Positions 1 to 64,000 of a stretch of 64,000 nt of DNA are shown in pieces. The position numbers were made by a program, and so were the translations under genes. Numbering within the stretch: position 1 is the stretch's first letter; the number at the start of each line of letters is the position of its first letter. Origin of the DNA: Candidatus Hydrogenedentota bacterium (GTDB taxonomy: Bacteria; Hydrogenedentota; Hydrogenedentia; Hydrogenedentales; SLHB01). The stretch lies in contig BTVY01000002.1 of the NCBI GenBank assembly GCA_045863335.1, positions 211,758 to 275,757 of the forward strand, written 5' to 3'. A model generated the notes under the pieces. It was not told where the DNA came from. It did no database searches and saw nothing but the letters and a program-made list of their open reading frames with translations.

Positions 1-155
1 CAACTTTCTCTACTGCGCCAGTGCGTACCATGACAAGGGCTCGGCCAGGTTCGGGGTGTTGCGTTCCAAGTGCGAGACGGCGCCCCTATCACGCAAATCT
101 AAACTACGACAGATGACAAGTAGTGCATTTCAAAACAACCAGGAGAGGAGCACAC

Positions 156-506
156 ATGTCGAAACCGGACAAGAAGAAAACAGCCAAAGAAATCGCGGAA
201 CCGGCAACCAAACCAGATAACAAATTCGTGGTTGATTTGATTGTACATGTCAAAGACGCGGATGGCGATTACATCACTGATCAACTCGCCAACGTGGCGG
301 TCGATACCCGGTCCAGCGGTGACGAGGATCCTCCCGACAAGCCATCCGATGCCACTGGGAAGGCGGAATTCCTGAACCTCGACACGACCGGGTCCGTGAC
401 CTATGAAGTGTACGTTGATCATCCCAACTACTACCCGGAACTCATCTCGCAGTATTACGGCACGGGAGGGACGAAGAACATCTACTTTTACCTTGAGCCT
501 GCGTGA
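156..506 (+). CDS. Small hypothetical protein, carboxypeptidase-regulatory/transthyretin-like beta-sandwich with Lys-rich N-tail
   Basis: RBS AGGAGAGGAG at 141-150 and ATG at 156. Pattern LIVHVKDADG..ANVAV..SDATGKAEFLNL..YEVYVDHPNY..IYFYLEP is typical of this fold. No signal peptide. Confidence 0.65.
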   Translation: MSKPDKKKTAKEIAEPATKPDNKFVVDLIVHVKDADGDYITDQLANVAVDTRSSGDEDPPDKPSDATGKAEFLNLDTTGSVTYEVYVDHPNYYPELISQYYGTGGTKNIYFYLEPA

Positions 507-573
507 GTTGCTCCGAAGTGCCTGAACAATCGAACGAAGCGACCTAACCTATCGAATAGATTGGAGCCAATCG

Positions 574-951
574 ATGCAGAAACCAGGAAAAGGAAAATGT
601 AAGAAGTTTGAAAAGGCGGTGCGTCCATACCGAATTCGGCTGACCGTTTCCGTCCGATACGTTGAAGATCCGACGGAGACCCCGCCGACCCTCACGAATG
701 CGGTAGGAGCAATAGTGCATCTATCGAACGATGGTCTCTTCGGCGAGTCCCACATTCGGCTGACGAATGCCAGTGGAGATGCACATTTCGACATTGAGTC
801 CATTAGCCCTAGCACCTCATGGAGTATTCACGTTACAGGCGTACACGGAACCCCCCCAAAACTGTACGATCGCACCCGGTTCATCGAACTGGACCAGACG
901 GGAAATCAAAAGTCGGTCCGTTTCGTCATTGCGCCCACCGATCTGTCGTGA
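574..951 (+). CDS. Small hypothetical protein, probable paralog of the upstream beta-sandwich
   Basis: GGAG upstream of ATG. LTVSV..AVGAIVHL..LTNASGDAHF..WSIHV..VRFVIAP has the same strand pattern and a Lys-rich N-terminus. Confidence 0.55.
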   Translation: MQKPGKGKCKKFEKAVRPYRIRLTVSVRYVEDPTETPPTLTNAVGAIVHLSNDGLFGESHIRLTNASGDAHFDIESISPSTSWSIHVTGVHGTPPKLYDRTRFIELDQTGNQKSVRFVIAPTDLS

Positions 952-1347
952 ACTTCCGCAAACGAGGGCCGGGAATCCACGGCCATTCACGAAGGTGAAC
1001 CAAATGGATCGGCCATGCCATCGCCGGGACTTGAGCAACATTCCAGTTGCCCGGCTGGGGAAAACGCGGCCCGGAACGTGTCGCACGGAACTTCGCTGAA
1101 GAGGAATCGGCGAACGCCCTGAAACCCAGTCGGGCATTTGAGGCGGGTCGGCTGCCCATCCGACCGCAGTCGATGACGCAGTGGCGCAACTCGTCTCCCG
1201 GTCTAATTGTCATCGACGACACGCTTCTCGTCGTGTCGCCGCTTCGTCCAGAGAACCCGATGCCCACCTCTGGCATTGTCTTGCGATGTGCGGTGGGCTG
1301 AATGCATCTGCTAGGCTGCCCTCCGTCATTAATGGAGGGCCACGGTT

Positions 1348-2811
1348 TTGAAAGTGCTTTACATCGCCACGGAATGCAAGCCGTTTTCGAAGGCCGGAGG
1401 AATCGGGGACGTCGCGGGAGAATTGCCGCCCGCCCTGAAGAAGCGCGGCGTCGACATTGAAATCGTCACGCCCTGGTACGGATCAATGAACGTGATTGAT
1501 CGAGGAATTCCGTGTCACGGAAAGGACGACATCCCGGTAGGCGTTGTCCCCTCCCACCTCCACGGCGTGCCTCTCAACTTTATCAAAGCTCCCCAGTATT
1601 TCGAGGGTAAGTACGGCAGCGTCTACGTGGACAGCAAGCACGTCCCCTTCTACGATGACACCCTGCGTTTTTCCTTCTTCTCCAAGGCCTGCCTGGAACT
1701 GATTCGGCAGAAGAAACCGGATATCGTTCACGTAAACGATTGGGGACTTTCCTATATCTTCGCCTTCATGGAACTGGCCGGGCTCACGGCGGGTAAAGTT
1801 ATTACGATTCACAATATTGGCTATCAAGGCAATATGGCCCGCTCGCGCGTTCCGGGAACGGAGATGGAGCGGATACTCGACTCATCAACACTCGAACGCC
1901 TCTACCACGATCCGCGGCCGGAGTGGCATAGCGTCAACGCGTTGCGCTTGGGACTGGAACTGTGCGACTGCGCCCATACCGTTAGCCCGCAATATGCGAA
2001 GGAGATGCTCGAGCCGGAGGACAGGAAGCGCTACTTCGAGGGCGGCAAGGGATTGGAAGAAGTGGCGAATCGACTTCATCAGCAAGGCCGGCTGGCCGGA
2101 ATTCTCAACGGCTTCAACTACCGGTTCAAACCGACCGCTGAGGAATTCGAACGCTGCCTGAAAGATAAGGCCCGGTGTCGCAAACAAATCGCCTCCGATT
2201 TCGATAATCCCCAATCGTTCCTTATCGGGTTCGTTGGGCGTGCGGTAGAGCAGAAGTTTAAGTTGCTGACGGAGAAGCTCGACGGGCGGCCCGTACTGGA
2301 ACACCTCCTCGAATTGGACGGCGTGAACGTTTGCGTCTTGGCGACGGGACTGCCGAAGTATGAGCGGTTCATCAAGCGCTACAACCGCAGGAGAAACTAC
2401 TCCGCGACGGTGGATTTTCTCCCGGACAAGGCGCGGGCGATCAGCCTGGGCAGCGATCTCTTCCTCATGCCGAGCCTGTACGAGCCCTGCGGGATCACGC
2501 AGATGGAGGCCCTCAGTAACGCGACGCCCCCGCTGGTACGCGCCACTGGCGGTCTCGTGGACACGGTCATCCCCCACACGGCGCGTAACGGTACGGGGTT
2601 CATGTTTGACGGAACCACCAAGAAGCGGGTGCTTCGGAATCTCGTTGAAACCGTCCGCGAGGCCCGTGACCTGTATTTCAATGAACCGGACCAGTATCGC
2701 GCGTTGCAACAGCGTGGATTCAAACAGCGCTTTACTTGGGCCAAGGCCGCCAAACAATACATCTCAGAGATCTATGAACCCGTGATGCGCGGAAAGCTTT
2801 CCAGGGGTTGA
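1348..2811 (+). CDS. glgA: Glycogen/starch synthase (GT5)
   Basis: KVLYIATECKPFSKAGGIGDV (KxGG), HVNDW, TIHNIGYQG, MPSLYEPCGITQM, TGGLVDTV. TTG start with GGAGG RBS. Confidence 0.93.
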   Translation: MKVLYIATECKPFSKAGGIGDVAGELPPALKKRGVDIEIVTPWYGSMNVIDRGIPCHGKDDIPVGVVPSHLHGVPLNFIKAPQYFEGKYGSVYVDSKHVPFYDDTLRFSFFSKACLELIRQKKPDIVHVNDWGLSYIFAFMELAGLTAGKVITIHNIGYQGNMARSRVPGTEMERILDSSTLERLYHDPRPEWHSVNALRLGLELCDCAHTVSPQYAKEMLEPEDRKRYFEGGKGLEEVANRLHQQGRLAGILNGFNYRFKPTAEEFERCLKDKARCRKQIASDFDNPQSFLIGFVGRAVEQKFKLLTEKLDGRPVLEHLLELDGVNVCVLATGLPKYERFIKRYNRRRNYSATVDFLPDKARAISLGSDLFLMPSLYEPCGITQMEALSNATPPLVRATGGLVDTVIPHTARNGTGFMFDGTTKKRVLRNLVETVREARDLYFNEPDQYRALQQRGFKQRFTWAKAAKQYISEIYEPVMRGKLSRG

Positions 2812-2970
2812 TTCGCCGTGCGCGCCTGTAGACTGCTCGTACGCGATGCGGACGCGAACCTCAGTGCACAATCCCAGACGTAACCCTCCCGCCGGGATCG
2901 GTGTCTTTCCATGTGAATGGCGACGTGCACCGGCTACCACGCAGCCGCGAAACCCTCGGGAGGTGCAGTG

Positions 2971-4143
2971 ATGACCGATTTCATCAATCGACGGCGATTT
3001 ATGCAAGGCGTCGCGGCAATGGGTTTGGCCACCGCACTACCGGACGCTAACGCGGCACCTGACGCGCGCGAATACGGCGGGCCAAACGTTGTCGTCGTAC
3101 GCTTCGGCGGCGGGGTGCGGCGGCGGGAGACCATCGACCCGCAACATACGTACAGTCCATACTTTCTCCACAGTCTGGCGAAGCGCGGCACACTGTTCAC
3201 GAACATGGAGATCGAGCAACTCGCGGGCGTTGAGACCAGCCACGGCCAGGGCACGCTCTACACAATGACCGGCCGCTATGAGCGCTATCAGGATGTAGGC
3301 GGCAAGTTTCTGGGACAGCGCTTTGAATCAAAGTTTCCGACCATGTTCGAGTATCTGCGCCGGGAATACAACGTGCCGCCGCACCAGGCCTTGATCGTTA
3401 ACGGCGAGGATCGCACCGACGAGGAATTCTATTCCTTTAGCAACCATCATCTTTTCGGCGTTGAGTATCGTTCCAATGTGTTGAGCCTTTATCGATTCAA
3501 AACCTATCTCTTACGCAGACAGATTGAAGAGGGCGCATTCAAGGACAGTGAACGCACCGAGAATACGAAGGAACTCGCGAAACTGGAAGCCCTGGACTAT
3601 CGCGCGGGCAGTGAAAACCGGCAGTCGCGGGAGATCGAAGCGTTCTGGGAACGATGGCGGCAATTCTACGGGGAAACCGGCTTCGTCAATCCGCGAGGAG
3701 ATCGGCTGCTAACCGAACTGAGCCTCCGCGCCATGCGCGAATTGCAGCCACGGCTGTTGATGATCAATTACAACGACCCCGACTATGTCCACTGGGGCGA
3801 TCCGACGTTCTACACGCGAGGCATTGCGGTCATCGATGAGGGACTGCAACGGCTCACAGCGGCTGTCGAGGCGGATCCCTTCTACCGCGACAACACGGTG
3901 TTCGTCGTCGTGCCGGACTGCGGGCGCGACAACAATCGCCTCATGCCCGTGCCCTTTCAACACCATTTCAATTCGAAGTCGTCGCACGAGATCTTCGCAC
4001 TGCTCCTTGGACCCGGCATTGCGCGGAGCGTCACGGTCGACCGGCTCGTCCAGCAGGTCGACGTGCTGCCCACAATCGGCCACATCATGAATTTTGAAAC
4101 GCCTTACGCGGAGGGCCGTGTGCTCGAGGAGGCCATTGCATGA
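2971..4143 (+). CDS. Tat-exported alkaline phosphatase/sulfatase-superfamily protein
   Basis: NRRRFM twin-arginine signal, PNVVVV first strand, DPDYVH and PDCGRD metal-site segments, C-terminal QVDVLPTI. RBS GGAGGT. Confidence 0.7.
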   Translation: MTDFINRRRFMQGVAAMGLATALPDANAAPDAREYGGPNVVVVRFGGGVRRRETIDPQHTYSPYFLHSLAKRGTLFTNMEIEQLAGVETSHGQGTLYTMTGRYERYQDVGGKFLGQRFESKFPTMFEYLRREYNVPPHQALIVNGEDRTDEEFYSFSNHHLFGVEYRSNVLSLYRFKTYLLRRQIEEGAFKDSERTENTKELAKLEALDYRAGSENRQSREIEAFWERWRQFYGETGFVNPRGDRLLTELSLRAMRELQPRLLMINYNDPDYVHWGDPTFYTRGIAVIDEGLQRLTAAVEADPFYRDNTVFVVVPDCGRDNNRLMPVPFQHHFNSKSSHEIFALLLGPGIARSVTVDRLVQQVDVLPTIGHIMNFETPYAEGRVLEEAIA

Positions 4144-5324
4144 GCGCCGACACCCGGTCGATAGCATCGCTTTGGGAAGCACGCGTCCGCCGCGTGGGTG
4201 GAATTGCAGCACGTTTCTTAGCCGGCGTCATCTTCTGTCAGCGCGCAATACTTTCGCTTGCCGTCGTCGGCTGGACGTACCGGTTCATGCAGGGAAGCGC
4301 AGCGCGGTACTGGTATCGCGCGACTGGCGGGCCGTTGAAGTGCGGCTCGTTTTCCGAATTCGCGCAGAGCGATAGCGCAACAAAGTGTCTCGCGACGACG
4401 CCTCGCTTTGTCTTCGCTGAAAATGGTGATGAACTGCCCGCGAGCTTCGGGAGAGTTCGACGCGCCGCCCGGACGCTGACAGGCTCTCTTGTAAAGAACC
4501 TCAAGATCGGTCTGCTCGGTTTTGCTAACACCTCGGTGCTGGTTGCGCCTGCGGAAGTGCTGTGGTACTTCGGCTGGTTCGCGGGATGGCACATCTCCTT
4601 CAACAAGGTCTACGAGCAACACGCAATTGGTCTAACCATCTCGTGGATCGGCATCGCGTGGTTCATCGCGGCCATGTTCTACGTGCCCCTGGCGCAGGCC
4701 CGGCAGGCGGTGACCGGAGACTGGAAACGCTTCTACGACTTTCGTTTGATTCGGACTCTGGTCGCGCGCCACCGACTTGCCTGCTTGATGCTCGCCGCGT
4801 TCTACGCTGTGGGTTCGCTGCCGCTCCTCATATTCAAATTCGCACCCTACTCCCTTGGCGGCATGAGCGCGGCCATGGAGACGATGCCGAATGCCGCGCT
4901 CCTTGCGCGACTCAACCAATACTTTTTCCTGACCACCTTTGTCGCCTTCCCCATCTACGTGGGCATGCGTTTGCTGGCGACACGTATCTACGCGCGCGCC
5001 CTGCTACAGGCCGTCGCGGACGGCGCGGTTGAAATTGATTCGCTCGAAACCTTCGAGCGCGACGTACTAAGACGTTTGGGCGTCACGCAACCTGCCGCTC
5101 GAGCGATGCCAGAACCGATCGTGCGCCGGGTACCGCGCAAGGCGTGGCGCGCGGGACTCGTCACGGCGACGATCGTGCTGTGGTTCGCCGTGGTGGCGCA
5201 GGTCTACGTGAGCGAGTTCTTCGTCTATCGCGGCGCGCGCGGCTGGTTGAATCAGCCCCTGGTGCAATTGCCCTGGTTCCGCTATGTACCGGCGCACCTG
5301 GAGAATCCGGACGGTGCGCTGTAG
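4140..5324 (+). CDS. Multi-pass membrane protein of unknown function
   Basis: ATGA overlap with the upstream gene, about 7 hydrophobic segments, 394 aa. Confidence 0.75.
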   Translation: MSADTRSIASLWEARVRRVGGIAARFLAGVIFCQRAILSLAVVGWTYRFMQGSAARYWYRATGGPLKCGSFSEFAQSDSATKCLATTPRFVFAENGDELPASFGRVRRAARTLTGSLVKNLKIGLLGFANTSVLVAPAEVLWYFGWFAGWHISFNKVYEQHAIGLTISWIGIAWFIAAMFYVPLAQARQAVTGDWKRFYDFRLIRTLVARHRLACLMLAAFYAVGSLPLLIFKFAPYSLGGMSAAMETMPNAALLARLNQYFFLTTFVAFPIYVGMRLLATRIYARALLQAVADGAVEIDSLETFERDVLRRLGVTQPAARAMPEPIVRRVPRKAWRAGLVTATIVLWFAVVAQVYVSEFFVYRGARGWLNQPLVQLPWFRYVPAHLENPDGAL

Positions 5325-5347
5325 GACGGGAATGATTCCCGTCCTAC
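5321..5347. repeat. GTAG...CTAC palindrome (REP-like hairpin)
   Basis: GTAGGACGGGAA-TGA-TTCCCGTCCTAC, a 12-bp perfect stem overlapping the TAG stop codon. Confidence 0.6.
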
Positions 5348-5417
5348 TGGAACCGAATATGGATATCGATGCGCGCGCACAGATATACTCCGCGAACGCA
5401 AGGCGGAGTTTGTCCCT

Positions 5418-6461
5418 ATGCCAATTTCGCGACGACAGTTCATGGCTGGAATGGCGGCGGCCGCGTCCGGTTTAGTTTCTCTGGCCGCTTCTGACGTAGC
5501 AGCTCCGCGGTTCGCGACGCGTGGTGCGATCCTCGGCGTTCGCGACATGGAGACCTACGATTGGCCCGCGCTCGCCGCGTCGGCGGGATTGACAACGCTC
5601 GCTACGCACGTGACCCCTTCCGAAGTGGCGGCATTTATGAATACGGAAAAGGGGCAACAGTTCCGTGAAAACTGCACCAAGTATGGCATCGAAACCGAAC
5701 ACGAACTGCATGCGCTCGGCGATCTTCTCCCCCGCTCCCTCTTTGACAAGAATCCTGCGATGTTCCGCATGGACGATGCCGGCAATCGCGTGCGTGACTA
5801 CAATCTGTGCGTCCACTCGTCGCAAGCGCTGGAAGTAGCGGCGGAGAATGCGGCGCGGTACACGCGACTCCTGCCTTCCTCGACCGGCCGCTACTTCTAC
5901 TGGATCGACGACGCCGTGCCCATGTGCCGGTGCCCGGAGTGCCGGGCGTATTCCGACAGCGACCAAGCGCTGATTCTCGAAAACCATCTTTTACGCGCGA
6001 TTCGCTCCGTGGACGCGCGCGCGACGCTTGCGCACCTGGCATACGTCAATACGCTCGACCCTCCGACCACGGTCAAGCCTGAGGCTGGCGTGTTTCTGGA
6101 GTTTGCTCCGATCGAGCGGAGCTACGATTCACCACTGAGCGCGCGCAATACTGCCGGTGCGATGCACGATGTAACTCACGGCCGCCTGCTGGATGCGCTC
6201 GACGCGAATCTGGAGTGGTTTGGCGCGGAGAGCGCGCAGATTCTGGAGTACTGGTTGGATGTTTCCCGGTTCTCCGGATGGAAACGCGAGAATGTATCGG
6301 CCATACCGTGGAGTGATGAAGTCTTTCGCGATGACGTAAAGACGTACGCAGACCGCGGCATTCGGCATGTCACGACTTTCGCGGTATGGATTGATGAGGA
6401 TTACGTGGAACAATACGGCGTCGAGTCCGTCATGGCTTACGGCAGCGGCCTGAACGCATAA
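5418..6461 (+). CDS. Tat-exported DUF4838-like protein (putative glycoside hydrolase-like TIM barrel)
   Basis: SRRQFM Tat signal, FDKNPAMFRMD..G.R...NLC, DD..MCRCPEC, LAY..TLDPP. Confidence 0.75.
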   Translation: MPISRRQFMAGMAAAASGLVSLAASDVAAPRFATRGAILGVRDMETYDWPALAASAGLTTLATHVTPSEVAAFMNTEKGQQFRENCTKYGIETEHELHALGDLLPRSLFDKNPAMFRMDDAGNRVRDYNLCVHSSQALEVAAENAARYTRLLPSSTGRYFYWIDDAVPMCRCPECRAYSDSDQALILENHLLRAIRSVDARATLAHLAYVNTLDPPTTVKPEAGVFLEFAPIERSYDSPLSARNTAGAMHDVTHGRLLDALDANLEWFGAESAQILEYWLDVSRFSGWKRENVSAIPWSDEVFRDDVKTYADRGIRHVTTFAVWIDEDYVEQYGVESVMAYGSGLNA

Positions 6462-6464
6462 CCG

Positions 6465-7253
6465 ATGAGGAAACGTATGAGCGAGTCCATTGCAGTCACT
6501 CACGAAGACATGGTGTCGACCGTGACGTACACGAATCCGCCGTTCAATTTGCTTGATATCGAAATCATGGATGCGCTGGTCACCGCGCACCAGGAGGCGG
6601 ACGCGCACCCGGACACGCGGGTTATCGTGACGCGCTCGGGCTTGGATGGCATGTTCTGCAATGGGTTGAATCCCATGACGGTGCTGGAAGCGGACCTCGA
6701 CGGCCGCTCGGCAATCTTCGCCGGTGTCGGACGGATGATTCACGGACTCTACTCGCTCAGGAAACCGCACATCGCCGTGTTGAATGGCCCCGCCATGGCC
6801 GGCGGCGCGGTCTTTGCAATCACGGCGGACTTCCGATACTTGGACCAGGATCGCGGCGCCCTCTGTTTTGCGGAAGCCAAGGTGGGCGTACCCGTGCCGG
6901 AGGAGCTTGCGGCCATCATCGCTGGAGTGTGCTCGCCCGCGATGTTGCGCGAAGTCGTCATGCTCGGCAAGAACCTGAAACCCGAACAGGCCCTCGCCGC
7001 GGGATTGGTCGATGGGATTGCGCCCGCAGACGGCCTGGAGGAACTCGTGTCCACGCAGGTGGCGCGCTTGTCGCGATTGAGTTGCGACGTTGTGAAGGCC
7101 TGCAAAGCCAGTATTCGCGCGCCTATCTTGCATAAGACCGCGGCTTCGCTCGATGTGGAGAACGCGGCGTTCACGCGTTTCCTCTCGGACGAATATCTGG
7201 GCGAAGGCTTGAAGGCGTTTCTTGAAGGACGTCAACCGGTTTTCACGAAGTAA
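6465..7253 (+). CDS. Enoyl-CoA hydratase/isomerase (crotonase family)
   Basis: FCNGLN, KPHIAVLNGPAMAGG, AEAKVG, GLVD, EGLKAFLEGRQP. Start may be 6477. Confidence 0.88.
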   Translation: MRKRMSESIAVTHEDMVSTVTYTNPPFNLLDIEIMDALVTAHQEADAHPDTRVIVTRSGLDGMFCNGLNPMTVLEADLDGRSAIFAGVGRMIHGLYSLRKPHIAVLNGPAMAGGAVFAITADFRYLDQDRGALCFAEAKVGVPVPEELAAIIAGVCSPAMLREVVMLGKNLKPEQALAAGLVDGIAPADGLEELVSTQVARLSRLSCDVVKACKASIRAPILHKTAASLDVENAAFTRFLSDEYLGEGLKAFLEGRQPVFTK

Positions 7254-7433
7254 TCGGGCCTATAATCACGCGACCCGGGAGTATTGCATCCCCCCTATTT
7301 GAATTTCGAGCGACGAGGGCGCAAGTTCCGAATGAGAGACGCTCGTCGGCGCGAAACGGTGAGGCCCGGAGGAGAATCGACTGCTCCGGGCCTTTACCGT
7401 CGTCTAGCCATGGCGACGGACACGCGACCTTGT

Positions 7434-8222
7434 TTAGGCCGCTGTCAAAGTCGTTAGCCATTCCTGTTCGCACAGTTCCGCGATTGACGGCACGATTACA
7501 TCCGGCCGGTACGCGAACCGGCTCAGGTCCGCTTCGCTGGTACCACCGGACAAGACCAGCACGGTGCGATACCCCATCTGGACGCCGCCGAGGATATCGG
7601 TCTCCATGGTATCGCCGATCATGACCGTTTCCTCGGCGGAAAGCCCCAGCTCTTTTCGCGCGGCGCGCATCATCACCGGGCTCGGTTTGCCGACGCTGAA
7701 CGCTTCGATCCCCGTGGCGCGTTCGAGCATGGCAACGATCGCGCCGCAACCGGGGCGCAACCCTTCCGAAGTGGGGCAGTTGGGATCGGGATTCGTCGCA
7801 ACGAGTTTCGCGCCGCCTACGATCATGCGAACGGCTTTCTCAATATGCTCGAAGGTAAACGTGCGTCCTTCGCCCACGACAACGTAGTCGGGATCGCTGT
7901 CCACGATCGAATAGCCGTTGTGGTGCAAGGCCTGCGTGAGCCCGCCTTCGCCGATGATGAAGGCAGTCCCATGCGGTTTCTGATGGGCAAGAAACCGCGC
8001 AGTCGCCATGGCACACGTGAAGATGTGCCGCTCCTCGACGGGTATCCCCATGCGGCGCAGCCTCGTGGCCACGTCGCGTCCGGTACGCTGACTGTTGTTG
8101 GTCAGAAACAGAAATGGGATCTCCCGTTCCAGCAACTTACGGACGAACGTATCCGCTCCGGGGATCATTTCGTGTCCCCGGTAGATAACACCGTCCATGT
8201 CAATAAGGAACCCTTGCCTCAT
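7434..8222 (-). CDS. nagD: HAD-IIA hydrolase, NagD family
   Basis: IDMDGVIY motif I, LTNNS, TNPD, VGKPS, IGDTMETDILGG. ATG at 8222 (in-frame TTG at 8231). Confidence 0.9.
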   Translation of the reverse strand: MRQGFLIDMDGVIYRGHEMIPGADTFVRKLLEREIPFLFLTNNSQRTGRDVATRLRRMGIPVEERHIFTCAMATARFLAHQKPHGTAFIIGEGGLTQALHHNGYSIVDSDPDYVVVGEGRTFTFEHIEKAVRMIVGGAKLVATNPDPNCPTSEGLRPGCGAIVAMLERATGIEAFSVGKPSPVMMRAARKELGLSAEETVMIGDTMETDILGGVQMGYRTVLVLSGGTSEADLSRFAYRPDVIVPSIAELCEQEWLTTLTAA

Positions 8223-8702
8223 TCGCTTCAATCCTTTCCGGCACGGGGTGCAACCGTACCTTCATTTCGGTGTTGGTTTGGTTTTGCGTCAACAGCACGC
8301 GGTCAGACTGTACCGCGCGAAAGTTTGAATCGGGTTATCGATCGATGAGTTTCCCGCGTAGCCCGGATCAGCGGTGGGATTGGCCTCGAAAGCGGCTCCT
8401 CCAGTCGCATGGAATTGCGCAAAGTTCTGTACTCGCTTGCCGTATCTTTTCGGTCTCCCCGATCAGGATCCGCACGCGCGATCCGGCGTACAGGCTTCAT
8501 TGCGGCACCTTCCTGAGCACTGAGCCGCGCGCGTCCAAAGCAACATCAGGAGTGAAGGACACTGACTCGACTGCCGCATCACCTGAAGGAGTAGTCCGGC
8601 AAATACGTATGCGTGGTGAATGGCGAGATCGCTGTGCATAATGACGTACCCTTTATCTCCGTGGACCGTGACTTGTGAAATCCGGATACACATGAGCGTA
8701 TG

Positions 8703-8718
8703 GCAATCGCCATGCCAA
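8703..8718 (-). promoter_or_regulatory. Sigma54 (-24/-12) promoter pointing to the NagD-like gene
   Basis: Minus strand TTGGCATGGCGATTGC gives GG-N10-GC, matching TGGCAY-N5-TTGC. Confidence 0.6.
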
Positions 8719-9031
8719 CCCACAGGATCAGGAAATAGCCACGCAATCCATTACGATCAGATGCGTTACAGCAATGGTCAGCAAAGCAACAAACCCGCCA
8801 AAGCGACATTCCTGTAATTGCGAACACAAACAACGACGTATTCGTATCTTTTCAGCATGAAGTGTGGTGGAATCGCTCGAACACCACCGGCACGCGGAAA
8901 GGGCAAGTCGCATTGAGTCGTGTCAATCATTACAATGGGCAACTTCTTGCGGGTTGTTTGCCGGGTTCGCGTTCTACGTGGCCGACGGCGCTGGGGACGA
9001 ATCCACGATCAATATCATTGAAGGAGGCACG

Positions 9032-9835
9032 ATGGCGGAAGGGTTGTTAAAGGGAAAACGCGGGGTCATCCTCGGCGTTGCGAACGAGAAGTCTATCGCA
9101 TGGGGATGCGCGCAGGCCTGCGCTGCGGCCGGCGCCACGTTGGCCTTTAATTATCTCGGCGAATCCTTGGAGCGCCGCGTACGCAAGCTCGTGGACGAAA
9201 GTTTGCCGGGGTCGCCCGTGTTTCAGTGCAACGTGCAGAACGATGACGAGATCGCCGCCTACTTCGAGTCAATCAAGAAGGAATGGGGCACCATCGATTT
9301 CGTAATCCATTCCATCGCTTTCGCGAACAAGGAAGACCTCACCAATCAATTCATCTCCACGAGCCGCGAGAACTTCGCGCTGGCCCTGGACATCTCGGCC
9401 TACTCGCTGGTCGCTGTTGCGCGCGAGGCCGCGCCGATCATGAATGAAGGCGGCAGCATCGTCGCCATGTCGTACTACGGCGCTGAGAAAGTTGTGCCGC
9501 GCTACAACGTCATGGGCGTGGCCAAGGCCGCCCTCGAGAGTTGCTCAAAATACCTCGCCTGGGATCTCGGCGAGAAAGGCATTCGCGTAAACTGCATCAG
9601 CGCGGGGCCCATTCGCACCCTTTCGGCAAGCGCCATCGCGGGCGTACGCTTGATGCTGCGCACGACCGAGAAGTTTGCGCCGCTGCGCCGCAACGTGACG
9701 CAGGACGAGGTGGGCCAGTCCGCCGTGTATTTGCTTTCCGATCTGTCGTCGGGCGTCACGGGCGAAGTGTTGCATGTGGACAGTGGATACAACATCATGG
9801 GCATGTACGGCGTGGACGAGGGCGGTCAGGATTAG
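9032..9835 (+). CDS. fabI: Enoyl-ACP reductase
   Basis: GVANEKSIAWG, HSIAFA, ISAYSL, YNVMGVAKAALE, ISAGPIRTL. RBS AAGGAGG. Confidence 0.95.
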   Translation: MAEGLLKGKRGVILGVANEKSIAWGCAQACAAAGATLAFNYLGESLERRVRKLVDESLPGSPVFQCNVQNDDEIAAYFESIKKEWGTIDFVIHSIAFANKEDLTNQFISTSRENFALALDISAYSLVAVAREAAPIMNEGGSIVAMSYYGAEKVVPRYNVMGVAKAALESCSKYLAWDLGEKGIRVNCISAGPIRTLSASAIAGVRLMLRTTEKFAPLRRNVTQDEVGQSAVYLLSDLSSGVTGEVLHVDSGYNIMGMYGVDEGGQD

Positions 9836-9885
9836 CTGAGGAGCCCAGCCTCGCCAAGTCAAGCGTCGAACTCGGGGGAGTCGAT

Positions 9886-11208
9886 ATGATTTTGCGGTCC
9901 GTGGTAATCCGCTCGTTTTTCATCCTGAGCCTGCTTGCATTCAGTTGCGGCGCGTTGGCCGACGATGCGCCGCCCCACAATCTGCCGGATCGCGAGGAAT
10001 GGTTCAGCGATCTCGGTTTGGGGCTGTTCATCCATTGGAGCGTGGATTCCCAACTGGGATCGGTGATCAGCCACTCGCTGGTGGGGTCGTCCGAGGAGTA
10101 TGCCGACCGGTTCTTCTCGGAGTTGCCGACGACCTTTGAGCCAAAGCAATTCAATCCGGAGGACTGGGCGCGGCTCGCGCGCGTCGCCGGAATTCGTTAC
10201 GTCATGTTCACGGCGAAGCATCACAGCGGTTTCTGCATGTTCGATACGAAGTCCACGGACTTCTCGATCATGCACACACCCCTCAAGCGCGACATCACGG
10301 GCGAGGTGATGGACGCGTTTCGCGCGGAAGAAATCGCAACGGGCATCTACTTCTCCCCCGAAGACGCGTGGATCATGCATAAGCAAGGGCATGTCGTGGC
10401 GCGGAGGCGTCCCTACGCGCTCCCGTCAAACAATCCGGAGATGCTCGAGCACAATCGCCGGCAATTGACAGAGTTATTCACAAACTACGGCGCCATCGAT
10501 CTGGCCTTCCTGGACAGTCCCGACGCGGCCGATGCGGTCAAGACAATCTGGGACATTAACCGGAACGTCGTCATTACGCGCGGCGTCATGGAAACCCCGG
10601 AGCAGACGACGCCCGATGCCCCACTCCCGCCGCCGTGGGAGGCCTGCTACACGCTGGGATCCCAATGGCAGTTCAAGCCGACCAACGAAGACTACAAGTC
10701 CGGCACCGAATTGATAGAGATGCTCATCGAGATCCGGGCCAAGGGCGGCAATCTGTTAATCAACGTTGGCCCGGAGCCCTCGGGGGTCATCCCGTTCGAG
10801 CAGGAGCGTATCCTGCGCGAACTGGCGCTGTGGATGTTCGTCAACGGCGAGGCGATATACGAGGTGCGGCCTTGGCACGTCATCCGGGAAGGCGACATCT
10901 GGTTCACCAAGGCGAAGGATGACGATACGGTTTACGCCTTCCTGACAAAGCAGCATCCCTGGAAACGGGGCGAACGGCGCGAGTTCGTATTGAAGACAGT
11001 GCGGGCCACAACGGCGACTACCATCGACGTGCTTGGACACAGCGGAACCTTAATCGAATACCAACCCGATGCCGACGCCAAGCCGCGCGCGGAGCAGCGA
11101 GATGACGGCCTCCATATCAGCGTCGTGCGCGGCCAACGGTTGTATAACAATCACGAGTGGCCTAATCCGGTGGTGGTGCGAATGAGGAAGGTGGAGGAGA
11201 GTCTTTAG
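9886..11208 (+). CDS. Alpha-L-fucosidase family (GH29), secreted
   Basis: Signal peptide, GLFIHW, FNPEDWA, TAKHHSGFCMF, GGNLLINVGP, NGEAIY. Confidence 0.88.
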   Translation: MILRSVVIRSFFILSLLAFSCGALADDAPPHNLPDREEWFSDLGLGLFIHWSVDSQLGSVISHSLVGSSEEYADRFFSELPTTFEPKQFNPEDWARLARVAGIRYVMFTAKHHSGFCMFDTKSTDFSIMHTPLKRDITGEVMDAFRAEEIATGIYFSPEDAWIMHKQGHVVARRRPYALPSNNPEMLEHNRRQLTELFTNYGAIDLAFLDSPDAADAVKTIWDINRNVVITRGVMETPEQTTPDAPLPPPWEACYTLGSQWQFKPTNEDYKSGTELIEMLIEIRAKGGNLLINVGPEPSGVIPFEQERILRELALWMFVNGEAIYEVRPWHVIREGDIWFTKAKDDDTVYAFLTKQHPWKRGERREFVLKTVRATTATTIDVLGHSGTLIEYQPDADAKPRAEQRDDGLHISVVRGQRLYNNHEWPNPVVVRMRKVEESL

Positions 11209-11277
11209 TCTGGAGTCTTGAAGTCGGGAAACCAGCCGGTTGGTCAGCCGCCCGTGATAAGGGTCAGAGCCGGCAAT

Positions 11278-11367
11278 CTGTAGCGTCCCGGCTTCCACGC
11301 CGGGCGATACTCGCAGCCGAAGTTCTATGAGGGGAATCACGCCCGGCGTGGAAGCCGGGCGCTACAG
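11278..11367. repeat. Inverted GTAG-type REP doublet (REPIN-like)
   Basis: CTGTAGCGTCCCGGCTTCCACGCCGGGCG (11278-11306) and its reverse complement with a 1-nt indel (11340-11367). Each arm has an internal CCCGGC/GCCGGG hairpin. Confidence 0.75.
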
Positions 11368-11455
11368 GAACGTTTTCTACTATTGGCCGACGGTTAGGAA
11401 GGACAACCGACATTTCGATCGCGTTCGACACGCCGGAGAAGCCCTCCCTATTTTA

Positions 11456-11497
11456 CCTCCAGCCTCCAGCCTCCAGTCTCCAGTCTCCAGTCGCCAG
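11456..11497. repeat. Heptamer tandem repeat (YCTCCAG)x6
   Basis: cctccag x3, tctccag x2, tcgccag. A degenerate inverted heptamer run (agtcttt agtctgg agtcttg) lies at 11200-11220. Confidence 0.8.
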
Positions 11498-11498
11498 C

Positions 11499-12284
11499 CT
11501 ACAATCCCAGATCGTCCATCGCCTGTTCTTGACGCTGGGTCTGCTGCGATCCGATATCCCGGGCGCCGCCGCGCGCGCGGCTGCCCGCGGCGCTCGAACC
11601 CGCACTGCTCATGCTATTGAGTTCATTCTGAATGCCGATGCCGGTCATGGTTTCACCCATGAGTCCCCCGCCTCCAACACCCGGCTGTCGCGTGCCGGTT
11701 TGCGCGGTCTGCCCGCCGTAAGGCGCAACCTGATTGGGCGACTGACCCTGGGGTTCGTAGAGCGCGCCGGTCTGCGGGTCGTAAATAAACGGCATCCCGT
11801 TGTTCGCCTTCGGAACTTCTTTCAAATAAGTTGGTGCCAGTTGGTCCAGCGAAGTCGGATAGTATCCCGTCGCCATTCCATACTGATTGATGGCGCCACG
11901 GATTCGCGCCATCTTGTCGGTGTTGGATTCCTGTGAACGTGCCGGCTGCGGCGCAACAGGTCCGTCGAGCAGCACTTTACCAGTGGATGGATCATACCCG
12001 TAGGGGCGACCATCGGGCTGCGTCGGCACCTGGGTGAAGTACTCGGGTACAAGTGCCTGCAATGACGCGGGGTACTCGCCATGTTCCGCGGCGTAGGCCT
12101 GGATTGCGTGATTGATTTCGATGTCCGAGGTCGTTTGCTGGGCGTTTTCCAACTGCCGCTGCAGGGTACCGAGCTGTTCGGCTTGCAGTTCGCTCTGAAT
12201 CGCCGTCGACATCAGCATGTCGAGCATACAACCGGTCGTCATGAGCGGAACGAGGCTCAATACGATGAGTTTGAAGTGTCGCAT
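11499..12284 (-). CDS. Lipoprotein with two tandem GspG/pseudopilin-like globular repeats
   Basis: Lipobox LMTTGC. Repeats AIQAY..GEYPASLQALVPEY..DGRPYGYDPSTG and AINQY..GYYPTSLDQLAPTY..NGMPFIYDPQTG. RBS AGGAGG. Confidence 0.75.
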   Translation of the reverse strand: MRHFKLIVLSLVPLMTTGCMLDMLMSTAIQSELQAEQLGTLQRQLENAQQTTSDIEINHAIQAYAAEHGEYPASLQALVPEYFTQVPTQPDGRPYGYDPSTGKVLLDGPVAPQPARSQESNTDKMARIRGAINQYGMATGYYPTSLDQLAPTYLKEVPKANNGMPFIYDPQTGALYEPQGQSPNQVAPYGGQTAQTGTRQPGVGGGGLMGETMTGIGIQNELNSMSSAGSSAAGSRARGGARDIGSQQTQRQEQAMDDLGL

Positions 12285-12309
12285 GACACATCCCTCCTGT
12301 CCTTCATTC

Positions 12310-12318
12310 AGTATATCA
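12310..12318 (-). promoter_or_regulatory. Extended -10 element upstream of the lipoprotein gene
   Basis: Minus strand TGATATACT (TGn-TATACT) about 25 nt before the ATG. Confidence 0.4.
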
Positions 12319-12386
12319 TAGGTGGCGCTGAGCCGTTCGAACGAGTCAGGGCATGCAATCCCCGAACTTGGGAGCCAGAAATGGAC

Positions 12387-12419
12387 GCGGCGCGGAATCC
12401 CGTTTGGGTTCCGCGCCGC
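12387..12419. terminator. GC-rich hairpin downstream of amtB
   Basis: GCGGCGCGGAATCCC-GTTT-GGGTTCCGCGCCGC (1-nt bulge). The U-tract is weak. Confidence 0.5.
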
Positions 12420-12452
12420 TTTCCTGCCTTGCAGCTTGAATTTACGTTGAAG

Positions 12453-13838
12453 TTACAGGTTGTAACCCGCTTCTTCGTGCAGACTGATATCGAGACCCTG
12501 GGTCTCCTGCTGTTCACTCACGCGAAGCCCAACCACGACATCCACTATCTTGAGCAGGATGAAGCTGAGCACGCCACAGTAGACGATGGTCACCAGCGCG
12601 CCCTTGACCTGCTGGATGAACTGCGCACCGATGCTGATCTCTTCCCAGCCGCCGAGACTGGTCGAGGCGAAGACACCGGTCAACAGCGCGCCCACAAGGC
12701 CGCCGATACCGTGCACGCCGAATGCGTCCAGGGAGTCGTCATAGCCCAGCGCGCGCTTCAGGGACGTGGCACCGAGGAAACAGATGCCGCCGGACGCGAG
12801 CCCGATGACCAGCGCGCCCATGGGGCCAACGGTGCCAGATGCAGGGGTGATCGCAACCAGGCCGGCAACGGCGCCCGTCACGGTACCAAGGGCGCTGGGT
12901 TTGCCATGTTTGCCCCATTCGATGAACATCCATGCCAGAGCCGCGGCGGCGGTCGCAATCTGCGTCACGAGCATGGCCATACCCGCGGAACCGTTCGCGG
13001 CAACAGCACTGCCGGCATTGAATCCGAACCAGCCGACCCACAGCATCCCCGCCCCGGTGACCGTCATCGTGAGGTTATGCGGGGGCATGGGCGTCGTGGG
13101 ATAACCGCGGCGTTTGCCTACCAGGATGGCGGCGATCAGGGCCGCAACACCCGCATTGATGTGTACGACCGTGCCGCCGGCAAAGTCGAGCACGCCCCAG
13201 AGGTCGCCCATGAGCGAACCGCCGCCGGACCACACCATGTGGCACACGGGCGCGTAGACGAAGGTGAACCATAGCGCGGTGAACAAGAGCACCGCGGAAA
13301 ACTTCATGCGTTCCGCGAACGCGCCCGCGATCAGCGCCGGGGTGATGATTGCGAAGGTCAACTGGAAACACACGAAGACGGACAGGGGGATCGTGCCGGA
13401 CAGCTCGTCCGGGGATACGCCTTTCAGGAAGAGATAGGAGAACCCGCCCACGAAGGATCGCAGATTCAATACCCCCTCCTCCATACCCGTCGTATCAAAT
13501 GCGAGACTGTACCCGTAAATGACCCACAGAATTGTCACCAACGCCGTGATCGCGAAACATTGCATCAGGACGGACAGCACGTTCCGGGTTCGCACCAATC
13601 CACCGTAGAACAACGACAGTCCGGGGATCGTCATGAACAAGACCAATGCCGTAGCCGTCAGCATCCACGCGGTATCGCCCGTGTCCAGTACCGGCGCTTC
13701 CTCCACGACCTCCACGGCCGGCACCGCTTCTTCCTGCGCGACCGAAGTCAACACAGGGACGCACAGGAACGCAAGAAGCAGCGCGATGCGCAGGTATGGT
13801 GTGGCTGCCGCCTCACTTACTCTTCCAAACAAACCCAT
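12453..13838 (-). CDS. amtB: Ammonium transporter
   Basis: GDTAWML, PGLSLFYGGLVR, FQLTFAIITPAL, DFAGGTVVH, WFGFNAGS, DDSLDAFGVHG. RBS GAGGAG before ATG 13838. Confidence 0.96.
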   Translation of the reverse strand: MGLFGRVSEAAATPYLRIALLLAFLCVPVLTSVAQEEAVPAVEVVEEAPVLDTGDTAWMLTATALVLFMTIPGLSLFYGGLVRTRNVLSVLMQCFAITALVTILWVIYGYSLAFDTTGMEEGVLNLRSFVGGFSYLFLKGVSPDELSGTIPLSVFVCFQLTFAIITPALIAGAFAERMKFSAVLLFTALWFTFVYAPVCHMVWSGGGSLMGDLWGVLDFAGGTVVHINAGVAALIAAILVGKRRGYPTTPMPPHNLTMTVTGAGMLWVGWFGFNAGSAVAANGSAGMAMLVTQIATAAAALAWMFIEWGKHGKPSALGTVTGAVAGLVAITPASGTVGPMGALVIGLASGGICFLGATSLKRALGYDDSLDAFGVHGIGGLVGALLTGVFASTSLGGWEEISIGAQFIQQVKGALVTIVYCGVLSFILLKIVDVVVGLRVSEQQETQGLDISLHEEAGYNL

Positions 13839-13945
13839 TACCCGATCTCCTCTTTCGTGCGGTATCGAGCGCTGCCGCGCCCGGAACTCCCTTTCAACCG
13901 GCTCACTCCGTGTTCGATAACACTGGGCCGAGCACCAACCAACCA

Positions 13946-14329
<384 letters not shown>

Positions 14330-14390
14330 CTAGATTACTTACACTAGATTCAGCGCTATCGAAACCCGTGCACGTGTCGATATGGGCAAG

Positions 14391-14407
14391 AGCAAACCGT
14401 ATGCCAA
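14391..14407 (-). promoter_or_regulatory. Sigma54 promoter of glnK-amtB
   Basis: Minus strand TTGGCATACGGTTTGCT, a full match to TGGCAY-N5-TTGCW about 100 nt upstream of glnK. Confidence 0.85.
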
Positions 14408-14806
14408 CTGGATTCCGGCATACATCCCGGCCCGGCAGCGGGAACCCTCCGATCCCCATGTAAGGAACGTTCCTGTAGACGCTTACGACGGTTGAACCGA
14501 TAAATAATACGCCCACGAACTCCGGGAATACCTGATCGACACCCAGGTGACACGCCGAGACAAAACATACATTTTGGTAATTCACACCGCAGAGGTTTCT
14601 ACCATCCGGTATCTTTCCTTGCCATTTGGGACGGCCAAGAAAGGTCCGACTCTGGTTTAGCGGATTTCTGGACCAACCGCGCTGAATCCTCGATATCCGG
14701 GAAAAACTTAACCACTGCTACGGGTGCGAAGCATCCCATTCGTGCGGCATAACCAAGCGACGAAGCGTAGCGATGACCCAGAATACGCAGCGGAATTAGA
14801 AGCGAG

Positions 14807-14835
14807 TTGACACTGATGACTACGATCTGTATACT
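14807..14835 (+). promoter_or_regulatory. Near-consensus sigma70 promoter for the 14911-16948 operon
   Basis: TTGACA (14807-14812), 17 nt, TATACT (14830-14835). Confidence 0.75.
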
Positions 14836-14910
14836 GTTGGCGATCGATAGAGTTAGAACGGATTGCACATCTCACGCAGTTGGTATGGGTCAAGGGGTAC
14901 CGTTGGGTCG

Positions 14911-15516
14911 ATGACAGCCCAGAAACGGGAAAACGCATTGAGCGTCGCGTTGGCGACCCTGTTGGGGTCCAAAGCGCGTGCCGCGATTCTTCGGCTCTTC
15001 CTGGCCGACCCGACTCGGGCCTACTACCAGCGACAGATTGAGGCGGCAACCGGGCTTCCTATCCGGGCGGTCCAACGCGAATTGGAACGTCTCCAGTCAA
15101 TTGAATTCCTCTATCGGCATACGGAAGGGAACCGGACCTACTACCAGGTTGACATGTTGTTCCCCCTGTTTCAGGAACTGCGCGCCCTCGTATTGAAGGC
15201 GGCAAGCCCGCTGGACCGACTCCGGGGAGCCGTGGCGGTCAACCCGAGTGTTTTGATCGCGCTGCTCGACGAGGACGCAAACCAAGTGCTCCTCGTGACC
15301 ACGGGGCCCGAAGCACCGCCGATACCGCCCATGGAACCGTACGCCATTGAAACCATGTCGCGCGAAGCGTTCGCCAGGGAATTGGCGGAGCGCTCCGCGC
15401 GTATTGATAGCCTGCTCACACGGAGCGTGGATTTGCTCGGAAGAAGGGAAGACGTCGTCTGGCGTCGGATCGAAGCCGCAGGCTATTCGATCCAGAAAGG
15501 GAAAGGTGTGGCTTAA
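14911..15516 (+). CDS. Winged-HTH protein with degenerate minimal nucleotidyltransferase (MNT)-like C-domain
   Basis: LLGSKARAAILRLF..YYQRQI..AVQRELERL..GNRTYYQ..PLFQELRALVLK matches the HTH of HTH-MNT fusions. The C-domain lacks GS..DxD. Confidence 0.75.
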   Translation: MTAQKRENALSVALATLLGSKARAAILRLFLADPTRAYYQRQIEAATGLPIRAVQRELERLQSIEFLYRHTEGNRTYYQVDMLFPLFQELRALVLKAASPLDRLRGAVAVNPSVLIALLDEDANQVLLVTTGPEAPPIPPMEPYAIETMSREAFARELAERSARIDSLLTRSVDLLGRREDVVWRRIEAAGYSIQKGKGVA

Positions 15517-15517
15517 C

Positions 15518-16948
15518 ATGCGGACAACCAGCGCAATTCAGCGGTTGTGTGAATCGTGGTGGGAGAAGCTCGCGGATTCCACGCGGGAAGACCAGCACCT
15601 GTACGCGGAGAAATTCCTCGCGCTCCTCGGATGGAACGAGTCCGACGAACTCGAGCCGGCCGCGGTCCCGGGCCATCCCACGACCCTGGCCTATATCATC
15701 CGGTCGGGCGAACAGACGAGCATGGTCGCGTACTTCGTGCTGCCCGGGGTGCTGGAACCGCCCAGCAACGCGATCAAGCGAAGCCTGGACTTCTGCCCCA
15801 TCACCCGCGCCCTCGTCGACATGAACCGCGTCTTCGGCGCGCCCTACGCTTATGTGACCGACTTGTTCCGATCCTACTTGTATGATGCCAAGACCGACGA
15901 ACTGCTGTTGGTGGCCGATACGCCCGCGGCGTTCACGTCCGAGTTTGGGGACGTTCTGCTGCGATCGAACGTGGAAGCGGGCTCGCTGGACGACGTGCGG
16001 CGGCAACCCCGCAGCTATGTGGCGCGGCAATTGCGCGAATGGATTCATCGCTGGACCGAAACCCTGATGAGTGAGTGGCGGGCGCCGGAAGAGGCTGCCT
16101 GGCTCGCCATGGACCGTATGGTAACCCTGCGGTTTCTGGCCGAGCACGACATCCTTCGGAGGCCCGGCGCCTCGCCCAACCCCATCAAACGCCGTCTCAC
16201 CCCGCCGCCCAGCGGGTCGGAGGAAGGCTGCGGTCATGCGTTAACGTCACTATGCAAAGACATATTTGAGCAGTGGGGCGCGGGCCTCTTCGCACCGCAG
16301 CCTCCGGTAGAGGCGATCCTCGCGCAGGACGCGGTTGCGGGTCCGCTCGTCAACGAGTTGGCCCTCCAGTCGCGCGGCAAGTTCAGTCTCGCCACGGTGC
16401 TCGAAAGCTTCAACTACGGCGACGCGGCGGAGAAGGCGCGCGTTCGCATGATTCCCGAGGATAACGAGGAACGGCAGGCGTACCTCGCGCAACAAACCTG
16501 CGCGACCATCGACGAGGCGCGCATTGAACTCGATCTTGCCGATGAAGGTTACCGCGCGATCTTCCGCTGGTTCGATCAGTTGGTCGAACTGTACGCCCGG
16601 CTCGGCGCAGAGTTCGAAGCCGCCACGCAGGCGGAACAGACCGGTGCTTCAGACCTGGACCTATTCGATTGGTCGGAGATCAATGCGAAACGGCCCAGCG
16701 CCTTCAGCGATGGACTCCGCCACGCCATCGAGCAAGGCCTGACGATCTACTGCAGTTCGCCGCGCCAATTCCGCACCGCGCGGTTGATCCTGTACTTGCA
16801 CCTCGCCACGCGCTACGAACACGGCGATGCCCGATTCGAGATATTCCCCACCGTGGAGACCGCGCTTCAACGCCGTCCTCACATGCTCGATTCCGACCGG
16901 CGCCGCATCTTCCAGGGTTCGTCCGAAGACGAGTGGGAAGTGATCTAG
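15518..16948 (+). CDS. Hypothetical protein resembling a degenerate Type IIG restriction-modification scaffold
   Basis: 1 nt after the upstream stop. FLALLGW, YVTDLFRSYLYD, AMDRMVTLRFLAEHDIL and WGAGLF recall Type IIG REase/helical-spacer segments. No ExK, DPACGSG or NPPY motifs. Confidence 0.7.
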   Translation: MRTTSAIQRLCESWWEKLADSTREDQHLYAEKFLALLGWNESDELEPAAVPGHPTTLAYIIRSGEQTSMVAYFVLPGVLEPPSNAIKRSLDFCPITRALVDMNRVFGAPYAYVTDLFRSYLYDAKTDELLLVADTPAAFTSEFGDVLLRSNVEAGSLDDVRRQPRSYVARQLREWIHRWTETLMSEWRAPEEAAWLAMDRMVTLRFLAEHDILRRPGASPNPIKRRLTPPPSGSEEGCGHALTSLCKDIFEQWGAGLFAPQPPVEAILAQDAVAGPLVNELALQSRGKFSLATVLESFNYGDAAEKARVRMIPEDNEERQAYLAQQTCATIDEARIELDLADEGYRAIFRWFDQLVELYARLGAEFEAATQAEQTGASDLDLFDWSEINAKRPSAFSDGLRHAIEQGLTIYCSSPRQFRTARLILYLHLATRYEHGDARFEIFPTVETALQRRPHMLDSDRRRIFQGSSEDEWEVI

Positions 16949-16990
16949 CAGGATACGCACTTACCATAGCGTTAACCTTCCGGCGCTGAC

Positions 16991-17019
16991 TTGACTCAGC
17001 CCTCGTTTACGCATAGCGT
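16991..17019 (+). promoter_or_regulatory. Possible sigma70 promoter for the GH172 gene
   Basis: TTGACT-N17-TAGCGT. Confidence 0.3.
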
Positions 17020-17128
17020 AACGCAGGGGACAGACCGGCGTTTCCCGCCGGTTCCGGGTGCGGCCACGTGTCCAAGGCAGTCTACCCTTCCCCCATGACC
17101 GGCTACAGAGATAAACAGAGGGAGACGT

Positions 17129-18274
17129 ATGACCATGAAACCATTCGGAATCGCATTTCTCGCGTTCGCGTTAATCGCGCCCATCGTTTCGGCGCAAGGT
17201 GCGGGGTTGGACCAGCTTTACCAGCTCAACGACGCACAATCCCGCTCCATTAGCCCGGAGAACTTCACGGGCGAAAAGGGCAAGGGCGGCATGGCGACCC
17301 TGGAAGAGGGCACCGCAGCGAAGGCCGCGCGCGAACTCGGCCAGGGCTGGAAGGTCAACCCGTACGTGCACATCAAGCCGGGTGAAACATTCACGATGGG
17401 CGAGATCGACGGCTCCGGGATCATTCGTCATATCTGGATGACGCCCGTCGGCGATTACCGGCTCATGATCTTTCGCATCTATTGGGACGATGAAGAAGCG
17501 GCCTCGGTTGAAGTGCCCGTGGGCGACTTCTTCGCAGCCGGTTGGGGCATCGGCAACGAGCCGCAGATTGCCTCGCTGGCCGTGTGTGTGAATCCCCGCA
17601 GCGGATTCAACTCGTACTGGAAGATGCCGTTCCGCAAGGGCGCGAAGATCACCATGGAGAACCTGGGCGAGAAACAGGCTACGGTCTACTACCAGATCGA
17701 TTACTCGCTCGAAGACGTGGCGAAAGACACCCCCTACTTCCACGCCCAGTTCCGCCGCACCAATCCGCTCCCGTACAAGGAAGTGTTCACCATCGTCGAT
17801 GGCATCAAGGGCAAGGGCCAATACGTGGGCACCTACCTCGCCCACGGCGCAAACAGCCCGGGCTGGTGGGGCGAAGGCGAAATCAAGTTCTTCATCGACG
17901 GTGACGGCGAGTTCCCCACCATCTGCGGCACCGGCGAGGAAGATTACTTCTGCGGCTCCTACGGCTATGAGGAACAAGAAGAAAACGGCAAATACACCTA
18001 CACCAGTTTCAGCAGCCCCTACACGGGCTTCTACCACGTGCCCTTCGAGGGCGAGCAACGCCGCTTCGGCCAGTACCGCTGGCACATCACCGATCCCGTC
18101 CGATTCGATCAGGATCTGAGGATCACGATCCAGGCCTTGGGTTGGCAGAGCGAAGGCCGGTACCTGCCCTTGCAGGACGACCTGGCCGCGGTCTCCTACT
18201 GGTACCAGATGGAGCCGCACGCGCCCTTCCCCGCCCTGCCGGCGAAAGAAGCGCTGGTGATTACGAACGAGTGA
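17129..18274 (+). CDS. DUF2961 / GH172 glycoside hydrolase, secreted
   Basis: Signal peptide, SRSISPENFTGEKGKGG, HIWMT, VPVGDFF, WWGEGEIKF, GTGEEDYF, YRWHITDP. Confidence 0.92.
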   Translation: MTMKPFGIAFLAFALIAPIVSAQGAGLDQLYQLNDAQSRSISPENFTGEKGKGGMATLEEGTAAKAARELGQGWKVNPYVHIKPGETFTMGEIDGSGIIRHIWMTPVGDYRLMIFRIYWDDEEAASVEVPVGDFFAAGWGIGNEPQIASLAVCVNPRSGFNSYWKMPFRKGAKITMENLGEKQATVYYQIDYSLEDVAKDTPYFHAQFRRTNPLPYKEVFTIVDGIKGKGQYVGTYLAHGANSPGWWGEGEIKFFIDGDGEFPTICGTGEEDYFCGSYGYEEQEENGKYTYTSFSSPYTGFYHVPFEGEQRRFGQYRWHITDPVRFDQDLRITIQALGWQSEGRYLPLQDDLAAVSYWYQMEPHAPFPALPAKEALVITNE

Positions 18275-18289
18275 CCGCGTAGCGGAGCG

Positions 18290-18490
18290 AGAATAGGACC
18301 TATAGGACCTACAGACTGATAGGACGAACAGGACGTAGACGCGTATGCCACGGGACATTCCGGGGCCGGATTCGGTTCCAGAGATCTCGGTTCGGAAACG
18401 ATGAAGCGGATCGCGCCGTCGGTTGAGGAATAATCGTCAGCTACGCGTTGCGTGTCCTATCGGTCCTATTCGTCCGATAGGTCCTATTCT
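18290..18490. repeat. Two inverted arrays of degenerate 9-mer repeats (ATAGGACSW)
   Basis: 18290-18335 agaataggacctataggacctacagactgataggacgaacaggacg. The reverse complement of 18454-18490 is agaataggacctatcggacgaataggaccgataggac. Confidence 0.8.
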
Positions 18491-18516
18491 CCATCTTCCG
18501 GAGTAGCACTTCGCAC

Positions 18517-19200
18517 TCACGCCCGCGTGACCACCACTTCCCGGGGCCGCTTCCGCGTCGTGGCGAACTGGGCTACCGCGCCGGAGATGGCCACGAGAGC
18601 CCAGCAGGTGATCAGCACCTGCCGGTCTTTGCCGAGTTCGACCGGCTGTTGAAGTATGTCGAGAAACGAGGGGCCTACAAGAAAGAAGGCAATCCCGCAT
18701 ACGACGATCCACGCCCCCAAGGCGGCCGTGGCGAGCACCATGATGCCGCGCTCCAGCGCGATGGCGATGAGGCCGCCCGCCAGCGCACAACCGAAGACAA
18801 TCCAGATCGCGTACGGATTGGTGGAATCCGCCATCACCGTGTAGGTGACCAGCGCCGAACCCAAGAAACCCACTAGGAATACGCCGAACTTGTAGAGAAA
18901 GAAGAGCGCCATGGCGCCGCAAACGCCACCCACCAACCCGGCGATCGCCGCTACTGCCGTTTGCTCGGGAAACAACCAGACGATCAGCAATCCAGCCACT
19001 CCGCCCGCGAGGATGAATCCCGTGAGACCGATGACGACCTTCAAGGTCTTGTACCCCAGGAAGCAATACAGGGTGCCCACCGCGATGGCAATAGCTACCA
19101 CGCCGTTAATTGTCGTTTCCGGCATCTGACTCAGTTCGGGAAAAGTTTCCACGCGCAACTCCGACTCGTTCTCGGACGATCTTGCGACTGCCCGACCCAT
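18517..19200 (-). CDS. DUF4203/TM7S3-TM198-like membrane protein
   Basis: GTLYCFLGYKTLK..LTGFILAG, Gly-rich TM helices, ATAALGA. Start is uncertain (may be MPETT). Confidence 0.8.
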   Translation of the reverse strand: MGRAVARSSENESELRVETFPELSQMPETTINGVVAIAIAVGTLYCFLGYKTLKVVIGLTGFILAGGVAGLLIVWLFPEQTAVAAIAGLVGGVCGAMALFFLYKFGVFLVGFLGSALVTYTVMADSTNPYAIWIVFGCALAGGLIAIALERGIMVLATAALGAWIVVCGIAFFLVGPSFLDILQQPVELGKDRQVLITCWALVAISGAVAQFATTRKRPREVVVTRA

Positions 19201-19351
19201 TTGTCAAGTGTTTACTAACGCGCACTGATTCGCCGAATGCGTTAAATAATTACTTTGCAACGTTTTACAACAACGCCTGATTTCCGGACGTGTCTCTCGT
19301 TTGCGATGCACAACGCCCTCTGCACTATTCCCCCTCGTACTTGCTATCGCG

Positions 19352-19380
19352 TTGATTTCCAACGGGAAACCTGATAAATT
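19352..19380 (+). promoter_or_regulatory. Possible sigma70 promoter for fmdB-like/arg genes
   Basis: TTGATT-N17-TAAATT in an AT-rich divergent intergenic region. Confidence 0.4.
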
Positions 19381-19501
19381 ATGCGCCTCTCCGCGACGTG
19401 GACGGTAACTTGTTCCATCCCACGCGGCCTGTCCATCGTGCTGATCGACAGGGATTTTCAGATGTTGCTGGAACCCGAGTTGTCAGGGAGCGACCTGAGC
19501 A

Positions 19502-19822
19502 ATGCCAACCTATTCATATCAGTGCCAGAAGTGCGAGACCGTCCGAGACGTCTTCCATAGCATGTCCGCAACGCCACGTCTCACGTGCGAGAGTTGTGGC
19601 AGCCGCCGAATGAAGCGGCTCCTCGGCACCGGAGCGGGAATCATTTTCAAAGGTTCCGGCTTCTACGAGACCGACTACAAGAACGGCTCGAAGAAGAAGA
19701 ACGGCGAATCCAGCGGATCGGAGTCCAAATCCGAAAGCAAGTCTGAAAGCAAAACAGAAACGGCCAAGACCGAATCGAAGTCCAGTACGAAGAAATCGGC
19801 GGGGAGCGGCTCGGCCGCCTAA
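19502..19822 (+). CDS. FmdB-family zinc-ribbon protein
   Basis: MPTYSYQCQKC..CESC..GIIFKGSGFYETDY plus an S/E/K low-complexity tail. Confidence 0.92.
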   Translation: MPTYSYQCQKCETVRDVFHSMSATPRLTCESCGSRRMKRLLGTGAGIIFKGSGFYETDYKNGSKKKNGESSGSESKSESKSESKTETAKTESKSSTKKSAGSGSAA

Positions 19823-20012
19823 GCAATCCATTCCGGGCGCGTTCGAGACTGTCTCGACCGCGCTCGAATTGTTTATAGCAGTGGGGACGAAATCCGGGCA
19901 CTTCAGATCCGGGGAGCAACCTTCCCGAAGGGCGGTAAGTGCGCATAGCGTGTCTTCTTCACATATTCAGGACACGCGGCAGCACGACCAACCAAGGGGA
20001 GCGCGAAAGACC

Positions 20013-21200
20013 ATGAACACCATCGAAATCAAAACCCTCGGCGAAGAGCACATCATCAACACGTACGGTTCGCGGAACCTCGCGTTCGTACGGGGCGAAG
20101 GGACCGCCCTCTGGGATGCGGACGGCAGGGAGTACCTGGACTTTTTCGCCGGCATCGCGGTGGTCGGGTTAGGTCATTGCCACCCCGCGGTCACGAAAGC
20201 CATCTGCGAGCAAGCCAAGACGTTGGTCCACGTATCCAACCTTTACCACACGCAACCGCAGGTCGAACTCGCCGCGTTGCTCTGCAAGCACACCTTCGCG
20301 GATCGGTGGTTCTTCAGTAACTGCGGCGCGACGGCGATCGAATCCGCCATCAAAATCGTCCGGCGGTACTGGCATCAAAAGGGCACGCCGAAGCCCGAGA
20401 TCATCGCCATGAATCAGTCCTTCCACGGCCGGACCATGGCGGCCATCACCGCGACCGGCCAGCCGAAATACCACGAAGGTTTCGCCCCCATGCTGCCGGG
20501 GATCAAGCACGTGCCGTACAACGACCTCGACGCATTGCGGAACGCCGTGACGAAGGAGACCGGCGCAATCCTGATGGAACTGATCCAGGGCGAAGGCGGC
20601 GTACGGGTCGCGGACGAGGCATTCGTCAAGGGCGCGCGGAAACTCTGCGACGAGAAAGGGATTCTACTCGTATTCGATGAAGTGCAGACCGGCATGGGCC
20701 GGACCGGCAAACTCTTCGCCCACGAACATTACGGCATCACGCCCGACGTCATCTGCATCGCGAAAGCGCTTGGCAACGGTGTTCCCATCGGCGCGATGGG
20801 TTGTACGGAAGAAGTGGCGACCGGTTTCAGTGTGGGTTCCCACGCGACGACCTTTGGCGGTAATCCGCTATGTACCGCCGCCGCAAAGGCTACGTTGGAG
20901 ACCATGGTTCAACCGGGATTCCTCGACCACGTTGCCGAAGTCGGCGAATACTTCCTGAACCAACTCAGAGGTTTATCCCAAAAACACGAGCAGATCGTAG
21001 AAGTCCGGGGCAAAGGACTCATGATCGGCGCCGAACTCAACGATGCCGTAGCGCCGGTGGTCCAGAAAATGCTCGCCGCCGGCATCGTGTGCGGACCCGC
21101 CGGACCCAACGTGCTCCGCTTCGTTCCCCCACTCATCGTGACGTCTGAACAGGTTGACCGGGTGGTGGCCGCGCTGGACGCGGCACTTGGAGAGAGTTGA
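20013..21200 (+). CDS. argD: Acetylornithine aminotransferase
   Basis: YLDFFAGIAV..LGH, SFHGRT, IQGEGG, FDEVQTGMGRTG, AKALGNG, HATTFGGNPL. Arg gene context. Confidence 0.93.
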   Translation: MNTIEIKTLGEEHIINTYGSRNLAFVRGEGTALWDADGREYLDFFAGIAVVGLGHCHPAVTKAICEQAKTLVHVSNLYHTQPQVELAALLCKHTFADRWFFSNCGATAIESAIKIVRRYWHQKGTPKPEIIAMNQSFHGRTMAAITATGQPKYHEGFAPMLPGIKHVPYNDLDALRNAVTKETGAILMELIQGEGGVRVADEAFVKGARKLCDEKGILLVFDEVQTGMGRTGKLFAHEHYGITPDVICIAKALGNGVPIGAMGCTEEVATGFSVGSHATTFGGNPLCTAAAKATLETMVQPGFLDHVAEVGEYFLNQLRGLSQKHEQIVEVRGKGLMIGAELNDAVAPVVQKMLAAGIVCGPAGPNVLRFVPPLIVTSEQVDRVVAALDAALGES

Positions 21201-21201
21201 C

Positions 21202-22119
21202 ATGCTCCACGATCTCATTTCGCTCGCCGATCTCACCACGGAAGAAATCCAGGGCCTCCTGGATCTGTCCGCAAAACTGAAGAAGGACCTGAAGGAAGGC
21301 AAATCCGCGCGCCCGCTCGATGGCAAAACGGTTGCCATGATTTTCGAGAAGCCGAGTCTGCGCACGCGCGTCACCTTCGAGACCGGGATCTTTCAGCTCG
21401 GCGGCCATGGGATTGTGCTGGAGTCCGGCCAGATCAAGTTGGGCGAACGCGAATCGGTACCCGATATCGCGCGCAACCTCGAGCGCTGGGTTGATGGCAT
21501 CGTCGCGCGCACCTACCGTCATGAGTCCGTCGTCGACTTGGCGGCCTTCGCGTCGGTGCCGGTGATCAATGCCTTGACGGACAAGCTCCACCCTTGCCAG
21601 GTGCTTGCCGACGCGCAGGCTTTGGTCGAGTGCAAGGGGGATCTGAGCAGCCTGAAACTCGCATTTGTCGGCGACGGAAACAACGTATGCGCTTCGTGGT
21701 TCAACTTCGCGGCGAAGATCCCTCTCAACGTGACCTTGGTCTGCCCGGAAGGGTATGAAATCGAGCAGGATATCCTGGACTATGCCCAGCGGCATGCGAA
21801 AGGTACCGTTGAGGTAACGCACGATATCGAGGCCGGTCTGAAGTTCGCCGATGCCGTCTACACCGATGTCTGGGCCAGCATGGGCCAGGAGGACGAAACG
21901 GAAGCGAGGAAGAAGATCTTCGCGCCGTATCAAGTGAACACGAAGTTGATGGCACTCGCCAAATCGGACGCCGTGTTCATGCACTGCCTCCCCGCGAAGC
22001 GCGGTCTGGAGGTCACGGACGAAGTCATCGACAGCGAACGCTCCATTGTATTCGACGAAGCTGAGAATCGGCTTCATGCCCAAAAGGCAATCTTGGTCTC
22101 CCTACTGGGTGGCGCATAG
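21202..22119 (+). CDS. argF: Ornithine carbamoyltransferase
   Basis: FEKPSLRTR, HPCQ, GDGNNV, TDVWASMG, FMHCLP, AENRLH. Confidence 0.95.
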   Translation: MLHDLISLADLTTEEIQGLLDLSAKLKKDLKEGKSARPLDGKTVAMIFEKPSLRTRVTFETGIFQLGGHGIVLESGQIKLGERESVPDIARNLERWVDGIVARTYRHESVVDLAAFASVPVINALTDKLHPCQVLADAQALVECKGDLSSLKLAFVGDGNNVCASWFNFAAKIPLNVTLVCPEGYEIEQDILDYAQRHAKGTVEVTHDIEAGLKFADAVYTDVWASMGQEDETEARKKIFAPYQVNTKLMALAKSDAVFMHCLPAKRGLEVTDEVIDSERSIVFDEAENRLHAQKAILVSLLGGA

Positions 22120-22189
22120 CATTGGCAATACCGCGTCTGAAGCCCGCGTTTGGGCGGACGTGGTTTGAGGTGAGAAAGGGAATCAGAAC

Positions 22190-23407
22190 ATGGCGTCAGA
22201 TGTAAAGAAAATCGCACTTGCCTATTCGGGCGGTTTGGACACCTCGGTAATTCTCAAATGGCTCCAGGAGACTTATAAAGCCGACATAGTGGCGTATATT
22301 GCCGACATCGGCCAGGGCGAAGAGACGGCCCCCGCCGTGGAGAAGGCCAAAAAGACCGGGGCCAGTTCGGTCCATTGTCTCGATCTCCGCGAAGAGTTTG
22401 TTCGCGACTATGTATTCCCCGCCATGCGGGCCAACGCCATTTACGAGGGCTGCTACCTGCTGGGAACCAGCATCGCCCGGCCCCTCATCGCGAAGGGCCA
22501 GATCGATGTACTGCGGAAGGAAAAGGCTGACGCAGTATCCCACGGCGCGACGGGCAAAGGCAACGACCAGGTCCGCTTTGAGCTGACCTATCTCGCCCTC
22601 GAACCCAATGTGACGATTATCGCCCCCTGGCGGGATCCGAAGTGGGATCTGACGAGCCGCACCAAGATGCTGGACTACGCCGAGAAGCACGGTATCGAGG
22701 TGCCGGTCACGGCGGCTAAGCCGTACTCCATGGATGCCAACCTGCTCCACATCTCCTATGAAGGGGGCATTCTCGAGGACCCGTGGAACGAGCCGCCCAT
22801 GGATATGTTCCGGCGCACCGTGGACCCCTCCCAGTCACCTGACGAGCCGACCTATGTCGAGATCGACTTCGAGGAAGGTACACCGGTGGCCGTCGACGGC
22901 AAGCGCCTGGGTCCGGTGGAATTGATGGAGACGCTCAACAAGCTCGCCGGCGCCAACGGCGTGGGGCGCGTGGACTTGGTCGAGAACCGGTTTGTGGGCA
23001 TGAAATCGCGCGGCGTGTACGAGACTCCGGGGGGCACCGTGCTGTACGCGGCCCATCGAGCGGTCGAATCGCTGACGATGGATCGGGAAGTCATGCTCGA
23101 ACGGGATCGCCTCTCCCCCAAGATCGCCCAGCTCATGTACAACGGATTCTGGTTCGCACCGGAGATGAAGGTCCTGAAGGCCTTCGTCGACAAGACGCAG
23201 GAAGATGTGACGGGCACGGCCCGCATCAAGCTCTACAAGGGGAACTGCACCGTGGTCGGCCGCAAGGCGCCGAAGTCGCTCTACGACCCGCAGATTTCGA
23301 CCTTTGAGGAAGATGAAGGGGCGTATGCGCAGAGCGACGCGGGAGCGTTCATCCGCCTGAATGCGCTGCGGCTCCGGGTGCGGAAGAACGCCGGGTTGGA
23401 ACCGTAG
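22190..23407 (+). CDS. argG: Argininosuccinate synthase
   Basis: [49 protein letters not shown]. Confidence 0.97.
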
Positions 23408-23442
23408 GAAGCGAATCAGTCCAACGCGGGAAGGCAGTTCAC

Positions 23443-24816
23443 ATGGCGAAACAATGGGGCGGACGGTTCGAGGCGAAGACCGACGCGCTCGTGGAGAAAC
23501 TGGGCGAGTCGGTTTCCTTCGACGCGCGGCTAGCGCCGTGGGATATCCGGGCGAGCCTGGCCCACGCGCGCATGCTCGGGGAACAGGGAATCCTGACCAA
23601 GAAGGACGTGCGCGCGATCCTCTCCGGGCTAAAAGGAATCGCGACAGAAATCGAGTCGGGTGCATTTCACTTCGATCCCGCGCTGGAGGACGTTCACACC
23701 AACATTGAAGTCGCCCTGGTGAAGCGCATTGGCGATGCCGGCAAGCGGCTGCACACCGGCCGCAGCCGGAACGATCAAATTGCGACCGACGTCCGTCTCT
23801 GGACGCGGGACCAAATTGACACCGTGCTCAGCCTTCTTCGTGACTTGCGGGGCGCTCTGGTCGATTTCGCCGAGGCGCACATCGACGTGATTCTCCCGGG
23901 ATGCACGCACCTGCAACACGCGCAACCGGTACTCCTCGCGCACCATTTCCTTGCCTATTTCGAGATGTTCAGCCGCGACGCACAACGCTTCACTGAACTA
24001 CGGCGGCGCGTGAACGTGCTGCCGCTCGGGTCGGCAGCGCTTGCCGGTACCCCCTACCCCATCGATCGAAAAATGGTCGCGAAGGAACTGGGCTTCGAAG
24101 CGGTTTCCGCGAACAGCATGGACGCGGTCTCGGATCGGGATTTTGCCATCGAGTTTTGCTCTTGCGCGTCGCTGACCATGATGCACCTGAGCCGGTTCTG
24201 TGAAGAGATGATTCTCTGGTCCACGCCGGAGTTCGGGTTCATCGAGATTGGGGATGCCTACACCACCGGTTCGAGCATCATGCCCCAGAAGAAGAACCCC
24301 GACGTGGCGGAGTTGGTTCGGGGCAAGACCGGCCGGGTCTATGGTAGTCTGACGGCGCTCCTCACGTTGATGAAGGGATTGCCAATGACTTACAACCGGG
24401 ATCTGCAAGAGGACAAGGAACCGCTATTCGACGCGTCGGACACGATCCAGCTTTGCGTGGCGGTTGTGGCCCGCATGATCCCCTCGATCAAGGTTCGCCC
24501 CGATGCCATGATTGCGGCGGCGCGCGAAGGATTCTTGGAAGCCACAGACGTGGCGGACTATCTGGTGGGCAAGGGAATGCCGTTTCGCGAAGCCCACGGC
24601 GTGGTGGGCCGCATCGTGCTGCACTGCGAAAAACACGGAAAACGCTTGCCAGACTTGACAACTCAGGAATTCCAGACTTTCAGCCCGCGTTTCTCTGCGG
24701 ATGTCCATCGGCTCCTGGACTCGGAATCCATCGTGAATCGGCGCGACAACCTTGGCGCCACAGCCCCAACACGGGTGCGGGCGGCGCTCCGCGCAGCGCG
24801 TAAAATGCTGCAATAG
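23443..24816 (+). CDS. argH: Argininosuccinate lyase
   Basis: WGGRF, LHTGRSRNDQ, THLQHAQP, GSSIMPQKKNPD, YNRDLQEDK. Confidence 0.97.
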   Translation: MAKQWGGRFEAKTDALVEKLGESVSFDARLAPWDIRASLAHARMLGEQGILTKKDVRAILSGLKGIATEIESGAFHFDPALEDVHTNIEVALVKRIGDAGKRLHTGRSRNDQIATDVRLWTRDQIDTVLSLLRDLRGALVDFAEAHIDVILPGCTHLQHAQPVLLAHHFLAYFEMFSRDAQRFTELRRRVNVLPLGSAALAGTPYPIDRKMVAKELGFEAVSANSMDAVSDRDFAIEFCSCASLTMMHLSRFCEEMILWSTPEFGFIEIGDAYTTGSSIMPQKKNPDVAELVRGKTGRVYGSLTALLTLMKGLPMTYNRDLQEDKEPLFDASDTIQLCVAVVARMIPSIKVRPDAMIAAAREGFLEATDVADYLVGKGMPFREAHGVVGRIVLHCEKHGKRLPDLTTQEFQTFSPRFSADVHRLLDSESIVNRRDNLGATAPTRVRAALRAARKMLQ

Positions 24817-24885
24817 TGGTTTGTTAGGCATTCCGTCCCCCCGTGTGGTACCATTCCGAATGTGTCGACTTCTTTGGGCGGCTCT

Positions 24886-26367
24886 ATGAAAAGTACGAAC
24901 AAGATTCTCGTCGTTGACGATGAAGCGGTAATTAGAGAACTCTTGACGGATATCCTTGAAGACGACGGATATCCGGTAGAAGCCATGCCCAACGCGCCTT
25001 CCGCGCTCAACCTCCTTAAAGACCGCGACGATTTCGTTCTCCTGTTCACCGACATCATGATGCCGGATATGGACGGTATTCAGTTGATTCGGGAAGCGCG
25101 CAAGATTCGCCCCACCATAATCCCCATCGTGATGACGGGGTTCGCCACCCTGGAAACCGCGCGCGCCGCCGTCAAAGAGGGCGCATACGATTACGTCCTC
25201 AAGCCCTTCAGCTTGAGCGAGGTCAAGCTCGCCGTGGCCAATGCCATTGAGCGGTACCGGCTCGCCACGGAGAATGCGCGGCTCAGGGAACTGACAGAAA
25301 TTTTCAGCATCAGCGAATCCATGGCCGGGATACAGGACGAACGAAGGCTCCTCGACTTCGTGTTACAGGCGGCCCTCAACCAGGTCGGCGCCTATCGCGG
25401 CTCCTTGATGGTTGCCGGTGAAGACGGCAGAACGCTGGAGGTGGCATCGAGCGCGGGCCTGTCCGAGGAGGCCGTTTCCACGATCGTCGAGTTTGGGAAA
25501 GGGATATCGGGTAAGGTGGCCGAGAGCGGCCAATCCATTTTGGTCGAGAATATGGCGGAACGGCCGGAAGTGGAGAAGATTAGCCGGCGCCTCACGGAGA
25601 CCTCGTTCGTATCTTTACCCCTGAAGGCATCAGGATCGCCCAATGGTCCCGAGGCCGCCCAGGTGCTCGCCGTTTTGAACGTCTGCGGCAAGCACGGGAA
25701 CGGTTCGTTCACCGAGGCGGACCTGAAAACACTCGATATCGTCGCCAACCATGCGGCGGCTGCGCTAGGGAACGTGCGGCGCTTACGCCGTGTCGAACGA
25801 GCACACCTTGCCACCCTCGAGCACATGGCGCAACTCCTGGAAGCGCGCGACGACTATCTAGCTGGGCACAGTGCGCGGGTTCGCGATGTGGCGATGCGGC
25901 TCGCGGCCAGCCTGGAAGTGTCGCCCGCGGAATGCGAGCAGTTGGGAGTGGTTGCCTTGTTCCACGACATCGGTTACATGGGTGTCGATCCCACACTTCT
26001 TAGCAAGCCCGGAGAATTGAGCGACCACGAACAAGAGCAAGTCCGCCAGCACACGGTGATCGGAGATACGATCATACAGTCGGCCGAGATGCTGACGCCG
26101 GAGCAACGGCGCCTGGTTCGGAATCACCACGAGCGGGTCGACGGGTCGGGATATCCTGACGGGCTGTCTGGGGACGAGATCCCGTTGGTGGTACGCATCC
26201 TGAGTGTGGCCGAGGCCGTCGTCGCCATGGCCAGCGATCGGCCCTATCGGAAAGCCCTGGCCCCTGATGTAATCGTGACTGAATTGCAGTCGAAGCGTGG
26301 CGAACAATTTGATCCCGCCATCGCGGACAAGACAATTCACCTGATTCAGAACGGCGGTCTCTTCTAG
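24886..26367 (+). CDS. Response regulator REC-GAF-HD-GYP
   Basis: ILVVDDE, TDIMMP, KPF; GAF region; FHDIG, HHERVDGSGYP, RPYRKA. Confidence 0.9.
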   Translation: MKSTNKILVVDDEAVIRELLTDILEDDGYPVEAMPNAPSALNLLKDRDDFVLLFTDIMMPDMDGIQLIREARKIRPTIIPIVMTGFATLETARAAVKEGAYDYVLKPFSLSEVKLAVANAIERYRLATENARLRELTEIFSISESMAGIQDERRLLDFVLQAALNQVGAYRGSLMVAGEDGRTLEVASSAGLSEEAVSTIVEFGKGISGKVAESGQSILVENMAERPEVEKISRRLTETSFVSLPLKASGSPNGPEAAQVLAVLNVCGKHGNGSFTEADLKTLDIVANHAAAALGNVRRLRRVERAHLATLEHMAQLLEARDDYLAGHSARVRDVAMRLAASLEVSPAECEQLGVVALFHDIGYMGVDPTLLSKPGELSDHEQEQVRQHTVIGDTIIQSAEMLTPEQRRLVRNHHERVDGSGYPDGLSGDEIPLVVRILSVAEAVVAMASDRPYRKALAPDVIVTELQSKRGEQFDPAIADKTIHLIQNGGLF

Positions 26368-26386
26368 CGCGAGCCGCCCCCCCTGC

Positions 26387-27241
26387 CTAGAAATTCCGAA
26401 CCAGCGCTTCAACCACCGTGCCACGGCGATCCGCGCGGCTGTTCACCAATCGCGTTGCGTTGACCGATTCCACCTTGAACCCGCGGTACAAATTCTGAAT
26501 GAACTTTGTCATCGAATTCGAAAGAATGAACTTCACGCCCTTCGCGTCCAGGGTACGTGCAACGTCTGCCAGACGTTGCTGCTCCGCGCGCCCAAACCCG
26601 CCACGGTCGTAGGCGGTGAACGATGCGGTCTTCGACACGGGATCGTAGGGCGGATCGAAGTACACGAGGTCCCCCGCTTTCGCGCGGCCCACGACCATCT
26701 CGAACGACTGGACGGAAATGTCGGCACGCTGAAGCGCTTCCGACGTGGCGCGGAGATTTACCTCGTCGCAGATGCGGGGATTTTTGTATCGCCCGAAGGG
26801 GACGTTGAAGATGCCTCGGCTGTTCTCGCGGAACAACCCGTTGTAGCAGGTCTTGTTCAGGTAGATGATGCGAGCCGCGCGTTCAAAGAGGTCCTCGGGC
26901 ACCGCATCGCGCAGGGCGTAGTAATATTCTTCGGAGTGTTTTTCGCGATGGCGCTGCAAATGGTCGATCACCCGCTCGACATCTTGTTTCACGCCAAGGT
27001 ACGCGGCGATCAGCCGCTCGTTGTTGTCGCTGAGATACGCGCGCTTGGTATTCCGGCGCAACCGATTAGTTCGTACGAGTTCGAAGAACAACGCGCCACC
27101 GCCAACGAAGGGCTCGTGGTAACGGCCGAAATCGCCCGCTCTTTCGACTTGGGCGATGAGGGGGCCCAAGAGTTGCCCCTTCCCTCCCACCCACTTCAGA
27201 AATGGACGCGGGACCTCCAGCTTCCGGCGGGTGTAACTCAT
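26387..27241 (-). CDS. dam: DNA adenine methyltransferase, Dam/D12 family
   Basis: PFLKWVGGK, EPFVGGGALF, YLNKTCYNGLFRENS.G.FNVPFG, YFDPPY. ATGA overlap with the upstream nuclease gene. Confidence 0.92.
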   Translation of the reverse strand: MSYTRRKLEVPRPFLKWVGGKGQLLGPLIAQVERAGDFGRYHEPFVGGGALFFELVRTNRLRRNTKRAYLSDNNERLIAAYLGVKQDVERVIDHLQRHREKHSEEYYYALRDAVPEDLFERAARIIYLNKTCYNGLFRENSRGIFNVPFGRYKNPRICDEVNLRATSEALQRADISVQSFEMVVGRAKAGDLVYFDPPYDPVSKTASFTAYDRGGFGRAEQQRLADVARTLDAKGVKFILSNSMTKFIQNLYRGFKVESVNATRLVNSRADRRGTVVEALVRNF

Positions 27242-27627
27242 AGTCCGAAGTACAACTCCAACCAGTCCCGGAGATCGATCAGATTTACGGCCATTCCAGT
27301 GGACAGCAGGTACGACTCCATGTTGCTCGAGAATCCCCGGCCCGAATACACGACGATTCCGCGAATGGGCCACGCGCGGATATCTTCCAAGGTTGCGGGG
27401 ATCTTCTCTTCCGCACTCCCTTGGCCGTCTTGAAACTTGCACTCGACGCCCAGGCTCACGCGGGTTTCGGGATGCTTGAGCACGACGTCGATCCGCCGCT
27501 TCGCGCCCCAGATGCGCCGCCCGACCGGGACCTCCAATTCAACGACGAGACCCAAGGTTGCGCCCAAGGAGGCGACTTCCGTTTGTAGTTCCTTGCCGGA
27601 AGCGACGGCCTGCTGTTTACCTGGCAT
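27238..27627 (-). CDS. Small PD-(D/E)XK nuclease-superfamily protein (putative restriction/nicking endonuclease)
   Basis: GKELQTEV helix, RRIDVV, VECKFQ (ExK), GSAEEKIP, YSGRGF. Translationally coupled to dam. Confidence 0.78.
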   Translation of the reverse strand: MPGKQQAVASGKELQTEVASLGATLGLVVELEVPVGRRIWGAKRRIDVVLKHPETRVSLGVECKFQDGQGSAEEKIPATLEDIRAWPIRGIVVYSGRGFSSNMESYLLSTGMAVNLIDLRDWLELYFGL

Positions 27628-27888
27628 GATTCCTCGGAGAACGTGTGAACAACGATGGGCGAGTATGCCTGATGGGTGCGAGGGGATTCAACGAATGCAG
27701 GGTGCATCTCGCGTCGCAGGCGGACTCCGCGCGCTTCCGTGACTTGCGGGTGGCCTATGCCTGTGGTACGATTGGCCAAGGTTCCGGCAGAGGCACTTCT
27801 CGCCGGGGCATTCGGGGACGCTGACCTGGAAGAAAGGGTACACCATGTATCTTATGCGGTACAGGGGTTCTTATTGCGCGGGGTGGCA

Positions 27889-29097
27889 ATGGCTTCCTTG
27901 AATACGCCAAGCGCCGGTTTCAGTCGCGACAAGCCGGTGATCCTGGTCGTCGACGACATGCCGGAGAACATCTCGTTGATGCGGCGGCTGCTGGCGCCGA
28001 AGGGGTATACCATCGCGGAAGCGCTGGGCGGAGTCGCGGCTTTGGAGGTGGTCGCTACGGACCCGCCGGACGTGATTCTCCTCGACCTCATCATGCCCGA
28101 CATGAATGGATTCGAGGTCTGCGACCGGCTCAAGCGCGACCTGAGCACCCGGCACATTCCCATCATCATCATTACGGGCGTGGCCGAGCACGATGCGAAT
28201 ATCCGTGCGCTGGAAGCCGGCGTCGACGATTTCCTCATTCGGCCCATCGACCCCGTCCTGCTGGATGCGCGCATCCGTTCGTCCGTGAAGTCCAAGGCGC
28301 TTCAAGACCAGATCATCAAGTACCAGCGGCGGCTCGAAGACGACAATCTGGCGCTGGAGGAACGGGTCCGGGAGCGCACGGCGCAGTTGGAGCGGACTCA
28401 ACAGGTCACCATGTTTTCGATGGCACGGCTGGCCGAATCTCGCGACCCGGAAACCGGAGAACATCTCGAGCGGATGCGGCGGTACGTTCGCGAAATCGCG
28501 ATCGAAATGGGGTCTTGGACCAAGTATGACGGGATCATCGATAGCGGGTTCGTCGAGATCCTCTACTATTCGAGCCCGCTTCACGATATCGGCAAAGTGG
28601 GCATTCCCGATCAGATCCTGTTGAAACCTGGAAAGCTGAGTCCGGAAGAGTTCGACATCATGAAGACCCATACGCTCGTGGGAGGTGACACGCTCAAAGC
28701 GGCTGACGAAGAGGCCGGGGGCAACTCATTCCTTACCATGGGCCGTGATATTGCGTACTACCATCATGAGAAGTGGGACGGCAATGGCTATCCCTACGGG
28801 TTGAAAGGGGAGGACATTCCCTTGCCGGCGCGTATCGTGGCGTTAGGAGACGCCTACGACGCGCTCACGTCGAAACGCCCCTATAAAGAGCCGTTTTCCC
28901 ATGAGAAGTCGCGCGACATCATCCTGGAAGCTGCCGGAGCGCACTTCGACCCGGATGTCATCGAGGCCTTCAAAGCGAGGGATACGCGGTTCATCCGGAT
29001 ACGGGATCAATATCAGGATTCCGGGCACCTGACGCACATCGAGCAGATCAATCAGACACTCGAGCGGTTGCGCCAACTCCAGGATCGGGCCCCGTGA
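27889..29097 (+). CDS. Response regulator REC-HD-GYP (RpfG-like c-di-GMP phosphodiesterase)
   Basis: VVDD, LDLIMP, RDPETGEH, LHDIGKVGIPD, HHEKWDGNGYP, GDAYDAL, RPYK. Confidence 0.93.
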   Translation: MASLNTPSAGFSRDKPVILVVDDMPENISLMRRLLAPKGYTIAEALGGVAALEVVATDPPDVILLDLIMPDMNGFEVCDRLKRDLSTRHIPIIIITGVAEHDANIRALEAGVDDFLIRPIDPVLLDARIRSSVKSKALQDQIIKYQRRLEDDNLALEERVRERTAQLERTQQVTMFSMARLAESRDPETGEHLERMRRYVREIAIEMGSWTKYDGIIDSGFVEILYYSSPLHDIGKVGIPDQILLKPGKLSPEEFDIMKTHTLVGGDTLKAADEEAGGNSFLTMGRDIAYYHHEKWDGNGYPYGLKGEDIPLPARIVALGDAYDALTSKRPYKEPFSHEKSRDIILEAAGAHFDPDVIEAFKARDTRFIRIRDQYQDSGHLTHIEQINQTLERLRQLQDRAP

Positions 29098-29103
29098 CGC
29101 TGA

Positions 29104-32100
29104 TCAGGTGTTTGCAGCGCGTTCCCGCACGACGCGGCTGACCATCTCGATCAATGCAATCGTTGTGTACGGCTTTTGGATAAATGGAAGCACTTTGAGT
29201 TCGTTGTACCGGTCGGAAGCTTCAATCTCCGAATACCCGCTCGAAAGTATGACCGGCACCTTCGGATCACGCTTGCGAATCTCGGCGAAGGCTTCCGCAC
29301 CGTCCATGACCGGCATCGTCATATCGAGTAGTACGCAACCGATGGACCCTTGGTGGGCCTCGAACACCTCGACCGCTTCGCGACCGTCCTCCGCCAGGAG
29401 AACTTCGTATCCGAAGCGCTCGAGAGTCAGGCGAGCGATGCGGCGCACCACCGGTTCGTCGTCGACAACGAGGACGACGCTCCCGCCCACTTCGTACTCG
29501 ATATCTTCCGTCGTCTCCTGGGGAACTTCCGTCGCGGCGCGGCAGGGGAACAGAACGCGAATGACCGTGCCCTCGCCCAAGGTGCTGTCCACTTTGATGG
29601 CCGATCGGTGCGCCCGGGCGATGCCGAGCACTGCGGCCAGGCCGAGACCTCGACCCGGGAACTTTGTGCTGAAGAAGGGATCGAAAATGCGGCTCTGAAT
29701 CTGCGGTTCCATTCCACATCCGGTGTCAGCCACCTCGATGAACACGTACTGGCCCTCTTGGAAGTCATCCTGTATGTACGTCGTGCCGAGGTATGCGGCG
29801 TCGGCCTTCATCACCCCCGTCGTAACGCGGATGTTCCCTCCGGTAGCCTCGACCGCGTCCGACGCATTAGTCACAAGATTGAGGATGACCTGCCGCAACT
29901 GTCCGGAGTCGCCCTCGATTTCGGGAAGGTCGTGATTCAAACGAACGTTGAGAAACGCACGCTTGGAAACGGCCGCCTCGATGAGATGCATCATCTCCTC
30001 CACCACGCGGGTGAGATCGACCGGGCGGAAACTGAACGCTCCCTTGCCTGAATACGCGAGAAGCTGAGTAGTCAGTTCCGCGGCATGGTGAGCCGCCTGC
30101 TCGATGTGAACGATACACTCCCGTACCGTGGAGTCTGCCGGCAATTCGAGCATGGCAAGCCCCGCGTTGCCGATGATACCCATCAGAAGGTTGTTAAAGT
30201 CATGGGCGATCCCGCCGGCCAAAACGCCGAGGCTCTCCAGCTTCTGGGCATGCTGCACCTGCGCTTCCAGGTGCTGCCGCTCGCTTTCCGCTTCCTTGCG
30301 GAGCATGGCGTTCCCGAAGATCTGGCCGATGATGGTCGCCATGACGACGTCGTCATCCGACCAAGGCTGCACGCGAGAGACCGTTTCAAACCCGAAGATA
30401 CCAATGAGTCGCCGGCTGACCATGATGGGCACGTTCAGGAGGGATCGGATGTGTTGATTCTCCATCAATCGGCGCTCCCGGCCGGCGACGTCCGGAAGGT
30501 CGTCGAGCGTATGAAGCACGAGAGGATTGCCTTGCCCGAATTGGCCGACTGCCCAGGGAAACTCCTCCACCAGGATTACGTCGGAAATGACGCTCTTAAA
30601 GGACTGTATTCCTTCCGCACACCATTCGAAAGAGTCGATCAGTGTTCCCGTCTCGTCGGAGATCCAGTTCAGGTAGCATCGATCCACCCGGAGGAACTCA
30701 CCAACGGTCCGCAGCGCCGACTCGACTGCGTCATCAATTTCATCAGGCGCCACGCCGATGAACTGGCTGGATACGGCGGTCACGATACGTTCGAATTCGA
30801 CCCTTCGTAGCACTTCTTTCTCGGCATTTCGCCGGCTTACGACGTTGGCGATGATCTCACCGACGATTCGCACGGCGTTCTCGATATGTTCGCTCCACTG
30901 ACGGGTCTCGTCCTCCGACCACAGCGCGAATACGCCGATGGTCTCTTCATTGTGTCTCACAGGTGCGACGAGCACATTGCCTTCTCGCATGAATTCGAGA
31001 TTGATGACCACTCCGGGCGCATTCTGCACGTCGTCCGGAAGCCCGCGAAACGTCACCGTCCGTCCATCTCCAAGGCGATCGACAAGAAACCGGTACTGCT
31101 CAACCGAGCTGCCAACGAGCGGATGAAAGACGGGAGGAGTCGGGGTTTTCCACCATTCGAAGACGTGTTTTACGAGACCACGGGGCAAATCCGCAAGTAT
31201 GAGCACCGCGCACGCCGCATCGGCAAACGTGCCGAGGCCGGCAAGTGCGGCGGTGATCGAACTATCCAAGTCGTGGGCTATGCGGCTCACAAGTTGTGTC
31301 GAGATGCGAACGATCAGGCGCTCGGTTTCGACGCGCTTGCGCAGCTCTTCTTCAATCCGCTTCTGTTCCGAAATGTCGATACACGAAACCATGAAGCAGA
31401 GCGGCGAACCGTCGGCATCCAGAACGCGCGTCGCCGCGAGATGGACCTCGAAGTGGGTTCCATTCTTGCGCTTGGCCGTAAGTTGGCCCGACCAGTGGTT
31501 GTGCTGCACAAGACGAATGCCGACGTAGCGCGCCATTCGTTCGTCCGCCCAGAAGTCTTGGGCGAACTGACCGATCACCTCCTCGACCTTGCCGTACCCC
31601 CACAGCCCCGCCAAAGCCTCGTTGGCGTACGTGATCGTTCCATCCAGATCGGCCATCGCGACCGGGCTGATGGACGAATCGATCGCCATCTGACGAATCC
31701 GATCCAACTGAAGCGCCCGGCGGCGTTGGGTCACGTCTTGCAGCACGAATTGAAGATACTCCTTGCCGGACTCCGGGTCACGCACCAAGTAGCAGTCGAA
31801 CTGAACCCATCGCTCCGTCCCGTCGGAGGCAAGAAAAGACACCTCCTCACGGCGAATGCGAGCGGATCGGCGTAACTCGTCAACAAGTCTATCCACCGGG
31901 ATTGGGCAGGCGGTCAGATCTGGGAGTTTGCTGTTGGGTGCAAGAGAAGGCGCGCCCCCACGATGTGCCACATCAAGCACCTTGAGCGCGGTTTCGTCTA
32001 CGGAAGCAATGACGCCCGACGCCGCGACCCGGAGCAATCCGATCCCGGCAAAGCCCAAAGCTTCCTGACGAATATGGTCCATATCATCCAATGGAGGATG

Positions 32101-32190
32101 GCTGAAGTCCACGAAGGCTACTCCGTCGTATGACGCGCGGAACTGCGAGGACGGGTTCGGATAGTTGTCGAAACAGGGTCCGCCGGGCAA
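29104..32190 (-). CDS. Hybrid sensor kinase PAS-PAS-GAF-GAF-HisKA-HATPase-REC (cytoplasmic)
   Basis: AQKLESLGVLAGGIAHDFNNLL, NLVTNASDA, DTGCGM, FDPFFSTK, GLGL, VVDDE..LDMTMP. True start may be 32112 or 32082. Confidence 0.92.
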   Translation of the reverse strand: MPGGPCFDNYPNPSSQFRASYDGVAFVDFSHPPLDDMDHIRQEALGFAGIGLLRVAASGVIASVDETALKVLDVAHRGGAPSLAPNSKLPDLTACPIPVDRLVDELRRSARIRREEVSFLASDGTERWVQFDCYLVRDPESGKEYLQFVLQDVTQRRRALQLDRIRQMAIDSSISPVAMADLDGTITYANEALAGLWGYGKVEEVIGQFAQDFWADERMARYVGIRLVQHNHWSGQLTAKRKNGTHFEVHLAATRVLDADGSPLCFMVSCIDISEQKRIEEELRKRVETERLIVRISTQLVSRIAHDLDSSITAALAGLGTFADAACAVLILADLPRGLVKHVFEWWKTPTPPVFHPLVGSSVEQYRFLVDRLGDGRTVTFRGLPDDVQNAPGVVINLEFMREGNVLVAPVRHNEETIGVFALWSEDETRQWSEHIENAVRIVGEIIANVVSRRNAEKEVLRRVEFERIVTAVSSQFIGVAPDEIDDAVESALRTVGEFLRVDRCYLNWISDETGTLIDSFEWCAEGIQSFKSVISDVILVEEFPWAVGQFGQGNPLVLHTLDDLPDVAGRERRLMENQHIRSLLNVPIMVSRRLIGIFGFETVSRVQPWSDDDVVMATIIGQIFGNAMLRKEAESERQHLEAQVQHAQKLESLGVLAGGIAHDFNNLLMGIIGNAGLAMLELPADSTVRECIVHIEQAAHHAAELTTQLLAYSGKGAFSFRPVDLTRVVEEMMHLIEAAVSKRAFLNVRLNHDLPEIEGDSGQLRQVILNLVTNASDAVEATGGNIRVTTGVMKADAAYLGTTYIQDDFQEGQYVFIEVADTGCGMEPQIQSRIFDPFFSTKFPGRGLGLAAVLGIARAHRSAIKVDSTLGEGTVIRVLFPCRAATEVPQETTEDIEYEVGGSVVLVVDDEPVVRRIARLTLERFGYEVLLAEDGREAVEVFEAHQGSIGCVLLDMTMPVMDGAEAFAEIRKRDPKVPVILSSGYSEIEASDRYNELKVLPFIQKPYTTIALIEMVSRVVRERAANT

Positions 32191-32354
32191 GTCATTAATC
32201 GCTATCGAAGTTTGAAAGTTCCACGACCAAACTCGGATGGTAGCAAAAGACTACACTTGGAACAACCGCTATCCGCTCGGATCGGTTGCCCGAAGTCGCT
32301 CACCCGGACGGGTCGTTGAATCGACATTACGCCCGCTGGCCGTTTTCCGGCCGC

Positions 32355-33281
32355 TCAGGAGCCCGCGGCTCGAATATGGCCGACCGTCTTCTCAAGACCT
32401 TCTTGAAGCGAAATGGAAGGTTGCCAGCCGAGGACACTCCGCGCCCGATCTCCCGTAATATAGATTTGACGGACTTCCCCCGGGCGGAGTTCCTTGAGAA
32501 TGGGCTCATGGGGAAACCCGAGGATTTCCCGAAGTGTGTCAAAAATGGTCCGAACCGATGTTCCCACACCCGACCCGAGGTTCAGGGTCTCTCCCGAACC
32601 GTGCTCGACCGCAAGCAGATTGGCTCGGGCGATGTCCCCCACGTACACATAATCGCGCAATGGTTCACCGAAACCAAAGAGGGTCGGGGCTTTGCCTTCC
32701 AGCATGAGGCCGATGAGAATGGAACACACGCCCGCCTCGCCATGGGGGTTCTGGCGGGGTCCGTAAACGTTAGGATACCGAAGGATGGTGAAGTCCAATC
32801 CATACAGATGCCGGTAGAGATAGATATAGTGCTCCACCGAGTATTTCGCGGCGCCGTAATGGCAAATTGGCTTGGGCCAATACGCCTCCGACACGGGAAG
32901 ATCGGGCGGTTCGCCGTAGATGGCCCCGCCGGTGGAGGCGAAGATGAACTTCCTTGCGCCACACTTCACAGCGCATTCGAGCACATTCAGAGAACCGCGG
33001 ATGTTGACGTCGGCGTCGAATGACGGCTCTTCCACGCTCCGGCGCACGTCAATCTGTGCGGCGAGGTGATTGACCACGTCCGGCTTCACTTCGTCGAATA
33101 TCGCGCAGAGGCCTTCCGAGCGCACGTCCATTTCGTAAAAGGTAGCGTTGGAATTCACGAAGTTGCGAAACCCCGAACTCAAGTTATCGACAACCGCGAC
33201 ATCATGCCCCGCGTTGATATAGGTATCGACGACGTGGGACCCGATGAAACCGGCTCCACCGGTGACGAGAATCTTGCTCAT
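32355..33281 (-). CDS. NAD-dependent epimerase/dehydratase (UDP-glucose 4-epimerase-like)
   Basis: VTGGAGFIGSH, HLAAQ, STGGAIYG, YGAAK, NVYGPRQ. Confidence 0.93.
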   Translation of the reverse strand: MSKILVTGGAGFIGSHVVDTYINAGHDVAVVDNLSSGFRNFVNSNATFYEMDVRSEGLCAIFDEVKPDVVNHLAAQIDVRRSVEEPSFDADVNIRGSLNVLECAVKCGARKFIFASTGGAIYGEPPDLPVSEAYWPKPICHYGAAKYSVEHYIYLYRHLYGLDFTILRYPNVYGPRQNPHGEAGVCSILIGLMLEGKAPTLFGFGEPLRDYVYVGDIARANLLAVEHGSGETLNLGSGVGTSVRTIFDTLREILGFPHEPILKELRPGEVRQIYITGDRARSVLGWQPSISLQEGLEKTVGHIRAAGS

Positions 33282-33390
33282 AGTACCTCGCAGAACAGAA
33301 AGTGAAAACGATTACCGTTGCTATTGGGATGATTTGGGCCGGGTCAGTATGACGCGACTGGCGCATCATGGAGGATCGAGCTGGCGCGAG

Positions 33391-34131
33391 TCAATGCGGA
33401 CGAAGAGGGCCGAAGGAAGCGCCAACTCTAAGTTGTTCCCCAGGTTGCGTCTCGTCCGGCGGAGCGCCGATCTCCGCGGCGGAGGGGTCGACGTATTCCA
33501 GACTTTCCACCAGCTGGGGGAGATTCCGGCCCGCCCACGCCGCCGTATTCAAAAACGATACCGTGCCATCCATCCAGAGCACGTTGCCGCCACCGGGAAT
33601 GTGATTGGAATTCACGACGGGTCCGCGTTCTCCGGTTTCCCCTTCCGGCCAGCCGCTGAAGGCATCCCACATGATCGGTATACGCGGTATACTACGGTCC
33701 GGCGGTGGAAGAAGGATGGGCGCACTGGTGTATACCCCGAGATAATCGTAGCTGCCGCGCAAGCTGTGCTCAGCCATGAGGTAAGTGCTTGGATCGACTG
33801 GATTGCCCTCCCGGTCGGTGAAGTCGGAACCCATCGGATTGGAAGGGCAAACGAACGACAGCGTATGGGGAAGGTAGTCCGGAAACAAGAAACGCACGCA
33901 GCGCGCGTCACCGTTTCCGCCGCTCCAGGGGAACGCGCCATTATTCTCCTTGGCATACATGTGGAGGGCCATCCCAAGTTGCGAAAGGTTGTTGAAGCAA
34001 CTGGCCCGCCGCGCCTGCTCCCGCGCGCGCGCGAGAGCCGGGAGCAAAATAGCGGCCAGGATGCCAATGATGGCAATCACCACAAGCAACTCAATCAAGG
34101 TGAATCCAGCTTTCACCCGCGCACATTTCAT
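33391..34131 (-). CDS. Prepilin-type N-methylation protein, DUF1559 with H-X9-DG motif
   Basis: AG|[41 protein letters not shown]-terminal [14 protein letters not shown]. Confidence 0.92.
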
Positions 34132-34547
34132 GAGTACGCCTCCTGCCAGCGAAGAACCCGTACGGCACCACCATGACTGATCTCCGCCTCTACCGAGACT
34201 GTGGCGCGTATCGACGAGTCGGCGTGGGCGCTCCCAGTGCTCTCAACAAGGAACCGTCCCTCACTGGCGGGCGTCACGACAACGGAGAAAGCGCCGCTGC
34301 CAAACGGGACTTCACTTCCGCCGGAGCTAAAGCCCGAGCCTTTCTGCAACTGATAGAGCGCCAGTTCGATCCCCGCCTCTGCGATGTAAAGGGCCTGGAT
34401 CTCAGTTTCTCGATCGTTGGCGCGGTCGAGGCTCTGATGAAAACTACTCACCAGCACGGTGGCGATTATGGAGAGCGCGACCATCACGCCCAGCGCGAGT
34501 AGAAGCGCCATTCCTTCCCTGCCGCCAGAACCGGGATGGGAACTCAT
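34128..34547 (-). CDS. Minor pseudopilin, PilX/GspK-like
   Basis: REG|MALLLAL (no Glu5, as in GspK/PilX), [19 protein letters not shown] overlaps on both sides. Confidence 0.8.
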
Positions 34548-35116
34548 ACTGCACCTCCCGACGGCCGGATCGACGCCACGCACTGCAAACCACTACCGGT
34601 CCGGTTATCTAGCCGATCCGCGAACAAGCGCAGGTCCAGATGCACCGTGCGCGTTCCTTGTCCCGGACTACGATCATATGTGAATTCCACGACCTCAAAT
34701 GGAACGGCATAGCGCCTGCTCCGGTCCACTTCGAGAGCGCCATTTCGCAGCACATAGCGATTCATGTATGGGAATCCGTCCTCGGATGTAGCAAACAAGA
34801 TAAACGGAATCGCGCCGGGGTCGTCCGGATTCGACGGCATTCGGAGAACGACTTGCGCACTGCCCGATACGAAACCTGAGCGTTCAGCCTCGACGGAGAC
34901 TGCCTCACGAACGGCTTGGGTAAAATCGCGTTGTATCGCAGAGGCAGCGTTCATGCGAAGCAAGGCCGTCTCGCCCACTTGCATCAACCGGTTTCCCTGA
35001 ATGAAAGCCACCGCGCAGATATTGATGAAGATCGCCAGCCCCGCTATGTATGCCAGCATTTCCAGGAGCGTCATGCCTTCGGTTCGCGCAGCCGATCTGA
35101 ATGCGGATGCACTCAT
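34544..35116 (-). CDS. Minor pseudopilin, PilW/GspJ-like
   Basis: EG|MTLLEML plus a hydrophobic helix. ATGA overlaps. Confidence 0.78.
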   Translation of the reverse strand: MSASAFRSAARTEGMTLLEMLAYIAGLAIFINICAVAFIQGNRLMQVGETALLRMNAASAIQRDFTQAVREAVSVEAERSGFVSGSAQVVLRMPSNPDDPGAIPFILFATSEDGFPYMNRYVLRNGALEVDRSRRYAVPFEVVEFTYDRSPGQGTRTVHLDLRLFADRLDNRTGSGLQCVASIRPSGGAV

Positions 35117-35547
35117 CGCGCACCTCCTCGGTCGCCAACGAGCGTAGCCGCCGATTTTTCCATGGCACGGCCCTGGTCGCCTGTCCAACGAACGACGACC
35201 TCGGCCACAAGCAATCCCGAATCTCCCGAATTGAAGGGGCGCAACTCAACCGTCGCCGTGACATCCGCCAACTGTTCCAAGCCCGGCGAGCGCTCGGCGA
35301 ACTCGTGGGTTCCCGTAGCGAGCAGCGAAAAGTCCGTTCCGCGCAACGTCTCCATCTCGTTCTGAATGGCCCGCATCGCGATGCCGTCCTCCTTGAGCAC
35401 CCGCATCCGGGAAAGCGTGTAGTGGAAAGTCTGGAACGCTCCCATCATGCCGACCGAGAAGACGAACAGCGCCGCCGTCAGCTCGAGCATCGACGTGCCA
35501 AGTTTGTCCGTACGTTCCCGGTGTGTATGTGTCGTTATCATGCTCAT
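35113..35547 (-). CDS. Minor pseudopilin, PilV/GspI-like
   Basis: LG|TSMLEL, A...MET(L)R, C-terminal V.V.W. Confidence 0.78.
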   Translation of the reverse strand: MSMITTHTHRERTDKLGTSMLELTAALFVFSVGMMGAFQTFHYTLSRMRVLKEDGIAMRAIQNEMETLRGTDFSLLATGTHEFAERSPGLEQLADVTATVELRPFNSGDSGLLVAEVVVRWTGDQGRAMEKSAATLVGDRGGAR

Positions 35548-36821
35548 GTCATCCCCGCTGGAAGCACGCGGCGCATTTCATCCAGCGTCGTTATGCCGGT
35601 CTCGGCACACGCCAAGGCTGCATCCTCAAGGGACGTCATCCCCGCTACGACGGCCGCACGGTGAATCGTCGCCGTCCTGGCACGACTCAAGATCAACTCT
35701 GCAACCGTCTCGTCGGCCATCAGTAGTTCCCCGACGGCCGTTCGGCCGCGAAATCCTATGCCTTCGCAGTTTGGACAACCCGCGCCCGCGCGGAACGTGC
35801 CGGATTCTGGAACGACGCCGAATCGCGCACACAAGCGCTCGTCCGGAACGACAGGCGCGCTGCAAGCGGGACAGTTGACGCGTACCAACCGCTGCGCAAG
35901 AACGCCCGTCACGGATGACGCGATCAGGAAGGGCTCGATGCCCATGTCCAGCAGGCGCGTGAACACCCCGGCGGCCGTGCCACTGTGTATCGTGCTGATA
36001 ACCAAGTGGCCTGTAAGCCCAGCCTGAATTGCGGCGTGCGCGGTGGCCGGATCGCGGATCTCCCCGAGCATGATCACTTCGGGATCCTGACGAAGGACAG
36101 CCCGCAGCGCTTCCTCGTAGGTGAGGCCCGTGTGGGGATTGATTTCGGTTTGCGTAATCTTGGGCATCCGGTATTCGACTGGGTCTTCGATGGCGACTAC
36201 GTGGGGCGCGGGATCGCGCGATTGCACGATGGCCTGAAGCAACGCGTAGATCGTCGTAGTCTTGCCGCTCGAACTGGGACCGGTCAGCAAGAGCGTGCCG
36301 CTGGGCCGCCCTATCAATTCCCGGAGCGCGCCGGCCAGATCGGCGTCGAATCCGAGCGCGTCCAAGGCCAGCATTCCGTCCGGCGTATCGAGCATCCGGA
36401 CGGTCACCTTCTCCCCGTTCACCGTTGGAAATGTGGACACGCGCATCGCGCGCCCGGATGGCGTGGCGTCGGGTTCGATGCGGCCGTCTTGAGGTACGTC
36501 CCGGTGATAGGTTGCGATGCGGGCGATGACTTTCAATCGCGTCGTGATCCACGCGTGAAATTCTCGCGGAAGCTGCGCCACGTCGTGGAGAATCCCGTCG
36601 ATGCGATAGCGGATGGTCAGAGAATCCCGCCAGGGTTCGAAATGAATGTCACTTGCGCGATGTGGCACGGCTTGCATGAGGATCAAGTCGACGGCGTCAA
36701 CGGCGGCGGAATCGCCGCCACGGGCCAAGCGCTCCCGCAATCGGGCTTCAATCGCCTCGAATGGTTCGCGGCCGGACGACTCCCCGTCGCTGTCGCGTTC
36801 TATGACTCGCAATGACGTCAT
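35544..36821 (-). CDS. gspE: GspE/PilB-family assembly ATPase lacking the N-terminal N1/MshEN domain
   Basis: ASDIHFEP, PQDGR, Walker A GPSSSGKTT, IEDPVE, RQDPEVIMLGEIRD, TGHLVISTIH, CPAC/CPNC. Confidence 0.9.
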   Translation of the reverse strand: MTSLRVIERDSDGESSGREPFEAIEARLRERLARGGDSAAVDAVDLILMQAVPHRASDIHFEPWRDSLTIRYRIDGILHDVAQLPREFHAWITTRLKVIARIATYHRDVPQDGRIEPDATPSGRAMRVSTFPTVNGEKVTVRMLDTPDGMLALDALGFDADLAGALRELIGRPSGTLLLTGPSSSGKTTTIYALLQAIVQSRDPAPHVVAIEDPVEYRMPKITQTEINPHTGLTYEEALRAVLRQDPEVIMLGEIRDPATAHAAIQAGLTGHLVISTIHSGTAAGVFTRLLDMGIEPFLIASSVTGVLAQRLVRVNCPACSAPVVPDERLCARFGVVPESGTFRAGAGCPNCEGIGFRGRTAVGELLMADETVAELILSRARTATIHRAAVVAGMTSLEDAALACAETGITTLDEMRRVLPAGMT

Positions 36822-36853
36822 ACCACCGCCGTTCCTGACACGCACCGCATGGT

Positions 36854-38035
36854 TTAGACCCCTCCTCCGATCGCGTCCGCAAGGGTTGTTAACAAGGTAA
36901 ACACGGAGAGTTCAAAGAAAAGGACACCAAGGGACAGCACCAACACCCCGCAGGGGCACACGGTATCGACGAGAATGCGCGTCGTCTTCAGCGTCTGGGC
37001 CTCGTACAATGCCGCGATACGTTCAAAAGCCGCAGCTAGCCGACCACTGGATTCGCCGAGCGCGATAAGCGCGTGGAAGGAATCGGGGAAACGGTTATCC
37101 TCCCGCACGGCCTGGCTGAGCGACATGCCTTCTTCGACCTTTCGTCTCACCGCGCGCAGCGCTTCCCGAAGACTGGAAACGATTTCCAGGTCTTCACTGT
37201 CGCGGAGCGCGTCGTTGAGTGGAACGCCCGCGTGAAGCAGTCGCGCCAGCACACGGGCCGCTAGCCCGAGATCGTTTTTAGCGATAACACCGCGCACCAA
37301 CGGGATCGTACTGCCCAAACCTTTCAATCGATACCGCGACATTCCGGAAAATGTCACGCTGATCAGCATCAACACGGCGGCAACAACGAAGACGCCGCCT
37401 ACCACCGACCCGACAATTCGAGTCCGATCGTCCGCCGTGGCCTGGCCGACGGCCATCATGGGATCCAGCACAGCCGGAATGTCATCGGTGAAGTAACCAA
37501 TGGTGTCGGCAAACTCGGGAAATACAAGAAGCGAGAGGACCAGGAACGTTGCCAATTGTATGAACAGGACGAGTGCAAGGTACGCAGCCCATCCCCAAAT
37601 CTTCGTCGCGTGCTTCTTCTCCTCGGCCAGATGGTCCTGAAGTTGATCCAATGTATCCGGCAAGGAACCGCTCATTTCCCCTACTTTGATTAAATCTACA
37701 TAATACGGTGGAAAGAACCGATTCCGCTGGGCCATGGATTCGTGGAGCGCCATCCCCGAGGCCAGGTTGTCCCGCAAGGCCTGGAGAACAAGCTGCACCT
37801 TGCGGCGCGGCGCATCCCAGGCGGCGAGTTCCAATCCCTGAATCAGGGGAGCATTGCACTTTACGATGGCCTGCACCTGCGAAGTGACCAGCATGAGGTC
37901 CCGCCGCCAGAACGATCGGTGTATATAGCGCGGACCCGCCCATCGGTGGCCGCGGCGCGCGTGATACACATGGGGCGGCACAAAACCGCGAAACACGGTC
38001 GTTACGTCTGTTTTGAGTATCTGTTTCCAGTTCAT
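36854..38035 (-). CDS. gspF: GspF/PilC platform protein, paralog 2
   Basis: Two T2SSF repeats (FPPYYVDLIKVGEMSGSL; FPDSFHALIALGESSGRL) and 3 TM helices. Confidence 0.85.
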   Translation of the reverse strand: MNWKQILKTDVTTVFRGFVPPHVYHARRGHRWAGPRYIHRSFWRRDLMLVTSQVQAIVKCNAPLIQGLELAAWDAPRRKVQLVLQALRDNLASGMALHESMAQRNRFFPPYYVDLIKVGEMSGSLPDTLDQLQDHLAEEKKHATKIWGWAAYLALVLFIQLATFLVLSLLVFPEFADTIGYFTDDIPAVLDPMMAVGQATADDRTRIVGSVVGGVFVVAAVLMLISVTFSGMSRYRLKGLGSTIPLVRGVIAKNDLGLAARVLARLLHAGVPLNDALRDSEDLEIVSSLREALRAVRRKVEEGMSLSQAVREDNRFPDSFHALIALGESSGRLAAAFERIAALYEAQTLKTTRILVDTVCPCGVLVLSLGVLFFELSVFTLLTTLADAIGGGV

Positions 38036-39252
38036 TGTCCGCTGATCACATCTGCCAGGCTAAACATGGGCAGGTAAATGGATGCGATGATGGACACGAC
38101 GATCATCCCGAGAAAGACCACGAGCAACGGGGGCACCACGGAGGTCAGCAAACGAGTCGTTCTCTGCCCCCCATGCTCATAAGTCTCCGCAAGGTGAAAC
38201 AGGGCATCGTCCACTTCATTCCGTTCCTCCGCGAGGCCCAGCAGCCAGCCAAAGGAGCCGTCGAAATACCCTGTCGCGTCGAACGCGCCGGCAAGGCTCG
38301 AGCCCTGCTGAACGTGGCGGGTCGCCGCGCTCACGGCACGGGACAAGACCGCATTCTCCGCCGTAGCTGAGGCGATCTCCAGGCCTTCCGGCAGCGGCAC
38401 GCGCGCGCGCAACAAGATACCAAGTGTCCGGCAGAAACGGGCCAGCGATCCCTGGCGGAAGGCCTTTCCAAACCCCGGCACCCGTAGCTTGATCCAGTCG
38501 AGATAGTAAGGGCCGTTCGCGGTGCCACGGGCGAATTTCATACCGAAGTGCCATGCGATGACCAGAATCGACACGAAGATAAGTATATTCGGATAGCGAT
38601 AGTTAAGGGTTTCCGACACGTCCAGCCAGAATCGCGTCAGCGCCGGCAATCCCGCGCCAAAATCCTGAAAGATTTCGCCAAACTGGGGGACGACAATGCC
38701 GAGAAGCAGCATCAGAACAAGCGCGCATACCACCACTACCAATGCCGGATATGCCAATGCCATCTGCATGCGATTGCGGTACTCGGCCATCTCGCCCGTG
38801 TACGCGCACATGTGATCGAGCACCGCAAGCAGGTTGCCCGACTTGTCGCCCGCAACGAGCGAAGCCCGGTAGACGGGTGGAAGTTTGTCGGCGACAGGTT
38901 CCAGCGCCTCTTCCAGGCTCTTTCCCTGTTCCAGGGAACCGCGGATCGACTCGAGCACGCTTTGGAGCCTGGGACTTCGCAGTTCCGTGGAGATCGCTTT
39001 GAGCGCGGGCGCGAGCGGGAGTCCGCTGCGGACGATGGCGTGGAGTTGCTGATTGAGCAGCTCGACCTCGTCCCAAGACAGCGCCCCGGTTCGGGACGGG
39101 GCCGGGACGGTCTCTGTCACCTGCTCGATGGAAGAAACCTGGAGCCCCTGCTCCTCGAGGATGGCCGATACGCGGACCGCGGAATCCTCGCTCATCGTGC
39201 CGCTGACGTCGCTCCCCTTGTCGTCGACCGCGCGGTACCGGTACTCGGGCAT
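38032..39252 (-). CDS. gspF: GspF/PilC platform protein, paralog 1
   Basis: MPEYRYRAVD..G...G, SGLPL, AGDKSGNL, ALAYP, VPQF..IF, LPALT, IYLPMF. Confidence 0.9.
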   Translation of the reverse strand: MPEYRYRAVDDKGSDVSGTMSEDSAVRVSAILEEQGLQVSSIEQVTETVPAPSRTGALSWDEVELLNQQLHAIVRSGLPLAPALKAISTELRSPRLQSVLESIRGSLEQGKSLEEALEPVADKLPPVYRASLVAGDKSGNLLAVLDHMCAYTGEMAEYRNRMQMALAYPALVVVVCALVLMLLLGIVVPQFGEIFQDFGAGLPALTRFWLDVSETLNYRYPNILIFVSILVIAWHFGMKFARGTANGPYYLDWIKLRVPGFGKAFRQGSLARFCRTLGILLRARVPLPEGLEIASATAENAVLSRAVSAATRHVQQGSSLAGAFDATGYFDGSFGWLLGLAEERNEVDDALFHLAETYEHGGQRTTRLLTSVVPPLLVVFLGMIVVSIIASIYLPMFSLADVISGQ

Positions 39253-39354
39253 CGTGCCACTCCTTTGCAATTGGGCGTAAGGGAAGGGCAGGTCAAGCGC
39301 TGAGCGTCCTCTTCCCCCATTCCGTGGATCGATGACAAAAAGGTGCCAAACCGA

Positions 39355-39882
39355 TCAGCCTGGGGGCGTACGAAGATCGTCCTTTGAACGCACATCGGCC
39401 ACAAAAACCGATTCGGCGAGTTGCGCCTGCTGTTCAAGCTCGTTCTTTCGCAAAATAAACGGGACGGTGACAGTGAGAACTTCGCGAACGTCTCCTCCGC
39501 CATCCGCGTGGGTACTGCCTCCCTCCGAGAACGATCTCGCCAGACGAACCCACGGCGCGGTTACTCCAAGGACGAACAGCACCACGGCGGCAATCGCGAG
39601 TTTTCGGATAGCATTGCGGGTGTTTTCGGCCCCCCATACACCGACGGATTGCATCGCGGCTTCACGCACGGCAATTCGTTCGCGAAGCGCGGATACCCCC
39701 TGCCCCAATCCCGGGTAGGTCAGTGCGGCGCGGCACACATTCTGCAAGGCGATTAACTCATCCAATTCTTCACGGCACGCGTAACACCGAGCTACGTGCA
39801 CTTCGACGGACACGCGTTCCGAGAAGCGGACGTCGTCATCGATGTAGTCGACGAACCTCTCTCGAACCTTTGAGCATTTCAT
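39355..39882 (-). CDS. Zinc-finger (zf-HC2) membrane anti-sigma factor
   Basis: MKC..V..YIDD..HVARCYAC (HxxxCxxC) and one TM helix. Directly downstream of the ECF sigma. Confidence 0.85.
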   Translation of the reverse strand: MKCSKVRERFVDYIDDDVRFSERVSVEVHVARCYACREELDELIALQNVCRAALTYPGLGQGVSALRERIAVREAAMQSVGVWGAENTRNAIRKLAIAAVVLFVLGVTAPWVRLARSFSEGGSTHADGGGDVREVLTVTVPFILRKNELEQQAQLAESVFVADVRSKDDLRTPPG

Positions 39883-39943
39883 GGGTCGCAGTCTCCACGT
39901 ATGAATCGATGAATTCCTGAAACAAATGTCCAAACTTGCGCAC

Positions 39944-40513
39944 TCAGATCACCAGAAGTCCTTTCAAGGTCTCCCGAAGCTTCTTAATCGCCAACAACTT
40001 CCGCGAACGAACCGTATTGACCGGACACTGGAGTACTGACGCGATATCGTCCAGAGACAGTCCCTGAATGGTCCGCATCACGAAAACCATCCGCTGCTCT
40101 TCCGGCAGTTCGGCGATGGCGGCGAGGATTCGCTCCTCAAGCTCCGATCGGGACGCCGACTCGTCCGGTCTCGACAGGATGCCCGCCGCAATTTCGATAT
40201 CTTCGGCCTCGATGGAACGGGCAGAGCCCAATTTCCACTGGCGGCCCAGATAACGGCACTTTTCCAGCCAGATATTGCGCGCACAGGTAAACAGGTACGC
40301 GGGGAAGGATCCGGTAGCCGCGTACTTGCGGCGCAGGTGCCAGATTCGCGCGAACGTCTCGAGACAAAGGTCCTCGGCAAGCAGGGGATCCCGGCTCATC
40401 CCGTAGAAGAAATCAAGCAGCCTGCGGCTGTAGCGGGCGTACAACTCGGCGAAGGCAGAGTCGTCCCCCCCGCGGACCTTCAGCATGAGTTCGGTGTCCC
40501 GCATCTGTGACAA
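39944..40513 (-). CDS. ECF sigma-70 factor
   Basis: D.ELM..GDDSAFAELY, AEDL..ETF, F.AYLF..ARN, LPEEQR.VF, IA..L.CPVNTVRSR. Confidence 0.92.
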   Translation of the reverse strand: MSQMRDTELMLKVRGGDDSAFAELYARYSRRLLDFFYGMSRDPLLAEDLCLETFARIWHLRRKYAATGSFPAYLFTCARNIWLEKCRYLGRQWKLGSARSIEAEDIEIAAGILSRPDESASRSELEERILAAIAELPEEQRMVFVMRTIQGLSLDDIASVLQCPVNTVRSRKLLAIKKLRETLKGLLVI

Positions 40514-40610
40514 CGGATTACTCCACGTGGTCGTCTATCCAGTATATGCCAGATTGGGTGGAAATCGATCACCGGCCTGCGGACTTAAGCTCCGCGGTGA
40601 GGCAGTATCC

Positions 40611-41354
40611 CTATTCGAGCCAGGCGTCTGCGCAATGCGGAGCGCCATTGGCCGCGTTCCCCGAAGCGCATACGGCGCCAAAGCGGCGTTCCCGGCCACG
40701 GTAGTCTTCGAGCGCCTGGTCCAGGTCGGCGGGACCGAACTCGGGCCAGGAAACCGGCGTGAAGTACATTTCGGCGTACGCGCATTCCCAAAGCAGGAAG
40801 TCGCTCAAGCGGCGCTCGCCCCCAGTCCGAATCAACAAATCCACGTCGGGCGCAGGTTCGGCGGCATTTGACAGGAGCACGGCGAAATCCCGCCGGCTCC
40901 TGACCGTGGCCGCCTTGGGATGTGCGGCCGCAGCCAGAATGGCGTCCCTCGATGAGTAATTCAGCGCGATTCGCAGCCATAACCGGGTGCCCTTACTCGT
41001 GGCGCGCTCCGCATTGGCGATCCCTTCGCGCAGGGAATCGCTCAGTCCTTCCCGGCGCCCGATGGCTGAAAACCGAATGCCCCGCTGGACGCAGGTTGGC
41101 GTCTCGACGGCGAGGTACTCACCCATGAGGTCAAAGATCGCGGTCACCTCTTCGCGAGGCCTCCGCCAATTATCGACGGAGAATGCAAAGAGGGTAAGTA
41201 CACCAATGGATCGCCGGAGCGCGGCGCGCACGATGGATCGTACCGACGCGACTCCGGCGCGGTGGCCGAAGGATCGGGGTTGACCTTGGTCCGCGGCCCA
41301 GCGCCCGTTCCCATCCATAATAATGGCGACGTGCAACCTATTATTACTTAACAA
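40611..41354 (-). CDS. uppS: cis-prenyltransferase (UppS family), accessory paralog
   Basis: HVAIIMDGNGRWA, GHRAG, FAFSVDNWRRP, ALNYSSR, DLLIRTGGERRLSDFLLWE. TTG start with AAAGGA RBS (alternative ATG 41390). Confidence 0.9.
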   Translation of the reverse strand: MLSNNRLHVAIIMDGNGRWAADQGQPRSFGHRAGVASVRSIVRAALRRSIGVLTLFAFSVDNWRRPREEVTAIFDLMGEYLAVETPTCVQRGIRFSAIGRREGLSDSLREGIANAERATSKGTRLWLRIALNYSSRDAILAAAAHPKAATVRSRRDFAVLLSNAAEPAPDVDLLIRTGGERRLSDFLLWECAYAEMYFTPVSWPEFGPADLDQALEDYRGRERRFGAVCASGNAANGAPHCADAWLE

Positions 41355-41381
41355 CGCGTCTTTCCTTTCTCTATGCAAAGA

Positions 41382-41398
41382 ACTTTTCATAACAAAGT
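41382..41398. promoter_or_regulatory. Palindromic operator ACTTT-N7-AAAGT, copy 1 (upstream of uppS)
   Basis: ACTTT-TCATAAC-AAAGT. 23/29 identity with 42466-42494 over 41374-41402. Confidence 0.7.
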
Positions 41399-41423
41399 TA
41401 ATAAACAAGAAAAAGAGCCCCTG

Positions 41424-41828
41424 CTAGGGACTGCTACCTGCCTCATCTTCGCGCACTTTCCGAATCAACGCTTCCATGTGGTTCAGGTATCGTTCGAGCG
41501 CATCCCGGCCTTCCTGGGTCAACCGGTACACCGTCCGCGGCGTCCGTCCCTGAAAGAACTTGTCGCAATGAATATAGCCCGCGTCCTCGAGCTTGCGCGC
41601 ATGGACGCTGAGATTGCCGTCGGTGGTCTTGAGCACCCGTTTCAATTCATTGAAGCTCAACGAAGGATTGACCGCCAACGCGCTCACGACGGCCAACCGC
41701 ATGCGCTCATGAATGACGCGGTCCAGGTTCGTTGCAACGACCGGGTTGCTGACCGGGGTCTCGTCCTGATCCGCAGGCACTTCGGTGGCTTTCAAACGCC
41801 GGCTGTCTGCTGTATTCTGTTTACCCAC
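41424..41828 (-). CDS. Winged-HTH transcriptional regulator (HTH_34, MarR/ArsR-like)
   Basis: LDRVIHERMRL, SFNELK..L.TTDGNLSVHARKLEDAGY, PRT.YRLT..GR. Confidence 0.9.
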   Translation of the reverse strand: MGKQNTADSRRLKATEVPADQDETPVSNPVVATNLDRVIHERMRLAVVSALAVNPSLSFNELKRVLKTTDGNLSVHARKLEDAGYIHCDKFFQGRTPRTVYRLTQEGRDALERYLNHMEALIRKVREDEAGSSP

Positions 41829-42435
41829 CGTAGCGCCTCGCTATAATGATTCCGAACACGATGTGGAATCCGCCAAAGCCAGCGGCCATGATAGCGTTTG
41901 CCCAGTGGGCGGGAAACGCAAATGCCGCAACGCCCAAGGTCATGAAACATAGACCCATCACCGGGACGATGCGTACGCTGTACGCGCCGCCGGTGACCAC
42001 ACCCGCGCCATAGAGGAGCAGCCACATGGGGGGCATTAGTTCGTACAGGCCCAGACGGAAGAACACAAATGTGAGCGCCATGCCTGCGACAACGGGCGGC
42101 AGCATGCCTAGCGCGAAACGCCGGCCGGCGCCGTCGAAGAGGGATTCATTCACCAAGCGGGCCTTTCGCACGAGGGCGACCGTACCGACGGTTATGGCAG
42201 CAGTCGCGGCGCTCACCCAGACGGCCAGCCAGGCTACTTGCGAGGGAACAAGTGTCGCGGCCACAGCACCGGGCAGGGCGAGGAGTCCCATACAGGCGGT
42301 GCCCCATCCCGGAACCGCCGTGAAGGAGGTGGACCGCTCCATGGTTTCGCGGATAAACCGGAGATTCTCCATGGCGTGGGCATGGAGACGCACGGGCTCC
42401 TGGGCTGGAATTCGGGAATCGCGGGTGGCGTTCAT
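41821..42435 (-). CDS. Membrane protein (6 TM) cotranscribed with the wHTH regulator
   Basis: AMENLRFIRETMERS..FTAVPGWG, WLLLYG, GFGGFHIVFG. Overlaps the regulator start. Confidence 0.85.
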   Translation of the reverse strand: MNATRDSRIPAQEPVRLHAHAMENLRFIRETMERSTSFTAVPGWGTACMGLLALPGAVAATLVPSQVAWLAVWVSAATAAITVGTVALVRKARLVNESLFDGAGRRFALGMLPPVVAGMALTFVFFRLGLYELMPPMWLLLYGAGVVTGGAYSVRIVPVMGLCFMTLGVAAFAFPAHWANAIMAAGFGGFHIVFGIIIARRYGG

Positions 42436-42441
42436 AGCGTC

Positions 42442-42471
42442 AATGTACCGCAGTCCAAGTTAATTTGTCAA
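42442..42471 (-). promoter_or_regulatory. Sigma70 promoter, probably leaderless transcript
   Basis: Minus strand TTGACA-N18-TACATT-N6-ATG, with no SD sequence. Confidence 0.6.
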
Positions 42472-42473
42472 GT

Positions 42474-42490
42474 ACTTTTCGCAACAAAGT
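42474..42490. promoter_or_regulatory. Palindromic operator ACTTT-N7-AAAGT, copy 2
   Basis: ACTTT-TCGCAAC-AAAGT, adjacent to the -35 hexamer. Confidence 0.7.
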
Positions 42491-42561
42491 TGATCGCATA
42501 AACCCTAGCCCCTGCTGGGGCGCATCGGCACATTGCACCGGAACCCCTGGAAAGGACATTC

Positions 42562-43794
42562 ATGACGCTCCTGTTTCTAAGCATTACTATCGCGTTACTC
42601 CTATCGGCCATTTGCTCGCTGCTGGAGGCGACGCTACTGAGCATTACGCCGGTTCAAGTCGCGGAACTGGCCAAGCGGCACCCTGTAGCGGCCCGCGCTT
42701 GGCAACGGCACAAGTCTGAGATTCAGCGACCCATTGCGGTGATCCTCATCGTCAATACCCTTGCCCATACCATCGGTGCCACGGTGGCCGGCGCCGAGTT
42801 CGAACGGCTTTTCGGAACCCAATGGCTCGCCGCCTTTTCCATCATCCTCTCTTTTGCCATTCTCCAGTTCACGGAAATTCTGCCCAAGACGTTGGGAGTA
42901 CGCTACAACGTACGTTTGGCCCCGGTTATTGGACAACCGCTGGCGTGGACGGTGAAACTCATGACGCCGGCGATCTTCCTGGTTCGCTTGATCAACCGGC
43001 CATTTGAGGGCCGGAAGACCGGGGGCGAACGGCACGGCGGAACACTCGAGGAGATGATCGCCTTGACCGGCATGGCGCGCCTGTCCGACCTGATTGGTCC
43101 CTATGAAGAGAACATCATCAAGCGGGCGGTGAATATGTCTGATACCCCCGTAGGCGATGTCATGATTCCGGTTGAACAGATCACGTTCATTTCGACCAAA
43201 CAAACCATGACCGATGCAATTCTGACGGCCCATTTCGACCCGCACACGCGATTCCCCATCATCGAGTCGGATAACCAGGACAACGTTCTGGGGTACGTCA
43301 ACTTCAAGGAGATGATCTATCGGGCGCGAACGAATCCCGAGGACCCCAGCCTGCGCGGCATCATCCGGCCGGTTCGTTTCGTAGCGCCGGAAACCTCTTC
43401 GGTCGAGCTGCTGAAGGCCTTTGTCGAGGAGCACGTGCATATGGCCGTGGTCCGCAGTTTGGATGGCAAGACGTTGGGGCTTGTGACGATGGAGGACCTG
43501 GTCGAGGAGCTTGTGGGTGAATTAGAGGATGAGTTCGACCGCTTGCCGCGTATGTGCCACGCTCTCAGCGGAGGAACCTGGATGGTCGGTGGCGGGTATC
43601 CGGTCGGCAAGTTGCAGCAGACGATGGGATTGAAACTACCTGACGCGCACGGGAGCACTTCGTCGTGGTTGATCGAGCAGATGGGCCGGCTCCCGGCGCC
43701 AAACGAAGTTTTCGAAACGAATGGGCTCGAGTTCGCAATCCGGCGCACACGGCGGGGGAAGATCTTCGAAGTTGCAGTCAAACGCGTCGGGTAG
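42562..43794 (+). CDS. CNNM/CorB-like (DUF21-CBS-CorC) membrane protein
   Basis: SAICSLLEATLLS, ILIVNT, EILPKTLG, HTRFPI, GLVTMEDLVEELVGE..DEFD. Confidence 0.9.
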   Translation: MTLLFLSITIALLLSAICSLLEATLLSITPVQVAELAKRHPVAARAWQRHKSEIQRPIAVILIVNTLAHTIGATVAGAEFERLFGTQWLAAFSIILSFAILQFTEILPKTLGVRYNVRLAPVIGQPLAWTVKLMTPAIFLVRLINRPFEGRKTGGERHGGTLEEMIALTGMARLSDLIGPYEENIIKRAVNMSDTPVGDVMIPVEQITFISTKQTMTDAILTAHFDPHTRFPIIESDNQDNVLGYVNFKEMIYRARTNPEDPSLRGIIRPVRFVAPETSSVELLKAFVEEHVHMAVVRSLDGKTLGLVTMEDLVEELVGELEDEFDRLPRMCHALSGGTWMVGGGYPVGKLQQTMGLKLPDAHGSTSSWLIEQMGRLPAPNEVFETNGLEFAIRRTRRGKIFEVAVKRVG

Positions 43795-43808
43795 AGACGG
43801 CAAGTCCG

Positions 43809-45215
43809 TCAGCGAATTCGGGTTCTCGTTCTACCGCCCGGTATGCGTGTGCGCGTGCGATCCGGATCGCCGCTCCCTCCCTGCCGCCGGCTGAACGTCA
43901 ACAGGTTTTCCGTCACGGCCCCCTGCCCTGCCAACCCTCCTGCGATGAGAACGTAGATGGGATTGAACATATTGTTTACGGCATTGTCGATCATCCAAAG
44001 CGCGAGAACCAATGCAAGCGTCGGCACCGCCACTACCATCGGGTGAAACCACAGGCGGGGGGGTATGCGCCAGGGCACTAGGAATATTGGGATGATCACC
44101 GTTGCCGCGGCAGCGGCGAGTCCAAGCAGCCCGTTCACACCATATCGAATCACCCATTGGCTGTCCGTGATGCTGATATCGTTCCCCATGGCGTCGGTGA
44201 TTCGGGAGCGGCCCCATCCGCCCCAACCGAAGAGAGCCCGCTGCGACGCCCGGCCCACGAGCGCGTTTTCATTGGTAACCCGCACTTCGATTGATGCGCC
44301 GCGGTCTGGCCCAAAGACGTTCGTGGTCGCGTCCACCAGTTCCCACCCCGACCATGCGCCGCTGACCCGTAATGCGACATAAACGACGTAAACCGAGGTG
44401 AGGGCGATAAGCGGGAGCGCGTTGCGCAAGTAGCGGGTCGCCGCCATGACGCCGAGCCCTATCACCAGAAGCAAGGCGGCGGCGGTCGATTTACAAAGGA
44501 CCGCCGTGATGACAACGAGACCGACCAAAACACTGACGGGCACGCCTCGAAACGACCGCAGGCTGCCCGTCGCCCACAACGCGACCCCCGCAAGCGACGC
44601 GGTCGTCATCCACATGCCGACCATGAGCCCGTGCTCAAGAAAAACCATGGGCCGGTAGCCACCGTATCGAATCGTTTGTACAAAGCCATGCTGATGGTAG
44701 CCGTACACAATTCGGTGCAATTGGGGGCTGAACCGAAGTTCAATCCAGCATAAGGGGACATAGATGATTCCGCCGATGAACACGCCGATGGCGAGTTCGC
44801 GCATACCCCGCAAATCGTTAAAGTAGATCCGGCCGAGGAAGTAGGGAAATCCCCATTGAATGATCACGCGCAGGCTTTCGGATAATCCGTCGTACAAACC
44901 TAATCCGTTGGTCAACGACGATGCGACTGGACAAAAACACAGGATGAGGCAGGACAAGTCGACCCACCGGGGCCGGTAGCTGACAAGCCGGGTTGGGTCG
45001 AACATCAACGTCGCCAGGAACGCGCCAAGGCACGTTGCAGTCATCTTGTTGTATTCGGGAATCCCCTGAAATTCATATTCCGCAATTGGCAAGAAGAGCC
45101 AGGCAAAAAGAAACGCGACGATAGCCGCACGCTGCGCGGGGAGCATGAGGTACAACGACGCCAACACAAAGGGCCAGCCGAACAGCGTGATGGCGACCAA
45201 TAGTGTTCCTTCCAT
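43809..45215 (-). CDS. Wzy-like polymerase / O-antigen ligase family
   Basis: More than 10 TM helices, RYGGYRPMVFLEHGL, R..S...R, FGWGGWGR, TDS.W. Last gene of the EPS operon. Confidence 0.8.
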   Translation of the reverse strand: MEGTLLVAITLFGWPFVLASLYLMLPAQRAAIVAFLFAWLFLPIAEYEFQGIPEYNKMTATCLGAFLATLMFDPTRLVSYRPRWVDLSCLILCFCPVASSLTNGLGLYDGLSESLRVIIQWGFPYFLGRIYFNDLRGMRELAIGVFIGGIIYVPLCWIELRFSPQLHRIVYGYHQHGFVQTIRYGGYRPMVFLEHGLMVGMWMTTASLAGVALWATGSLRSFRGVPVSVLVGLVVITAVLCKSTAAALLLVIGLGVMAATRYLRNALPLIALTSVYVVYVALRVSGAWSGWELVDATTNVFGPDRGASIEVRVTNENALVGRASQRALFGWGGWGRSRITDAMGNDISITDSQWVIRYGVNGLLGLAAAAATVIIPIFLVPWRIPPRLWFHPMVVAVPTLALVLALWMIDNAVNNMFNPIYVLIAGGLAGQGAVTENLLTFSRRQGGSGDPDRTRTRIPGGRTRTRIR

Positions 45216-45222
45216 CGAATCC

Positions 45223-46317
45223 CTACTCCGTTCGGCTCATTGCGCGCGACAAGGCCTGCCCGAAAGCGTCCGTTGCGTCATCCCAAGTGTAGCGGGTAGC
45301 GGTGGCAAGTGCACGGCGCGACAACTCGCGCCAATCCAGGTCCGCCATCCGGACCACGTTTACGATAGCATCGGCCATGCTTTGAGGGTCTTCCGGTTGC
45401 ACGAGGATTCCCCCGCCGTCGCCCACGAGTTCGGGCGCAGCACCGGCCGGCGTGGCGATCACCGGCGTGCGGCATGCCATGGCCTCAAGGATGGGAAGTC
45501 CGAAACCCTCCGTGCGGCTGGCAAAAAGCCATGCGTCGCACTGGGCGTAGATACCCGGAATTTCGTCTTGAGCCGGAAGCACGCGATAGGCCGCATCAGG
45601 CGCGAGGGGAATCTCGGGAATGGGATTGCGCATGCCGAATGCCACCGTTCGCACGCCCGGCACCTCCACACGCGCCAGCCGAACGGCCTCCGACGCGATA
45701 TCAGCACCCTTCCATCGATCGACTGCGTACATGTACCCCACCGTCGGTACCGGCTGCTTTCCCCGCGGTTCGGCGTGGAAGACGTCGAGGTCGACGCTAT
45801 TGCGTACCGTCGACACGTTAGTATCACCGAATTGGTTCGCTGCAATATGGGCAAGCCATTTGGCAACCACAATTTTGTGCATGGGCAATCGCCACGTTTG
45901 TTCCACGCGATCGACGGGCTGTCCGCTGTGCGTTTCGTAGTGCTGGATAAAGTAAGCCTTTGCACCTTTCGTCGGGGATAGCGAGGCGACCCACTCCGCC
46001 GTTTCCCACCAGGTCGCAACCACGACATCGCCATCCGGAACGTCACGGTCCTCGACGGGTCTCCACCGCTCCAGGACACGCCTCGAAACAGTTAATTCGT
46101 CGAAATGCGATTCATTCAGGTGCGGCACTTGTGGGATTCCGGTGCCACGAACCACCCCGCGCAATTTGTCGCGGAAGGTCGGCTGCGGGTTCGGAGGATG
46201 CACGATCGTTACTGCGTGGCCTCGCCGCGCGAGGCGCTCGGCATAAACCGCAATTACGCGGATTCCTCCGGAAAGCCCCGGAGGAGGACACACGAAGGTG
46301 ACGCGCAACGGATTCAC
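45223..46317 (-). CDS. Glycosyltransferase family 4
   Basis: SGGIRVI, VATWWETA, YFIQHYE, EGFGLPILEAMAC.TPV. GTG start 46317. Confidence 0.9.
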   Translation of the reverse strand: MNPLRVTFVCPPPGLSGGIRVIAVYAERLARRGHAVTIVHPPNPQPTFRDKLRGVVRGTGIPQVPHLNESHFDELTVSRRVLERWRPVEDRDVPDGDVVVATWWETAEWVASLSPTKGAKAYFIQHYETHSGQPVDRVEQTWRLPMHKIVVAKWLAHIAANQFGDTNVSTVRNSVDLDVFHAEPRGKQPVPTVGYMYAVDRWKGADIASEAVRLARVEVPGVRTVAFGMRNPIPEIPLAPDAAYRVLPAQDEIPGIYAQCDAWLFASRTEGFGLPILEAMACRTPVIATPAGAAPELVGDGGGILVQPEDPQSMADAIVNVVRMADLDWRELSRRALATATRYTWDDATDAFGQALSRAMSRTE

Positions 46318-46319
46318 GT

Positions 46320-47246
46320 TTAATGCCCTCGCAGGGCACAAACCGCCGCCCGCCAGGACTCGTGATTCAAGGGATCGCGAAGCAATGCGACGCGCGCGTG
46401 TTTTCGGGCCGTTCGCACATGGCCATCGCCCAAGGCCCACCAGACCCATTTGCGATGCACATCGGACTCGGTCGTCTTGACGGGAGTCAGACTCTTGTAC
46501 TCGTCCGGGAATGGGAGGCCTCGCCGCTCATAGGCGGCGCGGAGCGCGTCGATGGCCGACTGCTGCTGAATCTCCGACTTGGAGTAGCCGATGCTGGAGA
46601 GATGCTGGCGGTAGTGGAGGACAATGTCCGGGAGGTTCGCGACCTTTCCGTACTCGGCCAGACGCAGGAAGAAGTCGAGATCCTCCGCAAAACTGAAGCT
46701 CTCGTCGTAGCCATTGATCGCTTCGATCGCGGCTCGACGTGCCATCATGGCGGGGTGGATAATCGTCCCCCCCTTCCCTTCCATATGTGCTTTATCGATG
46801 TCTTCGTGGCTTTGCTCGTGGCACATCTCCCGGATGGGATCATCGTCGTCGTCAATGAGCAGCACCCGGCCTCCCAATGCAACGCACTCGGGGTGCTCGC
46901 GGAGATACGCGATCTGCCGTTCGAAACGATCGGGCACGGCAATGTCGTCGGCGTCCATCCGGGCGATGAACTCGCCACCCGCGTAGCCGAGTCCCTCATT
47001 CAGTGCCCGGCAGTAGCCGGTGTTCGGGCGCTCGTACAATCGGATGCGAGAATCTTCTTTTGCGAGCGCGTTCAATGTAACGCTCGATCCGTCCGTCGAG
47101 CCGTCATTAATGATGATGAACTCGAAGTCCGTGAATGTCTGATTGAGAATACTCTCCACCGCGACTCGTAAATGCCGATCGTTGTTGTAAACCGGCATGA
47201 GCACACTGATCGCTGTCGGGTTCTCTGCTAGTGCCATAGACTCCAT
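46320..47246 (-). CDS. Glycosyltransferase family 2
   Basis: ISVLMPVYN, SILNQT, INDGSTD, ARMDADD, AEDLDF. Confidence 0.93.
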   Translation of the reverse strand: MESMALAENPTAISVLMPVYNNDRHLRVAVESILNQTFTDFEFIIINDGSTDGSSVTLNALAKEDSRIRLYERPNTGYCRALNEGLGYAGGEFIARMDADDIAVPDRFERQIAYLREHPECVALGGRVLLIDDDDDPIREMCHEQSHEDIDKAHMEGKGGTIIHPAMMARRAAIEAINGYDESFSFAEDLDFFLRLAEYGKVANLPDIVLHYRQHLSSIGYSKSEIQQQSAIDALRAAYERRGLPFPDEYKSLTPVKTTESDVHRKWVWWALGDGHVRTARKHARVALLRDPLNHESWRAAVCALRGH

Positions 47247-48613
47247 CCTATGCCAATTAAACCGTAGGCCACCGCGAATCCGGTGAGATCCAATTTAGGG
47301 TGCCAAACGCCGTACTTATGAACCAGCAGCACAAGCACCGGATACAAGAGCAAGTCCGGAAGCGCCACTCCGACGACAAGCCCCACGGTGCCGAAGTACC
47401 ACCCGCCGGCCGCCATACAGGCTAGCAACACCATGGTGCGAATCGCCATGAGCGTCATGAAGCGAAACGAGTCGCCGACCGCAAGCAGCAGCGGGCCGAT
47501 GGTGCTCCCAATTACCGACGCGACAGCGCCCGCCGCAAGAATCTCCAACATCCATCCGGCATCGTGAAAACTGTCAGGATACAGGAACCACACGATTTCT
47601 TTCCCAAACACGGCGAAGATGCAAACCGGGGGAACGCTTAGCACCATCAACACCGTACGCATCCGAAAGACTTGGGTCTTAAGCCGCTCCGCGCTGGATT
47701 CCGCGAGCCGCGAGTAGATCGGAAACAGCACGCGTCCGGCGATTGTGTGGAACGCCTGCACGACGCCCTGGTTCAAGAAGAGCGCGTAGGCGTAAACCCC
47801 GAGAAACGTGGCTGTCTCAAAGTATCCCAGAATAAACTGGTCGCCTCTCAACGCGACAAACCCAAACACGGTGCTCAAAAAGATCCAGCGCCCAAAGCGA
47901 AACATGGACGCGGCCAACTCCGAATCCCACAGGAATTGCGAGCGAGGTCCGGGGCAAACGGTATGGCTCGCGGCGCAGCGTAATGCAGCCGCCACCAGGT
48001 GCGCGCCAACCAGTGCCCAGACCGAATGCCAGACGCTCGCGCAGACAATGGTGAACGTGAACGCGGCGATCTGCGCTCCCAGATTGATGAAAGCGAGCCG
48101 CGACAAGACGAGTTGACGGTTCAGGAGATGGAGATTGGTCGAATTGAATCCGGATATGAGCGTACTGAGCGCCGTGACCGGAATGAGTATCCGGAGTTCC
48201 GGCATGTCCGCGTAGACCCAACTCGCGGGGAACGCCAGAAGCGTGGCCGAAAGAAAAAGGAAGAGGCCTCGAACGACTTGCAGAGTCCAGGCTGTGTTGA
48301 GAAATCGGGCCGTGTCGCCGCGCTTGTCCTGTACGATGCTTTGTCCGATTCCCAAGTCACTGAACATTTCCAGCCCCTGCATGACCGCGTTCACGATCAG
48401 CATGAGACCAAAGACCTCGGGAAACAGCAGATGCGACAGAATCAAGCTGCTGGCAAATCGTAGAATCTGGCTGCCGCCGTACTCCACAAGTGTCCAGGTC
48501 GATCCGCGGATCGCCAGCGATTTCAGCGACGGACCGGCACTCCCCGAATCGACGATGCTGAAGCCCGGGGCTTCATCCGGTTCCGGAATTGCAGGCGTTA
48601 CGGGCCCGCTCAT
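47228..48613 (-). CDS. wzx: Oligosaccharide flippase
   Basis: LSHLLFPEVFG, FSDLGIG..IVQ, FLNTAWT, FGRW, LGVY; about 12 TM helices. Confidence 0.88.
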   Translation of the reverse strand: MSGPVTPAIPEPDEAPGFSIVDSGSAGPSLKSLAIRGSTWTLVEYGGSQILRFASSLILSHLLFPEVFGLMLIVNAVMQGLEMFSDLGIGQSIVQDKRGDTARFLNTAWTLQVVRGLFLFLSATLLAFPASWVYADMPELRILIPVTALSTLISGFNSTNLHLLNRQLVLSRLAFINLGAQIAAFTFTIVCASVWHSVWALVGAHLVAAALRCAASHTVCPGPRSQFLWDSELAASMFRFGRWIFLSTVFGFVALRGDQFILGYFETATFLGVYAYALFLNQGVVQAFHTIAGRVLFPIYSRLAESSAERLKTQVFRMRTVLMVLSVPPVCIFAVFGKEIVWFLYPDSFHDAGWMLEILAAGAVASVIGSTIGPLLLAVGDSFRFMTLMAIRTMVLLACMAAGGWYFGTVGLVVGVALPDLLLYPVLVLLVHKYGVWHPKLDLTGFAVAYGLIGIGWSLWH

Positions 48614-48652
48614 GAGCGCGCCGCCCCGGTCATACCACAAGCAAGGCGCACG

Positions 48653-51529
48653 TCATCCCCCTGCGAGCAACCGCTCAGCCTCCGGCTTGCCCGGAAAGTC
48701 GACCCCGAGCTGCTTCGCGTAGTGGAGGGCATAGGTGATGTAGTCGCGTCCTTCCTTTTCCTTGTTCTGCGCGAGCAGCGCCTTGCCGGCGTCGAGCAGC
48801 AACGTGGGATCCCCCGGCCGCATCTCGAGCGCAAACCGCAAATGTTTGGAAGCTTCGTCGAGATCTCCGGATTTCAGTTGTGCCAATCCCAATGTATGGA
48901 GAATACTCGCGTTCGTGTTGACCTTTTCAAATGCTCCCTGCGCCAGCGTCAACGCTTCGGCTGTGTCCCCACCTTCCTGAAGGATGCAGTAGGCCAGGTT
49001 GTTCGCAATGAACGGATCTTCCGGCAACAATGTTGCCAGCTTTCGGTAGGCCCGGAGTTGCCCCTGCATGTCGGATTGTTCGTCCATGAACCGCGCGTAC
49101 CGGAGCCACGCCTCCGCATTCTCCGGCGCGACCTCAACGGCCTTCTCAAGCGCGGCACGCTCGGCCGCGAAGTCGTCGAGTGCGTGCTCGACATCCGCAA
49201 GCCCAAGCCACGCCGCTGCAAGCGCGGGATATTCTTCCGTGTAACCCGTCGCGATGGCGGCTCGATCCGCAATCTCCGACACCATCGCCAGTGACGATAA
49301 CAGGTAAGTGACGACGCGCGGCTTCGCGGGCAATCGCTCCTCCAGTTCTTGAAACAGGCTGTACGCAGAATTGAACAGACGGGTCTCCCGGCATGCCAAC
49401 GCATGCGCAAAGAGCGCCGTGCTATCGGGATCGTTCTTTAAGGCCTCGGCCAACGACGCGTCTTCGGGCCCGGCTTCGCCAGGAAGCCGGTCGAACGCGG
49501 CCAACAGGACGGTGGTTGCCGGGCTGTTGATGGGCGATCCGTCGGCGGACAAGAGCGGTTCCACTGGGGACGCGCTGGAGCCCGTGTTGATCAGGGCCGC
49601 GACGTGTAGCAGTCGCAGTGCATTAGGATACGCCGCGCCTGCATGCTGCTCGCAGATCGTCAACACCGTATCCCAGTCGTCCTGAGACGCCGCCGCAAAG
49701 GCGCGTAGAACGGCGATCTGAAGTGCGTAGGCGGAAGCCGTATCGACCTTATCCAAGACCGCTTGCACGTCTCCGTAGTCGCCCATGAACGCGAGAACTT
49801 CCGCGAGGGCCACCGAGAGCACTTCCGTGCCTGGGTCTCGCTCAAGGCCTCGTTGCAGGACTTCGAGCGCGAGCCCGGACTCGCCCGCATCGCGGTACGC
49901 ACGCGCCAGCATCAGGGCGGCGAAAGGATCCTCCGGAAAGATCGCATACGTCGACTCCGCCAACTGCCGGGCCTCGGCATCTTCATCCGCTTGCATGAGC
50001 ACGTCAAAGAGAAGTTGCCGGGCCTCCCGGTTCCGCCCGTGGCGAACGATTAACTGCCGCAGTGCGGCTACAGCGAACTTGGGCATTCCCACACTGCGAT
50101 ACATGGACGCGATATTGTAAAGAGCAACTCCGTTTCCAGGATGGTCAACCATCGTCTGTGTGAATACGTCCAACGCCTGCGCCCGGGACCCCCCCATAGC
50201 AAAGAAGAACCCTCGCGCGTTTCCGCGTAGAATCTTCTCCGCAGCTCCGGCCGGCTCCCAATTGTCAAGAGTCTGTTTTGCTGTCTCCCAGTCTTGGGCG
50301 ATGACATCCTCCACGAACTTTCGCTCTGGGCGTTCTTCGGGGACCCCGTCGACCAGTGATCGGGCCGTGTTGCCGTCCTGCGTGAAAACCGCCGCGAACA
50401 ACAGCGTCGCTGCAAGTTCCGGGGAGGGGTCATCCCTCAGAAACGATTCACGTCGAGCAAGAAGCTCACGCAGACTTGCCTCGTTCCACAGATCTTGCCA
50501 GCTTGCCTGGTCATCATCCGGCTTCTCGGGGGTAGCATCAGCGACAGCCGGCTCGACGGCTTGCGATTCTTCTCTACCGCCGCGCTGTGCGATCGCCAGC
50601 ATATTTGCTACAGCAGGTTCATTCGGAAGCCCGCCAAAGGCTGCGGATAGACAATCGATCGCTTCCGCATAGCGCTCTTCTTCGAGCAGGCATGCGCCCA
50701 CGACAAAGTTCGCCCAGGGAGACTCGGGCGTTCGATCCAGGATAGGCTGCGCGATGGCTTCGGCTTCGTCAAATCGCTGCGCGGCCAACAAGCTGCGGGC
50801 GAGAGCCAACTGGATATTGTCATTGTTCGGTTGTTCCGAGGCGAGATTGCGAAGCTCGGTCACAATCTCCTCAGCTTTCCCTTGCGCCTGGTAAACCTCG
50901 ACCAGAAGCATGCGTGCCGCAAGAGACGAACCGTCCAGCGTGTCGAGCACGGTATGTAGCTCTTCCTCAGCCTCATCGAATCGGTCTGCCGCATGGTAGG
51001 CCGAAGCAAGATTGACCCGTACGTCAGCGGCTTCCGGATACTGGGCGGATAGCGCGGAAAGCACGGTAATGGCACCGTCGACGTCTCCGGTTTCGCGGAG
51101 CACGTATCCTTCCAGAATCCCGCCCGCGATGGGGTCGACATTCTTGAACCGATCGACAATCTCATGCGCGCCGGGCACGTCCCCGTTTACCACGGAGATG
51201 CGAGCGGCCTCCATGTATGCCTTCTCCAGGTTCGGATCGAGTTCGATCGCCTCGAGATAGGTCGCGATCGCCTCCTGGGGTTTCTTGTCGAGCCACAGGC
51301 AACGGGCCAACCCCATCTTGGCGCGCGCGTTCGTGGGGTCGAGATCGAAGGCGCGATTGAAGGATTCCTGGGCGGCCTGAACATTTCCGATGAGGAGGTA
51401 GGTTTCCCCCTGATCGGTGTACTGCTGACTGCGCCGTCCGCCGCACCCCGAATGGAGGAGCAGTGCGAAGCACAATCCAATCAGGATGGCGCCGCGCCAC
51501 GAGAACCGGCTTAAATATGGTGCGTTCAT
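48653..51529 (-). CDS. Large TPR lipoprotein (PrsT-like)
   Basis: Lipobox LHSGC, many TPRs, NNLAY..LHTLG near the C-terminus. Adjacent to the exosortase. Confidence 0.85.
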   Translation of the reverse strand: MNAPYLSRFSWRGAILIGLCFALLLHSGCGGRRSQQYTDQGETYLLIGNVQAAQESFNRAFDLDPTNARAKMGLARCLWLDKKPQEAIATYLEAIELDPNLEKAYMEAARISVVNGDVPGAHEIVDRFKNVDPIAGGILEGYVLRETGDVDGAITVLSALSAQYPEAADVRVNLASAYHAADRFDEAEEELHTVLDTLDGSSLAARMLLVEVYQAQGKAEEIVTELRNLASEQPNNDNIQLALARSLLAAQRFDEAEAIAQPILDRTPESPWANFVVGACLLEEERYAEAIDCLSAAFGGLPNEPAVANMLAIAQRGGREESQAVEPAVADATPEKPDDDQASWQDLWNEASLRELLARRESFLRDDPSPELAATLLFAAVFTQDGNTARSLVDGVPEERPERKFVEDVIAQDWETAKQTLDNWEPAGAAEKILRGNARGFFFAMGGSRAQALDVFTQTMVDHPGNGVALYNIASMYRSVGMPKFAVAALRQLIVRHGRNREARQLLFDVLMQADEDAEARQLAESTYAIFPEDPFAALMLARAYRDAGESGLALEVLQRGLERDPGTEVLSVALAEVLAFMGDYGDVQAVLDKVDTASAYALQIAVLRAFAAASQDDWDTVLTICEQHAGAAYPNALRLLHVAALINTGSSASPVEPLLSADGSPINSPATTVLLAAFDRLPGEAGPEDASLAEALKNDPDSTALFAHALACRETRLFNSAYSLFQELEERLPAKPRVVTYLLSSLAMVSEIADRAAIATGYTEEYPALAAAWLGLADVEHALDDFAAERAALEKAVEVAPENAEAWLRYARFMDEQSDMQGQLRAYRKLATLLPEDPFIANNLAYCILQEGGDTAEALTLAQGAFEKVNTNASILHTLGLAQLKSGDLDEASKHLRFALEMRPGDPTLLLDAGKALLAQNKEKEGRDYITYALHYAKQLGVDFPGKPEAERLLAGG

Positions 51530-51545
51530 GGAGTTTCCTTCACGT

Positions 51546-53105
51546 TTAAATATTCTTCATCATGATCGGCGCGAACTTCATCGCGAAGTCATCAAGTGCC
51601 GCAAAGGCCGATGCCTCGCCGTCGGAAGCGATGGGCGTGCTGAGTTTGATCATGGCCGATGCCGGCGCGCCAAACGTCATCTGGTTCTTCGCCCAGTACA
51701 ACGCGTTGGCAAAGAAGTTGCCCGTCACGTAGTCGCCGGTCTTGAACCAATACAGCACGGCTTCATAGTGTTCGCCTTTCATCAACACGAGCCGGCGCGC
51801 CGTGAACAAAATACCCACGGACACGTCCTCCTGCTTGATGATCTCCCAGCCGTCCCCTACCAGACATACTTCCGGGAAGTGCAGGCTGCGCCGCGTCGTG
51901 CCGGCGTGGACGACGCTCAACTGAATCGGGCGGTTGCGCGGCGAACGATAGTTTCGAATAAGGATGGTGCTGGATTCGAGTATTGCTTGCGTTCGCTCGT
52001 CGATCTCGAAATCCGCACCTTCCTGGGAGTAATCGACGATAGTCTTCGGAATATCCAAATCCGCGCGCACAGTCGAGGCGGGCTCCACGCGCGCCTGCGC
52101 TCGGAGAATCCCGAAATGCGCAAACGCCGCCACAGCCAGAATCGCCAGCGCCGCTCCATTCACGACCCGCCGGGTTCGGGACGGCGCCGCCGGACGTTCC
52201 GGTTCGGGCTCCTCGTCTTTGCTGGGCACGAACCGGCGAAGGGGCGCATCGATCGCGGTGAATAGTAGTATCGCCACGGCAAATATCAAAATCCCGGAGT
52301 AGTCGTGTACCTTTCCGCCGGCAACTTCGCTCCCCCACACGTAGCCGACTACGCATAAAAAGAAGATGCGAACGATATTTGCCATGATGGCGATCGGACC
52401 CGCCATCACCATGATGAACAGTTTCGCCCCCGTGCGCACTTTACTGATGTAGGCGAAGATCGCGCCCAGCGCGAGTAGTGCGATCAGGGACCGGAGCCCC
52501 CCGCAGACATCGCCGACGAGGAGGCGATCATTGCCAAAGTGAATCCACGATCCCTCCTGGACCATGGGAAGCGTCAGCGCGTTTGCCAAGACTACCGCGC
52601 TCTGCGCGGCGAGAAGTTTCAACTTCAATGCGATGTTCTGTGTGAGTGACGGCGGTATTGGAATCATGAAGATTAGAAAGAGCAAAGGAAACCAGAGCCG
52701 GCGCACCCAATGGTTGCCCAAGAGCACGGCGATCATACCCGCCAACATAGGCAGCATGGAGAACTGGGCAAACACCCGGAATCCAAGGTAATCGCCCAAA
52801 ACGAGCAATAGGGACGCAAACGCGATCCATACGATGCCCGACTTGGACGGGCTGATCGGCATTCGGGAAAGATAGGCCCGGTCTTTCCACACGAAGTACG
52901 CGCTGATGAAGGGAACCAGAAACCCGTGCGTGTAGTACGAGTCGGTCAAGGTCCAATTCGTATACAACTCCCCGGCGGACCGCCAATAGATCGCGACGAA
53001 CGCCACGCCGAAGACCGCCGACATCCCCAGCGGCCAGCGGGATGCCGATGATTCGGTGGTGCTTGCGGGGCCGTGATTCGAGGTGTTGCTGGTCGTTGTG
53101 CTCAT
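51546..53105 (-). CDS. Exosortase fused to EpsI-like C-terminal domain
   Basis: YTHGFLVP, FMIPIP, VGDVCGGLRS (Cys), NIVRI (Arg), VHD (His). C-domain has Y..HFPEVCL.G.GW and LYWF. Confidence 0.92.
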   Translation of the reverse strand: MSTTTSNTSNHGPASTTESSASRWPLGMSAVFGVAFVAIYWRSAGELYTNWTLTDSYYTHGFLVPFISAYFVWKDRAYLSRMPISPSKSGIVWIAFASLLLVLGDYLGFRVFAQFSMLPMLAGMIAVLLGNHWVRRLWFPLLFLIFMIPIPPSLTQNIALKLKLLAAQSAVVLANALTLPMVQEGSWIHFGNDRLLVGDVCGGLRSLIALLALGAIFAYISKVRTGAKLFIMVMAGPIAIMANIVRIFFLCVVGYVWGSEVAGGKVHDYSGILIFAVAILLFTAIDAPLRRFVPSKDEEPEPERPAAPSRTRRVVNGAALAILAVAAFAHFGILRAQARVEPASTVRADLDIPKTIVDYSQEGADFEIDERTQAILESSTILIRNYRSPRNRPIQLSVVHAGTTRRSLHFPEVCLVGDGWEIIKQEDVSVGILFTARRLVLMKGEHYEAVLYWFKTGDYVTGNFFANALYWAKNQMTFGAPASAMIKLSTPIASDGEASAFAALDDFAMKFAPIMMKNI

Positions 53106-56100
53106 GCCGCGCCTTCCTGCGCGTTCAGCAGCTCACCCATTCGCGCGAGCTTGTTCTGATCGACTGGCTCGCCATTGGTCGACTTCTGAACGGCGGACTC
53201 GTAGTATGTCCGCGCCGTCGACAGGTCGCGCGTGTGGTAATACGCCTCAGAAAGCGCCAAATCGATTCGCGCCGACGCCGGCGACATGGCGGCCGCCGCG
53301 GCAAGCAAATCCTCGAGCGCTTGCCGATGTTCACCTTTTGCCATACGGATCATACCCCGCGTCGCAATGTACTCCGGGTTGGCATCGATCGCGATGGTGC
53401 GTTCAATCACCGATTCCGCATTGTCCAGCTGCCCGGGCGATTCCAGCAGGAGCAATGCCTTTGTGTTCAGCACGTCCGCACTGTCCGGGTACTCATCGAG
53501 GTACCGATCGCACAGGCTGATCGCCTCGACCAGATTTCGCTGTTGAATACGCACGGCGAGCATTTCGCGGAGCGCGGGCACAAACTCGGGATCGGCCACC
53601 AGCGCGCGGGTGAGTGCCGTGGATGCCCGCTCCAACCGGTCCTCTCCACCGATGGCCCGATACAACCGGGCCAGCACAACCCACCCTTCGGGGTCAGATG
53701 GATGCGCGTCGATCCAATTCTGCAACAATTCAATGGCTTCGTCCGCGCGGCCCTGTCCTTGAACGGTCACGGCCAGGTCGAACCGCAATTCGAGATCGTC
53801 GGGGTTCGCCTCGACCTGGGCGCGCAATACGCGTTCCGCTTCCTGGCTATCCCCTTCCGACAAGAGCAGCCGGCCCTGCAACGCCCGTATCGTGTCGTCC
53901 GTTGCGCCGCCGCCGGCGCTTTCAAGACGAGCGAGCACTTCGCGCGCCCCGCGCACTTCCTTTCGTTCGATCAGACTTGCGGCAAGCAACTGCAACGCTC
54001 GCGCGTTATCGGGATCGTCGTTCAACACCCGCCGCAGCGCCTTCTCCGCTTCCAACCGTCTGCCCAGGGCGGAGAGAATTTCGCCCAACTGCAATTGCAA
54101 CGCAGAAAGCTCTGGCGCCAACGCAGCGGCGCGCTCCGCATGACTGAGCGCGCGCGGATAATCCTGCTCCATCATCGCAACCCGGGCGAGCCCCCACTGA
54201 ACGTTCACGTCGCGCGGCGCGACAGCCGCCGCGCTCTCGAACAGTGCCTTGGCTCCGGCTACATCGGGCGTTTCCTGGCTGAGCAGGAGGAAGCCGTCGA
54301 TGGACTTCAGTACCGGACTGTCTGGCGACTCGTCGCGAACCGCGGCAACTGTCGATTGCACTACGTCCCGGTCCGTTCCGTCGGGCATCGCCAACAGATA
54401 CTGGACGAGTTCCAGCCGCGTATCGTTGAGCCGGTCGCGCGTGGGACTCGCCAGCGGGACGGTCGGCTCGATCTCGTTCAGCATGGCAATCGCATCGTCG
54501 AATTTGCCTTGGCTGGCTGCCATGGAAATCTTCGCCAATGCCAACTCGGTGCGCTCCCGTTCCCCGGCGACGGCCTGCATCCCACCGTCCAGAACCTGGA
54601 CGGCTACGTCGTAAGCGTCTCGTCCCGTCAAGAACTGCGCCCAATCCAAGTAGGTGTCAACCGAAGGGGATGTGATCGAAGCGAGAGACGCATTGACCGC
54701 GGCAAGTGCGGCATCCGGATTCCCGCTCTCCAGAGCAACCGCCACACGCGGACGCGCCAAATCGAGCTCCGGGACGCCCGCCGCGAGCGCCTCGTCGAGG
54801 ATGGACTGGGCCGCGCGAGGGTTGCCGGATTCAAGCTCCAGTTCGACAAGCGACTCATACGCGCCCGTGCGCTTAGAGTCCATGGCAAGACAACGGCGCA
54901 ACAGTTCGCGCGACGTTCCCGCGTGTTCGTCAACGCGACCGTTGCGCCTCGCGGACTCAAACAACGCGACGCCGGTGGCATACAAGGTCTCCGCGGTTGC
55001 GTTGGCGTCATTCGCCACGGTATTCGCCCGGGCAACCGTTGCGTCAAGGGAAACCGGTTCTCCGAAATTCCGCAATAAGAGGTCGCGTGCCCGGACATCG
55101 CTCGGGTTCTTGGCGAGATAGGCGTCGAGCGTGTTGCGCGCAAGGTCCCGCTGGCCGGCGTCGAGATAGGCCACGGCAAGCGTGAATTGCGCCTGCAGAA
55201 AATTGGGGCGTAACTCGAGCACCGGGGCAAGCCGTTCGATGGCTTCGTCCGGATTACCCTGAACCAACAGTTCCTTTGCGGCGAAATACTCCTCGATAGG
55301 CAACTGCCCGGGATACGCGTCGTTGTACAGTTTTAGCGTTTCTTTGGCATCGTCGAACTGGCGAAGACTCAGTTGGAGGTCGCCCAGCGTAATGAGAATG
55401 GCCGGATTGTCCACCTGAACTTCTGGATCGACGCTCTTCAGCGTGTCCACGGCCCGTGGGAGCTCGTCCATGGCGACATACGCGCCCGCCAGCATCAGGT
55501 GGGGCGCTGCAACGTTGGGGTCTTTCTCGATCGCGCTCCGGAGGTATTCAACGACCGCATCGTAGTTGTCGCGCAGACCCGCGGCTTGCGCCTGTGCAAT
55601 CAGCACCTGGGGATCCTCCGGCGCGAGTTCGTACGCCTTTTGCAGCAACGTGTCGACCTGCTCCCAATCGCGTTCACGCGCGAGAAACCGGGCATAGTCG
55701 ATAAGGACGCGGGCGTCGTCTGGACGACGTTCCAGCGCATCGGCAAATACCGCCGCGGCCTCCGTGTCGAGACCGCGTTCGCGCAGCAGATTGGCAAGAC
55801 TGGCATACGCGTCGGAATGATCGGTGCCGTCCTGGAGCAACGCGCGGTATGCATCGATCGCCTCGTCGCGGCGGCCCAAGCGGTCGAGCGCAAGGGCAAG
55901 GTTGTATTGAAGGTCCTCGTTCTCGGGATCATCTCGCAACCATTCCTTCACATAGTACTCGACGTTCCCCCATGCGCCCATCTGCTTGTACAGTTCAAGC
56001 AAGACCGCCCGGTATTCGGTCCGGTCCGGGTGGTACGTCAAGATCTGCAAATAGGCCACCGCCGCGCTTTGGAGCGATCCCACCCGATTACTCAAGAGGT

Positions 56101-56341
56101 TCTCGCACGCGTCCGCGTAGCGAAGAAGGAGATCGATGTTCTCCTTATCCTGGGGAATGTAGCGTTCATAGTAGTTCTTGGCGAGCTGCCATTCCCCCGC
56201 CTCGTAAGCGGCATCGGCCTCCGCAAGCCAGGCTCGATTCCGTTGTTCGATATACGCTTGCAGGCCGAAGAAGGCGCCCACGCCGAGCACCGCCAACAGG
56301 ATTACGGCGAGCACCAACCATTTCCAAAATGAACGAATCAT
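53102..56341 (-). CDS. Large membrane-anchored TPR protein (~1080 aa)
   Basis: N-terminal TM anchor (WLVLAVILLAVLGVGAFF) followed by continuous TPRs. ATGA overlap with the exosortase. Confidence 0.85.
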   Translation of the reverse strand: MIRSFWKWLVLAVILLAVLGVGAFFGLQAYIEQRNRAWLAEADAAYEAGEWQLAKNYYERYIPQDKENIDLLLRYADACENLLSNRVGSLQSAAVAYLQILTYHPDRTEYRAVLLELYKQMGAWGNVEYYVKEWLRDDPENEDLQYNLALALDRLGRRDEAIDAYRALLQDGTDHSDAYASLANLLRERGLDTEAAAVFADALERRPDDARVLIDYARFLARERDWEQVDTLLQKAYELAPEDPQVLIAQAQAAGLRDNYDAVVEYLRSAIEKDPNVAAPHLMLAGAYVAMDELPRAVDTLKSVDPEVQVDNPAILITLGDLQLSLRQFDDAKETLKLYNDAYPGQLPIEEYFAAKELLVQGNPDEAIERLAPVLELRPNFLQAQFTLAVAYLDAGQRDLARNTLDAYLAKNPSDVRARDLLLRNFGEPVSLDATVARANTVANDANATAETLYATGVALFESARRNGRVDEHAGTSRELLRRCLAMDSKRTGAYESLVELELESGNPRAAQSILDEALAAGVPELDLARPRVAVALESGNPDAALAAVNASLASITSPSVDTYLDWAQFLTGRDAYDVAVQVLDGGMQAVAGERERTELALAKISMAASQGKFDDAIAMLNEIEPTVPLASPTRDRLNDTRLELVQYLLAMPDGTDRDVVQSTVAAVRDESPDSPVLKSIDGFLLLSQETPDVAGAKALFESAAAVAPRDVNVQWGLARVAMMEQDYPRALSHAERAAALAPELSALQLQLGEILSALGRRLEAEKALRRVLNDDPDNARALQLLAASLIERKEVRGAREVLARLESAGGGATDDTIRALQGRLLLSEGDSQEAERVLRAQVEANPDDLELRFDLAVTVQGQGRADEAIELLQNWIDAHPSDPEGWVVLARLYRAIGGEDRLERASTALTRALVADPEFVPALREMLAVRIQQRNLVEAISLCDRYLDEYPDSADVLNTKALLLLESPGQLDNAESVIERTIAIDANPEYIATRGMIRMAKGEHRQALEDLLAAAAAMSPASARIDLALSEAYYHTRDLSTARTYYESAVQKSTNGEPVDQNKLARMGELLNAQEGAA

Positions 56342-56361
56342 TTCGCGCAAACCTCGCGATG

Positions 56362-57150
56362 TCAGGTTGTTCTGGTTTGGCGCGAGCGGTACCGCCAAAG
56401 TTCACGCCAGAATAGGCTCAGGATCTTCATATCGTCGACGAGATAGCGGCGCCACAGCCGTCGCGGTTCTTGATACAGCCGCCAAATCCACTCGAGTCCG
56501 GCATGCTGCATCCACCGCGGTGCCCGCTTCACCCGGCCGGCGAGAAAATCGAAGGACGCGCCGATACCAATCATGACGGCCGCATTACATTCGCGGTGCA
56601 CCTTGGCCATCCAAATCTCTTGCTGCGGCGAACCGAGCGCCACGAAACAAATGTCCGGCCGGGCCGCTGCGATGGTGCGCACGGCTTCCGCGGATTTGAT
56701 CTCGTCACTGTAAAACGCCATGGGCGGACTGGCTACTCCCGATACCTTTAGCCGGGGAAAACGCTCCTGCAGCCTCTTCGCGGCTTGAGCCGCCACGCCT
56801 TCCGCTGCGCCGAAAAGGTAGACGCTGAGTCCCTTCTCCGCGGCATATCCCGAAAGATCGACGACAAGATCGGACCCGCTGAGTTTCTCGCGGAGAGGAC
56901 TGCCCAGAACCTTGGACATCCAAATCAGCGGTTTCCCGTCGCAGACCACCGTTCCGGCATTGGCGTACGCATCGCGGAACATCGGATCCGAATGACACCG
57001 GCACACGTGATCGACGTTCGCGGTCACGATGTACGTGGGCGCGCCGCCCCGCACATACCGTTCGATGCGTTGGCACAGCTCATCGAGCGTCAGGTCGTTA
57101 AACCGAACCCCGAACAGTTCAACCAGTCGCTCTTCGTTCTCGCCTTGCAT
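56362..57150 (-). CDS. WecG/TagA/CpsF glycosyltransferase (GT26)
   Basis: VTANVDH, CDGKP, SGSDL, VALGSPQQE, IGASFDF, RAPRWMQ..GLEW..RL..EPRRL.RRY. Alternative GTG start 57291. Confidence 0.92.
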   Translation of the reverse strand: MQGENEERLVELFGVRFNDLTLDELCQRIERYVRGGAPTYIVTANVDHVCRCHSDPMFRDAYANAGTVVCDGKPLIWMSKVLGSPLREKLSGSDLVVDLSGYAAEKGLSVYLFGAAEGVAAQAAKRLQERFPRLKVSGVASPPMAFYSDEIKSAEAVRTIAAARPDICFVALGSPQQEIWMAKVHRECNAAVMIGIGASFDFLAGRVKRAPRWMQHAGLEWIWRLYQEPRRLWRRYLVDDMKILSLFWRELWRYRSRQTRTT

Positions 57151-57277
57151 ACTGTTGCCTGTCAGCTTTCGTACCGCGCGCGAATCGGGGTCGATGCCGA
57201 AACCCGTGGTATTGCGCAGCCGCCCGCCGGAAGGATCTTCGCCCGGCGCATCGATAGCCGCTTCCCTGTAACGCGCG

Positions 57278-59611
57278 CTAGTATTCGTCACGCCGCGGAG
57301 GATCGCCTTCTTCGTCGTCCACCAACATTATCGTGGGCATACCATCCGCTTCGGCGTCGCTCACCGGGAGGGGACGTACCGGCCGGGCGGTTCCGGCTGC
57401 CGGCTCATCGGCGTTTTCATGTTCGTAGGTGTAGTAACTCGCCAGATTACGCCGCATGTACCCTCCGGGCACATGCTTGACGCGATTGAGGACAACCCCG
57501 ACTACATTGGAACCAATCTGCTGCAAATCGCGCAGGGTCCTCCGCACCATGCCGAGCATCGACACCTCGGCGCCCACCACCACGATGACGCCATCCACGA
57601 TGGGCGCCAATAATTTCGCATCGGACATGAGCAGCACGGGCGGCGTGTCGATGATGACGTGTTCAAACGTTTCCTCGGCGTATTCGAGGAACTCGACCGT
57701 TTCGCGAGAGGCCAATTTGCCCACCAGAACCTTCGAGTTGAGACCCGGCCCCAACACCGAAAGGTTGGGGTATTGCGTCTCACGGATTGCATCCTCCGCA
57801 CGGATATCACTCGAAAAGATTTCGCTCAAACCGGCCGCGGAAGTCATCCCCAGCCGCTTCTCGACACTGGGGCGGCGCGCGCTCAAGTCGACAAGCAGAA
57901 CGCGACGGTTCGCCTGTGCCAACGCAATGGCCAAGTTGCAGGATGTCGTCGTCTTGCCGTCTCCCCGGCTCGCGCTTGTCACCAGGCAGGTGTTCAGTTC
58001 GGCGGACCCTTCCGGCGGATAAATGATTCGCGTGATTACACGACGGATCGCGTCTGCCGAGATCGAATCCGGGTGTTCCGCCGCGACGACGGCCATGTTC
58101 ACGTTGACCGGCAACTGCTCCACGCCCGCGTCGGGAATGATCCCCATGAGAGGCAGATCCGTGCAGTAACCGATATCCTGCGCCGTGCGGACCTGCTGGT
58201 CCGAAATCTCGCGCCAAAGTCCCACGCCAAAACCAACGCCGCACGACCCCATGAGCACGAGGGCCATGTACTTCAGCCGTTTGCCGTTGTCCGGTTCCGT
58301 GGGCGCGTACGCGCCGACCGCCACTTCGATAGTCGCCGGCGCCCGGCTCTCCACCTGGAGCACGCGAATCCGGTCCTGCACGTTCTTCAGGTCTTCTCGC
58401 GCGCCGTCTAGTTCGTCCTCAATCTCGCGCACTCCAGATAAGGCCTTGTTGACTTCAAGGGCTTCCGCCGACTGCTTCTCCAGTTCCGCGTCGAAATTCG
58501 CGATGCGCGTGCGCGCTTCCTCCAAGGCCTTCTCCGCGGTCTGCAATTCGTGTCGCGATTCCTCGAAGCGGGATTGCAGCACCTTGGATCGTGCCGTGGC
58601 CTGCGCTTCCGCCAACTCGCCCGCCGAGGCGTCCCGGGCTTCCTGGTACAAGCGAACTTGCGGATGATCGGCCACATAGCGGCTTTGCGCGCGGGCCAAT
58701 TCGGCCTCTTGATTCGCCAGCATCTGGGTCTGGACCCGGACCGCTCCATCCTCGTTGACGGATTCTTCGATTCCAAACTTGTAGATGGGAGCCTGGGGAT
58801 TCTGCTGTTGCTGTTCCGTGAGCGCCTGAAGTTCGCCAAGCTCCACTTCGATCTGCTCGATGCGTTTCTCGGCGGTCGTTTGATCGGCGAGGGCTTTAGA
58901 CAGATTGTCGTGATACGCGCGCAGCTCCGAATCCACGCTATTCATCCCAGGCAACTGTACGCCCGCGATCGCCTCACGCCGTTCCGCCACCGTCTCTCTC
59001 AGGTCGGCGACGCGCTGTTCGAGAATCTGACGTTCCGCGATCAATTGTTCGGTGATGCTGACGTCACGCGCCTTCTCCGCCGAGGTGGCGAACTTCAGAT
59101 ACTCATCGACCGTGGCCTGCACGATGGCAATAGCCGTGTCCCGCTCGCTCGATTGAAAGGAAACTTCCACCAACTCGGTCGTTGGGATCAGGCGCGCACG
59201 GACATGTTCCTCCAGAAATCGCAATGGGTCCGCCTGCTTGGCGATGAGCGGCAGCGAACGAATGTCCTGGCGCTCCGCCACCCGGGATAGCACAGACGCC
59301 CCCTGAATAATATTCACCTGAGTCTGGACGTGCGTGACGTAGTCAGACGAAATGGCCGAACCGCCCGCATTGGTCAATACGGTGGGACGCGTGTTGGAGA
59401 AACGGATGCGCGCCGCCGCGTTGTACTCTCGCGGGATTACGAACCAGACCGCGACGATCAGAGGAACTGCCACCGCGACCGCGACCGCGATCATCAAGGG
59501 TCCCCGCATGCGGATCAGCCGTTTGAAATTCAAATTGCGCGTAGACGCCCCGGCCGCGCCGGCCTGGCCCAAAGACGTTATGGAAACATCGCTCGTAAAA
59601 TCGGTCGTCAT
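57278..59611 (-). CDS. wzc: Polysaccharide co-polymerase/tyrosine autokinase
   Basis: Two TM helices flanking a coiled coil, Walker A SASRGDGKTT, VLLVD, IIDTPP, GVVLN, C-terminal Y..YYTY. Confidence 0.9.
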   Translation of the reverse strand: MTTDFTSDVSITSLGQAGAAGASTRNLNFKRLIRMRGPLMIAVAVAVAVPLIVAVWFVIPREYNAAARIRFSNTRPTVLTNAGGSAISSDYVTHVQTQVNIIQGASVLSRVAERQDIRSLPLIAKQADPLRFLEEHVRARLIPTTELVEVSFQSSERDTAIAIVQATVDEYLKFATSAEKARDVSITEQLIAERQILEQRVADLRETVAERREAIAGVQLPGMNSVDSELRAYHDNLSKALADQTTAEKRIEQIEVELGELQALTEQQQQNPQAPIYKFGIEESVNEDGAVRVQTQMLANQEAELARAQSRYVADHPQVRLYQEARDASAGELAEAQATARSKVLQSRFEESRHELQTAEKALEEARTRIANFDAELEKQSAEALEVNKALSGVREIEDELDGAREDLKNVQDRIRVLQVESRAPATIEVAVGAYAPTEPDNGKRLKYMALVLMGSCGVGFGVGLWREISDQQVRTAQDIGYCTDLPLMGIIPDAGVEQLPVNVNMAVVAAEHPDSISADAIRRVITRIIYPPEGSAELNTCLVTSASRGDGKTTTSCNLAIALAQANRRVLLVDLSARRPSVEKRLGMTSAAGLSEIFSSDIRAEDAIRETQYPNLSVLGPGLNSKVLVGKLASRETVEFLEYAEETFEHVIIDTPPVLLMSDAKLLAPIVDGVIVVVGAEVSMLGMVRRTLRDLQQIGSNVVGVVLNRVKHVPGGYMRRNLASYYTYEHENADEPAAGTARPVRPLPVSDAEADGMPTIMLVDDEEGDPPRRDEY

Positions 59612-59635
59612 GACGTTAGGTCCCTATTGCCGGGG

Positions 59636-60883
59636 CTACGGTGTCGGTACCGGCGTTCCACTGTTCTGGAATGTCTGGAGTAACTCGCCAAAATTCCGTA
59701 CGTTCTGCAGGATGCCCACGGCGTCGCTCGTGTCGGTACCCTCGACCAGGATTCGGTTGCGCTCCTCGGCGTAGTACGCGTCATAGAACTGGGTGTACAG
59801 CCCGAGTACCTGGGAGATCGGTCCTGTCACGCGGGCCACGAACTCTTCAAGCCGGACCAACCCCTTGCGCGGCACATACACGACATCGCCCGGACGCAGC
59901 GGGATGTCATTGCCCGTCTTCATGATCTCCCGCCAATCGATGACGAGCACCTCCCGGTGCGTTTCATCCAGTTCCCGCATGAGGATCACGTTCTTGAGCT
60001 TCCCGGTGCTTTCCACCGGCCCACCCGCGCGCGTCAGGGTCTGGGTCAAGGTTTGGCCTTCGGCAAGTTGGAACACATTCGGATTGCGCACCTCGCCAAG
60101 CACGTAGACCAGGTTCACCCCTTCGGGAATGTACACGAAGTCGCCCGGCATCACGAGGGTCTCTGAAGGATGGGGCCCGCGATCCGTAAGCGAACTGAGA
60201 TCCAGCTCGATCACTTGGCGCTGTCCCTGCTGATCGCGGATGATGAAGGCCTTGGTCAAGGTTCCAGGCGATGCAGCGACCGCTTGGCTGTCCGTCCGCG
60301 AAGAGGTGCGGAGACCGCCCGCGATGTTGATCGCGGCAAGCACGCTCAAGGGATGCTCGTAGGGATACCGGCTCGCATTCAAAATATCGCCCAGCACGTA
60401 GTAATACTTGCTGGCTGCCGTACGCACGCTCACGCTTACTTGCGGCTCTTTGAAAACGCCGTCGGCGTAGGCCTGCCGAATCTTCTCTTCCAATTCGTCG
60501 CGCGTAAGGCCCGCTACTTCCAGATCCGGTATCAGCGGCAGCGAAAGCGTCCCGTCATACAGCACGACCAGGGATTCGCGAGACAACGACGGATCGTCGA
60601 AGGATTGAAAACTTAGCACGTCCCCCGGACCAACGGTATACTCCGTCGCCGGAAGTTCGGTCGGGAGAAACTCCGGATTCTCTTCAACCTCGACATCGGG
60701 TCTGCTCGGCGCGGGGATGTCAATCGTCGCGCGCTCTTCGACGACGTCCGCGCTCACGCCTGCAATCAGCGTATCCTGCGATTCATCGTTCTTCTTGCCC
60801 CAAGGAAATGCGACTGCGTCCGGAGCGCTCCAAAGAACGGCCAATGCCAACACGACGACCCAGCGCGATGCGAATCCGCTCAT
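59636..60883 (-). CDS. wza: Polysaccharide export protein (OPX/Wza family with SLBB domains)
   Basis: YTVGPGD, DGTLSLPLI, AGLT, PQVSV, VYVLGEV..P, LRPGDVVYVP. Alternative start 60913. Confidence 0.88.
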   Translation of the reverse strand: MSGFASRWVVVLALAVLWSAPDAVAFPWGKKNDESQDTLIAGVSADVVEERATIDIPAPSRPDVEVEENPEFLPTELPATEYTVGPGDVLSFQSFDDPSLSRESLVVLYDGTLSLPLIPDLEVAGLTRDELEEKIRQAYADGVFKEPQVSVSVRTAASKYYYVLGDILNASRYPYEHPLSVLAAINIAGGLRTSSRTDSQAVAASPGTLTKAFIIRDQQGQRQVIELDLSSLTDRGPHPSETLVMPGDFVYIPEGVNLVYVLGEVRNPNVFQLAEGQTLTQTLTRAGGPVESTGKLKNVILMRELDETHREVLVIDWREIMKTGNDIPLRPGDVVYVPRKGLVRLEEFVARVTGPISQVLGLYTQFYDAYYAEERNRILVEGTDTSDAVGILQNVRNFGELLQTFQNSGTPVPTP

Positions 60884-60902
60884 GCTGCGGTTTCCTCCAC
60901 TC

Positions 60903-61979
60903 TTACAATGCATCTTCTTTCCCGATCTGATATGCGTCTATTCGGCGCAGGAGTGAACTGTAACTGATATCCAGCAATTTCGCCGCCTTCCGGCGATTCC
61001 AAAGCGTGTGACGCAATGCCTCTTCGATCAACGCCCGTTCCGTCTCTTCCACTGCCCGTTGGGTCGCAACCTTCAACGGCACAAACTTCTTGCCGTCCAA
61101 AGACTTCGCCTCGACGCGAGACGCCGCGGGCGACGGCGCGGCGATCGCCTCCCTCGGCTCCGTTTGCGTGCCCGGAGCGGGCTTTGCTTCCGGGAACAGC
61201 GCTTCCGGGTTTCCAGTCGCAACGTATTTCTTTACGCACGCGCCGAGTTCCCGAACGTTGCCAATCCAATCCAGTTGGGAGATCTCGTCGATCAGGTCCT
61301 GGGCGATCGGCTCATACGCTCTGCCCAGACGCTCGGAATAATTGTAGTTGAAGTGCTCCAGCAGCAACGGTATGTCTTCCCGTCGCTCTCGAAGCGGCGG
61401 CATACGGACGATGACGTCGCTAAGCCGGAAGTACAAGTCCTCTCGAACGACACCCCGGCGAACTGCATCCTCCAACGCAATGTTGGTGGCCGCAACAATG
61501 CGAACGTCCACGCTTACCGGAGTAATGCCGCCGATTCGCATGACAGGCTCGCCATCAAGTACTTGCAACAACTTGCCTTGCACAGTGTACGATGTCTCCG
61601 CGATCTCGTCAAGAAAGATCGTGCCATGATTGGCAAGCTCGAAACGGCCCGGCTTCGAGGTCCGTGCGCCCGTAAAGGCGCCCCGCTCGTAGCCGAACAG
61701 CTCACTCTCCAGAATGCTCTCCGGGATCGCCGGGCAGTTCACTTTGATGAAAGGCTTGCCGTAACGGGACGAGTTCTTGTGGAGCATCCGCGCCGCGATA
61801 TCTTTTCCGGTTCCACTCTCCCCATTGATCAGGGCTGTGATCTCAGAATTCGCCAGGCGCAGGAGCAGTTCACGCACTTTGACGATGGCCTCGCTCACAC
61901 CGAGCAGGCCCTCATTCAAGGGTGCCCGGATAATCTCATTCGCCGCCTGCGCGTTGTTCACCATTCCCGACACGTCCAC
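60903..61979 (-). CDS. Sigma54-dependent activator (AAA+ plus Fis-HTH) without N-terminal sensor domain
   Basis: GESGTGKD, ESELFG.ERGAFTGA, FLDEI, REDLYFRL, W.GNVREL, WNRRKAAKLL.ISY. The AAA+ domain starts about 25 aa from the start. Confidence 0.92.
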   Translation of the reverse strand: MDVSGMVNNAQAANEIIRAPLNEGLLGVSEAIVKVRELLLRLANSEITALINGESGTGKDIAARMLHKNSSRYGKPFIKVNCPAIPESILESELFGYERGAFTGARTSKPGRFELANHGTIFLDEIAETSYTVQGKLLQVLDGEPVMRIGGITPVSVDVRIVAATNIALEDAVRRGVVREDLYFRLSDVIVRMPPLRERREDIPLLLEHFNYNYSERLGRAYEPIAQDLIDEISQLDWIGNVRELGACVKKYVATGNPEALFPEAKPAPGTQTEPREAIAAPSPAASRVEAKSLDGKKFVPLKVATQRAVEETERALIEEALRHTLWNRRKAAKLLDISYSSLLRRIDAYQIGKEDAL

Positions 61980-62070
61980 TCTACCTCGTCACCGCTGCAA
62001 CCCGACCGGTATGCTGGCCCAATCAAGCCGCCGGCGCTCAATCCCTGGGCACCAACTCTCGCCTGTTGGG

Positions 62071-62086
62071 AGCAAGGCACATGCCA
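62071..62086 (-). promoter_or_regulatory. Sigma54 promoter of the activator/EPS/exosortase operon
   Basis: Minus strand TGGCATGTGCCTTGCT, matching TGGCAY-N5-TTGCW about 90 nt upstream of the activator start. Confidence 0.8.
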
Positions 62087-62436
62087 TGTGATTTCGGATG
62101 CCCTTTCAGTGGCTTTACACACAAAAAAGCGACTCGTTTCAACGACTTGCCTCAGTCAGCCTAACAGAATTACTCGAATTTCGCAAGCATTGACAATTTT
62201 GACAAGAAATTAATTTGCACGCTAATTAGTCAATGTTGACCCATTTTAGGTCAAAGACTGCAAAATTTATGGCCCGCGCGGCCAAAAGGTCGTCCTACGC
62301 GATATCTCTGACTGTCCAAGACGACACGTGGCGATTATCTCCCGTATTCCTTCCCTACGTAAAGCCAATTCACCATGGAAGATGCGCCCGAGCTTCGAGA
62401 AAACGCTCCGCTGGAAGACGGCGTAAACCCTCGGGT

Positions 62437-63759
62437 ATGCTTTCCCCCAAGAGACCTGGGGAAAAATCGAGGCACGGGAGGAACCGGCAGGTGCGCGTCG
62501 CGGTGGTTGGTTTGGGTTACGTGGGCCTGCCGTTGTGCGTCGAGTTCGCGCGGGGAGGGCTCGACGTCGTCGGCATTGACGTCAATGAAGCAAAAGTCGA
62601 GGCCGTCAATCAGGGGCGTTCGTATGTGCTGGATGTATCGGAAGCGTCCATAACCGAACTCGTCACCGCCAAGCGCTTCCAGGCCACCACGGATTTCGAC
62701 GCGCTGGGCTCGGCCGACGCGATCTGCATCTGCGTGCCGACTCCCCTGCGCAAAAGCATGGACCCCGATATTTCGTATATCGTCAACGCGGTCGAGGAGA
62801 TCGCGCCCCGCCTCAAGCGGGGCATGCTGGTTGTGCTGGAAAGCACCACATATCCTGGAACGACCGAGGAGTTGGTTCTTCCCCGGCTCGAACAAACAGG
62901 ACTCTCCGTGGGCGTCGATTTCTACCTCGCCTTCTCGCCGGAGCGAGTGGACCCGGCCAACGCAACCTACACCACCCGCAACACGCCCAAGGTTATCGGC
63001 GGGGTCACGCCGGCCTGCACGGAGAAGGCCACGGAATTGTACCGGCACGCCGTGGATACGGTAGTGCCCGTGAAAAGCGCGCGCGCCGCCGAGATGGTGA
63101 AACTCCTCGAAAACACCTTCCGGGCGATCAACATCGGCATGGTCAACGAACTGGCTATCATGTGCGACCGGCTTGGCGTGGATGTATGGGAAGTGATCGA
63201 CGCGGCAAAGACAAAACCCTTCGGGTTCATGCCCTTCTATCCGGGCCCCGGCCTTGGCGGACACTGCATTCCCATCGATCCGCTCTACTTATCGTGGAAA
63301 CTGAAGACCATCGACTATACGGCGCGGTTCATTGAACTCGCGAGTGCCATCAATTCAAGCATGCCAGAATACGTCGTCAGCCGCATTCATAACGCCCTCG
63401 ATGCCTGCAAGAAAAGCATCAACGGAAGCCGAATCCTGCTGATGGGCGTCGCGTACAAACCCGACGTGAGCGACACCCGCGAATCCCCTGCCCTGGACAT
63501 TCTCGGCCTCCTTCGTCAACGCGGCGCCGAGGTCTTCTATGCCGACCCCTATGTGCCGGAATTGGAAGTGCTGGGCGAGCAGTACATTTCGTATCCGCTG
63601 GACCGCGGCGTTGCGGATTTTGACTGCGTGGTCATCGTCACACACCATCGCCAGTTCGACTACGCCGCCGTACTGCAGCAAGCAAGCCTCGTGTTCGACG
63701 CCCGCAACGCAACAAGCGGCTTCGAGCCAGGACCCAGCTGCAAAATCGTGAAGCTCTAA
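62437..63759 (+). CDS. UDP-N-acetylhexosamine 6-dehydrogenase (WbpA/WecC family)
   Basis: VGLGYVGLP, CVPTP, ESTTYPGTT, FSPERVDP, KLLEN, PGPGLGGHCIP, YKPDV.D.RESP. Start is uncertain (62437 or 62491). Confidence 0.93.
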   Translation: MLSPKRPGEKSRHGRNRQVRVAVVGLGYVGLPLCVEFARGGLDVVGIDVNEAKVEAVNQGRSYVLDVSEASITELVTAKRFQATTDFDALGSADAICICVPTPLRKSMDPDISYIVNAVEEIAPRLKRGMLVVLESTTYPGTTEELVLPRLEQTGLSVGVDFYLAFSPERVDPANATYTTRNTPKVIGGVTPACTEKATELYRHAVDTVVPVKSARAAEMVKLLENTFRAINIGMVNELAIMCDRLGVDVWEVIDAAKTKPFGFMPFYPGPGLGGHCIPIDPLYLSWKLKTIDYTARFIELASAINSSMPEYVVSRIHNALDACKKSINGSRILLMGVAYKPDVSDTRESPALDILGLLRQRGAEVFYADPYVPELEVLGEQYISYPLDRGVADFDCVVIVTHHRQFDYAAVLQQASLVFDARNATSGFEPGPSCKIVKL

Positions 63760-63815
63760 GTACGAATCGACGGGAAAGAGGACCCGACAATGTGGTAGTA
63801 GGAACATCCCCCTTA

Positions 63816-63945
63816 TCCCCCTTCAAAGGGGGAATGAACCCCAACGCTTCGCGTTGCGCGAGCGCTAGGGACGCAGGTATGTGGCTAGCCGTCGCGAAGA
63901 ATGTACCTGAGTCCGTCTATAAGCAACTCCCCCTTTGAAGGGGGA
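63816..63945. repeat. Inverted pair of 18-bp imperfect palindromes
   Basis: TCCCCCTTCAAAGGGGGA (63816-63833) and its exact reverse complement TCCCCCTTTGAAGGGGGA (63928-63945). Confidence 0.75.
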
Positions 63946-64000
63946 CACTCTTGTCCTAAACAGGATTTTGAGTCTTCTCATAGAAATGCCCTCTTGAGAT

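Follow-up and report, generated by a model that had tools for sequence, protein, structure and literature searches.

Toxin-antitoxin (TA) modules of the HepT/MntA type (type VII; PADLOC PDC-M05) are plasmid-borne and pair a HEPN protein with a protein made of a winged helix-turn-helix (wHTH) and a minimal nucleotidyltransferase (MNT) domain. The two genes are coupled, follow a sigma70 promoter and carry two N5-centred palindromes, one in the promoter spacer and one at the start. The promoters of such modules are repressed by the MNT antitoxins themselves (PMC4621449). A second group comprises the Eco57I-like Type IIG restriction-modification (R-M) enzymes (950-1220 aa) together with MmeI (IIL), DrdV, BpuSI and PglX, in which a nuclease domain, a helical domain and the N-terminal part of a methyltransferase (MTase) follow one another. 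R-M systems may also contain controller (C) proteins, regulators with an HTH of the Cro type that have operators over their own promoter and act on a nuclease that is active. Defence genes are usually patchy in distribution and fast-changing.

In the 64-kb stretch of DNA analysed here (the window), two coupled genes behind a sigma70 promoter combine features of these systems (Table 1). Gene 1 has the wHTH-MNT architecture and the operon shows the same placement of N5-centred palindromes, but the GS..DxD loop is deleted, a new conserved segment stands at the C-terminus, the operator sequence differs and the operon is HEPN-less, chromosomal and present once per assembly. Gene 2 shares the domain order and fold of the Type IIG group; in contrast to these enzymes, it lacks D...ExK, GSGS, the acid of motif II, NPPY and the TRD, and is a slowly evolving, acidic protein of 476 aa. 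As with C proteins, a small DNA-binding gene precedes an R-M-derived gene and has operators at its own promoter, but here it is a wHTH-MNT relic that would control a pseudoenzyme. Failed tests for membership place the operon outside both parent families, and it would have a new function. The literature searched, mostly outside subscription journals, contained no description of such a module or of clamp motifs in R-M enzymes.

Table 1. Features of the operon and its surroundings (positions within the window)
Feature	Position	Strand	Basis or remark
sigma70-type promoter, TTGACA-N17-TATACT	14807..14835	+	score 11/12 and conservation upstream of relatives
operator O1, TGACTAC-GATCT-GTATACT	14817..14835	.	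overlies promoter spacer plus -10; gene 1 is predicted to bind here
position of second operator copy, on start codon	14911..14931	.	degenerate (sub-threshold) here; clear in many relatives
gene 1, 201 aa	14911..15516	+	ArsR-like winged helix and degenerate minimal nucleotidyltransferase; putative autorepressor
gene 2, 476 aa	15518..16948	+	dead PD-(D/E)xK-fold, helical connector, N-terminal half of N6-MTase fold
degenerate SAM-binding motif I, DLADEGYRAI	16532..16561	+	aligned to DPACGSGSF of active IIG relatives
D-L-D-L-F-x-W loop, residues 379-385 of gene 2	16652..16672	+	aligned to QLDLF-type clamp-binding-like motif of distant relatives
glnK-amtB	12453..14287	-	context only; divergent, clade-limited neighbour (glnK 13946-14287, amtB 12453-13946)

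Conservation and context of the operon

A sequence-only reading of the window had described a near-consensus promoter, two intact ORFs and no HEPN toxin or active MTase next to them, all of which was borne out. The promoter is the sole site within 13.5-18.5 kb, although this is weak on its own because shuffled sequence yields 1.5 sites at 9/12 or better. Its conservation shows that it is real: of 63 upstream regions, taken from 62 loci and from the window, 49 had a best sigma70 match of 10/12 or better, compared with 37 of 630 shuffles. Judged by this conservation, the operon is apparently expressed. An Rfam search of positions 14000-17400 returned one sub-threshold chance match and nothing else, and antisense ORFs over gene 2 (e.g. 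15416-16237) were dismissed as shadows, being long in 17 loci only.

Both genes are free of internal stops and lie 1 nt apart, and the gap ranged from -4 to +4 nt in 69/69 pairs measured. The comparison covered 80 loci from 80 different assemblies, at one copy per assembly; as the loci were fetched via gene-2 peptides, pseudogenes and gene-1-only genomes are under-sampled. Gene 1 adjoins gene 2 in 69 of the 80, in Hydrogenedentota-type genomes. Saturation inflates the all-pair medians of dN/dS (0.37 and 0.30); when the comparison was confined to pairs with 80% identity or more, the medians were 0.113 (29 pairs) and 0.096 (35 pairs). Internal stops were absent from the 79 gene-2 and 58 gene-1 segments aligned, and the 120 best gene-2 homologues listed (456-516 aa) are nearly all full-length. 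At one locus (L021) gene 2 is split into three frame pieces; the contig coverage is 3.9 and an assembly error is likely. Plain decay of two pseudogenes could leave such a break, but it is refuted by the selection data, and we put its probability close to nil. The pair is conserved under purifying selection, as the earlier description of two genes kept together had implied.

No HEPN-like gene was found among 4475 ORFs from the 80 loci and a slice of the window (four-sequence profile), and no HEPN model was among the PADLOC matches to 135 flanking ORFs. Only four of these ORFs gave a match, and the 135 include one Type II MTase. A D12-class adenine MTase in the window, at 26390-27442, is ~10 kb away and thus not adjacent. 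Plasmid or phage homologues of gene 2 were not found, and the operon lies outside defence islands.

Gene 1 and its palindromic operator

Gene 1 consists of an ArsR-like winged helix (residues ~1-98) followed by an MNT domain (~99-201). Structure comparison of the model gave Z 13.2 for residues 3-98 against CzrA and a middling Z 8.7 (rmsd 3.0, 92 aligned) for residues 99-192 against the NTase-like 3c18. The PADLOC model PDC-M05A matched with E 5e-19, and hhalign against the plasmid wHTH-MNT relatives gave P 98.5 over residues 20-122. The domain assignment made from the sequence is thus supported, and so is the loss of the catalytic motif: GS..DxD occurs in 0/119 gene-1 sequences and in 4/4 plasmid relatives, relative to which ~10 residues are deleted at this loop. 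Pfam and NCBIfam gave no above-cut-off match to gene 1, Foldseek against the PDB found nothing at E <= 0.001 for its model, and PDB sequence searches with the window proteins gave no useful match. A true start further downstream, with 'MT' as an operator artefact, was rejected, since codon 1 is ATG, GTG or TTG in 44/55 cases and no alternative position is conserved.

The earlier reading had overlooked the operator and its layout. The family consensus, TGACTAC-N5-GTAGTCA, is the top spaced palindrome in 63 upstream regions, and O1 is the only PWM match of at least 11 in the window (score 18). Of the 95 sites scoring at least 13, 94 are no more than ~310 nt away from where the operon starts; shuffles contained none. 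A second copy at the start-codon position accounts for 41 sites in relatives; at the start codon in the window there was no match above threshold. The operator is present in 57/61 loci with gene 1, compared with 1/8 loci without it. Four plasmid wHTH-MNT/HEPN-like operons, read by eye, carry two CCC-N5-GGG-type repeats near promoter and start. This co-variation and the similar layout indicate that gene 1 is probably the autorepressor of its own operon, in agreement with its previous description as a DNA-binding regulator. The operator has some likeness to an NrdR box, reaching 12/16 or more in 11/63 loci; a plain NrdR box was nevertheless rejected, as the 19-bp symmetry is odd and the operator PWM scores -2.7 at the nrdR promoter.

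The divergent position of glnK-amtB, correctly noted before, could point to nitrogen control, or else some unrelated global regulator, for example LexA, could recognise the operator. The glnK/amtB genes are divergent from the operon in 19/80 loci (15/51 of those with at least 2.5 kb upstream), but all of these sit in one 36-row clade, and L042 retains glnK-amtB while gene 1 and the operator are lost, so that a functional tie is not supported. Scanning ~0.9 Mb of flanks plus the window leaves room for a wider regulon, but it returned a single off-operon operator-like site of at least 13 in 885 kb. We consider control of either kind very improbable.

Relation of gene 2 to Type IIG enzymes

Gene 2 is homologous to Eco57I-like Type IIG enzymes over their N-terminal ~45% and comprises a dead PD-(D/E)xK-fold (residues ~16-161), a helical connector (~163-290) and the N-terminal half of an N6-MTase fold (~300-460). 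Alignment of the family with 15 Eco57I-like IIG proteins by hhalign gave P 98.4 and E 5.9e-15 (residues 26-437 to 29-492); the sequence identity with profiles of active IIG enzymes is low, at ~19%. The best folds for the predicted model (pLDDT 90.9) were MmeI (Z 13.5, rmsd 4.7, 269 aligned) and then PglX (Z 11.3), and residues 16-161 matched HsdR-N with Z 8.8. Foldseek against the PDB found nothing at E <= 0.001, though R-M enzymes occupy the top 10; a BFVD structure search returned one phage adenine MTase (E 6e-4), and Pfam, NCBIfam and PADLOC gave nothing above cut-off. Profile and folds uphold the Type IIG assignment of the sequence-only reading, and the motif loss that it reported extends to the whole family. 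An NPPY-type motif is found in 0/120 members versus 14/15 IIG proteins, the catalytic E-A-K aligns to F-V-L/M, and [DE]xK occurs within residues 50-90 in 1/120 sequences versus ExK in 15/15 IIG proteins. SAM motif I has changed from DPACGSGSF to DLADEGYRAI, with the register taken from motif context as hhalign is gappy there, and motif II from GVD to IYC. One refinement is that gene 2, by its sequence, is not merely degenerate but also truncated: it stops at around residue ~500 of IIG enzymes, short of motif IV and the TRD, and no separate IIG C-terminal half was found in the 4475 ORFs.

Type IIG enzymes such as DrdV reportedly oligomerise through their nuclease-fold and helical domains, both of which gene 2 retains. 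As a dead subunit acting in trans it could join host Type IIG or Type I oligomers and damp self-cleavage of under-methylated new DNA, a role that replication-linked control would also fit. Against this stand the lack of a recurring R-M neighbour (one Type II MTase in 135 flanking ORFs), the missing C-terminal half and the low identity to active enzymes; moreover, a conserved chromosomal gene would be an unlikely partner of fast-turnover R-M systems. We assign this role little probability.

Another option of the sequence-only reading was a role in defence as a decoy or sensor, with titration of phage anti-restriction proteins of the Ocr/ArdA type. Both genes come from defence families, the fold of gene 2 is like that of enzymes bound by Ocr, PglX and HsdM among them, and the promoter is strong and probably repressible. 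However, gene 2 matches PglX 1-579 only, without the Ocr-binding C-terminal part, and the N-terminal domain of PglX alone binds neither Ocr nor DNA (PMC11341690). Gene 2 is itself acidic (pI 4.95, net -22; family median -13), a property shared with the very mimics that would be its targets, and it evolves slowly, without mobile copies or a defence-island context (four PADLOC matches in 135 flanking ORFs), which makes a decoy improbable.

Gene-1-less loci, the clamp-like loop and a proposed role

Of the 77 loci in which this could be judged, eight have an intact gene 2 without adjacent gene 1, and they fall at five separate tree positions; gene 1 may sit elsewhere in these genomes. NrdR is an ATP/dATP-sensing repressor of ribonucleotide reductases (RNRs). 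An NrdR-like box of at least 13/16 is present at the promoter in 5/8 gene-1-less loci, from three lineages, versus 2/61 loci with gene 1. Box pairs occur in 5/8 (plus L045, further upstream) versus 3/63 and 1/386; the boxes resemble acaCwAtATaTwGtg and lie 31-32 bp apart near the promoter. The sole 30-33-bp pair among the 386 other upstream regions precedes nrdR itself (L044). The published NrdR regex recovers a pair in 1/8 gene-1-less loci, and off-phase spacings also return pairs, since the weak-box threshold is permissive. Strong boxes are absent at L016 and L049, and the window has no pair (best single box 11/16). Four box-bearing loci (L066, L069, L070 and L075) belong to one clade; given the partial resemblance of operator and NrdR box, the boxes there could derive from the operator by drift and still serve a gene 1 that has moved elsewhere. 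According to a preprint, NrdR boxes predicted from the motif alone are for the most part probably false (10.1101/2025.03.28.645925). On these motif counts, lineages losing gene 1 appear to have placed gene 2 under NrdR, although the target is no RNR and the window carries the gene-1 operator instead of boxes.

The absence of an adjacent gene 1 at five separate tree positions weakens the obligate sensor complex considered earlier. Complex prediction with two copies of gene 1 and gene 2 (residues 1-468), both given as alignments, scored 0.00 in 2/2 runs, without folded controls, and counts neither way on binding. SocB is a clamp-binding toxin that blocks replication, and gene 2 might be a toxin of this kind with gene 1 as antitoxin-repressor. 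Gene 2 occupies the toxin slot of the ancestral operon, the genes are translationally coupled under twin operators, and autorepression by MNT antitoxins is known (PMC4621449). But the eight loci keep gene 2 intact with no gene 1 beside it, the MNT chemistry is lost, and a single copy per assembly without mobile matches is unlike TA modules, so we regard this as quite improbable.

The 120 gene-2 sequences share 29 invariant columns, many of them charged, including D91, D115, R118, E296, N299, E305, K306, R310, D339, Q417 and R419. These residues could form a new catalytic or ligand (e.g. nucleotide) site, apart from the ancestral chemistry and from any clamp; NrdR-type control would also fit a protein of nucleotide metabolism, and a cinA N-terminal-domain gene follows gene 2 in 5 loci. 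Most of them, however, are not kept in 33 distant relatives (429-476 aa), which have one invariant and six near-invariant columns; several are structural positions of Type IIG enzymes, and the Rossmann fold is only half present. A new site is in our judgement unlikely.

Beta-clamp partners carry QL[S/D]LF, and the distant relatives of gene 2 keep Q-x-D-phi-F/L at one position. Q-x-[DSEAN]-phi-[FL] occurs at this column in 21/33, position 1 is Q in 24/33, and clamp-type motifs number 36 versus 8.5 expected by shuffling. The corresponding D-L-D-L-F-x-W loop is conserved in the gene-2 family (D in 119, L in 120, F in 109 and W in 120 of 120 sequences), with DLDLF-W in the window. In Hydrogenedentota, however, D/E replaces Q in 103/120 members (the five commonest residues are D 62, E 41, A 7, G 5 and S 3, none of them Gln), an invariant W follows two residues on, and the family does not match the canonical Q-phi-[SD]-L-F. 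Position 1 matters for clamp binding (10.64898/2026.05.27.728225). DMF is present in the same loop of 5/15 active IIG relatives, and 766 neighbour ORFs, used to calibrate the D-for-Q change, contained one unrelated canonical match, which is uninformative. The motif was modelled partly as helix (pLDDT ~83) and may be structural instead. The loci compared yielded no identifiable DnaN from Hydrogenedentota.

Taken together, the operator, the NrdR-like boxes and the clamp-like motif, all three overlooked in the sequence-only reading, suggest housekeeping rather than defence. We propose a domesticated, self-repressing housekeeping operon of Hydrogenedentota, built from two defence parts. Homology shows that an operon of the wHTH-MNT/HEPN type retained the regulator and the arrangement of the promoter, while the HEPN gene disappeared and MNT was stripped of its active site. 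It now encodes the first half of an enzyme of the Eco57I-like Type IIG group, unable to cut or methylate. Bound to TGACTAC-N5-GTAGTCA at both the -10 and the start codon, gene 1 would very probably repress the near-consensus promoter, with the dead MNT domain as a dimer or signal module. Gene 2 would be the conserved cargo, an acidic, non-catalytic adaptor with protein contacts in replication or dNTP homeostasis, a role to which we give about even weight because lineages losing gene 1 appear to use NrdR. The chances are likewise about even that the operon as a whole encodes a factor that has been domesticated, has no catalytic role and is tied to replication or to the state of the dNTP pool. 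Docking of gene 2 on the beta sliding clamp via the DLDLF loop, with action at forks upon promoter release, is speculative here and has better prospects in the distant relatives. More doubtful is the full scenario, in which an R-M enzyme was reduced to a clamp-docking pseudoenzyme serving replication in several uncultured lineages, and the Hydrogenedentota repressor, the first of a new class derived from a dead nucleotidyltransferase antitoxin, senses nucleotide status in a way so close to that of NrdR that NrdR took its place at least three times.

Two disabled defence genes joined in an operon and retained across a deep, little-studied lineage would represent a clear exaptation from defence to housekeeping. 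The operon adds two unannotated protein families, neither window protein scoring above the Pfam/NCBIfam cut-off, a predicted regulator-operator pair and, for paired NrdR boxes, a candidate target that is not an RNR. Should the link to the clamp be true, gene 2 would extend the list of replisome partners, and Type IIG methylases, too, may travel on the clamp.

Conservation of the two-gene operon

The operon named in the sequence-only reading was found in the window as described there, with a sigma70-type promoter, two intact reading frames one base apart and glnK-amtB in divergent orientation. Gene 1 encodes a winged helix-turn-helix (wHTH) joined to a minimal nucleotidyltransferase (MNT) domain, and gene 2 the front part of an Eco57I-like Type IIG enzyme. 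The operon's GC content is in line with that of the remainder of the window.

Coordinates of the operon and of features discussed in the text
Feature	Location	Coordinates	Strand	Basis
Promoter TTGACA-17-TATACT	window	14807-14835	+	sequence scan
Operator site	window	14816		operator PWM
Gene 1, 201 aa	window	14911-15516	+	ORF without stops
Gene 2, 476 aa	window	15518-16948	+	ORF without stops
261-aa protein beyond amtB	window	11499-12284	-	
D12-class N6-adenine DNA methyltransferase, Dam-like	window	26390-27442	-	Pfam E 6e-59
Broken gene 2	L021	2518-4053		
cinA N-terminal-domain gene	L070	9430-10218		
cinA N-terminal-domain gene	L076	1488-2261		
cinA N-terminal-domain gene	L079	1179-1964		
nrdR	L044	3636-4190	-	
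NrdR-like box pair	L044	4189-4237		

At E <= 0.001, database searches returned 236 homologues of gene 2 and 373 of gene 1, which assign the window to Candidatus Hydrogenedentota; the best 120 of each are annotated at most as 'hypothetical' or ArsR/wHTH regulator. One pass over the GTDB species genomes yielded 104 confirmed gene-2 relatives; the best 80 loci were kept, one per assembly. Their labels are Hydrogenedent- (56), Nitrospira-type (17), 'uncultured bacterium' (5), FCB (1) and Bathyarchaeia (1). Since the rows with non-Hydrogenedentota labels are scattered among the others on the tree, we take them to be mislabelled. The Bathyarchaeia locus L019 (DATKVG010000106.1) carries an operon nearly identical on the tree to that of Hydrogenedentota locus L020, and its contig is likely mis-binned or mislabelled. 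L001 and the window share 99% identity.

Gene 1 lies immediately 5' of gene 2 in 69/80 loci, a set that was fetched with gene-2 peptides and hence under-counts pseudogenes and leaves genomes with gene 1 alone invisible. Intergenic distances, measured for 69 pairs, all fall between -4 and +4 nt. Across the operon's two genes, median dN/dS is 0.113 (29 pairs, 0.044-0.168) and 0.096 (35 pairs, 0.016-0.186), restricted to pairs at least 80% identical. Both genes are thus under purifying selection and their linkage is kept, as the proposal of a retained module had implied. Three of the other 11 loci stop at or near the start of gene 2, and eight truly have no gene 1 nearby; these fall at five positions on a quick tree. 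A toxin-antitoxin module is a weakened explanation of the operon because gene 1 has been lost repeatedly beside gene 2.

The genes 3' of gene 2 differ freely among loci, and glnK/amtB is near the operon in 19/80 loci, every one from a single clade. PADLOC matches at 1e-8 were obtained for 4/135 flanking ORFs (nearest per side, <= 450 aa, some probably shadow frames), and gene 2 had no match in the plasmid and phage collections searched. In L066, L070, L075, L076 and L079, gene 2 is followed by a cinA N-terminal-domain gene that stands alone; this arrangement is confined to the gene-1-less clade, with a distance of -1 to +14 nt where measured. L021, whose genome shares 99% identity with the window, has gene 2 broken into three frames, probably by an assembly error. 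The 261-aa protein directly beyond amtB has no Pfam match; by eye, its N-terminus looks like that of a lipoprotein and two repeats resemble pilin/GspG. Its homologues are close to the operon in 11 loci, some without glnK-amtB. The methyltransferase in the window lies among signalling genes.

Gene 1 and its predicted operator

Structure comparison supports the wHTH-MNT architecture claimed for gene 1: its winged helix is of ArsR type (CzrA, Z 13.2), and its C-domain shows a middling match to an NTase-like chain (Z 8.7). Gene 1 matches PDC-M05A, its Atlas neighbours are wHTH-NTases, and PDC-M05 is described as a module of NTase and HEPN (PMC12988326, in part). The MNT catalytic motif is present in 0/119 family members; compared with four plasmid wHTH-MNT genes taken from 22 records, gene 1 has lost both GS loop and DxD by deletion. 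Near-invariant are the recognition helix, the wing and a C-terminal segment (D174, R179, W184). In the plasmid loci (L081-L084: NC_022358.1, NZ_CP032520.1, NZ_CP066352.1, JX194160.1), the gene 3' of wHTH-MNT is HEPN-like (RNxAEY) and has no Pfam match.

When spaced palindromes were counted without bias across 63 upstream regions, GACTA-N7-TAGTC (17) and TGACT-N9-AGTCA (15) came out well ahead of all others, versus at most 3 in random segments. Both belong to the predicted operator TGACTAC-N5-GTAGTCA, whose PWM matches 61/63 of the very regions on which it was trained. Across the 80 loci, 94/95 sites scoring >= 13 are no more than ~310 nt from the operon start; shuffled sequence gave none at this score, and the whole window holds a single site scoring >= 11. 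Copy 1 covers the spacer/-10 or lies slightly upstream, and copy 2 covers the start codon. The four plasmid operons share this two-site layout, but with twin CCC-N5-GGG-type repeats (by eye), which resemble operators. In 450-nt windows the operator tracks gene 1, being present in 57/61 gene-1 loci versus 1/8 gene-1-less loci, in line with the earlier suggestion of a DNA-binding regulator. Repression of its own promoter is documented for an MNT antitoxin (PMC4621449). Autorepression by gene 1 through the predicted operator is the simplest reading and is strongly inferred.

Gene 2 is a truncated pseudoenzyme of Type IIG descent

The predicted structure of gene 2 (pLDDT 90.9) best matches MmeI (Z 13.5, rmsd 4.7, 269 aligned), PglX (11.3) and HsdM subunits, and residues 16-161 match HsdR-N (Z 8.8, rmsd 3.9). 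Foldseek ranked DrdV, BpuSI and PglX highest, none significantly; the features assigned in the ESM Atlas suggest MmeI_N/MmeI_hel. When 1.84 billion representatives were searched with a profile, 118 matched, and the matches form three groups (52/118 scanned): the gene-2 family, proteins of 429-476 aa with nothing in Pfam above cut-off, and Eco57I-like enzymes, which match over query residues ~1-294 only. Aligned with 15 long Type IIG relatives (three partial ones excluded), the family profile pairs residues 26-437 with IIG 29-492 (P 98.4). In gene 2 the nuclease E-A-K is replaced by F-V-L, motif I DPACGSGSF by DLADEGYRAI and motif II GVD by IYC, and the chain stops about 100 residues short of the NPPY position. 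An NPPY-type motif occurs in 0/120 family members versus 14/15 IIG proteins, and none of 4475 ORFs encodes a detached IIG C-terminal half. Type IIG descent with lost catalytic motifs therefore holds, and gene 2 is a truncated pseudoenzyme outside Type IIG.

The protein is acidic (pI 4.95). The proposal that it serves as a decoy for anti-restriction proteins is weakened, because gene 2 corresponds to the N-terminal part of PglX, which binds neither Ocr nor DNA (PMC11341690).

A wider family of truncated Type IIG pseudoenzymes of 429-476 aa (P0284, P0288, P0291, P0293 and ~30 similar), with ~14-33% identity to the first member of the set, has a QLDLF-type motif. These distant proteins align with the gene-2 family along the full length (P 100). 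Among the 33 aligned (P0273, without the motif, and fragments left out), 21 have Q-x-[DSEAN]-phi-[FL] at a single column, and clamp-like matches overall number 36 against 8.5 expected. The clamp consensus is QL[S/D]LF, with positions 1, 4 and 5 weighing most (10.64898/2026.05.27.728225, in part). Where this consensus begins with Gln, Hydrogenedentota gene 2 has D/E in a near-invariant [DE]-[MLI]-D-L-F-x-W; DMF occurs in the equivalent loop of 5/15 active IIG relatives. The motif in gene 2 could represent either a clamp site that has weakened or a contact put to new use.

NrdR-like boxes and the possible role of the module

NrdR recognizes acaCwAtATaTwGtg (PMC4009431, in part) in paired boxes with a 15-16 bp spacer (PMC12051234, in part). 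Pairs with one box >= 12/16 and the other >= 9, 30-33 bp apart, were found in 5/8 gene-1-less promoters, 3/63 gene-1 promoters and 1/386 other upstream regions, and off-phase spacings likewise yield pairs. The sole pair among the 386 precedes nrdR (TIGR00244) in L044, an unplanned positive control. Single boxes >= 13/16 occur in 5/8 gene-1-less versus 2/61 gene-1 loci, in three lineages; the Fisher P values treat related loci as independent. L042 keeps the TTGACA-17-TATACT promoter and has lost the operator, with box 1 lying partly over the -10; in L045 the pair lies at -434/-403. The published NrdR regex matches 1/8 gene-1-less loci, and neither L016 nor L049 has a strong box. According to 10.1101/2025.03.28.645925, boxes called by motif only are often false, although paired boxes were RNR-operon-specific in two species. 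Together these patterns hint at a switch to NrdR control in gene-1-less loci, more weakly than those for the operator. Boxes also accompany gene 1 in L053 (-135, -94), L072 (-30, +1) and L078 (-168, -124, -82; 42-44 bp apart), counted from the gene 1 start, so dual control of these loci is possible.

The tandem pair at the start of nrdR in L044 (33 bp apart) suggests that nrdR is autoregulated in Hydrogenedentota. Such autoregulation is frequent (PMC9110341, in part), and reported never to occur in Proteobacteria (PMC5343134).

Gene 1 probably represses its own operon, its dead MNT domain speculatively reading a nucleotide signal. Gene 2 would be retained cargo with a non-catalytic role in replication or dNTP homeostasis, to which we give an even chance; its docking on the clamp is speculative. 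The module lacks defining features of both parent families, and no description of it was found in the literature listings searched, whose coverage was partial. The module put forward initially is a real operon conserved under purifying selection, exapted and apparently undescribed, with a testable regulator and a function that we infer.
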